The position numbers were made by a program, and so were the translations under genes. A stretch of DNA of 64,000 bases, taken from Eledone cirrhosa. Its lineage: Eukaryota. Each line of letters opens with the position of its first letter. Within the stretch, counting starts at the first letter, position 1. The stretch lies in assembly GCA_964016885.1 (NCBI GenBank), contig OZ024764.1:16678001-16742000 (forward strand), given 5' to 3'. A model generated the notes under the pieces. The model had not been told where the DNA came from. It did not search any database and saw only the letters and a list, made by a program, of their open reading frames with translations. This document shows positions 1 to 64,000 of the stretch, in pieces.

Positions 1-798
1 AGTTTCCTGTGTCTCTTCACACAAAGCTTGCAATATCTAACTAAACATACATATATATATATATACACACATATATATATATACATGTATGTATATATAT
101 GTGCGTGTGTGTATAAATATATATGTATATATGTATAGATATATATGTATATAGATGTGTATATATACATACCCACACATACATATATACATACACACAC
201 GTCTATATACACACACATCTATATATACATACATCTATATACATACACACATCTATATATACACACACACACACATCTATATATACATACATCTATATAT
301 ACATACACACATCTATATATACACACACACACACACACACATCTATATACACATACATCTATATATACATACACACATCTATATATATACACACACACAC
401 AGATCTATATATACATACATCTATATACATACACACATCTATATATACACACACACACATCTATATATACATACATCTATATACATACACACATCTATAT
501 ATATACACACACACACATCTATATACACACACATCTATATATACATACACACATCTATATATACACACACACACACAGATCTATATATACATACATCTAT
601 ATACATACACACATCTATATATACACACACATCCATATATACATATATATATATATACATATATATTTATACACACATATATATATACATACATGTATAA
701 TGTATAGATATATACATACGTGTGTATATATATTGGTTTGAGTAAAATAACAGGAGTCCGAACTGGTGATGTCCCTTTAAAGATTTATTGATGCAAAA

Positions 799-856
799 AC
801 ACTATGTATATTTCAATGGCCTGGTTACATAAGATCCTAGCAACATCATCAGGTGC
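799..856 (-). ncRNA. Possible hammerhead motif
   Basis: GCAC / CUGAUGA / weak stem II / GAAA / UAUAC-AUA / GUGU, followed by AAUAAA. Confidence 0.45.
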
Positions 857-1149
857 AGATAGCATAATTAGATAGCTAAATATATGTATGTGTGTCATCA
901 TCATCATCGTTTAATGTCCATCTTCCACGCTTGCATGGAGAGATGCTGTGCTGAAGCACGGAAAGCAGACGTAAAATGATGTATCATCATTTCATTTTAC
1001 ATCCACTTTTCCCTGCCTGCAAGGGTGGGACGGGAACTGATTCTGGCTTGATTTCTACAGCTGGAGGCCCTTCCTAACACCAACCTCATTTACAGTGAGT
1101 GCTGGGTGCTTTCTTGCCGTGGCACCTCCACGACCACTTTGCAGTGGAA

Positions 1150-1302
1150 TGATAGGGACCCCAGTCCCTATCATCTCATTTCTACAGCTGAGTAAACTGG
1201 AGCAATGTGAAATAAAGTGTCTTGCTCAAGGAAACAACACATCACCTGGTCTGAGAATTGAACTCACAACCTTTCGATTGCAAGGCCAATGCTCTAACCA
1301 TT
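1150..1302 (-). mobile_element. tRNA-derived SINE
   Basis: Minus strand TGGTTAGAGCATTGG..GTGAGTTCAATTCTCA (A/B boxes), then CCTTGAGCAAGACACTT. Confidence 0.7.
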
Positions 1303-1693
1303 ACAGATTTCCTTCTATAAAAATATGACCATACAGGGTGTTGGTGATGGTGATAGCAGTGTATGCATGTGTGTGTTTGTGCATGCATGTATGTATGTAT
1401 GTATGTGTGTGTCTGTATATGTAGTGTGGTCTGTGTGTGTAGGCATCTATGTGAGTGTGTATGGTGCAGTGTGTGTATGTATGTGTGGTACTGTTTGGTC
1501 ATCATCTATCTATTGGGGAGAGGGAGGGGGGGGGTCTTTTCTTATCCCCTTCAACCTTTCTTAGAAATTATCATCACCACCATCATCATCATTTAACACA
1601 TATGTTCCATACTAGCATGGGTTAGATTGGTTGTCCCATTGTGAGACAATTCAGAGCAGATGACCATCTCTTGCTCGCACAGAACCATCTCTA

Positions 1694-2939
1694 ACTTGGT
1701 TTCTGTGACTGGTTGCCCTTGGTTTCTGTGACTAGTTGCCCTTGGTTTCTGTGACTAGTTGCCCTTGGTTTCTGTGACTGGTTGCCCTTGGTTTCTGTGA
1801 CTGGTTGCCCTTGGTTTCTGTGACTGGTTGCCCTTGGTTTCTGTGACTGGTTGCCCTTGGTTTCTGTGACTGGTTGCCCTTGGTTTCTGTGACTGGTTGC
1901 CCTTGGTTTCTGTGACTAGTTGCCCTTGGTTTCTGTGACTGGTTGCCCTTGGTTTCTGTGACTGGTTGCCCTTGGTTTCTGTGACTGGTTGCCCTTGGTT
2001 TCTGTGACTAGTTGCCCTTGGTTTCTGTGACTAGTTGCCCTTGGTTTCTGTGACTGGTTGCCCTTGGTTTCTGTGACTGGTTGCCCTTGGTTTCTGTGAC
2101 TGGTTGCCCTTGGTTTCTGTGACTGGTTGCCCTTGGTTTCTGTGACTGGTTGCCCTTGGTTTCTGTGACTAGTTGCCCTTGGTTTCTGTGACTAGTTGCC
2201 CTTGGTTTCTGTGACTGGTTGCCCTTGGTTTCTGTGACTGGTTGCCCTTGGTTTCTGTGACTGGTTGCCCTTGGTTTCTGTGACTGGTTGCCCTTGGTTT
2301 CTGTGACTGGTTGCCCTTGGTTTCTGTGACTAGTTGCCCTTGGTTTCTGTGACTGGTTGCCCTTGGTTTCTGTGACTGGTTGCCCTTGGTTTCTGTGACT
2401 AGTTGCCCTTGGTTTCTGTGACTGGTTGCCCTTGGTTTCTGTGACTGGTTGCCCTTGGTTTCTGTGACTGATTGCCCTTGGTTTCTGTGACTAGTTGCCC
2501 TTGGTTTCTGTGACTGGTTGCCCTTGGTTTCTGTGACTGGTTGCCCTTGGTTTCTGTGACTGGTTGCCCTTGGTTTCTGTGACTGGTTGCCCTTGGTTTC
2601 TGTGACTGGTTGCCCTTGGTTTCTGTGACTGGTTGCCCTTGGTTTCTGTGACTGGTTGCCCTTGGTTTCTGTGACTGGTTGCCCTTGGTTTCTGTGACTG
2701 GTTGCCCTTGGTTTCTGTGACTAGTTGCCCTTGGTTTCTGTGACTGGTTGCCCTTGGTTTCTGTGACTAGTTGCCCTTGGTTTCTGTGACTGGTTGCCCT
2801 TGGTTTCTGTGACTGGTTGCCCTTGGTTTCTGTGACTGGTTGCCCTTGGTTTCTGTGACTGGTTGCCCTTGGTTTCTGTGACTGGTTGCCCTTGGTTTCT
2901 GTGACTGGTTGCCCTTGGTTTCTGTGACTGGTTGCCCTT
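1694..2939. repeat. 23-bp minisatellite, ~54 copies
   Basis: Unit GGTTTCTGTGACTGGTTGCCCTT. Confidence 0.97.
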
Positions 2940-3032
2940 CCTAACGCCAACCAAGTTTACACAGTGTGGACTGGGAACTTTCTCATTCCCTCTTTAAACC
3001 TTTAGCATTTACATTACTCTCTATTTACTACA

Positions 3033-4138
3033 AGTAGTGGTAGTGTCAGTGGTAGTGGTAGTGGTAGTGGTAGTGTCAGTGGTAGTAGTGGTAGTAGTAG
3101 TGGTAGTGGTAGTGTCAGTGGTAGTAGTGGTAGTGTCAGTGGTAGTAGTGGTAGTGGTAGTGTCAGTGGTAGTAGTGGTAGTGTCAGTGGTAGTAGTGGT
3201 AGTGGTGGTAGTAGTGTCAGTGGTAGTGGTAGTGGTAGTGGTAGTGTCAGTGGTAGTAGTGGTAGTAGTAGTGGTAGTGGTAGTGTCAGTGGTAGTAGTG
3301 GTAGTGTCAGTGGTAGTAGTGGTAGTGGTAGTGGTAGTGGTGGTAGTAGTGTCAGTGGTAGTGGTAGTGGTAGTGGTAGTGTCAGTGGTAGTAGTGGTAG
3401 TGGTAGTGTCAGTGGTAGTAGTGGTAGTGTCAGTGGTAGTAGTGGTAGTGGTAGTGTCAGTGGTAGTAGTGGTAGTGTCAGTGGTAGTAGTGGTAGTGGT
3501 AGTGGTAGTGGTGGTAGTAGTGTCAGTGGTAGTGGTAGTGGTAGTGGTAGTGTCAGTGGTAGTAGTGGTAGTGGTAGTGTCAGTGGTAGTAGTGGTAGTG
3601 TCAGTGGTAGTAGTGGTAGTGGTAGTGTCAGTGGTAGTAGTAGTAGTGGTAGTAGTAGTAGTGGTAGTGTCAATGGTAGTAGTGGTAGTAGTGGTAGTGG
3701 TAGTGTCAGTGGTAGTAGTGGTAGTAGTAGTAGTGGTAGTGGTAGTGTCAATGGTAGTAGTAGTAGTGGTAGTGTCAGTGGTAGTAGTAGTAGTGGTAGT
3801 GTCAGTAGTGGTAGTGTCAGTGGTAGTAGTAGTGGTGGTAGTGTCAGTGGTAGTAGTAGTAGTGGTAGTGTCAGTGGTAGTAGTAGTGGTGGTAGTGTCA
3901 GTGGTAGTAGTAGTAGTGGTAGTGTCAGTGGTAGTAGTAGTGGTGGTAGTGTCAGTAAACCAGGAACAGCCACCATCCACTCCACTCCACTCCACTCCAC
4001 TCCACTCCACTCCACTCCACTCCACTCCACTCCACAACAGGACAGGAAGCTAATATAACATTCTTCTCATGTTCATCATAACATGTAATACTTAATGATA
4101 GCTTAACATACTGCTGCTGCTGCTGCTGCTGCTGCTAT

Positions 4139-4172
<34 letters not shown>

Positions 4173-4343
4173 ATTACTACTGCTGCTGCTATTGCTACTG
4201 CTACTGCTGCTGCTATTACTACTGCTACTACTACTACTACTACTGCTATTACTACTGCTGCTACTGCTACTGCTATTACTACTGCTGCTACTGCTACTGC
4301 TATTACTACTACTGCTGCTACTGCTACTACTACTTACTGCTAT

Positions 4344-4378
<35 letters not shown>

Positions 4379-4379
4379 T

Positions 4380-4416
<37 letters not shown>

Positions 4417-4612
4417 GCTATTACTACTACTGCTACTACTACTACTACTACTACTGCTATTACTACTGCTACTACTACTGCTATTACTACTACTACTGCT
4501 ATTACTACTGCTACTACTACTACTGCTACTACTACTGCTATTACTACTACTACTACTACTACTTACTGCTATTACTACTACTACTACTGCTGCTACTACT
4601 ACTACTGCTACT
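3033..4612. repeat. Compound (GTA/GTG)n, (CCACT)n and (CTA/CTG)n microsatellites
   Basis: Direct inspection. Confidence 0.95.
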
Positions 4613-4750
4613 ACATGTCGAAACGGCCAGAGCTCAGTGTTGGGGTCCTGACTCTCTTCCGATATCAAGGGACCTGTTATTTTAATCTAAAGACATTTTT
4701 TCCAATTCCATCCCCACCCGTCACCTCAATCTATCTTATTTCTCATTCTT

Positions 4751-4786
4751 TCTTCCGATGAAGGACTAGCGTCCGAAACGTTAAGA
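4751..4786 (+). ncRNA. Degenerate Penelope-type minimal hammerhead
   Basis: UCUU-CCGAUGA-a-GGAC-uagc-GUCC-GAAA-CGUUA-AGA. Core has U4>C, stem III is the palindrome AACGUU. Confidence 0.55.
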
Positions 4787-4871
4787 CCCTCTTCCTGCTA
4801 TATCAAGCGTTAACCTAATATATACCTTCCATATACTGTACCGACTGTGTTGTTATTTCTGTTTACCTTTT

Positions 4872-4902
<31 letters not shown>

Positions 4903-5373
4903 CATATATATATGTATATATAACGAAGGAGTTGTGGTAAGGAACCAGGTGGACCATAACGCACTAGAGTACTCAATACTTAGAGCTCAAGCCGTTTCTC
5001 AGTCCAGAAATAGCCATCGAAACGGCTTGATCTCTGCCATTGGGGTCATACTTGTTCCTATTTCCCACTCTACTACCCTAAGTATTGAGTACTCTGGTGC
5101 GTTATGGTCCATCTGGTTCCTTACCACAATTCCTTTGTTATATATATATATAGAGAGAGAGAGAGTAAAAGCAGGCTTTGTTTATAACCAGTAAACCAAG
5201 TTTGAAAATAGGTAGTAACGTGCTTACCCCGTATTTGACTAAATAGAATCAGTCTGTTAGTTGGGGTTTTAAAAAAAACACCCTGAATGGAAAAAAGGAT
5301 GAGTATTGACGTACATGGGACACAAACCTACATCTTTGGTTTGCCGGACCAATGTGTTACCATTATATATATA

Positions 5374-5565
5374 AGGGTGGTGAATTGGCAGTATCGGTAG
5401 AGGGTCGGACACCATGATTTGACACATAGAGTTACGGCCCTTGCCATTCTGAGTTCAAATCCCGCCGAGGTTAACTTTGCCTTTCATCCTTACGGGGTCG
5501 ATAAAATAAAGTACCAGTAATGCACTGGGGTAATTGCTTGCCTTGTGCCAAAAGTAGAAATAATT
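5374..5565 (+). mobile_element. tRNA-derived SINE with Nin-like domain
   Basis: A box TGGCAGTATCGG, B box GAGTTCAAATCC, then GCCTTTCATCCTTACGGGGTCGATAAAA. Other copies at ~54790-54925(+), 58590-58740(-), 63135-63290(-), 44405-44485(-). Confidence 0.75.
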
Positions 5566-5804
5566 ATTTATATGGTCTTCAAAATGTTTTTAATTAAACA
5601 TACGGTATATTGCCAAATATACTATACATACAATCATGTATACATCACTATACATACATTCATGTATACATCACTATACATACATTCATGTATACATCAC
5701 TATACATACATTCATGTATACATCACTATTTCAGAGCACCAATACTAATGTCTAAGTATAACTGGTCAACAGAGCACCAATACTAATGTCTAAGTATAAC
5801 TGGT

Positions 5805-5970
5805 CAAGAACATTAAATTCAAACCCAGACACAACAGATTCCTACAAAAACTCCGTAGCAAATTAACAGAGTATGAAAACACCAACGACATCATGGTGCA
5901 CTCAAACAAAACTCCCAGAAATATCCGTCGAAACGGCTTGAGCTCTGCCGTCGGGGTCATACTTGTTCCT
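5805..5970 (+). mobile_element. Penelope-like element fragment
   Basis: Translates KNIKFKPRHNRFLQKLRSKLTEYENTNDIMVHSNKT, resembling the region before the DK(T/G) motif of PLE ORFs (recalled). Fused to GAAACGGC..GCCGTC, a hammerhead stem III also seen at ~5020 and ~33950. Confidence 0.5.
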
Positions 5971-5994
5971 ATATATATCATCCTCATCATCATC

Positions 5995-6345
5995 ATCATC
6001 ATCGTTTAACGTCCATCTTCCACGCTAGCATGGGTTTGGACGGGAATTGTCCCACTTGAGGCAAGATTCGTTGTCTTGCTCATATAGGACTGTCTGGCGG
6101 GTTTTCTATGGCTGGATGCCCTTCCTAACACCAACCACGTTTACAGTGTGGGGCTGGGAGGTTTTTACCGTGTTACCTACACGGCCACATTTACAGTCTG
6201 GACTGGGAGCTTTTTTTGTTGTGACACCTACACGACCTCATTTATTTAGCACTGGATGTTGTGGTACCAACATAACTTTACATCGAAAGGGGTGGTGTGG
6301 ATGGGGTGGGGTAGTGGGACGAGGGGGGAGGGGTATATTTTGGTT
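5995..6345. mobile_element. Dispersed SINE/LINE-tail family with (CAT)n end
   Basis: GCTGGATGCCCTTCCTAACACCAACCAC..TTTACAGTGTG core. Copies at ~34835-35125, 60280-60725, 62420-62780 (inverted), 54500-54680. Confidence 0.75.
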
Positions 6346-6515
6346 AAGAGGTATATCAACATCATCTGAGTTATTTATCTGAGTTATTTAATTTGTTGAT
6401 TATTCAACAAAGTTAATTTATAATAGATTAGAAACACTCAACAAGATTTTTCTGGAGTATAATATCAATAATATTAATATTAATAAATGGAAAATATCTT
6501 TCTAAAACCATATTT

Positions 6516-6574
6516 ATTTTATTATACATATTTCAAGGGTACCAGTATTTTGGTACACTATCGTCAGATAAAAT
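6516..6574 (-). ncRNA. Hammerhead ribozyme, family A, solo copy
   Basis: AUUUUAU / CUGACGA / ..GUACCA-aaauac-UGGUAC.. / GAAA / UAUGU-AUA / AUAAAAU. Confidence 0.72.
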
Positions 6575-6728
6575 ACAATATTTGGTTTACAGATAGTGAC
6601 ATATCCACATATGAACTTGATGTTATGAGTTCAGTGTAGATATATATGTGTGTGTGTATGTGTGTGTGTGTGTATGTGTGTGTGTGTGTGTGTATATATG
6701 TGTGTGTGTGTGTATATGTGTGTGTATG

Positions 6729-6763
<35 letters not shown>

Positions 6764-6769
6764 ATACAT

Positions 6770-7025
6770 TTGAGAGAGAAACTGTGTATAAGAGGGATAG
6801 GTTGTAGTGTGCTGGAGAGAAGGCTGCGTTGGTATGGCCATGTGATGTGCATGGATGATGACTGCTGGGTGAAGAAGTGCCAAGTAATCCCAGTGGAGGG
6901 AAGCCGTAGTAGAGGAAGACTACAGAAAACATGGGTGGAGGTGGTGAGAGCAGACCTCAGATCACTGAAGCTCACAGAGGAGATGACAAAGGACCGTGGC
7001 AAATGGAGGAAAAGCAGACATAAAA
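6770..7025 (+). mobile_element. RTE LINE 3' end
   Basis: [29 protein letters not shown]. Related tails at ~37085-37420(-), 56570-56780(+) and 63330-63930(-). Confidence 0.8.
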
Positions 7026-7030
7026 TGATG

Positions 7031-7066
<36 letters not shown>

Positions 7067-7479
7067 TACATACTATATATACAATATATATATATACATA
7101 GAAATTAACAGATTTCCTTCTATAAAAATATGACCATACAGGGTGTTGGTGATGGTGATAGCAGTGTATGTATGTGTGTGTTTGTGCATGCATGCATGTA
7201 TGTATGTGTGTATGTATGTGTGTGTCTGTATATGTAGTGTGGTCTGTGTGTGTAGGCATCTATGTGAGTGTGTATGTGTGGTGTGTATGGTGCAGTGTGT
7301 GTATATATGTGTGCTGTGTATGTGTGTGTGTGTATGTATGTGTGTGTGGTGATAGTTAAAATAAGAATTCACCAGTTGTGTATTTATACTGGTGAATCAC
7401 CTCCAGAGATAACACAATTCCTTGTTTGATAGGCGACACTAAATTCACTGATAGAAGCTTTTATATTCTTCCTATCTCG

Positions 7480-8110
7480 AAAATATAGGAAACAATTCCC
7501 AAACATGGCTACCTCAATGGTACGGGGTGGGGGGACTCTTCTGACATTGAAAATATTTAAAAATTCTCAAATATTGCTACCCTAATGGTATGGGGCCTCT
7601 TCTGACCTCAAAAATATTAGAAACAATTCCCAAACATAGCTACCTCAATGGTATGGGGCCTCTACTGACCTCAAAAATATTAGAAACAATTCCCAAACAT
7701 GGCTACCTCAATGGTATGGGGCCCTCTTCTTAGCTTGAAAATATTAGAAACAATTCCCAAACATGGCTACCTCAATGGTATGGGGCCTCTTCTTAGCTTG
7801 AAAATATTAGAAACAATTCCCAAACATGGCTACCTCAATGGTATGGGGCCTCTTCTTAGCTTGAAATAATTAGAAACAATTCCCAAACATGGCTACCTCA
7901 ATGGTATAGGGCCTCTACTGACCTTGAAAATATTAGAAAGAATATAGAAACATGCTTATCTTAATGGTATGGGGCCTCTTCTGTCCTGGAAAATATTAGA
8001 AAGACTACAGAAACATGCTTATTTTAATGGTATGGGGCCTCTTCTGACCTGGAAAATATTAGAAAAAATACCCAAACATTGTTAACCCAAATGATATGGG
8101 GTCCTGGACA
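7480..8110. repeat. ~62-bp tandem repeat, ~10 copies
   Basis: AAAATATTAGAAACAATTCCCAAACATGGCTACCTCAATGGTATGGGGCCTCTTC... Confidence 0.9.
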
Positions 8111-8624
8111 GTGTGTGTGTGTGTGTGGGGGGGGGGGGGGTTCCAAATGCTACGGGTCCAGTTGGGATGGGAGAACAAATGGTCTTTGGTATGCAGACCC
8201 CCAGATGTATATTGCCACCACCATAGTCCCAGCAGAGAGGACAGAATACAGAAGTGTTACCTCCCGGAGAATGACAATTTCTGTTGAAATGGACATTACA
8301 ACAGAAGTGGCTCATTTGCGAGGGCGGCCAACTCCTTCCCAACAGCGGTAAGTAGGGGGTAGACACCAGATGCTCAAAAGAAGCTTTGAAATACTATTAT
8401 GAAAGTTGGTGCACATGTGGCTTTATCAATGCTAAAAATAGGCCTGGAAATGTTATAAAGGATTGACAGACTAATGTCTTCATGCCAAAAGTGGTCTGGA
8501 AGGTTTGACTTTATCATTGCTGATATGTAGCCTAGAAATGTCATAATGAAGGATGGTACATAGATACTTATCAATGCTAAAAAGAGGCTTGGAAATGTTA
8601 TTATAAGGGACTGACAGACTGGTC

Positions 8625-9082
8625 TTAACCCTTTAGCATTTACATTACTCTATATATACTATTGTATTTTCACAGTAAAGGCTTTACCTCACATAATATC
8701 TCACATAGCATTTACATTACTCTATATATACTATTGTATTTTCACAGTAAAGGCTTTACCTCACATAATATCTCACATAGCATTTACATTACTCTATATA
8801 TACTATTGTATTTTCACAGTAAAGGCTTTACCTCACATAATATCTCACAAAACATTTACATTACTCTATATATACTATTGTATTTTCACAGTAAAGGCTT
8901 TACCTCACATAATATCTCACATAGCATTTACATTACTCTATATATACTATTGTATTTTCACAGTAAAGACTTTACCTCACATAATTATCTCATATAGTAT
9001 TGAATCTATGATTTTGATATCTATTTTGAGAAGAATACCTTAACATCAGTATAAGTGGCTGGTTACAGCCAGTTTAAATGCC
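8625..9082 (+). mobile_element. Same MITE with ~5 x 72-bp units
   Basis: TTAACCCTTTAGCATTT start, internal array, family tail. Confidence 0.8.
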
Positions 9083-9156
9083 AAAAAAGAGAGACTTAGT
9101 CTTATGAATGCTGAAATGTGGCCTGGAAATACTATTATGAAGGGGTTGTTGGGTGA

Positions 9157-9197
<41 letters not shown>

Positions 9198-9494
9198 GGC
9201 TGGGGCAGAGATAGAGAGAGAGAATGAGTGAGAGAGAGAGAATGAGTGAGAGATTGAGAGCTTGGACAGACAGAGAGATGGAAAGAGAGAGAGAGAGAGA
9301 GAGATTGAGGGTGGGGAGAGAGAGAGATTGGGGGCGGGGAGAGAGCGGAGTGAAGGTGTGTCCCAAGTGGAGCAGTGACTGAATCTGATAGTCATATGGG
9401 TGGAAAGCAGGTAAAGAGTGAGCACGATTAAGGATAAGGTGACAAGTAGACCACATCAGAGATAATCTCTGAAGGTAGAACAGGAAGTAAATTA

Positions 9495-9990
9495 CTGACG
9501 TCACCAATCATGTAGGGTGGGGCGTGGTACCCAGGGTGTGGTGGAGCTGGACGTCACCAATCATGTAGGGTGGAGCGTGGTACCCAGGGTGTGGTGGAGT
9601 GTGGTACCCAGGGTGTGGTGGAGCTGGACGTCACCAATCATGTAGGGTGGAGCGTGGTACCCAGGGTGTGGTGGAGCTGGACGTCACCAATCATGTAGGG
9701 TGGAGCGTGGTACCCAGGGTGCGGTGGAGCGTGGTACCCAGGGTGTGGTGGAGCTGGACGTCACCAATCATGTAGGGTGGGGCGTGGTACCCAGGGTGTG
9801 GTGGAGTGTGGTACCCAGGGTGTGGTGGAGCTGGACGTCACCAATCATGTAGGGTGGAGCGTGGTACCCAGGGTATGGTGGAGCTGGACATCACCAATCA
9901 TGTAGGGTGGAGCGTGGTACCCAGGGTGTGATGGAGCTGGACATCAATCATGTAGGGTGGGGCGTGGTACCCAGGGTGTGATGGAGCTGT
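9495..9990. repeat. 53-bp GC-rich minisatellite, ~8 copies
   Basis: GACGTCACCAATCATGTAGGGTGGRGCGTGGTACCCAGGGTGTGGTGGAGCTG. Confidence 0.93.
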
Positions 9991-10231
9991 TAATTAAGGA
10001 TATGGTGACAGCTGGTCATTAGGAAGAGCAGGCTGAGGTGGAGCATTAAATCATACAGGTAGGTCGTTAATAATACAGGCAGGTGTGATGACAGATGGTA
10101 GATGTGAGGACTGATAGTCCGTAATTACAGGTAGCTGTGAGGACTGGCAGGTCATTAGAAAATACAGGTAGGTGTGAGGACAGGTAATTGTTTCTACTTT
10201 TGGTATAAGACCAGCAATTATCCAGGTAAAT

Positions 10232-13200
10232 TGTACAGGTAAGTGAGGACAGGTGAGTGTCATCGGGGGTTATACAGACAGGTGTGTGTCATCAGAGGTT
10301 GTACAGGTAGGTGTGGGGTCAGGTGTGTGTCATCAGGGATTGTACAGACAGGTGTGTGTCATCAGAGGTTATACAGGTAGGTGTGGGGACAGGTGTGTGT
10401 CATCAGGGATTGTACAGGTAGGTGTGGGGACAGGTGTGTGTCATCAGGGATTGTACAGGTAGGTGTGAGTACAGGTGAGGGTCATCAGGGGTTGTACAGG
10501 TAGGTGTGGGGTCAGGTGTGTGTCATCAGGGATTGTACAGGTAGGTGTGAGTACAGGTGAGGGTCATCAGGGGTTGTACAGGTAGGTGTGAGTACAGGTA
10601 AGTGTCACCAGGGGTTGTACAGGTAGATGTGAGGTCAGGTGAGTGTCATCAGGGGTTGTACAGGTAGATGTGAGGACAGGTGAGTGTCACCAGGGGTTGT
10701 ACAGGTAGATGTGAGGACAGGTGAGGGTCATCAGGGATTGTACAGGTAGATGTGAGGACAGGTGAGTGTCACCAGGGGTTGTACAGGTAGGTGTGGGGTC
10801 AGGTGTGTGTCATCAGGGGTTATACAGGTAGGTGTGGGGACAGGTGAGTGTCACCAGGGGTTATACAGGTAGGTGTGGGGACAGGTGTGTGTCATCAGGG
10901 ATTGTACAGACAGGTGAGTGTCATCAGAGGTTGTACAGGTAAGTGAGGACAGGTGAGTGTCACCAGGGGTTGTACAGGTAGATGTGAGGACAGGTGAGTG
11001 TCACCAGGGGTTGTACAGGTAGATGTGAGGTCAGGTGAGTGTCACCAGGGGTTGTACAGGTAGATGTGAGGTCAGGTGAGTGTCACCAGGGGTTGTACAG
11101 GTAGATGTGAGGACAGGTGAGTGTCATCAGGGGTTGTACAGGTAGATGTGAGGACAGGTGAGTGTCACCAGGGATTGTACAGGTAGATGTGAGGACAGGT
11201 GAGTGTCACCAGGGGTTGTACAGGTAGATGTGAGGACAGGTGAGTGTCACCAGGGGTTGTACAGGTAGATGTGAGGACAGGTGAGTGTCACCAGGGGTTG
11301 TACAGGTAGATGTGAGGTCAGGTGAGTGTCACCAGGGGTTGTACAGGTAGATGTGAGGACAGGTGAGTGTCATCAGGGGTTGTACAGGTAGATGTGAGGA
11401 CAGGTGAGTGTCACCAGGGATTGTACAGGTAGATGTGAGGACAGGTGAGTGTCATCAGGGGTTGTACAGGTAGATGTGAGGACAGGTGAGTGTCACCAGG
11501 GGTTGTACAGGTAGATGTGAGGTCAGGTGAGTGTCACCAGGGGTTGTACAGGTAGATGTGAGGACAGGTGAGTGTCACCAGGGGTTGTACAGGTAGGTGT
11601 GAGGACAGGTGAGTGTCACCAGGGGTTGTACAGGTAGATGTGAGGACAGGTGAGTGTCACCAGGGGTTGTACAGGTAGATGTGAGGACAGGTGAGTGTCA
11701 CCAGGGGTTGTACAGGTAGATGTGAGGTCAGGTGAGTGTCACCAGGGGTTGTACAGGTAGATGTGAGGACAGGTGAGTGTCATCAGGGGTTGTACAGGTA
11801 GATGTGAGGACAGGTGAGTGTCACCAGGGATTGTACAGGTAGATGTGAGGACAGGTGAGTGTCATCAGGGGTTGTACAGGTAGATGTGAGGACAGGTGAG
11901 TGTCACCAGGGGTTGTACAGGTAGATGTGAGGTCAGGTGAGTGTCACCAGGGGTTGTACAGGTAGATGTGAGGACAGGTGAGTGTCACCAGGGGTTGTAC
12001 AGGTAGATGTGAGGACAGGTGAGTGTCACCAGGGGTTGTACAGGTAGATGTGAGGACAGGTGAGTGTCACCAGGGGTTGTACAGGTAGATGTGAGGACAG
12101 GTGAGTGTCACCAGGGGTTGTACAGGTAGATGTGAGGACAGGTGAGTGTCACCAGGGGTTGTACAGGTAGATGTGAGGTCAGGTGAGTGTCACCAGGGGT
12201 TGTACAGGTAGATGTGAGGACAGGTGAGTGTCATCAGGGGTTGTACAGGTAGATGTGAGGACAGGTGAGTGTCACCAGGGATTGTACAGGTAGATGTGAG
12301 GACAGGTGAGTGTCATCAGGGGTTGTACAGGTAGATGTGAGGACAGGTGAGTGTCACCAGGGGTTGTACAGGTAGATGTGAGGACAGGTGAGTGTCATCA
12401 GGGGTTGTACAGGTAGATGTGAGGACAGGTGAGTGTCATCAGGGGTTGTACAGGTAGATGTGAGGACAGGTGAGTGTCATCAGGGGTTGTACAGGTAGAT
12501 GTGAGGACAGGTGAGTGTCACCAGGGGTTGTACAGGTAGGTGTGGGGACAGGTGAGTGTCACCAGGGGTTGTACAGGTAGATGTGAGGACAGGTGAGTGT
12601 CATCAGGGGTTGTACAGGTAGATGTGAGGACAGGTGAGTGTCACCAGGGGTTGTACAGGTAGGTGTGGGGACAGGTGAGTGTCACCAGGGGTTGTACAGG
12701 TAGATGTGAGGACAGGTGAGTGTCACCAGGGGTTGTACAGGTAGATGTGAGGACAGGTGAGTGTCATCAGGGGTTGTACAGGTAAGTGAGGACAGGTGAG
12801 TGTCACCAGGGGTTGTACAGGTAGATGTGAGGACAGGTGAGTGTCACCAGGGGTTGTACAGGTAGATGTGAGGACAGGTGAGTGTCACCAGGGGTTGTAC
12901 AGGTAGATGTGAGGACAAGTGAGTGTCACCAGGGGTTGTACAGGTAGATGTGAGGACAGGTGAGTGTCACCAGGGGTTGTACAGGTAGGTGTGAGGACAG
13001 GTGAGTGTCACCAGGGGTTGTACAGGTAAGTGAGGACAGGTGAGTGTCACCAGGGGTTGTACAGGTAGATGTGAGGACAGGTGAGTGTCACCAGGGATTG
13101 TACAGGTAGATGTGAGGACAAGTGAGTGTCACCAGGGGTTGTACAGGTAGATGTGAGGACAGGTGAGTGTCATCAGGGGTTGTACAGGTAGATGTGAGGA

Positions 13201-16200
13201 CAGGTGTGTGTCACCAGGGGTTGTACAGGTAGATGTGAGGACAGGTGAGTGTCACCAGGGGTTGTACAGGTAGGTGTGAGGACAGGTGAGTGTCACCAGG
13301 GGTTGTACAGGTAAGTGAGGACAGGTGAGTGTCACCAGGGGTTGTACAGGTAGATGTGAGGTCAGGTGAGTGTCACCAGGGATTGTACAGGTAGATGTGA
13401 GGACAAGTGAGTGTCACCAGGGGTTGTACAGGTAGATGTGAGGACAGGTGAGTGTCACCAGGGGTTGTACAGGTAGGTGTGAGGACAGGTGAGTGTCACC
13501 AGGGGTTGTACAGGTAGGTGTGAGGACAGGTGAGTGTCACCAGGGGTTGTACAGGTAGATGTGAGGACAGGTGAGTGTCATCAGGGGTTGTACAGGTAGA
13601 TGTGAGGACAGGTGTGTGTCACCAGGGGTTGTACAGGTAGATGTGAGGACAGGTGAGTGTCACCAGGGGTTGTACAGGTAGATGTGAGGACAGGTGTGTG
13701 TCACCAGGGGTTGTACAGGTAGATGTGAGGACAGGTGAGTGTCACCAGGGGTTGTACAGGTAGGTGTGAGGACAGGTGAGTGTCACCAGGGGTTGTACAG
13801 GTAAGTGAGGACAGGTGAGTGTCACCAGGGGTTGTACAGGTAGATGTGAGGACAGGTGAGTGTCACCAGGGGTTGTACAGGTAAGTGAGGACAGGTGAGT
13901 GTCACCAGGGGTTGTACAGGTAGATGTGAGGACAGGTGAGTGTCATCAGGGGTTGTACAGGTAGATGTGAGGACAGGTGTGTGTCACCAGGGGTTGTACA
14001 GGTAGATGTGAGGAGAGGTGAGTGTCACCAGGGGTTGTACAGGTAGATGTGAGGACAGGTGAGTGTCATCAGGGGTTGTACAGGTAGATGTGAGGACAGG
14101 TGTGTGTCACCAGGGGTTGTACAGGTAGATGTGAGGACAGGTGAGTGTCACCAGGGGTTGTACAGGTAGATGTGAGGACAGGTGTGTGTCACCAGGGGTT
14201 GTACAGGTAGATGTGAAGACAGGTGAGTGTCACCAGGGGTTGTACAGGTAGGTGTGAGGACAGGTGAGTGTCACCAGGGGTTGTACAGGTAAGTGAGGAC
14301 AGGTGAGTGTCACCAGGGGTTGTACAGGTAGATGTGAGGACAGGTGAGTGTCACCAGGGGTTGTACAGGTAAGTGAGGACAGGTGAGTGTCACCAGGGGT
14401 TGTACAGGTAGATGTGAGGACAGGTGAGTGTCACCAGGGGTTGTACAGGTAGATGTGAGGACAGGTGAGTGTCACCAGGGGTTGTACAGGTAGATGTGAG
14501 GACAGGTGAGTGTCACCAGGGGTTGTACAGGTAGATGTGAGGACAGGTGAGTGTCACCAGGGGTTGTACAGGTAGATGTGAGGACAGGTGAGTGTCATCA
14601 GGGGTTGTACAGGTAAGTGAGGACAGGTGAGTGTCACCAGGGGTTGTACAGGTAGATGTGAGGACAGGTGAGTGTCACCAGAGGTTGTACAGGTAGATGT
14701 GAGGACAGGTAAGTGTCACCAGGGGTTGTACAGGTAGATGTGAGGACAGGTGAGTGTCATCAGGGGTTGTACAGGTAAGTGAGGACAGGTGAGTGTCACC
14801 AGGGGTTGTACAGGTAGATGTGAGGACAGGTGAGTGTCACCAGGGGTTGTACAGGTAGATGTGAGGACAGGTGAGTGTCACCAGGGGTTGTACAGGTAGA
14901 TGTGGGGACAGGTGAGTGTCACCAGGGGTTGTACAGGTAGATGTGAGGACAGGTAAGTGTCACCAGGGGTTGTACAGGTAGATGTGAGGACAGGTGAGTG
15001 TCACCAGGGGTTGTACAGGTAGATGTGAGGAGAGGTGAGTGTCATCAGGGGTTGTACAGGTAGATGTGGGGTCAGGTGAGTGTCACCAGGGGTTGTACAG
15101 GTAGATGTGAGGACAGGTGAGTGTCATCAGGGGTTGTACAGGTAGATGTGGGGTCAGGTGAGTGTCACCAGGGGTTGTACAGGTAGATGTGAGGACAAGT
15201 GAGTGTCATCAGGGGTTGTACAGGTAGATGTGGGGTCAGGTGAGTGTCACCAGGGGTTGTACAGGTAGATGTGAGGAGAGGTGAGTGTCATCAGGGGTTG
15301 TACAGGTAGATGTGGGGTCAGGTGAGTGTCACCAGGGGTTGTACAGGTAGATGTGAGGACAGGTGAGTGTCATCAGGGGTTGTACAGGTAGATGTGGGGT
15401 CAGGTGAGTGTCACCAGGGGTTGTACAGGTAGATGTGAGGACAAGTGAGTGTCACCAGGGGTTGTACAGGTAGATGTGAGGACAGGTGAGTGTCATCAGG
15501 GGTTGTACAGGTAAGTGAGGACAGGTGAGTGTCACCAGAGGTTGTACAGGTAGATGTGAGGACAGGTGAGTGTCACCAGGGGTTGTACAGGTAGATGTGA
15601 GGACAGGTGAGTGTCACCAGGGGTTGTACAGGTAGATGTGAGGACAGGTGAGGGTCACCAGAGGTTGTACAGGTAGATGTGAGGAGAGGTGAGTGTCACC
15701 AGGGGTTGTACAGGTAGATGTGAGGACAGGTGAGTGTCACCAGGGGTTGTACAGGTAGATGTGAGGACAGGTGAGTGTCACCAGGGGTTGTACAGGTAGA
15801 TGTGAGGACAGGTGAGTGTCACCAGGGGTTGTGTACAGGTAGATGTGAGGACAGGTGAGTGTCACCAGGGGTTGTACAGGTAGATGTGAGGACAGGTGAG
15901 GGTCACCAGAGGTTGTACAGGTAGATGTGAGGAGAGGTGAGTGTCACCAGGGGTTGTACAGGTAGATGTGAGGACAGGTGAGTGTCACCAGGGGTTGTAC
16001 AGGTAGATGTGAGGACAGGTGAGTGTCACCAGGGGTTGTACAGGTAGATGTGAGGACAGGTGAGTGTCACCAGGGGTTGTACAGGTAGATGTGAGGACAG
16101 GTGAGTGTCACCAGGGGTTGTACAGGTAGATGTGAGGAGAGGTGAGTGTCACCAGGGGTTGTACAGGTAGATGTGAGGACAGGTGAGTGTCACCAGGGGT

Positions 16201-18980
16201 TGTACAGGTAGATGTGAGGACAGGTGAGTGTCACCAGGGGTTGTACAGGTAGATGTGAGGACAGGTGAGTGTCACCAGGGGTTGTACAGGTAGATGTGAG
16301 GACAGGTGAGTGTCACCAGGGGTTGTACAGGTAGATGTGAGGAGAGGTGAGTGTCACCAGGGGTTGTACAGGTAGATGTGAGGACAGGTGAGTGTCATCA
16401 GGGGTTGTACAGGTAAGTGAGGACAGGTGAGTGTCACCAGAGGTTGTACAGGTAGATGTGAGGACAGGTGAGTGTCACCAGGGGTTGTACAGGTAGATGT
16501 GAGGACAGGTGAGTGTCACCAGGGGTTGTACAGGTAGATGTGAGGAGAGGTGAGTGTCACCAGGGGTTGTACAGGTAGATGTGAGGACAGGTGAGTGTCA
16601 CCAGGGGTTGTACAGGTAGATGTGAGGACAGGTGAGTGTCACCAGGGATTGTACAGGTAGATGTGAGGACAGGTGAGTGTCACCAGGGGTTGTACAGGTA
16701 GATGTGAGGACAGGTGAGTGTCACCAGGGGTTGTACAGGTAGATGTGAGGACAGGTGAGTGTCACCAGGGATTGTACAGGTAGATGTGAGGACAGGTGAG
16801 TGTCACCAGGGGTTGTACAGGTAGATGTGAGGACAGGTGAGTGTCACCAGGGGTTGTACAGGTAGATGTGAGGAGAGGTGAGTGTCACCAGGGGTTGTAC
16901 AGGTAGATGTGAGGACAGGTGAGTGTCACCAGGGGTTGTACAGGTAGATGTGAGGACAGGTGAGTGTCACCAGGGGTTGTACAGGTAGATGTGAGGAGAG
17001 GTGAGTGTCACCAGGGGTTGTACAGGTAGATGTGAGGACAGGTGAGTGTCACCAGGGGTTGTACAGGTAGATGTGAGGACAGGTGAGTGTCACCAGGGGT
17101 TGTACAGGTAGATGTGAGGACAGGTGAGTGTCACCAGGGGTTGTACAGGTAGATGTGAGGACAGGTGAGTGTCACCAGGGGTTGTACAGGTAGATGTGAG
17201 GAGAGGTGAGTGTCACCAGGGGTTGTACAGGTAGATGTGAGGACAGGTGAGTGTCACCAGGGGTTGTACAGGTAAGTGAGGACAGGTGAGTGTCACCAGG
17301 GGTTGTACAGGTAGATGTGAGGACAGGTGAGTGTCACCAGAGGTTGTACAGGTAGATGTGAGGAGAGGTGAGTGTCACCAGGGGTTGTACAGGTAGATGT
17401 GAGGACAGGTGAGTGTCACCAGGGGTTGTACAGGTAGATGTGAGGACAGGTGAGTGTCACCAGGGGTTGTACAGGTAGATGTGAGGACAGGTGTGTGTCA
17501 CCAGGGGTTGTACAGGTAGATGTGAGGACAGGTGAGTGTCACCAGGGGTTGTACAGGTAGATGTGAGGACAGGTGAGTGTCACCAGGGGTTGTACAGGTA
17601 GATGTGAGGACAGGTGAGTGTCACCAGGGGTTGTACAGGTAGATGTGAGGACAGGTGAGTGTCACCAGGGGTTGTACAGGTAGATGTGAGGACAGGTGAG
17701 TGTCACCAGGGGTTGTACAGGTAGATGTGAGGACAGGTGAGTGTCACCAGGGGTTGTACAGGTAGATGTGAGGACAGGTGAGTGTCACCAGGGGTTGTAC
17801 AGGTAGATGTGAGGACAGGTGAGTGTCACCAGGGGTTGTACAGGTGAGTGTCATCAGGGGTTGTACAGGTAGATGTGAGGACAGGTGAGTGTCATCAGGG
17901 GTTGTACAGGTAGGTGTGAGGACAGGTGAGTGTCACCAGGGGTTGTACAGGTAGATGTGAGGACAGGTGAGTGTCATCAGGCATTGTACAGGTAGATGTG
18001 AGGACAGGTGAGTGTCATCAGGGGTTGTACAGGTAGATGTGAGGACAGGTGAGTGTCATCAGGGGTTGTACAGGTAGATGTGAGGACAGGTGAGTGTCAT
18101 CAGAGGTTGTACAGGTAGATGTGAGGACAGGTGAGTGTCATCAGGGGTTGTACAGGTAAGTGAGGACAGGTGTGTGTCACCAGAGGTTGTACAGGTAAGT
18201 GAGGACAGGTGATTGTCACCAGGGGTTGTACAGGTAGATGTGAGGTCAGGTGTGTGTCACCAGGGGTTGTACAGGTAGATGTGAGGACAGGTGAGTGTCA
18301 CCAGGGGTTGTACAGGTAAGTGAGGACAGGTGTGTGTCACCAGGGGTTGTACAGGTAGGTGTGGGGTCAGGTGTGTGTCATCAGGGGTTGTACAGGTAGA
18401 TGTGAGGACAGGTGAGTGTCATCAGGGGTTGTACAGGTAGATGTGAGGACAGGTGAGTGTCATCAGGGGTTGTACAGGTAGATGTGAGGACAGGTGAGTG
18501 TCATCAGGGGTTGTACAGGTAGATGTGGGGTCAGGTGAGTGTCATCAGGTGTTGTACAGGTAGATGTGAGGACAGGTAAGTGTCACCAGGGGTTGTACAG
18601 GTAGATGTGAGGACAGGTGAGTGTCACCAGGGGTTGTACAGGTAGGTGTGAGGACAGGTGAGTGTCATCAGGGGTTTTACAGGTAGATGTGAGGACAGGT
18701 GAGTGTCACCAGGGGTTGTACAGGTAGATGTGAGGGCAGGTGAGTGTCACCAGGGGTTGTACAGGTAGATGTGAGGACAGGTGAGTGTCACCAGGGGTTG
18801 TACAGGTAGGTGTGGGGACAGGTGAGTGTCACCAGGGGTTGTACAGGTAGGTGTGAGGACAGGTGAGTGTCACCAGGGGTTGTACAGGTAGATGTGAGGA
18901 CAGGTGAGTGTCACCAGGGGTTGTACAGGTAGATGTGAGGACAGGTGAGTGTCATCAGGGGTTGTACAGGTAGATGTGAC
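10232..18980. repeat. 41-bp satellite, ~8.7 kb, ~210 copies
   Basis: ACAGGTGAGTGTCACCAGGGGTTGTACAGGTAGATGTGAGG. Confidence 0.98.
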
Positions 18981-19253
18981 TACAGGTAGGTCAGTAGATT
19001 TCATGGTGGGGTATGAAAGGCATGATGACAGGGAGGGCATACCTGGGATAGCTTCTGAGATGCTAAAAATATCTATAAAAGTAGAACAGGTGTTCATTAC
19101 CAGACATAGTCATTGATGCAGGACAGAAACTGTCATGCCCTGTGCCCCCGGGAGTAGTAACATCATCCAGTCATGGGGGACTGAGTTATCATAGAGAGGG
19201 AATTAGTCAACTGATACTTAAAACATTTCTTCACAAATTAAAATCTTCCAACT

Positions 19254-20858
19254 TAAATTTAGACCAGTTTCAGGCAGGTTTGTCTCTAAATTTAGACCAG
19301 TTTCAGGCAGGTTTGTCTCTAAATTTAGACCAGTTTCAGGCAGGTTTGTCTCTAAATTTAGACCAGTTTCAGGCAGGTTTGTCTCTAAATTTAGACCAGT
19401 TTCAGGCAGGTTTGTCTCTAAATCTAGACCAGTTTCAGGCAGGTTTGTCTCTAAATCTAGACCAGTTTCAGGCAGGTTTGTCTCTAAATCTAGACCAGTT
19501 TCAGGCAGGTTTGTCTCTAAATTTAGACCAGTTTCAGGCAGGTTTGTCTCTAAATTTAGACCAGTTTCAGGCAGGTTTGTCTCTAAATTTAGACCAGTTT
19601 CAGGCAGGTTTGTCTCTAAATTTAGACCAGTTTCAGGCAGGTTTGTCTCTAAATTTAGACCAGTTTCAGGCAGGTTTGTCTCTAAATCTAGACCAGTTTC
19701 AGGCAGGTTTGTCTCTAAATTTAGACCAGTTTCAGGCAGGTTTGTCTCTAAATTTAGACCAGTTTCAGGCAGGTTTGTCTCTAAATTTAGACCAGTTTCA
19801 GGCAGGTTTGTCTCTAAATCTAGACCAGTTTCAGGCAGGTTTGTCTCTAAATCTAGACCAGTTTCAGGCAGGTTTGTCTCTAAATCTAGACCAGTTTCAG
19901 GCAGGTTTGTCTCTAAATCTAGACCAGTTTCAGGCAGGTTTGTCTCTAAATCTAGACCAGTTTCAGGCAGGTTTGTCTGTAAATCTAGACCAGTTTCAGG
20001 CAGGTTTGTCTCTAAATTTAGACCAGTTTCAGGCAGGTTTGTCTCTAAATTTAGACCAGTTTCAGGCAGGTTTGTCTCTAAATTTAGACCAGTTTCAGGC
20101 AGGTTTGTCTCTAAATCTAGACCAGTTTCAGGCAGGTTTGTCTCTAAATTTAGACCAGTTTCAGGCAGGTTTGTCTCTAAATTTAGACCAGTTTCAGGCA
20201 AGTTTGTCTCTAAATTTAGACCAGTTTCAGGCAGGTTTGTCTCTAAATCTAGACCAGTTTCAGGCAGGTTTGTCTCTAAATCTAGACCAGTTTCAGGCAG
20301 GTGTCTCTAAATCTAGACCAGTTTCAGGCAGGTTTGTCTCTAAATTTAGACCAGTTTCAGGCAGGTTTGTCTCTAAATTTAGACCAGTTTCAGGCAGGTT
20401 TGTCTCTAAATTTAGACCAGTTTCAGGCAGGTTTGTCTCTAAATCTAGACCAGTTTCAGGCAGGTTTGTCTCTAAATCTAGACCAGTTTCAGGCAGGTTT
20501 GTCTCTAAATCTAGACCAGTTTCAGGCAGGTTTGTCTCTAAATCTAGACCAGTTTCAGGCAGGTTTGTCTCTAAATTTAGACCAGTTTCAGGCAGGTTTG
20601 TCTCTAAATTTAGACCAGTTTCAGGCAGGTTTGTCTCTAAATTTAGACCAGTTTCAGGCAGGTTTGTCTCTAAATCTAGACCAGTTTCAGGCAGGTTTGT
20701 CTCTAAATCTAGACCAGTTTCAGGCAGGTTTGTCTCTAAATCTAGACCAGTTTCAGGCAGGTTTGTCTCTAAATTTAGACCAGTTTCAGGCAGGTTTGTC
20801 TCTAAATTTAGACCAGTTTCAGGCAGGTTTGTCTCTAAATCTAGAGTAGTTTCAGGTG
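19254..20858. repeat. 33-bp minisatellite, ~48 copies
   Basis: AAATYTAGACCAGTTTCAGGCAGGTTTGTCTCT. Confidence 0.97.
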
Positions 20859-20930
20859 TTTGGTAACAAAAACATTAAAGAGTTGCTGTTTAAATTAAAA
20901 TCTTCCAACTATTTTATAAAGGATCCTCAT

Positions 20931-21336
20931 TTAAATTCTTTTGTTACCATATTTCTAATGAAATACACAGCCTGTGTGTTTCAACTAACTTGGTAAATAT
21001 TCCTAAAATTCAGAGGAATTTAATGAAACAACCAAGTTTTTATTAGTAAGCTGATGTTTAGAACATTTCTTAACATAAATTTCTAAAATAAACTTATTCC
21101 AACTTAATTTTAGACAGGAATCTTCATTTAATTTTGTAAATATTAAAATATTTAGAGGAATTTAATAAAATAACTGAATTTTTCATTTGTAAACTGGTAT
21201 TTACAGTGTTAAGAAAAAATTTCTAAAATAAAATTTTGATGAAAAGATTAAATTTAAGGATTAAATATTTTAAATTGAGAAGTTTTCTAGTATAAATCCA
21301 GGGCTGTTCCAAGGGGTTTGGTATCAAAAGGGTTAA
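20931..21336 (+). mobile_element. Second TTAA-flanked MITE family
   Basis: TTAA..CTTTTGTTACCA...TGGTATCAAAAGGG|TTAA. A related left end is repeated 3x (~116 bp) at 55256-55605. Confidence 0.55.
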
Positions 21337-23508
21337 CGCTTTATCATTTAAACCAGCCGTATCTGGCTGTTCAAACCAGCTGTAACCAGGCCCTCATACT
21401 GATGTTAACCCTTTAGCATTCACATTACTCTATATATATACTATTATATTTTCATGGTAAAGGCTTTACCTCGCATAATTATGTCACATAATATCGAATC
21501 TATGAGATTTTGAAAGTATTTATTTTGAGAACAATACCTTAACATCAGTTTGAGTGACCAGTTACAGCCAGTTTCAACAGAAAGAGGTAGAAAATTCTGG
21601 CCGGTTTGAACATTAAAGGGTTAAGGTATTGTTCCCAAAATAAATAACATCAAAATCTCATAGATTCAATATTATACGAGATAATTAGGTAATGCCTTTA
21701 CTGTGAAAATACAATAGTATATATAGGGTAATGTAAATGTTATGTGAGATATTATGTGAGGTAAAGCCTTTACTGTGAAAATACAATAGTATATATAGAG
21801 TAATGTAAATGTTATGTGAGATATTATGTGAGGTAAAGCCTTTACTGTGAAAATACAATAGTATATATAGAGTTATGTGAGATATTATGTGAGGTAAAGC
21901 CTTTACTGTGAAAATACGATAGTATATATAGAGTAATGTAAATGTTATGTGAGATATTATGTGAGGTAAAGCCTTTACTGTGAAAATACAATAGTATATA
22001 TAGAGTAATGTAAATGTTATGTGAGATATTATGTGAGGTAAAGCCTTTACTGTGAAAATACAATAGTATATATAGAGTAATGTAAATGTTATGTGAGATA
22101 TTATGTGAGGTAAAGCCTTTACTGTGAAAATACAATAGTATATATAGAGTAATGTAAATGTTATGTGAGATATTATGTGAGGTAAAGCCTTTACTGTGAA
22201 AATACAATAATATAGAGTAATGTAAATGTTATGTGAGATATTATGTGAGGTAAAGTTTTTACTGTGAAAATACAATAGTATATATAGAGTAATGTAAATG
22301 TTATGTGAGGTAAAGCCTTTACTGTGAAAATACAATAGTATATATAGAGTTATGTAAATGTTATGTGAGATATTATGTGAGGTAAAGCCTTTACTGTGAA
22401 AATACAATAGTATATATAGAGTAATGTAAATGTTATGTGAGATATTATGTGAGGTAAAGCCTTTACTGTGAAAATATAATAGTATATATAGAGTAATGTA
22501 AATGTTATGTGAGATATTATGTGTGGTAAAGCCTTTACTGTGAAAATACAATAGTATATATAGAGTAATGTAAATGTTATGTGAGATATTATGTGTGGTA
22601 AAGCCTTTACTGTGAAAATACAATAGTATATATAGAGTAATGTAAATGTTATGTGAGATATTATGTGTGGTAAAGCCTTTACTGTGAAAATACAATAGTG
22701 TATATAGAGTAATGTAAATGTTATGCGAGATATTATGTTAGGTAAAGCCTTTACTGTGAAAATATAATAGTATATATAGAGTAATGTAAATGTTATGTGA
22801 GATATTATGTGAGGTAAAGCCTTTACTGTGACAATACAATAGTGTATATAGAGTAATGTAAATGTTATGTGAGATATTATGTGAGGTAAAGCCTTTACTG
22901 TGACAATACAATAGTATATATAGAGTAATGTAAATGTTATGTGAGATATTATGTGAGGTAAAGCCTTTACTGTGACAATACAATAGTATATATAGAGTAA
23001 TGTAAATGCTATGTGAGATATTATGTGAGGTAAAGCCTTTACTGTGAAAATACAATAGTATATATAGAGTAATGTAAATGTTATGTGAGATATTATGTGA
23101 GGTAAAGCCTTTACTGTGACAATACAATAGTATATATAGAGTAATGTAAATGTTATGTGTGATATTATGTGAGGTAAAGCCTTTACTGTGAAAATACAAT
23201 AGTATATATAGAGTAATGTAAATGTTATGTGAGGTAAAGCCTTTACTGTGAAAATACAATAGTATATATAGAGTAATGTAAATGCTATGTGAGATATTAT
23301 GTGAGGTAAAGCCTTTACTGTGACAATACAATAGTATATATAGAGTAATGTAAATGTTATGTGAGATATTATGTGAGGTAAAGCCTTTACTGTGAAAATA
23401 CAATAGTATATATAGAGTAATGTAAATGTTATGTGAGATATTATGTGAGGTAAAGCCTTTACTGTGAAAATACAATAGTATATATAGAGTAATGTAAATG
23501 CTAAAGGG
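21337..23508 (-). mobile_element. piggyBac-type MITE carrying ~25 copies of a 72-bp unit
   Basis: Ends AATGCTAAAGGG|TTAA, tandem array at ~21690-23500. Confidence 0.85.
21409..21620 (+). mobile_element. piggyBac-type MITE, complete, TTAA TSD
   Basis: TTAA|CCCTTTAGCATT...CATTAAAGGG|TTAA, nested in the internal TTAA of another family member. Confidence 0.85.
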
Positions 23509-24309
23509 TTAAAGTGACTGGGAATACCATACAGGTTGGGTGTCATACGAAAGGTATCTTTGCTAGGTACAGCACACATTTTGAGAAAAGTACTATTTAT
23601 CTGAGGTCCTTGTGACTTGACAGATCACTAAATACCCGGTGCATTATCGATCTGCACTGCGTGACAGATCGATAATAATAATAATATTAATTATGCACCT
23701 TTGATGAGTTGTAGTGCACCTGGGCACCATACACAATAATTTCATTATTTTATCTACGAGTTTGTGTGCATGTGTGTGTGTTTGCGTGTGTATGAGTGTG
23801 TGCAAGTATGTGTGTGTAAGCACGTGTATTTGTGTGTGAGTATGTGTGTGTGCGTATGTGTGTGTGCGTATGTATGTATGAGTACGTGTATGTGTGTATG
23901 AGTACGTTTGTGTGTCTGTGTGTATGAGTACGTGTGTGTTCATGTATCAATACGTGTGTGTGTATGTGTATGTTTGTATGCATATGTATGAGTACGTGTG
24001 TGAGTACGTATGTATGTATGAGTACGTGTGTGCGTATGTATGTATGAGTACGTGTGTGAGTACGTATGTATGTATGAGTACGTGTGTGTATGCGTATGTA
24101 CGTGTGTATGAGTACATGTATGTGTGTATGCTTGAGTAAGTGTATGAGTGTGAACGAGTACGTATGTGTGTGTGTGTGAGTGAGTGTGTGTACGTATGTG
24201 AGTATTAGTACGTGTATATGTATGTTGTGTGACTATGAGTGAGTGTATGTGTGCACCACATACAGGTGGATGGTATGTGATGTAGTGGAGAACTCTTCAG
24301 AGAGCTTTA

Positions 24310-24422
<113 letters not shown>

Positions 24423-24951
24423 GTGTGTAGATATGTCAGGTCGCTCTCCAGTGCTACTGGTAACATGTAACCCAGTACAACCTGTCTCATGGTCGGGTTG
24501 TCGGCAACTAAACCGGCAACCCCACCAAGTTTGCTTGGTGAGGAGGGGGATATTTGGACACCCTGCAAAGGGTGGAGGAACTCAGCAGAGTCAACGGCCA
24601 TCCAAATAGTAGTTGTTGTTTTGTTTTGTTGTTTTTTTCACCTGGGAGTGAAAGGCCCCCGCCCAATTGTTGTCACAACACCTTTCTAGGAGAGGGAAAC
24701 TCTGAAAAAAAAACCTGTGGCTTCGGTAGCATCCGATGATGTTGACCAGTTCTCCTTTTTGGGTGGTGTTTTTGATGCTCAGAGAGTGGGATTGGTCGAG
24801 TGCAAGGCCTTTCCCCACTTAAAAAAACCTTCAAAGCTCAGGCATTGCTTGCTCAGGATCTGTCACAAGTTTGTGTGGCTGGCCGTAGCCTAAAAGTGCA
24901 CCAAACTCTATAATCTGACAAGTGATTGCAGCACTCTTAGCAGAGTTTGTA

Positions 24952-25043
<92 letters not shown>

Positions 25044-25172
25044 ATACATATATATACACATACATACATATATATATATATACACATACATATATATATA
25101 CACATACATATATATATATACACATACATATATATATATACACATACGTACATATATATATATACACATACG

Positions 25173-25204
<32 letters not shown>

Positions 25205-25247
25205 CGTACATATATATATATATACACATACGTACATACATATATAT

Positions 25248-25286
<39 letters not shown>

Positions 25287-25356
25287 CATATATATATATA
25301 CACATACGTACATATATATATATACACATACGTACATATATATATATACACATACG

Positions 25357-25388
<32 letters not shown>

Positions 25389-25431
25389 CGTACATATATA
25401 TATATATACACATACGTACATACATATATAT

Positions 25432-25463
<32 letters not shown>

Positions 25464-25517
25464 ACATACATATATATATATACACATACGTACATATATA
25501 TATATACACATACGTAC

Positions 25518-25548
<31 letters not shown>

Positions 25549-26299
25549 TACCTGCTCACGTCATTATACGTAAATTCGTATTGACATTTATATATCGTAT
25601 GTATATATATATATATACACTCACATGCATAATTACATGATAATGCACTCCATACTCTCTATATATGTATATGTGTGTGTATATGTATGTATGTATCTAT
25701 ATAAGTGTCTGTGGATGTGTGTGTATGCATCTATATATATGTCTGTGGATGTGTGTGTGTGTATGTATGTATATATAAGTGTGTGGATGTGTGTGTATGT
25801 ATGTATCTATATATAAGTGTGTGTGTATATGTATGTATGCATCTATATATAAGTGTATGTGGATGTGTGTGTATGTATGTATCTATATATAAGTGTCTGT
25901 GGATGTGTGTGTGTGTGTGTGTGTATATATATGTCTCTGTGGATGTGTGTGGATGTGTGTGGATGTATGCATCTATATATAAGTGTCTGTGGATGTGTGT
26001 GTATGCCTCTATATATAAGTGTCTGTGGATGTGTGTGTATGTATGCATCTATATATAAATGTCTGTGGATGTGTGTGTATGTATGCATGCCTCTATATAT
26101 AAGTCTCTGTGGATGTGTGTGTATGCATCTGTGTATGTATGCATCTGTGTATGTATGCATCTGTGTGTGTATGCATCTGTGTATGTATGCATCTGTGTAT
26201 GTATGCATCTGTGTATGTATGCATATGTGTATGTATGCATATGTGTGTGTATGCATCTGTGAATGTGTGTACATGGTGGTAGTGGAACTATGGTGTGTG

Positions 26300-26334
<35 letters not shown>

Positions 26335-26776
26335 CTAGGTCTATATGTGAGAAATAGAAAGATCGAGAGCTTCACCACACTAAATACATCAACAGTGACA
26401 AAGGGGTTGGTCTGGTGTTGACTTCATTAACATTTGAACCGAAACCCACACTACATAGCACAAAGCACTGTCACTCTACAGGTTCTTCATACATATATTA
26501 GACATACACACATATAAATATAAATATATATATATAGAGAGAGAGATAGCACATATATATATAGCACATATATATATAGCACACATATATATATATAGCA
26601 CATATATATATATATATAGCACATATATATATATAATATATATATATAGCACATATATATATATATAGCACATATATATATATAATATATGTATATAGCA
26701 CATATATATATAGCACACATATATATATATATATAATATATGTATATAGCACATATATATACATATTTAAATATAT

Positions 26777-26842
<66 letters not shown>

Positions 26843-27287
26843 AATTGATGTGTTTATGTCAGATTGAAATTTATCTAAGATGATTACGACAAAACAGTGA
26901 GTCATATATACACATAAAATGAGGATGGATGCTTATATATATATATATGTCATTCTGCCCATGTATGTATAATATATGTATATATATATATAGAGAGAGA
27001 GAGAGAGAAAGAGAGAGATGGAGAAATTGATAAATGTGTGTATATATCATGAGATAGTGTTAGGTAGACGTGAGTATATGTATATATATATATATATATA
27101 TAAATGAAAAGTATATATATATATATATTTATATTATTACACATCCTTTGAGCAATCATAGTTCTCCGGGCATCTGTTGTCCATATATATATATAGAGAG
27201 AGAGGGAGAGAGAGGGAGAGATGGAGATATTGATAAATGTGTGTATATATCATGAGATAGGTAGACGTGTGTATATGTGTATGTGTA

Positions 27288-27324
<37 letters not shown>

Positions 27325-27410
27325 GATGTGTAATAATCGCGTGTAAAAGTGACGAGAGGTCAAGATTTTATCTGTTTCAATATATATATATATCATTCTG
27401 CTCATGTGTG

Positions 27411-27445
<35 letters not shown>

Positions 27446-27688
27446 ATATGATGAGACAGAGGTGTATGTATGTACATATATATCATCATCGAGATAGATC
27501 AAAGTGTATATATATATATATATGTATGTGTGTGTATATATATATGATGAGACAGAGGTGTATATATGTATATATATCATCATAGAGATAGATCGAAGTG
27601 TATATATATATGTATATATATATGTATATATATGATGAGAGACAGAGGTATATATATGTATATATATCATGATAGAGGTAGATCAAAG

Positions 27689-27721
<33 letters not shown>

Positions 27722-27755
27722 AGATCAAAGTATATATATGTATATTTTGATAGCC

Positions 27756-27806
27756 AGATTCCTGATGATTTCTAAAGAATGAAACAGTTCTAGTCCTGTA
27801 GAATCT
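27756..27806 (+). ncRNA. Type I hammerhead ribozyme, family C
   Basis: AGAUUC / CUGAUGA / u-UUC-uaaa-GAA-u / GAAA / CAG-uucuaguc-CU-GUA / GAAUCU. Confidence 0.72.
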
Positions 27807-28333
27807 CATCTATATTAAATCTTTTATACTCTGCAATGTATTGAGTACCTTACTTACTGTGGTTACCTCCGATTCAACCCGGAATAACGTATATATATAT
27901 ATGTATAGATCAAAGTATATATATATGTATATATGTATATATATATATATATATATGTATAGATCAAAGTCTATATATATGTATATATGTATATATGTAT
28001 ATATATAGATCAAAGTCTATATATATGTATATATTTACAACAGTTATCTGGGGAGCCATCATCACTCCATCGGATGAGTTATAATTGTAAATGTGATGGC
28101 AGGTCCACATTTTATCAGTCTATCAGAGTTTGAAGCGAGGGAATGGATTTCTGTTGATTATCTGTTAATTATGATAAAGGTTTAAGCTTCACCGTCGGGC
28201 AGATTTACATTTAATGTATACTATGATAGTAATTATATACACTACTACATTTTTTATTTAAATTATCGACTACTTTGTTGAGTAACGGTCTGACTAGTCG
28301 CTTGACTAATAAGGACTGTACACACATACACCG

Positions 28334-28370
<37 letters not shown>

Positions 28371-29091
28371 GAGTGAGAGATCTAGTCATATATATATATA
28401 TATATATATATAAATACAAATATATGTAAATACATATATATATATATATATATAAATACATACATATATGTGCGTTTATACGTGTGTATTTATATATATT
28501 TATTTATCACGCACATGCATACATCTAATTCATACATCTAATATATACACATAAATATACGTATATATACACACACATCTATATATATATATAGATGTAT
28601 GTATATATTTATTTATTTATTTATCATGCACATGCATTCATCTAATATGTATACATAAATATACGTATATATACCCACACATCTATATATTTATCTCTCT
28701 CTCTCTATATATATATATATATACCCATACATTTCTATACATATAAATACATACATCATATATAACGAAGGAAGTGTGGTAAGGAACCAGATGGACCAAA
28801 AACCACCAAAGTACTCAAGACTTCGGGTAGTAGAGTGGGTAATAGGAAAATGTTTAACCCCTTGAGCTCTGCCGTCAGGATTAAACATTTTCCTATATAT
28901 ATATATATATAATTATATATATTAATTTATATATATATATATATACAAACACACAGAGATACATATATTAGAGGAGGAAACCTCATCAAACTGATATATC
29001 TACTACCAATACTATAATTATTATTGTAGTAGGTGTTGGTTGTTGTTGTTGATGTTATTGTTGTGGTTATTGTTGTAAGGGGTTCACCCAC

Positions 29092-29178
29092 CTGAGCTTT
29101 CTCAAAGTTCTCCCTCTCAACTTCCACGGCAGTTTTTCCTCTTTGGCTAATGACTCTTGGTAAATGTAGAGACGACAT
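29092..29178 (-). CDS. HIP1: First coding exon of huntingtin-interacting protein 1 family gene (MSSLHLPRVISQRGKTAVEVERENFEKAQ)
   Basis: Acceptor ttctcctcag| (exon starts 29189), CAG|gtgggt donor. Peptide resembles HIP1 LPKVLSRRG..AERESFERTQ and HIP1R RVLSRR..EAEREQFDKTQ (recalled). No later exons found in the window. Confidence 0.8.
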
Positions 29179-29214
29179 ATCCGAGGTGACTGAGGAGAAA
29201 TATGGTGAGGTAGA

Positions 29215-30240
29215 GCGGGAGGGAGAGAGAGGGGCAGATAGAAGAGGGGATGTGCTGAGAGAGGGCCAGAGAGAAGAGGAGATGTACTGAGAGAGGGGCA
29301 GAGAGAAGAGGATATGTGCTGAGAGAGGGTGGCAGTGATAGATAGAGACTGGTGTAGAGGGGCAGAGAGAAGAGGAGATGTACTGAGAGAGGGGCAGAGA
29401 GAAGAGGAGATGTGCTGAGAGAGGGGCAGAGAGAAGAGGAGATGTGCTGAGAGAGGGTGGCAGTGATAGATAGAGACTGGGGTAGAGGGGCAGAGAGAAG
29501 CGGAGATGTACTGAGAGAGGGGCAGAGAGAAGATGGGATGTGCTGAGAGAGGGTGGCAGTGATAGATAGAGACTGGTGTAGAGGGGCAGAGAGAAGCGAA
29601 GATGTACTGAGAGAGGGGCAGAGAGAAGAGGAGATGTGCTGAGAGAGGGTGGTAATGATAGATAGAGACTGGAGTAGAGGGGGAAAGAGGGAGAGGTAGA
29701 GGAACAGAGAGAACGGGTGAAATAGAGAGAGGGTGGGAGTGATAGATAGAGACTGGAGAAGAGAGGGAAAGAGGGCGAGATAGAGGAGAAGCGACAAGGG
29801 TATAGCGAGATAGAGAGGGTGAAAGTGATAGAAAAAGACTGGAGTAGAGAGGGAAAGAGGGAGCGGGAGTGATAGATGGAAAGTGGAGCAGAGAGAGAGT
29901 GAGTGGTACATGGCAGATAGATAGATAGATAGATAAAGAGAGAGGGAGGTCCGTGATAAATAAATAGAGAGGGAGAGCGTGATAGATAAATAGAGAGAGA
30001 GGGAGAGCGTGATAGATAAATAGAGAGAGAGGGAGTGCGTATAGGTAAATAGAGAGAGAAGCAGAGCGTGATAGATAAATAGAGAGAGGGAGAGCGTGAT
30101 AGATAGAGAGAGAGGGACAGCGTATAGATAAATAGAGAGAGAGGGAGTGCGTATAGATAAATAGAGAGGGGGAGTGCATATAGATAAATAGAGAGAGGGA
30201 GAGCGTGATAGATAGAGAGAGAGGGACAGCGTATAGATAA

Positions 30241-30271
<31 letters not shown>

Positions 30272-32049
30272 GTGATAGATAAATAGAGAGAGAGAGTGGA
30301 TGATAGATAAATAGAGAGAGAGGGAGAGTGTATAGAAAAATAGAGAGAGAGAGCGTGATAGACAAATAGAGAGAGAGAGAGTGGATGATAGATAAATAGA
30401 GAGAGAGGGAGAGTGTATAGAAAAATAGAGAGAGAGTGCGTGATAGATAAATAGAGAGAGAGAGAGCGTGATAGATAAATAGAGAGAGGGAGTGGCTGAT
30501 AGATAAATAGAGAGAGAGGGAGAGTGTATAGACAAATAGAGAGAGAGAGCGTGATAGATAAATAGAGAGAGAGGGAGAGCGTGATAGATAAATGGAGAGA
30601 GGGAGTGGCTGATAGATAGAGAGAGACAAAGAGGGAGTGGGTGATAGAAAGAGAGAGACGAAGAGGGAGTGAGTGATAGATAGAGAGAGACGAAGAGGGA
30701 GTGGGTGATAGAAAGAGATACAAAGACAAAGAATTAGAAAGGAAGAACGTAAGATAAACAGAGGGGGAGGAATGAGAGTAAAAGAGGATTAAAGTAAGAG
30801 GGGGAGTGTGCAAACAGATAGTAAAACTGAGGGAGGGAGTGAAAGAGAATAAGACAATAATCAGAGAGGGGGAGTGAAAGCTAAACAGATTTAGAGATAG
30901 GAGCAGTATATAATTGGGGAGGGGTAGTGTGAGTGTGAAAAAGATTTAGAGAGAGGGGTAATATATTGATAAATAGAGAGAAAAAGAGAGAAGAGTGAGA
31001 GTAAAAGAGATTTAGAGAGAGAGGGGTAATATATTACCTGATAACTAGAGAGGGAAAAGAGAGGGGTAATATATTAACAGATAACAAGAGAGAGGGAAAG
31101 AGAGGGAGAGTGAGAGTAAAAGAGATTTAGAGAGAGGGGGGTAATATATTAACAGATAACTAGAGAGAGGGAAAGAGAGGGAGAGTGAGAGTAAAAGAGG
31201 TTTAGAGAGAGGGGGGTAATATATTAACGAATAACTAGAAAGAGGGAAAGAGAGTGAGAGTGAGAGTAAAAGAGATTTAGAGAGAGGGGGTAATATATTA
31301 ACAGATAACTAGAAAGAGGGAAAGAGAGGGAGAGTGAGAGTAAAAGAGATTTAGAGAGAGGGGGGGGTAATATATATTAACGCATAACTAGGGTGGGAGG
31401 GAGATAGAGGAAGAGGGAGAGAAGAAATAAGTTTATCAGAGGGGATATAAAGATATATAGAGAGAAAGGGAGAGTAATATAAAGATTTAGACAGAGGGGG
31501 AAACATGTACTTGGATCACTAGAGTGGGAGGAAGAGGGGAAGAATGAGAGTAAGCTACATCTAGAGAGAGAGAGAGAAATGAAGTGAGAGAATAAACGTT
31601 TTTATTAGAGAGAGGGAGTGAAATAAAGACAAATTTAAAGAGAGGGGGAAGAAGTGAAGGGGTGAGAGTAAGCTAAATCTAGAGAGAGAGAATAAGAGAA
31701 GAAATAGGATTATTAGAGAGGGGGAGTGAGCTATTAACAATGCTAGAGAGAGAGGAAGTATGAATTAAACATAGAGAAAGAGAGAGAGAGAGTAACTAGA
31801 CGAGTGAGAGAGAGAGAGGGCGTGATAAAAAGACAAAGATATATAATGGGAGGGAGGGGGTAGAGAGATAGATAAAAACAGAGAGGGGGGGCGAGAGAGA
31901 GAGACATATAGATGGAAAAGGGGAGAGAGGGTGTGAGAAAGAGATAGAAAGAGTAAAAAAAATCTAGAGGGAGAGTATATATGGAGAAATAAATAGAAAG
32001 AGAGAGAGGGCGAGATAGAAAGACAGAACTATATAATGGAATGAGGGAT

Positions 32050-32105
<56 letters not shown>

Positions 32106-32271
32106 TAAGGTAAGGAAAATGGGAAAGAGGGTGAGAGAAAGAGGGAAAGAGTAAGACAAAGAGAGACAGAGAGAATAAATATATATATAATAGAGAGGGG
32201 GGTGCGTGATAGAAAGACTAAACTAAACGATAAAGGTGTAGATAGATAGATAGATATGGAGAAAGAGAGGG

Positions 32272-32308
<37 letters not shown>

Positions 32309-32485
32309 GGGAGAAAGAAAGAGTGGGAGAAAGAGAGATAGATAGATAGATAGATAAGGAGAAAGAGAGGGTAGGAGAGGGAGAGAGAGAGAGATAGGGA
32401 GAAATAGAGAATGGGAGAGGGAGAGAGAGAGAGAGAGAGTGGGAGAAAGAGAGATAGATAGATAGATAGATAAGGAGAAAGAGAA
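29215..32485. repeat. Purine-rich (GA/GATA) low-complexity block with internal tandem repeats
   Basis: Direct inspection. Lies directly upstream of the HIP1 acceptor on the minus strand. Confidence 0.9.
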
Positions 32486-32552
32486 TTTTTCCGGAGTATC
32501 AATAATATCAACAATATTAATAAATGGAAAATATCTTTATAAAACCATATTT

Positions 32553-32611
32553 ATTTTATTATACGTATTTCAAGGGTACCAACATTTTAGTACGCTTTCG
32601 TCAGATAAAAT
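32553..32611 (-). ncRNA. Hammerhead ribozyme, family A, solo copy
   Basis: AUUUUAU / CUGACGA / AAG-c-GUAC..GUAC-c-CUU / GAAA / UACGU-AUA / AUAAAAU. Stem I has 7 Watson-Crick pairs. Confidence 0.8.
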
Positions 32612-32727
32612 ATAATATTTGGTGTAAAGATAGTGACATATCTTCATGTGAACTTCATGTTATAAGTTCATTGAAGATAGTGAATATATATATAACATAC
32701 TTACATGTTTACATTTATAATTTGCTT

Positions 32728-32769
<42 letters not shown>

Positions 32770-32897
32770 AAAGTTATATTTAAATTGTTGGGTTACAACT
32801 AGTAAATATTTATAACTGATATATAAGCACTCGACAAATATTTGGAGTATATTTACAATATTAAATAAATGGAAACTATATTTATAAAACCATATTT

Positions 32898-32961
32898 ATT
32901 TCATTATATATATTTCAGGGATATCATATTAACAATATGCTATGCCTTCCTCAGACAAAAT
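32898..32961 (-). ncRNA. Hammerhead ribozyme, family A, mirror copy
   Basis: Reverse complement of 33086-33149. Confidence 0.8.
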
Positions 32962-33085
32962 ACAATATAAACAGTTTTATAGATAAATAGATTCGACATA
33001 CCGTAACAACATCAACCTTTTCAAATACAAGTCGATGTTGTTACGGTATGTCGAATCTATTTATCTATAAAACTGTTTATATTGT

Positions 33086-33149
33086 ATTTTGTCTGAGGAA
33101 GGCATAGCATATTGTTAATATGATATCCCTGAAATATATATAATGAAAT
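33086..33149 (+). ncRNA. Hammerhead ribozyme, family A
   Basis: AUUUUGU / CUGAGGA / AGG..CCU / GAAA / UAUAU-AUA / AUGAAAU. Confidence 0.8.
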
Positions 33150-33543
33150 AAATATGGTTTTATAAATATAGTTTCCATTTATTTAATATTGTATATATAT
33201 ATATATATATATATATCGTTTCTGAATTTGTTTAGCAAGATTCCTTATCTGAAATCGTGTGTTGAAACCGATATTGTTATACTTTGGGAGGGTCATGTTG
33301 CCAATAAGAAACACACGCACCAGTTGCTTTCACTCCAATTTATTATAAATTTTAAAAAACTTTTGAAAAAATTTTTTGAAAAAATTTTTTTTTATTTATA
33401 ATAAATTGGAGTGAAAGCAACTGGTGCGTGTGTTTCTTATTGGCAACATGACTCTCCCAAAGTATAACAATATTTATATATATATATATATATATATATA
33501 GTGACGAAACAAGTCAATTGCATGAACTCATAATCCTTTATTT

Positions 33544-33599
33544 ACTGCTATATATATTTCGATGATAGCCATTGAATGGCTATGACCTTATCAGGCAGT
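33544..33599 (-). ncRNA. Hammerhead ribozyme, family B, core-mutated (CUGAUAA)
   Basis: Stem I ACUGC/GCAGU and stem II AUAGCCA/UGGCUAU retained. G8>A change is predicted to inactivate it. Confidence 0.65.
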
Positions 33600-33658
33600 T
33601 AGTCAGTTCTTAGATATGCCAGCTCTGTGTTTATAGTGTTGATGGTATCAGAGCCTTG

Positions 33659-33689
<31 letters not shown>

Positions 33690-33989
33690 ACAAAGGAAAA
33701 GTGGTAAGGAACCAGGTGGACCATAACGCACCAAAGTACTCAATACTTAGGGTAGTAGAGTGGGTAATAGGAACAAGTAAGACCCCGACGGCTGAGCTCA
33801 AGCCGTTTCGACGGCTAATTCTGGACTGAATGAAAATTTATTCTGGTATTTAAATAGCCAAGCTTATCAAGGGGTAATATGGAATTACCCCTTGATAAGC
33901 TTGGTATTTAAATACCAGAATAAATTTTCATTCAGGCCAGAATTAGCCGTCGAAACGGCTTGAGCTCAGCCGTCGGGGTCTTACTTGTT

Positions 33990-34026
<37 letters not shown>

Positions 34027-34765
34027 TATACATTATGTCCATAGAATCATTTGATAAGATATATACACCATTTCCTCTCCCAATCAGCATAGTCACACAC
34101 AAAAAAAACAATTAAACCAGGCTATAAGATTAAAAGGCACCATATACATATAAGAATGTATATATATATATATATATACATATATTCATATATATAAACA
34201 CACACTACACAAGGAAGTGAGGGATAGTCAGCAGATAAAAAGAAATGGGATTGCAATGCAGGAAATAGAATGAGTGTTTGATTGTTTTAATAATATCATC
34301 AACATCATCATCGCTTAGGGTTTAGACCATATATATATATGTGTATATATATATATATATATATACACATGAATGTGTCTGTTGACATTTGGAATATAGC
34401 CTAAGAGAAACTTGAAGATGATAGGCACTCAATATTTTGAACTGGTCTATAGAATTAGCTTTTAAAGAATTTCCCTTTTCTTTAAATCCATCAACCATGA
34501 CTGACCCCCAACGATCTTATAGACACCTGAAATATAGGCATTGTTAGCTTAAGAGAAACTTAAAAATAAGGAGTGGCCCCCTATTCTGAACTTGTTTATA
34601 GAATTCTTTCTGCCTTTGTTACTCTAAATATAAATTATAGCTTTAAAGAATTAGCTTTTAATGAATTCCCTTTTCTATCAACCAATGACCTCTACCCATC
34701 CCACTCCCTACCCTCTCCTACCACCTGAAGAGACCTATAAATACCATATTTATTTTTTGATACCC

Positions 34766-34816
34766 AGATTCCTGATGATTTCTAAAGAATGAAACAGTTC
34801 TAGTCCTGTAGAATCT
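34766..34816 (+). ncRNA. Type I hammerhead ribozyme, family C
   Basis: Identical to 27756-27806. Truncated minus-strand relatives at ~39805-39930 and ~60820-60900. Confidence 0.72.
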
Positions 34817-35120
34817 CATCTATATTAAAACTATATCATCATCATCATCATCATCATCGTTTAACGTCCGTGTTCCACGCTTGCATGGGTTTGGACGGGG
34901 ATTTTCCCACTTGAGGCAAGAGTGGTTGTCTTGCTCGCATAGGACTGTCTGGCAGGTTTTCTACAGTTGGATGCCCTTCCTAACACCAACCACATTTACA
35001 GTGTGGGACTGGGAGGTTTTTACCGTGTTGCCTACACGGCCACATTACAGCGTGGACTGTGTGTTTTTTTGTCGTGACACCTACACGATCTCATTTGTTT
35101 CGGCCTGGATGTTGTGGCAC

Positions 35121-35182
<62 letters not shown>

Positions 35183-35459
35183 CTGAAGCTCACGGTGGAG
35201 ATGACAAAGGACGGTGACAAGTGGAGAGATGCTGTGCTGAATAAGACCCGTCCCACCCTTGTAAGCAGGGAAAAGCGGACGTAAAATGATGATGATAATG
35301 ATGATGATGATATATATATATATATCAGTGGCGAAGGGTGACCTGGAAAGCAGGGCATGCTGTCCAATCGCCATGGCGGAAAGTGGGGCTGTGCAGCCTT
35401 ACCCTCCCCCCCAATTCCCTCTAAATGACCCTCCCAGTCAAAGCCGCATGTAGTGTTAT

Positions 35460-35571
<112 letters not shown>

Positions 35572-35691
35572 TGCGATTTATTAAGCTGCCAAAATTCTGC
35601 CTGCTTCAACTGACACAATTGATCAACTCAAGATTCTATAATGCATGCACTGCATGAGTTGCATGCACGGACCCTTCGCCCCTGATATATG

Positions 35692-35752
<61 letters not shown>

Positions 35753-35831
35753 CATCATCATCATACAGAGAAAAAGAGAACAGGGATGGTTGATAGAGAG
35801 TGAGTAAGAGAAAGAAGAGATAGAGAGAGAT

Positions 35832-36890
35832 ACATTCCCCCACACCAGAGAACACTCCCCCACACCAGAGAACACTCTCCCACATCAGAGAACACTCTCC
35901 CACATCAGAGAACACTCCCCCACACCAGAGAACACTCCCCCACACCAGAGAACACTCTCCCACATCAGAGAACACTCTCCCACATCAGAGAACACTCTCC
36001 CACATCAGAAAACACTCTCCCACATCAGATAACACTCCCCCACACCAGAGAACACTCTCCCACACCAGAGAACACTCCCCCACACCAGAGAACACTCTCC
36101 CACACCAGAGAACACTCTCCCACACCAGAGAACACTCCCCCACACCAGAGAACACTCCCCCACACCAGAGAACACTCCCCCACACCAGAGAACACTCCCC
36201 TACACCAGAGAACACTCTCCCACACCAGAGAACACTCTCCCACACCAGAGAACACTCCCCCACACCAGAGAACACTCCCCCACACCAGAGAACACTCTCC
36301 CACACCAGAGAACACTCCCCCACCACAGAGAACACTCTCCCACACCAGAGAACACTCTCCCACACCAGAGAACACTCCCCCACACCAGAGAACACTCTCC
36401 CACACCAGAGAACACTCCCCCACACCAGAGAACACTCCCCCACACCAGAGAACACTCCCCCACACCAGAGAACACTCCCCCACACCAGAGAACACTCCCC
36501 TACACCAGAGAACACTCTCCCACATCAGAGAACACTCCCCCACACCAGAGAACACTCTCCCACACCAGAGAACACTCTCCCACACCAGAGAACACTCCCC
36601 CACACCAGAGAACACTCCCCCACACCAGAGAACACTCCCCTACACCAGAGAACACTCTCCCACACCAGAGAACACTCTCCCCACACCAGAGAACACTCTC
36701 CCACCACAGAGAACACTCTCCCACATCAGAGAACACTCCCCCACATCAGAGAACACTCCCCCACACCAGAGAACACTCTCCCACATCAGAGAACACTCTC
36801 CCACACCAGAGAACACTCCCCCACACCAGAGAACACTCCCCCACACCAGAGAATGGTCCCCCACACCAGAGAATGTTCTCCCCCACACCA
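35832..36890. repeat. 20-bp minisatellite, ~52 copies
   Basis: CACACCAGAGAACACTCYCC. Confidence 0.96.
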
Positions 36891-37023
36891 CTCAGGCCTT
36901 CATCACTGCTGCAGCGATGCTAAGCTGTAACACATGAAAACATATGCAATTGTTTGAAAATGAATTATACTATTGTGTCAGTAAGTTGAACATTTCTCAG
37001 TTTTATGACTAAGCCTATTATGA

Positions 37024-37060
<37 letters not shown>

Positions 37061-37477
37061 TGTATATATATCATCATTATCATCATTTTATGCCTGTTTT
37101 TCCCTGTTTCCAAGGGTGGGATGGGTCTTATTCAGCACAGCATCTCTCCACTTGTCACGGTCCTTCGTCATCTCCTCCGTGAGTTTCAGCGATCTGAGGT
37201 CAGCTCTCACCACCTCCGACCATTTTTTTTCATGGTCTTCCTTCAACTGGGATTTCTTGGCACTTCTTCACCCAGCGGTCATCCTCCATGCGCATCACAT
37301 GTACATACCAATGCAATCTTCTCTCCCGCACATTACAGCTTATCCCTCTTATACGCAGTTTCTCTCTCAACTCATCCATGCTTGGTCGTTTACGCACATC
37401 CAACGGAGCATGCTTGCTTCATCTTATTATTACCCTGTTTATTATTGCCCTACAGGCTATAACATAAAAGTTTAAAA

Positions 37478-38258
37478 CCGGCTGCCCATGAGAACTTCTA
37501 TACGCAGATGATCTAACTCTCATAACTGAATTTATGGCAGAACTAGAGAAGAAAATGGAAGCATGGCCTAGAATCAGAAGGCCTTAAAGTTAACTTGTCT
37601 AAGACTAAAGTTCTAGTATGTAGAAAGGAAAATAGGGCACAGATTCCCTCTGGGAAATGGCCTTGCTCAGTGTGTAGGAAAGGAGTAGGTAGAAATTCCA
37701 TTCTATGTCCCAAATGCAAGCTATGGGTACCTAAAAGATGTAGTGGGATCACAGACAGGCTATCAAAGAACGTAGGTTTTATGTGTGGTCAATGCTTAGG
37801 TGCAGTAAGCAGCAAGTACCCACAGGATACTAGCTCCTTCAAATGCCTAGATGGTTCTATAGAAATAGTTGACACTTTCTACTACCTGGATGACAAAATC
37901 AGCAGTGGAGGAGGGTGTTCTGAAAGTACAGTAGCCAGAGTAAGAATGGGATGGAGAAAGTTCAGTGAGCTAATACCGCTGTTGGCCACAAAAGATTTCA
38001 CCCTAAAAATTAAAAGCAGATTATGCAACGCTTTTATATGAACAACAAAGTTACATAGTAGTGAGACCTGTACATTGTGTGCATAGCATCTGTGCAGATT
38101 GGAAAGAAATGAAGCATGCATGCTCCCTCCAACGGGTGTGCAATAGTAATATACACGAACGGCAAAGCATAAATGAACTAAGTGAGAAATTAGGAATAAG
38201 AGGGATCAGATGATGTATGCAGAAGAGGAGATTGTGTTGGTATGGTCATGTGATTCAG
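37478..38258 (+). mobile_element. Degraded RTE-clade LINE, same family as 61434-62391
   Basis: [35 protein letters not shown], with stops and frameshifts. Confidence 0.88.
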
Positions 38259-38278
38259 TAGGAAATAATTGTGGTGGG

Positions 38279-38556
38279 CTGCTAGAGTTATGGCAAGTGG
38301 TGTACAACGAGTGTTAGGCAGGCAGTTTCACTGTTTACCCCTCAGTAGTAAAGGTTCACATTTTATATTCGGTGGACAAGTTGACCCCTGGTTTTGGAGG
38401 AAATATTTTTAGGCTCCTGAGCTGCTAGAGTTATGGCAAGTGGTGTACAATGAGTGTTAGGCAGGCAGTTCACTGTTTACCCCTCAGTAGTAAAGGTTCA
38501 CATTTTATATTCGGTGGGCAAGTTGACCCCTGGTTTTGGAGAGATACTTTTAGGCT
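38279..38556. repeat. Tandem duplication of ~143 bp
   Basis: GCTGCTAGAGTTATGGCAAGTGG... occurs twice. Confidence 0.9.
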
Positions 38557-39080
38557 GTAAATGTCAACTTGTACACCGGCAGATATGGTAATTATATCTG
38601 CTACATGCTTTTCAAATACTTTTCTTATAACTGAATTAACAAACTATCATACCTTTATAAGGAAAAGCGTCAACAATCTTGTGTGTGTGTGTGGTGTGGT
38701 GTGGTGTGGTGTGGTGTGGTGTGGTGTGGTGTGGTGTGGTGTGGTGTGGCGTGGTGTGTGTATGTGTGGTGTGTGTGTGTGGTGTGGTGTGGTGTGGTGT
38801 GGTGTGGTGTGGTGTGGTGTGGTGTGGTGTGGTGTGGTGTGGTGTGGTGTGGTGTGGTGTGGTGTGTGTATGTGTATGTGTGGTGTGTGTGTGTGTTAGA
38901 CAATAAAGGTCACTGTTGTCCTATATTTATCAACATTGTATTTATTCATTTAAAGAAACACTAGTTTCTCAGCTGGAGCTTATACACACACACACACATA
39001 CACACACACACACACACATACACACACACACACACACATACACACATACACACACACACACATGTATCAACATATATGTA

Positions 39081-39129
<49 letters not shown>

Positions 39130-39176
39130 ATATATATATATGTATGTGTGTGTTAGTATGTATGTGTATGTATAAC

Positions 39177-39209
<33 letters not shown>

Positions 39210-39244
39210 CTACACACATGTATCAACATATATGTATGTGTGTG

Positions 39245-39297
<53 letters not shown>

Positions 39298-39647
39298 GTG
39301 TGTGTTAGTATGTATGTATAACTATATATATATATATATATATGTTTGTGTGTATATATATATGTGTAGAGATATATATATATATATATCATCATCATCA
39401 TCATCACACATGCATATATATTCATGTGTGTGTGAGTGAGTGTGTTTACTTGAGTGTAAGGGGGGGGAGGGGATGGGGAAGTGATGTCAGCAGGACACAG
39501 GCTGAGATGACAAAGACTGGAAGTGGGAGGGGGGGGACTGTTGATGTTGCTGTGGTAACATGTGGTTTGTATTAGATCTGTGAGGTGGGTGTGGAAGAGA
39601 GTGGGGGGGGGGGGGGCGAGGAGGAGGAGGAGGACAAAGAAAGAAAG

Positions 39648-39680
<33 letters not shown>

Positions 39681-39928
39681 AAGTCAGATGTTTTAATATT
39701 TTACCACTCAGCTATTAGACTGTGGCCATGCTGGGGCATTGCTGTAAAATATTCTATCCTATCAGCAACCCCAGTAAACACACACACACACACATATATA
39801 TATAAGTTATCCCAGGTTCAATCGGGGGTAACCACAGTAAGTAAGGTACTCAATACATAGCAGAGTATAAATATTTAATATAGAAAGACTTCTACAGGAC
39901 TAGAACTGTTTCATTCATGAGAAATCAT

Positions 39929-40987
39929 CACTGTGAAAATACAATAGTATATATAGAGTAATGTAAATGTTATGTGAGATATTATGTGAGGTAAAGCCTT
40001 TACTGTGACAATACAATAGTATATATAGAGTAATGTAAATGTTATGTGAGGTATTATGTGAGGTAAAGCCTTTACTGTGAACATACAATAGTATATATAG
40101 AGTAATGTAAATGTTATGTGAGGTATTATGTGTGGTAAAGCCTTTACTGTGAAAATACAATAGTATATATAGAGTAATGTAAATGTTATGTGAGATATTA
40201 TGTGAGGTAAAGCCTTTACTGTGAAAATACAATAGTATATATAGAGTAATGTAAATGTTATGTGAGATATTATGTGAGGTAAAGCCTTTACTGTGAAAAT
40301 ACAATAGTATATATAGAGTAATGTAAATGTTATGTGAGATATTATGTGAGGTAAAGCCTTTACTGTGAAAATACAATAGTATATATAGAGTAATGCAAAT
40401 GTTATGTGAGATATTATGTGAGGTAAAGCCTTTACTGTGAAAATACAATAGTATATATAGAGTAATGTAAATGTTATGTGAGATATTATGTGAGGTAAAG
40501 CCTTTACTGTGAAAATACAATAGTATATATAGAGTAATGTAAATGTTATGTGAGGTATTATGTGTGGTAAAGCCTTTACTGTGAAAATACAATAGTATAT
40601 ATAGAGTAATGTAAATGTTATGTGAGATATTATGTGAGGTAAAGCCTTTACTGTGAAAATACAATAGTATATATAGAGTAATGTAAATGTTATGTGAGAT
40701 ATTATGTGAGGTAAAGCCTTTACTGTGAAAATACAATAGTATATATAGAGTAATGTAAATGTTATGTGAGATATTATGTGAGGTAAAGCCTTTACTGTGA
40801 CAATACAATAGTATATATAGAGTAATGTAGATGTTGTGTGAGATATTATGTGAGGTAAAGCCTTTACTGTGAACATACAATAGTATATATAGAGTAATGT
40901 AAATGTTATGAGATATTATGTGAGGTAAAGCCTTTACTGTGACAATACAATAGTATATATAGAGTAGTGTAAAAGCTAAAGGGTTAA
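39929..40987 (-). mobile_element. Same MITE, truncated, ~14 x 72-bp units
   Basis: Array ending GCTAAAGGGTTAA. Confidence 0.8.
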
Positions 40988-41254
40988 TGGCTCCAGTTAG
41001 AAGGTATCTACCCAAGGTGCCACTATAAAAAGCAACCAGTATGCTAGGAAAGGTCGTTAATATTTGAAAATTCATCCAACCATAAGAATCAAGACAAGTA
41101 TGCAATATTCATGCAGGACATGGTTCAGTGAACTGTCAAGTCTTAGACAGCTATTAATTGTCCTCTCCATGGTAACACTGATAGCAGAGAGGAAATAATG
41201 TTGATGACTATATATACACACACACACACACATTATATATATATATACATACAC

Positions 41255-41311
<57 letters not shown>

Positions 41312-41471
41312 CATGCGTATATATATATATATATATATAAGCAAAGAGATATTTAATTTGCTGGTAATTCAACAACTTTATTTATAACAGATTCGAAGCA
41401 CTCTACAAGTTTCCTGGACTATAATATCAATGATATTAATAAATGAAAACTATATTTATAAAACCATATTT

Positions 41472-41532
41472 ATTTTATTATATATATTTCAAGGATACCA
41501 AAAAACTTTCGTACGTTCTCATCAGATAAAAT
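41472..41532 (-). ncRNA. Hammerhead ribozyme, family A, solo copy
   Basis: AUUUUAU / CUGAUGA / imperfect stem II / GAAA / UAUAU-AUA / AUAAAAU. Confidence 0.68.
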
Positions 41533-42146
41533 ACAAAATTTGTTTTATAAATAGTGACATACCCGATAAACCAGGCCTTAACGGTTCAGGTTACATTTGG
41601 ATACCCTGGTTGCAGTTATTTTCTGTGTTTGGGATTTCTACATTTTTTAAGAATTTCAAATCTATCCAAACTCTTTTAATTCTTCGTATTTACAATGTTG
41701 TTTCAGTTTAAAGTCTGTCTCAAGCCCGGAGGCTCATCAAGACAAAGGTACTATACATGCACCTTTGATGAGTTGTAGTGCACCTGAGCACTGTACACAA
41801 TAATTTCATTATTATTATTATGTCCCTTCCCAAAAAATCATGCTAAGCTGTAGTCTCTTAACAATCGTATTTAAGACTATTCAACAGAATTCGTAACATG
41901 ATCGACTTGTCTCCCCACAGCCCCGGCAGACAGAATGGAGAAGGTGTTTCCCCGGAGGACGGCAAGGGAGACGCGTTGGAAACACATAAAACTTTACCTC
42001 TTTCATGTACTTAATATATCTGTATTGAAACTAATTATGTGACAGGTGTAACAATTTCATATTCCGTATGCTTTACTACACAGTAAAGTACTCAGATTAC
42101 TGAGAGGCAGGACGAAATCACTTTAAAATTACCATCCTAGGTGCAG

Positions 42147-42603
42147 ATATATTCTTTTAATGTTACAATATTAAAGAAAATATAAAGGGTGAACAACCGA
42201 GCCACCACCAGAGCAAAAGATAGCAGCCAGGAGTACCGGGCAACCTCTCTAATGATTTTTGAGGCAAGCCAGCACACTTGCAGTGTTACCTCGGGTGATG
42301 GCGAGGCTAATACACTGCAATAACCAAGCGCCCTCGCGAGATTCGCCAGTTACCTCTATTAAGCAAGCTGCCAGTGGCCCAACTCCTCCAAACCTCTCGA
42401 AATCTACAGGCTGAAAAATGTAGCCGGCCGACAGATCACAGTATTTGAGGGTCTTACTCCGCTCAGCTGCGGCCCTCGTTCTAACCGCAGCATCCAGGAT
42501 GTGGGAAGAAGCAAAAGAGTCACTAACAGTGACGTCCCAGACAAGGCACCTGCCTCTCTACCTGGGGCACAGGGTAAGGCCGTCACTTCTGGACAACTAA
42601 GAT
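42147..42603 (-). mobile_element. CRE-like (RLE) non-LTR retrotransposon 3' fragment with 7-bp TSD
   Basis: RSDGLT..GRCLVWDVTVSD..KY..YIFQPVDFE.FGG. Flanked by GGTGCAG at 42140-46 and 42604-10. Empty site visible in the opposite IR arm at ~46260. Confidence 0.8.
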
Positions 42604-43714
42604 GGTGCAGCTTGAATGTGATTTTATCATACACACTGAACGAGCAAGACAAGATAACCCCACATGTATATAATCAATGGCATTCCAGTCGTGACCATCA
42701 AGCGTTTATGGTAGTATCTAGGGATATATCGTTGAATGTACTCTTCATTATTTTAAAACGTGGCAAAAGGGAAATATTTGGCTGCTGTTTCTAGCAAGCT
42801 GAGGTATAAATCTAATGTTACGATTGTGGGAATGCCTGCGACTGATTAATGTGTTTTGTAAGTCCTCCGAGACCAAAGATATCGATACTGCTAACGTATT
42901 AGAAAAGTGACCCTAGGGTGAGTGGTTTTAGACTAATTAGAGAAGATTCTATGACATAGAAACGAAGATACAGACATACACTACAACTAAAACTTAACTC
43001 GTTAACATTGTTTTGAAAATATCGGTGTAAAATTAATTATGACACCGGTGTAGCGATTTCGTAATTAGCCTTGTTTTAACCCCCCACCAAAATAATTTAA
43101 TGTTCTGGTTACAAGGGGTCGGGTAGAAATTAATTATTTCATTTATTTACTATAACAAATAACTAACACATTGCCGAAGAAAAAAAAAACAAAAAAAAAC
43201 TCGTCTTTTAAAAAAAAAAAATTTACTCATTCATTTGCATCTCCCATGATGCAACAGCCACCACAATAATTTAATGTTCTGGTTACAGGGGGGTCGGGAG
43301 GAAATTAATTATTTCATTTATTTACTATAACAAACAACTAACACATTGTCGAGGAAAAAATAAAAAAAAGTGCCGTCTTTGAAAAAAAAAATTTACCCAT
43401 TGCATTTCCCATGATGCAACAGTGTAGGCAAGTTTGTTGACGCTTTAGCGACATCAGTTCCATAAATCTTTCCATAGGAAATTCCAAGAACGATAACTCC
43501 GTTTTTACTTAATCGCAAAAATGGGTGAAAAAATGATTGCGAAATTTTCTCCCATAACTGATGAAAATTATAAAATACTGAACGTGTTTGTTTTTTTATT
43601 TTAAAGACTGAATACTTTCTAACAATATGTATATTTTAAAACAATAAATTGTATAATAATTAATCAAAATATTCCTTTATGTGTATATATATATATATAT
43701 ATGTGTGTGTGTAA

Positions 43715-44037
43715 AATTCTCGAGATCCATGGACGAGTTCTCTGCAGCAGTCTCTGTCCCTCATTATCGCTGCCATGTCCTGCGTCTCCAAGAGACCAGT
43801 GTCTGTCCTTAGCACATCAACATATGTTAACCTCGATCTTCCTCTTCCAGTGTGTTCGTGTAGGGGCTCCCACAGGAGCACTGAGTGCAGTGTCAACTCT
43901 GGATGTCGGTGAGCATGTCCAGCTAACCTCAGTCTCCTCTGTGTCACTTTTGAGCTGACTTTTGGGAGGCTCCCGTACAGCTCTTCATCCTCAGTGTATA
44001 CTGATTAATGTTCAGAGCCATCCTCAGCATTCTCGTA
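43715..44037 (-). mobile_element. RTE-like LINE 3' fragment, second family
   Basis: RRLRLAGHAHRHPE..VLLWEP.H..RGR.RLTYVDVL. Inverted copy at ~45070-45292. Confidence 0.8.
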
Positions 44038-46502
44038 TGTATGTGTGTGTGTGTATATATATATATATACACCACCACCAGCCAAATATCTCGTAAAACA
44101 CAAACCGTACTGCCTTAGAACCTGCTAAAAATAGCAGTCAAACCTCCCTCTCACGCTCACCACTGCCGTAGAACCTGCTAGAAACACCAGCTAAATCATT
44201 ATTATTTATTGTCTCCTGGAGGTGGCAAGAAATAGTAACCAGCTTGATGTAGAAAATATCGAAAATAGCACCCAAATCTTCCTCAAATAAAACTTACACG
44301 TGGTCCTTGTAAAATACTAGAAACACCAGTCAAATAACGTAACCAGATAGCTTTTAAAATAACTGTTTCTACTTTTTGGCACAAGGCTTTTAAAATAACA
44401 GTAATAATTGTTTCTACTTTTGGCAAAAGGCCAGCAATTACCCAGTGCATTACTGGTACTTTATTTTATCGACCCCCGTAAGGGTGATAACTAAAAATGC
44501 TAGAAAAAGAAGCTAACTCTACTCGTAAACTCGCCTTGTTAAAAAAATCCCATAAACGTATATTTTAATCTTGTCTCCAGAACCGGAATCTACACATTTT
44601 AATAAATATCTCTACAAAATTTTAATTAAAAATAGTTATTATTTAGAAAGCTATTAAGAAAGAAATGCACATAGGGAAGGGATAACGCTTAATAAAAAAT
44701 GTTGATCCAAGGGAAACAACCGATAAAAAAGTGATTTGAACGATTTATTTTCCTTGGGCAGCCACTAGTCATGGTACGTTCAACCATACAGTCAGTCTTA
44801 CCGTTCAACGTAGTAGCCAATTGTTTCCGGTACCGTATACCAGATGCCGAAATCACACAGATTTTACAAATCATAAAAGGTCAAATCACCTCAAATAAGA
44901 GCCTCATACACCATAGAAAAAACTAAAAATAGCAGCAAAATATCACTTAAGAGACACTAGAACATTTCAGTAATAATGGGTTCATTTACACATATATGCA
45001 CATATATACATTCATCCGTAGAATATATATATATATATATATATAGCGGTCGTGTAGGCGCCGCGGAAAAAAGTCAGCTCAAAATTGACACAGAGGAGAC
45101 TGAGGTTAGCTGGACATGCTCACCGACATCCAGAGTTGACACTGCACTCAGTGCTCCTGTGGGAGCCCCTGCATGGACACACTGGAAGCGGGACACCGAG
45201 GTTGATATGTGTTGATGCCCTAAGGACATGGCAGCGATAATGAGTGACAGAGACCGCTTCAGAGAACTCGTCCATGGATCTCGGGAATTTTACCCACCCT
45301 AGATATATGTTGGCTTTTTGCTACAATATTTTCTATACCTTTCATTTATATATATATATATACACATAAAGGAATATTTTAATTAATTATTATACAATAT
45401 ATTGTTTTAAAATATACATATCGTTAGAAAGTATTCAGTCTTTAAAACAAAAAAACAAACACGTTCAGTATTTTATCATTTTCATCGAAATAATTTTTTC
45501 ACCCATTTTTGCGATTAAGTAAAAACGAAGTTATCGTTCTTGGAATTTCCCTATGGAAAGATTTATGGAACTGATGTCGCTAAAGCCTCAACAAGCTTGC
45601 CGACACTGTTGCATCATGGGAGATGCAATGGGTAAATTTTTTTTTTTTCAAAGACGGCACTTTTTTTTATTTTTTCCTCGGCAATGTGTTAGTTGTTTGT
45701 TATAAGTAAATGAATAAAATAATTAATTTCATCCCGACCCCTCTGTGACAAAAACATTAAATTATTGTAGTGGCGGAAGCGGGGTTGGGTTAAAACAGGG
45801 GTAATTACGAAATCGCTACACCGGTGTCATAATTAATTTTACACCGATATTTTCAAAACAATGTTAACGAGTTAAGTTTTAGTTGTAGTGTATGTCTGTA
45901 TCTTCGTTTCTATGTCATAGAATCTTCTCTAATTAGTCTAAAACCACTCACCCTAGGGTCACTTTTCTAATACGTTAGCAGTATCGATATCTTTGGTCTC
46001 GGAGGACTTACAAAACACATTAATCAGTCGCAGGCATTCCCACAATCGTGACATTAAATGTATACCTCAGCTTGCTAGAAACAGCAGCCAAATATTTCCC
46101 TTTTGCCACGTTTTAAAACAATGAAGAGTACATTCAACGATATATCCCTAGATACTCACATAAACGCTTGATGGTCACGACTGGAATGCCATTGATTATA
46201 TACATGTGGGGTTATCTTGTCTTGCTCGTTCAGTGTGTATGATAAAATCACAGTCAAGCTGCACCTAGGGTGGTCATTTTAAAGTGATTTCGTCCTACCT
46301 CTTAATAATCTGAGTACTTTACTGTGTAGTAAAGCATACGGAATATGAAATGGTTACACCGGTCGCATAATTAGTTTCAACACCGGTATATTACGTACAT
46401 GAAACAGGTAAAGTTTTATTTGTCTTGATGAGTCTCCGGGCTTAAGACAGATTTTAAACTGAAACAACATTGTAAATACGAAGAATTGAAGAGTTTGGTA
46501 GA

Positions 46503-46898
46503 AATATATAATCTTTTAATGTTACAATATTAAAGAAAATGTAAAGGAAGGGGTGAACAACGGAGCCACCACCAGAGCAAAAGACAGCAGCCAGGAGTAC
46601 CGGGAAACCTCTCTAATGATTTTTGAGGCAAGCCAGCGCACTTGCAGTGTTACCTCGGGTGATGGCGAGGCTGAGGTGCTGGAACAACCAAGCGCCCTCG
46701 CGAGATTCGCCAGTTACCTCTATTAAGCGAGCCGCCAGTGAAGAGAGGAACCTCGCAGTCGGCGGCCCGACTCCCCCAAACGTCTCGAAATCCACAGGCT
46801 GAAAAATGTAGCTGGCCGAGAGATCACAGTATTTGAGGGTCTTACTCCGCTCGGATACGGAAGCTGTGGCTCTCGTCCTAACCGCAGCATCCAGGATG
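46503..46898 (-). mobile_element. CRE-like (RLE) retrotransposon 3' fragment, second copy
   Basis: FETFGGVGP..FLSSLAARL..TGESREGAWLFQHLSLAITRGN. Flanked by (TGG)TAGA repeats. Confidence 0.8.
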
Positions 46899-47039
46899 TG
46901 GTAGATTTGAAATTCTTAAAAAATGTAGAAATCCCAAACACAGAAAATAACTGTAACTAGAGTCGGTTGCTATAAATAATAAATTAGAAAATCAGTTAAT
47001 ATACCGCTATCATATTTTTTGTCATCATTTAAAAATGTT

Positions 47040-48020
47040 TTTCCTTGGTAGCATGGGTTGGACGAATCCTCAGCACATTTCTCTATCCATCACATTCGTT
47101 TGTCATCTCTTCTGTGAGTCTCAGCAATTTGAGATCACCTCCGCTCATGTCTTTCTCTGTCTACCTCTACTGTGGCTTCCTTCCACTTCTTCACCCAGGT
47201 GTCATCATCCATGCACATCACACGTCTGTACCAACGCAGTTCTCTCTTACACCTCAGATTCCTCTTAAACTAAGTTTCTCCCACAGTTCATCCAAGCTCT
47301 GCCTCTCTCTCATATTTACATTGCACATCCAATGGAACATGATTGCTTCATTTCTCTCCAATCGATGGATGTCTTCAGCAGTCACTGCCTGTTTCACTAC
47401 CGTGCAGTACTGCACTTTGCCCACAGGCGTCCTTCTGTATGTAGGGAGAAACCTTTTGTCAACAGTGGGAGTAGCTGTGTAAACGTTTTCCATCCTATTC
47501 TTATTCTAGCTAGTATATTCTAAGCACCCACCCCCCACTGCTTATTAGGTCACTTAGATAGCAGAAGCTATCACCCACTTCTATAGACCCCTGACACTCT
47601 TCCCCTCAATTACCCCTGTACATCTACTACATACAAAGTCTTCCTTCCTGTTAGTCTACCTGTTACCTGCTACATCTTTTGTGTACATCATATAGAGTTT
47701 CTGCCTGCTCCATTCCTGCATATTGAACAGGGTCGTTCCCTGATGGGATGAGGTCCTTGTCTTCTTTCCTACTTACTAAGACTTTTGGCCAGCAGCGTCT
47801 ACAAAGAACCAAAAATCGTCCCTCACAAATTCAAGCGGAATCTGTAGTACTTTTCCTAGGCATGAAACCAAACTGCATCTTGTCTATTTTGACACCTTCT
47901 CTAATCAGCTGCGCTATAACTCTGTCAATTTCATAACTTGGTCTATTAGTTTTATGCCTCTATAGTTGCTCCTTTCTAGAGCATCGCTTTTGTCCAAGTA
48001 GCAATTTATGATTGTACTGC
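47040..48020 (-). mobile_element. Degraded RTE LINE fragments
   Basis: RLERNEA.M..WMCNV and IDKMQFGFMPRKST RT-related motifs. Confidence 0.75.
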
Positions 48021-48188
48021 TGTGGACCGGGTTCTTTTTATCGTGACACCTACACGACCACTTTACAGTGTGGACTGGGTGCTTTTTGTTGACACCTACA
48101 TGACCACTTTACTGTGTGGACTGGGTGTTTTTTGTTGTGTCACCTACACTTCCACTGGGAGGTTTTCCAGGGGTGGGGAAGATACCTG

Positions 48189-48615
48189 CTTAACCCTTTA
48201 GCATTTAAACCGGCCAGAATTCTCTCACTTCTTTCTGTTCAAACTGGTTGTAACTGGCTGCTCATACTGACATTAAGGTATTGTTCTCAAAATAAATAAC
48301 ATCAAAATCTCATATATTCAATATCATGTGAGATAATTATGTCAGATAAAGCCTTTGCCACAAAAATATGATAGTATATATAGAATAATATAAAGGGTTA
48401 ACCTAACCCTTTAGCATTTAAACCGGCCATATCCAGCCAGAATTTTCTCACCTCTTTCTGTTCAAACAGGCCATAACCAGCTGCTCATACTTATGTTAAG
48501 GTATTGTTCTCAAAATAAATATCAAAATCTTGTAGATTCGATATTATCTGAAATAAAGTGTTTACCGTGAAAATACAATAATATATATAGAGTAATGTGA
48601 ATGGTAAAGAGTTAA
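48189..48615 (-). mobile_element. Two adjacent single-unit copies of the same MITE
   Basis: TTAACCCTTTAGCATTTAAACC...AAAGGGTTAA, then a second more diverged copy. Confidence 0.78.
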
Positions 48616-49337
48616 GTGAGTAGATGTGAGAGGTCATTATTTTGAAGGAAGCAAAGTTTTTTAAGCTTATGAAAATTATAATGTCTCTTCTAAAACCAGT
48701 TAAAGAATAAAAAACTAACAAATCTTTACTGCCTTGAAAAGCACAAGATCTGTGAAACTGGTAAAGGAAACATAAATATTCTTAAAAAGACTCCAGTTGC
48801 ATTTTCAATTTCTTTTCCTTATACTTTCACTTGTGTAAGACAATCAGTTCCTGTATGAGCAAGACAAGGTCAGTTGACTGGACAACCCGTCTAACCCATG
48901 CTAGCGTGGAAGAACAGACGTAAAACGGTGATGATATATATATATATATATGGCACCTTCCTGTTTCACCTGATTAACTACGCTGTTCACCTCTACTTTC
49001 ATTGTTTGACCCCTTCCCCTATTTTTTGCTTCAATGCAATTATTTTGTTAATTCTAATTAGTAAACAATAAAATTTATTAATTCAAACAGTTAAGATATA
49101 AATAATAACTTATTGGAGATGAAGATTCTTGTTTTTTTTTCTCATTCTCTTCCACTGGAGAGTATATATATATATATATATATATATTTTGAGTATATGT
49201 TGGTTGTTTACCGACACCTCAGTATGCAGATTGGAGCACTCGACGAAGTACGCAGGTTGGTTTGGTTACTCCGGAGTAATGTAAAATAAAGTAATTAAGT
49301 CAAATATTTAAGATTTGGCTTCGTTTATTAAAGATGT

Positions 49338-49392
49338 ACTGCTATATATATTTCGGTGACAGCCATCATTGGCTGTGACCTCTTCAGGCAGT
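49338..49392 (-). ncRNA. Type I minimal hammerhead ribozyme, family B, mirror copy
   Basis: Reverse complement of 49529-49583. Confidence 0.85.
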
Positions 49393-49528
49393 TCGAATTG
49401 GTGTGGTAGAGACAGGTACACATGTTGTTGAAGTGTTTTACTCTGTCAATACTCCGATATGTCCATACTCCTGGACAGAGTAAAACACTTTAACAACATG
49501 TGTACCTGTCTCTACCACACCAATTCGA

Positions 49529-49583
49529 ACTGCCTGAAGAGGTCACAGCCAATGATGGCTGTCACCGAAATATATATAGCAGT
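49529..49583 (+). ncRNA. Type I minimal hammerhead ribozyme, family B
   Basis: ACUGC / CUGAAGA / stem II GGU-cACAGCCA-auga-UGGCUGUc-ACC / GAAA / UAUAU-AUA / GCAGU. Predicted cleavage after 49578. Confidence 0.85.
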
Positions 49584-49747
49584 ACATCTTTAATAAACTA
49601 AGCCAAATCTTAAATATTTGACTTAATTACTTTATTATATATATATATACAAATATATATATATATATTTACATATATATACACAAAGAGAGAGACACAC
49701 GTGTGTTGTTTTCCAGTTATTTCCTTACAACCACAGACCAATTATGG

Positions 49748-49957
49748 TCAATTGTTGAACTTCATAGAAAATATTTTGGCAATTCTGCAAGCTTCTTCTT
49801 GTGATGGAGGGCAATGGTAATTCTGCGGCTGTTTTTGGCTGTTTCTGTTGAATCCTGTTACCCCAGATGGTTGGTCAGTATGTGGCTTGGACAGCTTACT
49901 GAGCAGGTCTTTCCTGGCTTCCATCTTGCTTTCCTGTCGAGCTGGGTCTAATGTCTC
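49748..49957 (-). CDS. C2CD3: C2CD3 terminal coding exon (ETLDPARQ...SQEEACRIAKIFSMKFNN*)
   Basis: tttcag| acceptor, phase 0, TGA at 49750-49748. EEACRIAKIFS matches the conserved C2CD3 C-terminal EE.LRIARIFS motif (recalled). Confidence 0.9.
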   Translation of the reverse strand, partial: ETLDPARQESKMEARKDLLSKLSKPHTDQPSGVTGFNRNSQKQPQNYHCPPSQEEACRIAKIFSMKFNN

Positions 49958-50325
49958 CTGAAATTTAAGACCAAATAAATGAGAAATCTGTGAAGATCCT
50001 GTTTTTATCTACCCCCAACCCCCATCAACACTACCCCACCCTCATCAACACTACTCCTACATCACCTCTCACTATATATACTACTATAGGTATGTGTGTA
50101 TATATATACACATACATATATATCGTTAAAGGTAATTCGATAAGAGGTTGTGAAAACTACTTATCATGGATAGTTTAATTCTATCATAGAAACAATTGTT
50201 AGACTGTAAATAAATTTCCTTGTTTGTACTGTTGACCATGTTATTTCTCACTTTTTCAATTTTATATATATATATATATTTATACGATATTAATAAATGG
50301 AAACTATATTTATTTCATTATACAT

Positions 50326-50388
50326 ATTTCATTATACATATTTCAGGGATACCAAATTAAATTATGGTATGCTTTCATCAGACAAAAT
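50326..50388 (-). ncRNA. Hammerhead ribozyme, family A, mirror copy
   Basis: Near-exact reverse complement of 50507-50569 with CUGAUGA and GAAA intact. Confidence 0.75.
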
Positions 50389-50506
50389 ACAATATATAAC
50401 AGTTTTACAAATAAGCTTTGACGTACCCTTTTAAAATGCGACCATTATTTTTGGAAGCCATCTGGATAGTTTGTCAAAGCTTATTTGTAAAACTGTTATA
50501 TATTGT

Positions 50507-50569
50507 ATTTTGTCTGATGAAGGCATACCATAATTTAATTTGGTATCCCTGAAATATGTATAATGAAAT
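50507..50569 (+). ncRNA. Type I minimal hammerhead ribozyme, family A
   Basis: AUUUUGU / CUGAUGA / AGG-c-AUACCA..UGGUAU-c-CCU / GAAA / UAUGU-AUA / AUGAAAU. Confidence 0.8.
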
Positions 50570-50698
50570 AAATATGGTTTTATAAATATAGTTTCCATTT
50601 ATTAATATCGTATATCTACTCCAAATACTTGTCGAGTGCTTTATATCAGTTATAAAAATATTTACTTGTTGTATCCCAACAATTTTAAATAGAACTTT

Positions 50699-50743
<45 letters not shown>

Positions 50744-50918
50744 TTGTTTTGCAAGGTTTTTGATATGAAATCATGTGTCGAAACAAATATTGTTATACTT
50801 GGGGAGGGTCATATTGTTGTAATAATATTGCCAGAAATAATAACAGAACACACTCACTGTGAGTGTGTTCTGTTATTAATTCTGGCAATATTACAACAAT
50901 ATGACCCTCCCCAAGTAT

Positions 50919-50958
<40 letters not shown>

Positions 50959-51157
50959 ATAATAATGAAAATATTGTGTACAGTGCTCAGGTGCACTACA
51001 ACTCATCAAAAGTGTATGTATAGTATGTATATACATATACACATACACATATATATATATATATATATTTGTGTGTAGATGTGAGAGGTCATTATTTTGA
51101 AGGCGGTAAAGTTTTGTAAGCTATGAAAATTTAGTTAAAGAATAACAACTGATTCAC

Positions 51158-53798
51158 CTTTACTGTCTTGTAGGTTGACACGGCTGTGTTTATCGTTAGA
51201 GCTGCCCTCATTGATTGTTCCAAGTCAGGAAGGGGAAGGAAGAAGTTTGTATAGGCTAGTCGGTTGACCGACACACCTTTCAAAGGGTGGGGTTTGCTCC
51301 GGTCAGTAGCATTGGTCAAAAGTGGCTTGGTGTGAGTAGAAGTTTCGGCTATTTGCATCTCATCACCACTAGCAACGTTACTGTCAATAGCATCCTTGTG
51401 TGTAACAGGGAGCAGATGGAATTGTGTCTGTACTTGGCTTTGGGTTTGGTTTGGGAGTTGGAGTTGGGGTTTAGTTTGGTTTTGGGTTTGGTTTGGGAGT
51501 TGGGGTTTAGTTTGGGTTTGATTTGGGAGTTGAAGTTGGAGTTGGGGTTTAGTTTGGGTTTGGTTTGGGGGTCGCAGTTGAAGTTGGGTTTCGATTAGGG
51601 ATTGGTTTTGTGTTTGGCGTCGGCAGAAATGGGTGGGAACAGTCTGAGACTGCTGTGATGAATTAGGGTCCTGGGATGGTTTAGGTTTTGAGATGTCTGA
51701 GAGAACTCGTCCCTCTACAGAAATCGCTTCTCTTTGTTGTAGGCTACAAACGTCCCCTTGATTTTCAAAACCAGTTATTTGAGAGGCCCGACCTTTTGAT
51801 TTCCTATGTCTTACAGGTTCTGTGAGAGGGGTCTCCTTTTGTAGTGGCAATATCTCAGATAAGGATGACTCTCCCAATGATGGTGACCACGATGTGGGAC
51901 CAGTTGCTGTGTTGTCAGGTGACACAACTAATAAAGTGGGGTCAACAGAAGGTCCTTGGCACAATGCAGCATTTTCAGTGTGAGTAAGTGTTAGTGGTAG
52001 TAGTGGTAGTAGTGGTGTTGGTGATGTTGGTGCTAGTAGTTCTGATGGTGGTGGCTGTGGTGGTTGTAGTTCTGGTGGTGGTGTTGATGTTGGTGCGTGT
52101 GGGGGTGGTTGTAGTTCTGGTGGTGGTAGTGGGGTGGAGGTGGTAGCATTAGTGGTGGTGTTGGTGGCAGTGGTGGTGGTGGTGAGTTCAGTAAATTTAC
52201 TCAGGTGGTCTTTAAAGTTTCCAGCGATTCTATGGAAGCCCGCAAGGATCTCCTCCACTTGGAAGTCACACGGAGGATTTTGGGTGTGGGGGGTGTCATT
52301 CGGGACAGTCGAGTATGGACTGTACTGGTTGTTGTTGTTGTTGTAGTTGTCAACACAGGCGTTGTCGTCCTTGTTGTTGTGCTGTTGGTGGGGGAGGTGG
52401 CAGGGGTCGTCGTCGTCGTCGTCATAGCAACAGTCGGTGGCTTCATTGCTCCCCACCAAGAGGCCACTGCCGGCTGCTCCCGAGGAGTTGTCGAAGCGGA
52501 GTGAACTGTGCCCCGGGATGACAGACGTCACGTCGTTCACGAGACGTGGCACAACGATGCTCCCGTCGTCGTCATCACCATCATCATCACTATCATCATC
52601 CTCCTCACCATCATCACCATCACCATCACCATCACCATCACCGCCATCATCCTCCTCACCATCATCATCATCATCACCATCACCGCCATCATCACTGTCA
52701 ACACCATCACCGCCACCATCACTGTCAACACCATCACCATCACTATCATCAACTTGAAGACCATCATCATCACCACTATCATCATCATCATCAGGCAGAT
52801 GTTCATAAAAGAACTGTTCCTCAGCAGCCTCACTGATGTTGTTGTTGTTGTTGTTGTTGTTGTAGTTGATGTCAGCCGTCCCTGGGGTGTCGGGGTCTGA
52901 GGCCAGTGAACTATACTCAGACTCAGACTCAGAAACATCGTCAACGGAAATCTCCGGAAAAACTTCGACGGGTGACAAACGAGGCCCTTTATGGTGCGTG
53001 GTGTTGCTTCTCTGGCGAGGGCCCCCCTCGGGCAGAGTTTGTCGGGGTCGGGGCTGAGGGGTCGGCGGGAGAGGCGAGACCTGGAAAAGAGACGAGGAAG
53101 AGTTCTCTCCCCTCGTGCAGTTGACACCGACCCTGGAGCAGCTAGCATCGGCACTGCTGAGCTCACTGGCGGCACACGGCAAAGATGACACTGCCACATG
53201 GCACCCCGAGTCAAGCCCTGACCCTTTGCCTAATTCAAACACCTCCTCCTCCTCCTCTTCCTGTCTAATGACTGTAGCCTCCGGTGAACCATCAGAATTT
53301 CCTTCTAACACATAAGAAGTGTCTCGCAGCGAATACATGGGCAGATCTGATTGGCCGGCAGTGGTGGAGAACAGTTTCTGCTTGTGTTTGTTGTTGTTGT
53401 TGTTGTTGTTGCTGCTGCTGCTGTTATTACTCAGATTGTTGTTGTTGTAGTACAATGTATTGAAACATGTTTTTGGTGATGGTGGTGGTAGTGTTGTTGT
53501 TGTTGTTGGTGGTGGTAGTAGTGTTGTTGTTGGTGGTGGTGGTGGTGGTGGTGGTAGTAGTGTTGTTGTTGTTAGTAGTGTTGTTGTTGTTGGTGGTGGT
53601 GGTAGTAGTGTTGGTGGTGGTGGTGGTAGTGTTGTTGATGGTGTTGTTGTTGTTGTTGTTGGTGAAGACAGCGGTGTTGGAGGTGTTACTACAGTCTTGT
53701 CACGAACCTCTACAGCCTGGCTGAACAAATTCGAGATGCTGGGAGACAGTTTGGCCTGGAGTATTACATTCATTTGATCCAGTTCCTTCATTTGCTGC
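51158..53798 (-). CDS. C2CD3: C2CD3 large low-complexity exon (QQMKELDQMN...NFFLPLPDLEQSMR...TYKTVK)
   Basis: Open for 2641 nt, atacag| acceptor, AAG|gtgaat donor. Ends resemble vertebrate C2CD3 motifs LSELDQIQ and NFFLPPQQLEASLR (recalled). Confidence 0.88.
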
Positions 53799-53829
53799 CT
53801 GTATATGGAGAGAGATAGGTAGATAGATA

Positions 53830-54150
53830 TATTTCTTTATTAGCCACAAGGGCGCACAAGAAAAGGGGACAATACAAGGACATATGCCAGGGATTTTACA
53901 TACAATCGTGTAAAAAAATTTTTTTAACAAACAAATTTAACAATCGAAATCCCCAATAGCGGGGAGGCGTTACAAATGGGTTGTTTAATACCACGTAGAG
54001 AGAACAATCCTCAACTCCAGGAGCGTGTTGAGCAACTGCTCCTTTCTTCCTTTTGCTCTCTTCTTCAACTTACAGGTTTATATACAGAGAAGGTCCAATT
54101 ACTCGGGCCATTCTCGCCACATTCACCCACCTTTCAGTAAATTTACATTG
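53830..54150 (-). mobile_element. Possible Tx1/L1-like LINE 3' end in (GATA)n
   Basis: KFTERWVNVARMAR-stop then a 3' UTR with AATAAAGAAAT. Tail repeated at ~54300-54370. Confidence 0.45.
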
Positions 54151-54999
54151 ATAGATAGATAGATAAGTAGGTAGATAGATAGATAGATAAGTAGGTCGAT
54201 AGATAGATAGATAAGTACATAGATAGATAGATAGATAGATAGATAGGTAGGTAGGTAGATAAGTACATAGATAGATAGATAGATAAGTACATACATAGAT
54301 ATATTTCTTTATTAGCCACAGGGGCACAAAAGAAGAGGACAAATACAAAGGGGGAAGTTTACATACAATAAAAACGAGATAGATAGATAGATAAGTAGAT
54401 AGATCATCATTTAACGTCCACTTTTCTCGCTAGCATAGGTTAGACAAGTTGGGTCATGTGACTGACTGTGTCTTACTCATATAGAACTTATATATATGAT
54501 CGCCATCATTGTTTTACATACATTCTTCCACGCTAGCATGGGTTAGACAAGTTGTCCTGTTGTGGGCAATGCCAGGTCAGGTGACCATGACTTGCTCATA
54601 CAGAACTGATTTTGGCTTGGTTTCTTCAGCTGGATGCCCTTTCTAACGCCATCCACATTTACAGTGAGTGCTGGGTGCTTATATATAAGGTGCTTATAAA
54701 GGTTCCTATCTATAAGAATATATAAATATATATAAAAATGAAGAAGTATTCTTATTCGGTATTCTGGAATCTTATATCATTTTATTAATTACACGGCCCT
54801 TGCTATTCTGAGTTCAAATCCCGCCGAGGTTAACTTTGCCTTTCATCCTTACGGGGTCGATAAAATAAAGTACCAGTAATACACTGGGTATTTTGCTGGC
54901 CTTGTGCCTAACGTAGAAACAATTAATTACATAACATAACAGCAATGACATAATTAATGAAATACACCCACCTCTATCCCAGAAAACTTTATAATTTAC

Positions 55000-55217
55000 C
55001 TCAGCTTCATCTTGAGGTCCTCCTCATTTGATGTAGTGAAATGGAAGGTCGGATGTTGCAATGCCAGAGTGTTCCTGGCAGATACTTGGTTCTGTTGCTT
55101 CAAAAGTTCGTGGTGGCGCTTCACGTTTTCATAATGTTCCTCGAAGTGGGATAACCTAGTCCCGGTCTTGTTGCTAGTGGTGGTCATGGTGGGACAGTTC
55201 ATAGGCACTCCCTTCTC
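55000..55217 (-). CDS. C2CD3: C2CD3 exon (EKGVPM...EEDLKMKL)
   Basis: cacag| acceptor, AG|gtaaat donor, 218 nt. Phase 2 joins the next exon as LR-QQMKELD. Confidence 0.8.
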
Positions 55218-55682
55218 CTGTGATGATGGAAGGTTTTTAGATAAATATAAACACCTTAACCCTTTCATTACCATATTTCTAATGAAAGACACTGTTGGTG
55301 TTTGGAACATAACTTAACAAAGGTTCTTACATAAAATTATGATGGAAGGTTTTTAGATAAATATAAACACTTTAACCCTTTCATTACCATATTTCTACTG
55401 AAAGACACTGTTGGTGTTTGGATCATAACTTAACAAAGGTTCTTACATAAAATTAAGATGGAAGGTTTTTAGATAAATATATACACTTTAACCCTTTCAT
55501 TACCATATTTCTACTGAAAGACACTGTTGGTGTTTGGAACATAACTTAACAAAGGTTCTTATATAAAATTATGATGGAAGGTTTTTAGATAAATATAAAC
55601 ACTTAAAGTAAATGGTTTTACATCATAGAATGTGGTGGTGATGGTGACGATTATGAAAGAATATAAGGTGTGTGACACTTAC

Positions 55683-55751
55683 CGACTGCAGCAGGTGATT
55701 ACTGAGGCGACACCAGTAGTGTTGCATTGATTCCATAGGCGTCACACTTAA
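55683..55751 (-). CDS. C2CD3: C2CD3 exon (LSVTPMESMQHYWCRLSNHLLQS)
   Basis: ttcag| acceptor, TCG|gtaagt donor, 69 nt, phase 0/0. Completes the last C2 strand (GQLK|LSVTP). Confidence 0.85.
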
Positions 55752-55947
55752 CTGAACAGATCACAGGTCACATACGGATGACCAGGTAGGTGTTAACAGA
55801 GAAAAAGAAATCAATTAGTCAAGCAGTTACTGAAACAGACCCACACAACTCCCTAACCCTAACTACCACCCTTTCAAAACTCACCCATCCAATTTATTTT
55901 AGTCTGTTTGACTTAAACTCCCCTAAATGGAGTTTTTCAGCATGAAT

Positions 55948-56536
55948 TTAACCCTTTAGCATCTACATTACTCTATATATACTATTGTATTTTCACAGTA
56001 AAGGCTTTACCTCACATAATATCTCACATAACATTTACATTACTCTATATATACTATTGTATTTTCACAGTAAAGGCTTTACCTCATATAACATTCACAT
56101 TACTCTATATATACTATTGTATTTTCATGGTAAAGGCTTTACCTCACATAACATTTACATTACTCTATATATACTATTGTATTTTCATGGTAAAGGCTTT
56201 ACCTCACATAACATTTACATTACTCTATATATACTATTGTATTTTCACAGTAAAGGCTTTACCTCACATAATATCTCACATAACATTTACATTACTCTAT
56301 ATATACTATTGTATTTTCACAGTAAAGGCTTTACCTCATATAACATTCACATTACTCTATATATACTATTGTATTTTCATGGTAAAGGCTTTACCTCACA
56401 TAATATCGAATCTATGAGATTTTGAAAGTATTTATTTTGAAAACAATACCTTAACATCAGTTTGAACAACCGGTTACAGCCAGTTTCAACAGAAAGAGGT
56501 AGAGAATTCTGGCCGGTTTGAACATTAAAGAGTTAA
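55948..56536 (+). mobile_element. Same MITE with ~7 units (72 and 60 bp)
   Basis: TTAACCCTTTAGCA...CATTAAAGAGTTAA. Confidence 0.82.
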
Positions 56537-57417
56537 TATGTATGTGATCAGATTAATATGTGAGGGGGGTGTTCCGAGGCCATAGTATCTAGAATAAGGA
56601 TGGGTTGGAAGAAGTTTAGGGAGCTGCTTCCTCTGCTGATGAAGAAGGGTTCCTCCGGTTATATGATGCCTGTGTGAGATGCTCGATGCTGCATGGTAGT
56701 GAGACATGGGCAGCAACTGTGGAAGATATGCGACGGCTGGAGAGAAATGAGGCAAACATGCTCTGTTGGATGTGCAATTTTTTTTAGGGCTTTTTCCGAG
56801 GCAATAAATATTTTTTTAATGCTAAATTATTAATAACAATATACCGTATTTGTCAGTCCCTTTGTATAACACGGTCCTTTTTTTTAATTATATTTTATGT
56901 TATATTTTGATGTTTATAGGCATTTTTATGGACCACGTCCAATATTCATGGTTTTTCACTCTCACAGGTGCTCTAGGACCCTAACCCCTGAAAATACCAG
57001 GGGACAACTATATATATATAAATTTGTAAAAATATAAATCCCCATCATCATTTAATGTCTATTTTTCACGCTAGTATGTGTAAGATGGGCAGTCCCTTTG
57101 TGAGAGACCAGAGGACCTTGATTTGCATGCACAGAACTGTTTTCTGCAGCTGGATGTCTTACCTAATGGCAACATTTACAGTGTGTGCTGGGTACTTATT
57201 GTCGTGACTCCTACACTGCTATCAGGACAGAGTTGGCCCTGCAAGTTAAAATGGCTATTCCAGTACACCTCCGTTAAACGGTGATAACAAGTACAATGAT
57301 GCTGATGGACGATGTAGATGTGTGATGTCATTATCGTCATCGTCATTGTTACATTTCATGTCTATTCTCCCTGGAGAAGTGTTTAGAAGTGGAAACCGTT
57401 ACCGTGACAACACTGAC

Positions 57418-57548
57418 CTTCAACTGACCGCGACATTGTCCACCAAAGTCCATAATGTTGTACCAGCCACTCAACTGATGAAGCCCCGAGACGAGAGGTA
57501 CCAGGTCAACCGAGACGTACCCGATCACCTGGTCACATGATGATTTAC
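57418..57548 (-). CDS. C2CD3: C2CD3 exon (KSSCDQVIGYVSVDLVPLVSGLHQLSGWYNIMDFGGQCRGQLK)
   Basis: tttcag| acceptor, AAG|gtcagt donor. Closely matches vertebrate [37 protein letters not shown] (recalled). Confidence 0.95.
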
Positions 57549-57855
57549 CTGAAAGAAGAGGCAAGGGGTAGTGTCGTTAACAGGTATTTAGTAAGCTTTC
57601 TACGGCTAGATGCCCTTCCTATCCCTAACCACTTTACAGCATATACTGGGGGCATTTATAGTGTAGATCAGACATGTCAAACACATGGCCCTTTACAAAC
57701 ACACCTGCAGCCCCTTACAAACACACTTGCGGCCCTTTACAAACACACCTGCAGCCCTTTACAAGAACACTTGCGGCCAGCACAAAGGTTTTTACAGCGC
57801 AAGCATGTTTTATCTTTGTAATATAAAATTAAAAAAATTAGTTGTAATGTCCGCA

Positions 57856-58212
57856 ATTAGTTGTCATGTGTGGTCCTCAGACAACACGTGGCCCTCGGAC
57901 AACACATTAGCTGTCATGTGTGGTCCTCAGACAACACGTGTGGCCCTCGGACAACACATTAGCTGTCATGTGTGGTCCTCAGACAACACGTGTGGCCCTC
58001 GGACAACACATTAGCTGTCATGTGCGGCCCTCAGACAACACATTAGCTGTCATGTGCGGCCCTCGGACAACACATTAGCTGTCATGTGCGGCCCTCAGAC
58101 AACACATGTGGCCCTCGGACAACACATTAGCTGTCATGTGCGGCCCTCAGACAACACATGTGGCCCTCAGACAACACATTAGTTGTCATGTATGGCCCTC
58201 AGACAACACGTG
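57856..58212. repeat. Minisatellite of 33-51 bp variant units
   Basis: ATTAGCTGTCATGTGYGGYCCTCRGACAACAC. Confidence 0.9.
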
Positions 58213-58771
58213 ACCCATTTGGCCAGGGGCCTGGTTTGCCTTAAAAATGTGAGGGGAACAAACCAACATTTGTTGATTCTTAAAGGAGCATGTTAGTATT
58301 GCTTATGCTACCTTTCCTGGACCCTGCCACAGTAGGAAAATTTTATGCTAATTAAATTTTATATATTCAAATGAAGTTCAGATATAAAATAAATAAGCTT
58401 AAAAAGAATTTATTATATCAAATAAACAAATAATAAAATATAGACGTGGGAGGGGGAGGGACTTAGCCCCTGGTATTATTTATTTCGAGAACAATGCCCT
58501 AACATAAGTATAAGTGGCCAGTTACAGCCGGTTTGAACAGAAAGAGAATTTTGGCCAGATATGGCAGGTTTAAATGCTAAAGGGTTAAATCAACCCCAGT
58601 GCATTACGGGTACTTTATATTATCGAACACGTAAGGATGAAAGGCAAAGTTAACCTCGGCGGGATTTGAACCAAGAACGTAAAGGGCCATAACTCTATGC
58701 TGAAAAGCATGGCGTCTGAGCCTCTACCAATACTGCCAAATAATAATAATATAAGAAGAATTGTTCCTTAC

Positions 58772-58823
58772 TAGAATCATTGGAAGAGGTTTCTGGTTTG
58801 TGCCAAACTTTGAAGACGAGGTT
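58772..58823 (-). CDS. C2CD3: C2CD3 exon (NLVFKVWHKPETSSNDS), absent from ORF track
   Basis: tttcag| acceptor, |gtaagg donor, 52 nt. LVFKVWHK matches the vertebrate C2CD3 motif (recalled). Confidence 0.92.
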
Positions 58824-58877
58824 CTGAAACAGAGAAGAAAGGTCGGAGATAAAAAACAGTTTATAATGTGACTGATA

Positions 58878-59680
58878 TTAACCTATTAGCATTTAAACCG
58901 GCCATGTCTGGCCAGAATTCTCTCATCTCTTTCTATTTAAACTGGCTGTGACTGGCCACTTATACTGATGTTAAGGTATTGTTCTCAAAATAAATAACAT
59001 CAAAATCTCATACATACTATATTATGTGAGGTAAAGCCTTTACTGTGAAAATACAATAGTATATATAGAGTAATGTAAATGTTATGTGAGATATTATGTG
59101 AGGTAAAGCCTTTACTGTGAAAATACAATAGTATATATAGAGTAATGTAAATGTTATGTGAGATATTATGTGAGGTAAAGCCTTTACTGTGACAATACAA
59201 TAGTATATATAGAGTAATGTAAATGTTATGTGAGATATTATGTGAGGTAAAGCCTTTACTGTGACAATACAATAGTATATATAGAGTAATGTAAATGTTA
59301 TGTGATATATTATGTGAGGTAAAGCCTTTACTGTGACAATACAATAGTATATATAGAATAATGTAAATGTTATGTGAGGTATTATGTGAGGTAAAGCCTT
59401 TACTGTGACAATACAATAGTATATATAGAGTAATGTAAATGTTATGTGAGATATTATGTGAGGTAAAGCCTTTACTGTGACAATACAATAGTATATATAG
59501 AGTAATGTAAATGTTATGTGATATATTATGTGAGGTAAAGCCTTTACTGTGACAATACAATAGTATATATAGAGTAATGTAAATGTTATGTGAGATATTA
59601 TGTGAGGTAAAGCCTTTACTGTGACAATACAATAGTATATATAGAGTAATGTAAATGGTATGTGAGATATTATGTGAGGC
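58878..59680 (-). mobile_element. Same MITE, truncated, ~9 units
   Basis: TTAACCTATTAGCATTTAAACC terminus plus array. Confidence 0.8.
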
Positions 59681-59963
59681 AATATATATTTTTTAACACT
59701 AAATTATCAACAACAATATACCACATTTGCTGGCCAATTGGACACCCCTTCACATAAGACTCTCCTTTTTTTATTATATTTTACGTTACATTTTGATATT
59801 TATAGGCATTTTTATGGACCAGGTCCAATATTTGTGGTTTCACATTCTTCACAGGGATCTAAGGAACGTAAGCCCTGCAAATACGGTGGACAACTGTATA
59901 TATACATATGAGGTAAGTGAACTCAAATTGCTGAAACTCATATATTTCGCTATGTCAACTTAC

Positions 59964-60120
59964 CTTGTTTTCCTCGTAGAGGAGACGTGAGGTGAGAAGG
60001 GTGTCGACGTCAAAGTCCCACAATGGACAGTCATCACTGTGGACAACACAGGTAGAGACTGTCCGACTTTTGTAGCCACTTTGGAAGGAAACGTAGGTGT
60101 TTGGTTTACAAATCTTGCCA
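59964..60120 (-). CDS. C2CD3: C2CD3 exon (GKICKPNTYVSFQ...CPLWDF...LLYEENK), C2 domain
   Basis: tttcag| acceptor, AAG|gtaagt donor, 157 nt. Entry phase 2 matches the previous exon. Confidence 0.92.
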
Positions 60121-61012
60121 CTGAAATCAAACATCATCATCATCGTCATTGTTTTTACAGTAACTTTTCCAAGATGGCAGCAGCAGGTATTTTTGAAGCA
60201 ATGTTTTACAACCAAACAGACTCAATAAAAACATAAAAACATACAAATAAATCTTTATCGTTTTTTTCTTATTATATCATCATCATCATCATCATCCATC
60301 TTCCATCTTCCACGCTAGCATGGGTTAGACGGGAATTGTCCCACTTGAGGCAAGATTGGTCAGGAGACTGTGTCTCGCTCGTATAGGACTGTCTGGCAGG
60401 TTTTCTACGGCTGGATGCCCTTCCTAACATCAACCACATTTACAGTGTGGACTGGGAACTTTTTACCGTGTCCCCTACAAGACCAATTTACAGTGTGGAC
60501 TGGGAACTTTTTACCGTGTCCCCTACAAGACCAATTTACAGTGTGGACTGAGAGGTTTTTACCGTGTTACCTACACGGCCACATTACAGTGTGGACTGTG
60601 TTTTTTTTTCATGACACCTACAAGACCTCTTTAGTTTGGACTGGATGTTGTGGTACCAACATATCTTTACAGAGAAAGGGTGGGAGTAGGGGTAGTGGGT
60701 TGGGGTGTATATTTGGTTAAGAGATGCCTACTAACTGTAGGTTAACTTTGCACGTAGGGCAGCCGGGTCTTCTGTATTACTGCGTGGCACCAAAGATCTC
60801 GATCCAGTTCTCTAACCCCAGTAAGTAAAGTACTCAATACATAGCAACGTATAAATTTTTAATACAGAAATGGCTCCTACAGGACTAGAACTGTTTCATT
60901 ATAAATGTATGATAACACACCAATGAAGAGAAGGAGGCGGAATGTAACAAAGACTATGAAAATGATAAAGACAGGGAGGGCTGACCCCTACCAGCAAAGC
61001 TCGTTAACTCAC

Positions 61013-61254
61013 CTGCTTTTGTTAGTGACGTGTTTGAGGTGCATAGCTTTCTCTATTGCTATATGTGCTTCGAACACTTCCAGAACATTCCACTTACGCC
61101 GCCACCGCTGGTCACAGTGGAGGTCAGTCGTGGCTTTCTCTACGGACGTGTTGCTCCAGTCTGAGACATCAGAGTCACTGCTGGAATCGACAGTAGCTGA
61201 GGTGAGGGTCATGTTTGGAGCGAGATGCTGTTTGGAGCCGGATGCAGTTGAGTC
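61013..61254 (-). CDS. C2CD3: C2CD3 exon (DSTASG...[24 protein letters not shown]), start of last C2 domain
   Basis: Pyrimidine tract plus ttgaag| acceptor, AG|gtgagt donor, 242 nt. IEKAMHL resembles vertebrate C2CD3 VERAMHL (recalled). Confidence 0.9.
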
Positions 61255-61300
61255 CTTCAAATTTGGGATTCAAGGGAAGAGAAAAAGACAACCACAATAA

Positions 61301-61374
<74 letters not shown>

Positions 61375-61387
61375 GCAGCCACAATAA

Positions 61388-61433
<46 letters not shown>

Positions 61434-61437
<4 letters not shown>

Positions 61438-62391
61438 GCAGACGACCTGACACTCATAGCGGAATCAATGGCCGAGCTAGAGAAGAAATTCCAAACATGG
61501 AAGCACGGCCTAGAGTCAAAAGGACTTAAAATTAACCTGGCTAAGACCAAAGTACTAGTTTGTAGGAAAGAAAACAAGGCGGCGGTCCCTTCTGGGAAAT
61601 GGTCGTGCTCGGTGTGTAGGAAAGGCGTAGGTAGAAACTCCATTTTATGTCCTAAATGCAAAGTATGGGTGCATAAAAGATGTAGTGGGATCACAGGTAG
61701 GCTAACTAAGAATATAGATTTTACATGTGGCCGGTGCTCTGGTGCAATAAGTAGCAGCAAGTGCCCACAAACTACTAGCTCTTTCAATTGCGCAGAGGGT
61801 TCTATAGAAATAGTGGACAGCTTCCGTTACCTGGGCGATAAAATCAGCAGTGGGGGAGGGTGCTCTGAAAGTACTGTAGCTAGAGTCAGAACTGGTTGGA
61901 AAAAGTTCAGAGAGCTTATACCACTATTAGCTGCTAAAGGGTTCTCACTAAAAATGAAAGGCAGGTTGTACGATGCCTGCATACGAACAGCAATGCTGCA
62001 TGGCAGTGAGACCTGGGCATTGTGTGCAGAGGATATACGCAGACTAGAGAGGAACGAAGCTTGCATGCTCCGCTGGATGTGTAACAGTAATATACGTGAA
62101 CGGCAAAGCATAAACGAACTAAGGAATAAATTAGAGATAAGAGGGATCAGATGTTGTTTACTCGAGAGAAGGCTACGTTGGTATGGACACGTGATGCGCA
62201 TGAAAGTCGATAGCTGTATAACAAAGTGCAGGGCAATAAAGATAGACGGTAGTCACGGAATAGGCAGACCTAGAAAAACCTGGGACGAGCTGATAAACTC
62301 CGACATCACACACTTACACCTCTCCAAGACAATGTCACTGGACCGAGACCTTTGGCGGTACTCAGTAACAGAGAAGACCCGCCTTACCTAA
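61434..62391 (+). mobile_element. 5'-truncated RTE-clade LINE with intact 3' ORF
   Basis: [28 protein letters not shown] and RRLRWYGHV motifs plus an internal Cys/His finger. Lies in a C2CD3 intron, antisense. Confidence 0.92.
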
Positions 62392-62780
62392 ATATATAGT
62401 AAAACCTACTCCAGCCAGTAGGCATCTCTAACAAAATACACCCCGTCCCACCACCCCCACCCGATCCACACCACCCCGTTCTATGTAAAGTTATGTTGGT
62501 GCCGCGCCATCGAGGCCGAAACAAATGAGATCGTGTAGGTGTCACGACAAAAAAACACACAGTCCACGCTGTAATGTGGCCGTGTAGGCAACACGGTAAA
62601 AACCTCCCAGACCCACACTGTAAATGTGGTTGGTGTTAGGAAGGGCATCCAACTGTAGAAAACCTGCCAGACAGTCCTATGCGAGCAAGACAATCACTCT
62701 TGCCTCAAGTGGGACTACCCCCGTCCAAACCCATGCAAGCGTGGAACACGGACGTTAAACGTTGATGATGATGATGATGA

Positions 62781-62950
<170 letters not shown>

Positions 62951-62953
62951 ATA

Positions 62954-62996
<43 letters not shown>

Positions 62997-63008
62997 ATAT
63001 ATACATAC

Positions 63009-63090
<82 letters not shown>

Positions 63091-63097
63091 GTATGTA

Positions 63098-63131
<34 letters not shown>

Positions 63132-63329
63132 AATTGTTTCTACTTTTGGCACAAGGCCAGTAATTACCCAGTACATTACTGGTACTTTATTTTATCGACC
63201 CCGTAAGGATGAAAGGTAAAGTTAACCTCACAGGATTTTAACTCAGACCGTAAAGAGACGTAACTCTATGCTAGAAAACATGGCGTCCATAATAATATTA
63301 ATAACTGTATATATATATATATCATCATC

Positions 63330-63930
63330 ATCATTTTACGTCCACTTTTCCCTGCTTGCAAGGGTGGGACGGGTCCTATTCAGCACAGCATCTCTCCACT
63401 TGTCACAGTCCTTCGACATCTCTTCCATGAGTTTCAGCGATCTGAGGTCTCTTTTTACCACCTCCCCCCATGTTTTTCGTGGTCTTCCTCTATTGCGTCT
63501 TCCTTCTACTGGCATTTCTTTACCCAGCGGTCATCCTCCATGCGCATCACATGTCCATACCATCTCAGTCTTCTCTCCTGCACTCTACAACCTATCCCTC
63601 TTATACCCAGTTTCTCTCTCACCACCTCCACCCATGTTTTTCATGGTCTTCCTCTACCATGTCTTCCTTCAACTGGGATTTCTTGGCACTTCTTTACCCA
63701 GCGGTCATCCTCCATGCACATCACATGTCCATACCATCTCAGTCTTCTCTCCCGCACACTACAACTTATCCCTCTCAGACACAGTTTCTCTCTCAACACA
63801 TCACATGTCCATACCACCTCAGTCTTCTCTCCCACACACTACAACTTATCCCTCTCAGACACAGTTTCTCTCTCAACACATCCATGCTCGGTCATTCACG
63901 TACATGTCTCTTCCTCCACAACTCTCTAAG
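63330..63930 (-). mobile_element. RTE LINE 3' end with internal duplications
   Basis: Repeated [20 protein letters not shown] segments. Confidence 0.8.
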
Positions 63931-63989
63931 GAATAATTGGCCAAAGATGAAGAAAAAGAAGAGAACATAGTAAAACCAGTAAGACTTAC

Positions 63990-64000
63990 CTGTAATTGGA
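63990..64000 (-). CDS. C2CD3: C2CD3 exon, 3' end only (..QLQ), continues beyond window
   Basis: Minus strand reads TTACAG|GTAAGT, a strong donor. Phase 0 fits the next exon. Confidence 0.6.

Follow-up and report, generated by a model that had tools for sequence, protein, structure and literature searches.

Penelope-like retroelements of the Hydra clade, which includes Hydra-1_Obim from Octopus bimaculoides as well as Penelope-13_HM, are diagnosed by the protein motifs DKT, RWK, CxCX5C, CxxC and CxH (Craig et al. 2021, PMC8557442, section 11), and in the supplement of that paper Penelope-13_HM is listed as having hammerheads on both strands. The combination of an inverted copy and a one-sided tail has already been published (PMC8557442, PMC3846280), and opposite-strand hammerhead pairs lying 100-700 bp apart have been tied to truncated Penelope-like elements (Cervera and De la Pena 2014, PMC4209133). 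We describe an insert beside the stop codon of C2CD3 in Eledone cirrhosa that we interpret, with a probability of about 0.92, as a head-to-head pair of 5'-truncated tail ends from a Hydra-clade Penelope-like retroelement, lying within a (TA)n tract and likely produced in one insertion event. The hammerhead sequence is unlike the one listed for Hydra-1_Obim, which makes this a separate family. The family was not found in the papers searched, and the insertion itself is an ordinary one; a literature search by title and start of abstract, with Repbase and subscription journals uncovered, returned no paper on this Hydra-clade family or on the C2CD3 locus.

The window is the whole stretch of DNA analyzed, 64,000 nucleotides of contig OZ024764.1 (assembly GCA_964016885.1, positions 16,678,001 to 16,742,000), and all coordinates are positions within it unless a locus is named. 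Listed from the last C2CD3 exon downstream, the features are as follows.

49748-49956, minus strand: last coding exon of C2CD3 (from the translation, the fish C-terminus and a spliced contig)
49637-49680, no strand: (TA)n-rich target sequence on the stop-codon side (sequence)
49474-49636, plus strand: short arm, an inverted, 5'-truncated pseudo-LTR without tail (matches reference positions 360-518)
49631-49636, minus strand: AATAAA from the antisense of the short end, a candidate poly(A) signal (sequence)
49529-49583, plus strand: short-arm hammerhead of type I, running antisense to C2CD3 and predicted to be cut after 49578 (sequence motif)
49282-49474, minus strand: pseudo-LTR part of the long arm, 5'-truncated and including the 26-nt spacer (matches reference positions 338 onward)
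49338-49392, minus strand: long-arm hammerhead of type I, running sense to C2CD3 and predicted to be cut after 49343 (sequence motif)
49324-49329, minus strand: AATAAA after the long-arm hammerhead (family feature)
49187-49281, minus strand: 95-nt tail, on the long arm only (common to other copies; layout as in locus L045)
49163-49186, no strand: (TA)12 target sequence on the side away from the stop codon (sequence)
49074-49079, minus strand: AATAAA in unique sequence beyond the insertion, the candidate original C2CD3 poly(A) signal (sequence)

The preliminary description, made without database searches, had named the gene C2CD3, and this identification is borne out by protein matches of an exon and by fish C-termini that align in register. 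The upstream exon at 57352-57576 matches 11 proteins, six of which carry the C2CD3 name from a source, and 49816-49754 gives a weak but in-register alignment to the C-termini of two fish C2CD3 proteins (E = 0.37 and 1.8). Leads from a protein atlas for the C2CD3 exon were C2-type and stayed under 0.9. The stop codon is the TGA at 49750-49748, and the intron at 49957-51156 is removed, as a contig of run X4 joins 51157 to 49956. The penultimate exon, on the minus strand from 51157 to about 53800, is very large and of low complexity, with a 901-aa open frame that contains runs of P, T, D/G and N. The 5' part of this exon matches protein P0004, and splicing connects its 3' end to the last exon. 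At two single-copy coding positions, 49891 (A>T) and 51390 (G>A), both X1 and X4 disagree with the window, through either alleles or assembly errors.

The inverted repeat begins 111 nt beyond the TGA. Its arms (49279-49447 and 49474-49642) show 98% complementarity, and the cleanest stretch pairs 49285-49447 with 49474-49636 over 163 bp with two mismatches (49322/49599 and 49430/49491), in agreement with the near-perfect arms of about 164 bp, some 110 nt after the TGA, that had been reported. The limits first proposed for the palindrome (49285-49636) had to be redrawn. In comparison with other copies, the minus-strand copy extends 95 nt past that boundary, down to 49187, and the 26-nt "spacer" of the palindrome is element sequence, namely the unpaired 5' part of the minus-strand copy. 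The whole insert spans 49187-49636 (450 bp) and its two arms are asymmetric, with different 3' ends: the short arm stops 3 nt before the "short" end of the family (reference position 521), and the long arm carries the tail, which in full-length copies leads into an open reading frame (ORF) with an ATG 56 nt past the tail end. Both ends of the insert are flanked by (TA)n, with a (TA)n-rich tract on the stop-codon side and (TA)12 at the opposite end, and no target duplication is discernible.

The arm is a young dispersed repeat, with full-length matches that are 97-100% identical (1751 candidates, 40 scored), and its 49-nt ribozyme motif has 433 exact copies in the genome compared to none for the reversed control. 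Long copies (L045, L041 and L035) run into a broken ORF with reverse transcriptase motifs (YRDD) followed by a GIY-YIG-like domain. L045, which is 96.7% identical to the window over 307 nt, is nearly complete and follows the arrangement already published, consisting of an inverted copy, a pseudo-LTR with tail, the ORF, a 3' region, a 3' pseudo-LTR with tail and (TA)n; its pseudo-LTR lies on both sides of the ORF (1569-1816 of the locus recurs at 5917-6164, 96% identical), giving a repeat unit of about 4.3 kb. None of the long copies fetched was seen to have an intact ORF. A SINE-like repeat occurs at varying spots in the AT-rich 3' region of L004, L016, L023 and L030, about 400-600 nt upstream of the arm. 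L035 (G000:C1:40902500-40912400) is an 8-kb insertion with short and long ends facing outward and two internal ORF pieces head to head.

Together, the ORF pieces contain RWR, DKT, YRDD, CxCX5C, CxxC before E and CxH after N. DKT, in place of DKG, was found in L045 and RWR in L035; RWR, a variant of RWK, is also present in the homologues P0001-P0003. The Hydra linker and endonuclease motifs read CNCRNPALC, CKLC before E and CRH after N, and CCHH is absent by eye. The ORF aligns over its full length with three intact homologues of 701-806 aa, its layout agrees by eye with the published Hydra alignment, and a GIY-YIG match (PF01541, E = 0.006) falls under the curated cut-off. Pfam returned no reverse transcriptase domain in the ORF pieces or in P0001-P0003, and a PDB search of the reverse transcriptase pieces gave chance matches that we set aside. 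Insertion into (TA)n, a Hydra trait, is seen at both flanks here and at most outer ends among the fetched loci. Motifs, the three homologues and the by-eye alignment comparison, rather than a tree, thus point to a reverse transcriptase and a probable place in the Hydra clade.

The paired layout recurs. We used 62 of 76 fetched loci, having dropped ten repeats of one place, three apparent segmental duplicates and one flank without the element. Outward-facing pairs of ends, read by hand, were present in 38 of the 62, a sample of best matches or first exact matches on one contig whose fractions should not be read as genome-wide rates. Thirty-seven of these pairs combine a long (tailed) with a short (tail-less) end, one is short+short and none is long+long; L007, L009 and L020 have common flanks, possibly as a single event. 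No such pair is seen in the remaining 24 loci, partly since the 5' end falls outside the fetched flank. By eye, seven outward-facing pairs within 2 kb were found among the first 100 exact motif matches listed. A hammerhead core is present in both arms of 13 of the 38 pairs, ten of which, including the C2CD3 locus, lie within 600 bp. Because the motif sits about 100 nt from the short end, any longer arm carries one, which accounts for a hammerhead in each arm; the hammerheads are passengers of the insertion. Arm-to-arm identity exceeded that to the best other arm in 7 of the 13 double-hammerhead pairs, too weak a signal to assign both arms to one RNA, and both arms at the C2CD3 locus have the same minority allele, a recurring CpG-type change.

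The 5' ends of the hammerhead arms (L047-L076, with L036 as reference and a 615-nt query) are concentrated at a near-palindromic site some 120 nt upstream of the core, with 9 of 27 at 291-295 and 13 of 27 at 291-306, compared to 2 of 27 within 15 nt of the core. RNA synthesis could start at this site or pause there, or the two cDNAs could anneal there.

How such an insert might form can be outlined by analogy with a Poseidon-clade element of the anole studied in vitro (PMC11167929). The element endonuclease would cut both strands of a (TA)n tract, reverse transcription would start at two internal RNA sites bracketing the tail, with one cDNA primed from each cut strand, and both cDNAs would stop early and have their truncated ends joined head to head. 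An older proposal is self-priming on an antisense template (PMC3846280). In seven loci the long partner is tail sequence alone; because the tail is missing from the short arm, a tail-only long partner cannot be a fold-back copy of it. These partners favor two primings over self-priming, a choice on which the C2CD3 locus alone is silent. The near-strict pairing of a tailed with a tail-less end (37 of 38), together with the tail-only partners, provides genomic support in the Hydra clade for two reverse transcription starts per insertion, and the 95-nt tail separates the two putative start sites well.

Two other origins for the palindrome have to be weighed against a Penelope-like insertion. It might be an artefact of assembly or of library fold-back, as no listed read or contig crosses its center. 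However, the arms differ at two sites, the tail is on one arm only, both ends are standard end points of the family, and the long+short layout is common to 37 loci with the C2CD3 locus among them; single-copy contigs also approach the (TA)n tracts from both sides, although X1 may be the assembly's own sample. The reduced-representation DNA run X21 lacks coverage of the unique flanks and is therefore silent on presence/absence polymorphism of the insert. Since the asymmetry is typical of the family, we consider an artefact most improbable. The insert is also short and non-coding, with inverted ends and a hammerhead, as might be expected of a MITE-like DNA transposon with terminal inverted repeats or of a stand-alone tandem retrozyme. 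Against either stand outer ends that are fixed while arm lengths and inner junctions differ between copies, arms that are the 3' end of an element encoding reverse transcriptase, and the lack of head-to-tail arrays of a short unit in the 62 loci, so that an origin of this type is barely conceivable. The C2CD3-adjacent locus is instead ordinary transposon debris. Because such a palindrome is the standard product of Penelope-like insertion and occurs at many genomic sites, a locus-specific design is unnecessary.

An intact type I hammerhead had been claimed on each strand, and this was only partly upheld. The motifs are identical in both arms and have a conserved core (CUGAAGA and GAAA), an AUA cleavage triplet, a stem I of five pairs and a stem II of nine pairs with one C-C mismatch and G10.1-C11.1, so that the core, stems I and II and the cleavage triplet expected of the type are all present. 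Stem III comprises two A-U pairs around a palindromic AUAU loop, with folding energies of +4.7 kcal/mol as a monomer hairpin and -3.2 kcal/mol as a dimer. The motif accordingly lacks a stable monomer stem III and fits a dimer-type variant. Rfam gave no match of any family at the gathering score in the whole window, and no hammerhead match at E<=10 in 49150-49760; the matches it did return at E<=10 were hairpin look-alikes, for example miRNA models, far under their gathering scores, and were attributed to the long stem. The AATAAA encoded after the hammerhead is a feature of the family; among the fetched loci, 78 of 84 hammerheads have it within 25 nt of their 3' end.

Further repeats of this kind are present in the window. 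Two palindromes with hammerhead motifs on both strands belong to a second family. One, at 50281-50614 (tail to about 50700), is inside the last C2CD3 intron, and the other is at 32848-33199, with its tail to the left. In both, the tail is one-sided, measures about 90 nt and contains a 10-nt motif also present in the first-family tail. Single hammerhead motifs related to the second family occur on the minus strand at 32604-32556, 41525-41475 and 6567-6519, and the first family has a diverged relative (about 74%) at 33470-33600. Short palindromes of further repeat families adjoin (TA)n at 50787-50926, 33271-33473 and 33767-33994.

What the insert does to the C2CD3 message depends on where that message ends. 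The insertion may have shortened the 3' UTR by supplying the AATAAA at 49636-49631, with the mature message ending near 49615 and leaving the hairpin out, and we give this tentative reading slightly less than an even chance. This AATAAA is the first after the stop codon and has U-rich sequence behind it, although chance alone could account for three AATAAA in 847 nt (1.46 expected, P=0.17). The sole spliced contig (X4, depth 10.6) covers 49713-49956 plus 22 more letters and so stops near 49691-49713, before the element; X4 depth is about 10 on the last exon and nil over the unique sequence at 48932-49119, where the DNA run X1 has 8-9. This coverage leans toward a message that terminates where the element begins or inside it, with the AATAAA at 49636 as one candidate site. 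However, contigs of X4 cannot show RNA ends, 49623-49712 and 49125-49200 are repeat-masked, and a long hairpin can drop out of cDNA and could thereby hide read-through. It is possible, if somewhat doubtful, that the message instead continues as far as the AATAAA at 49079, or farther, and includes a 163-bp hairpin that ADAR would edit, as a passenger effect. The AATAAA at 49079 lies in unique sequence and, prior to the insertion, would have preceded any other such signal, the adjoining exon is transcribed, and the hairpin is predicted to be very stable. Long duplexes in animals undergo editing, and coleoid cephalopods edit heavily. Set against read-through are the nil X4 depth over unique sequence past the element and an X4 change spectrum in which T>C (8 places) and A>G (13) do not rise above G>A (14) and C>T (6), a comparison of little power with many paralogous copies pooled; the DNA run X1 has 15, 14, 17 and 16 places in the same order.

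Should the message read through, the antisense arm would come first and the sense hammerhead after it. The preliminary description had foreseen that the hairpin would compete with the ribozyme fold. That geometry stands, and in folding predictions the hairpin wins (MFE of -338.6 kcal/mol for the full palindrome compared to -258.9 kcal/mol with hammerhead stems I and II enforced); what had been missed is that the palindrome is a standard Penelope-like insertion product. A message cut by the sense hammerhead at 49343 often enough to regulate C2CD3 is very unlikely. The core is intact, as are stems I and II, and the sense arm alone is predicted to form the two stems with probabilities of 0.80 and 0.96. 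In the full palindrome their probability becomes negligible, stem III is unstable as a monomer, and only one sense copy is present, which leaves no dimer in cis. Related motifs showed no monomer cleavage and low dimer cleavage (PMC4209133), and the anole motif needed its protein and had no RNA ends at its cut site (PMC11167929). The hairpin fold, the single sense copy and the weakness of these related motifs are what make cleavage of the message improbable. With a dimer-type motif, one sense copy and an antisense arm that is made earlier and would pair with it, the sense ribozyme is predicted to be inactive in the C2CD3 transcript. An extremely improbable elaboration is that the message reads through, ADAR editing loosens the hairpin and the freed hammerhead, helped by a copy in trans or by the element protein, removes the poly(A) tail. 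If true, this would be an editing-gated ribozyme switch on a centriole gene, the chance product of one insertion and repeatable wherever such palindromes enter transcripts.

The insert 111 nt past a stop codon offers an easy test case for a shift of poly(A) site by insertion. More broadly, insertions of this type are ready-made long hairpins at many genomic sites, and those that lie in transcripts are candidate substrates for editing or for small RNA production.

Animal non-LTR retrozymes (bioRxiv 10.64898/2026.07.22.740005) resemble this insert in having a type I hammerhead derived from Penelope pseudo-LTRs. However, they are head-to-tail tandem units, whereas the insert is a head-to-head pair from a family that encodes reverse transcriptase; we rejected identity with them because of that pair and because no short tandem arrays were present among the loci examined. 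The minimal, small-helix-III hammerheads of metazoans (PMC4209133) share with ours a long helix II, a short helix I and a small palindromic helix III suited to dimers. Compared to the hammerhead pairs reported there, the pair at C2CD3, known from sequence, is distinguished by adjoining a host stop codon.

Of the described systems, the Hydra clade (Craig et al. 2021, PMC8557442) has the most in common with the insert and its parent element, including a C-terminal GIY-YIG-type domain, DKT, the CxCX5C linker, CxxC and CxH in the protein, a hammerhead near the 3' end, (TA)n targets, an inverted 5'-truncated copy and a tail at one end. The family differs from the clade as published in having RWR rather than RWK, a tail of 95 nt rather than 30-40 bp, a unit of about 4.3 kb where less than 3 kb is typical, and a shorter stem III compared to the Hydra hammerheads listed. 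Poseidon from the green anole (Frangieh et al. 2024, PMC11167929) belongs to another clade, and its ORF starts inside the hammerhead, whereas the first ATG here is downstream of the tail. However, two reverse transcription starts bracket its tail, both strands of the target are cut and extended, and its targets are AT-rich, a behavior that fits the rule of one long and one short end seen in the family described here.
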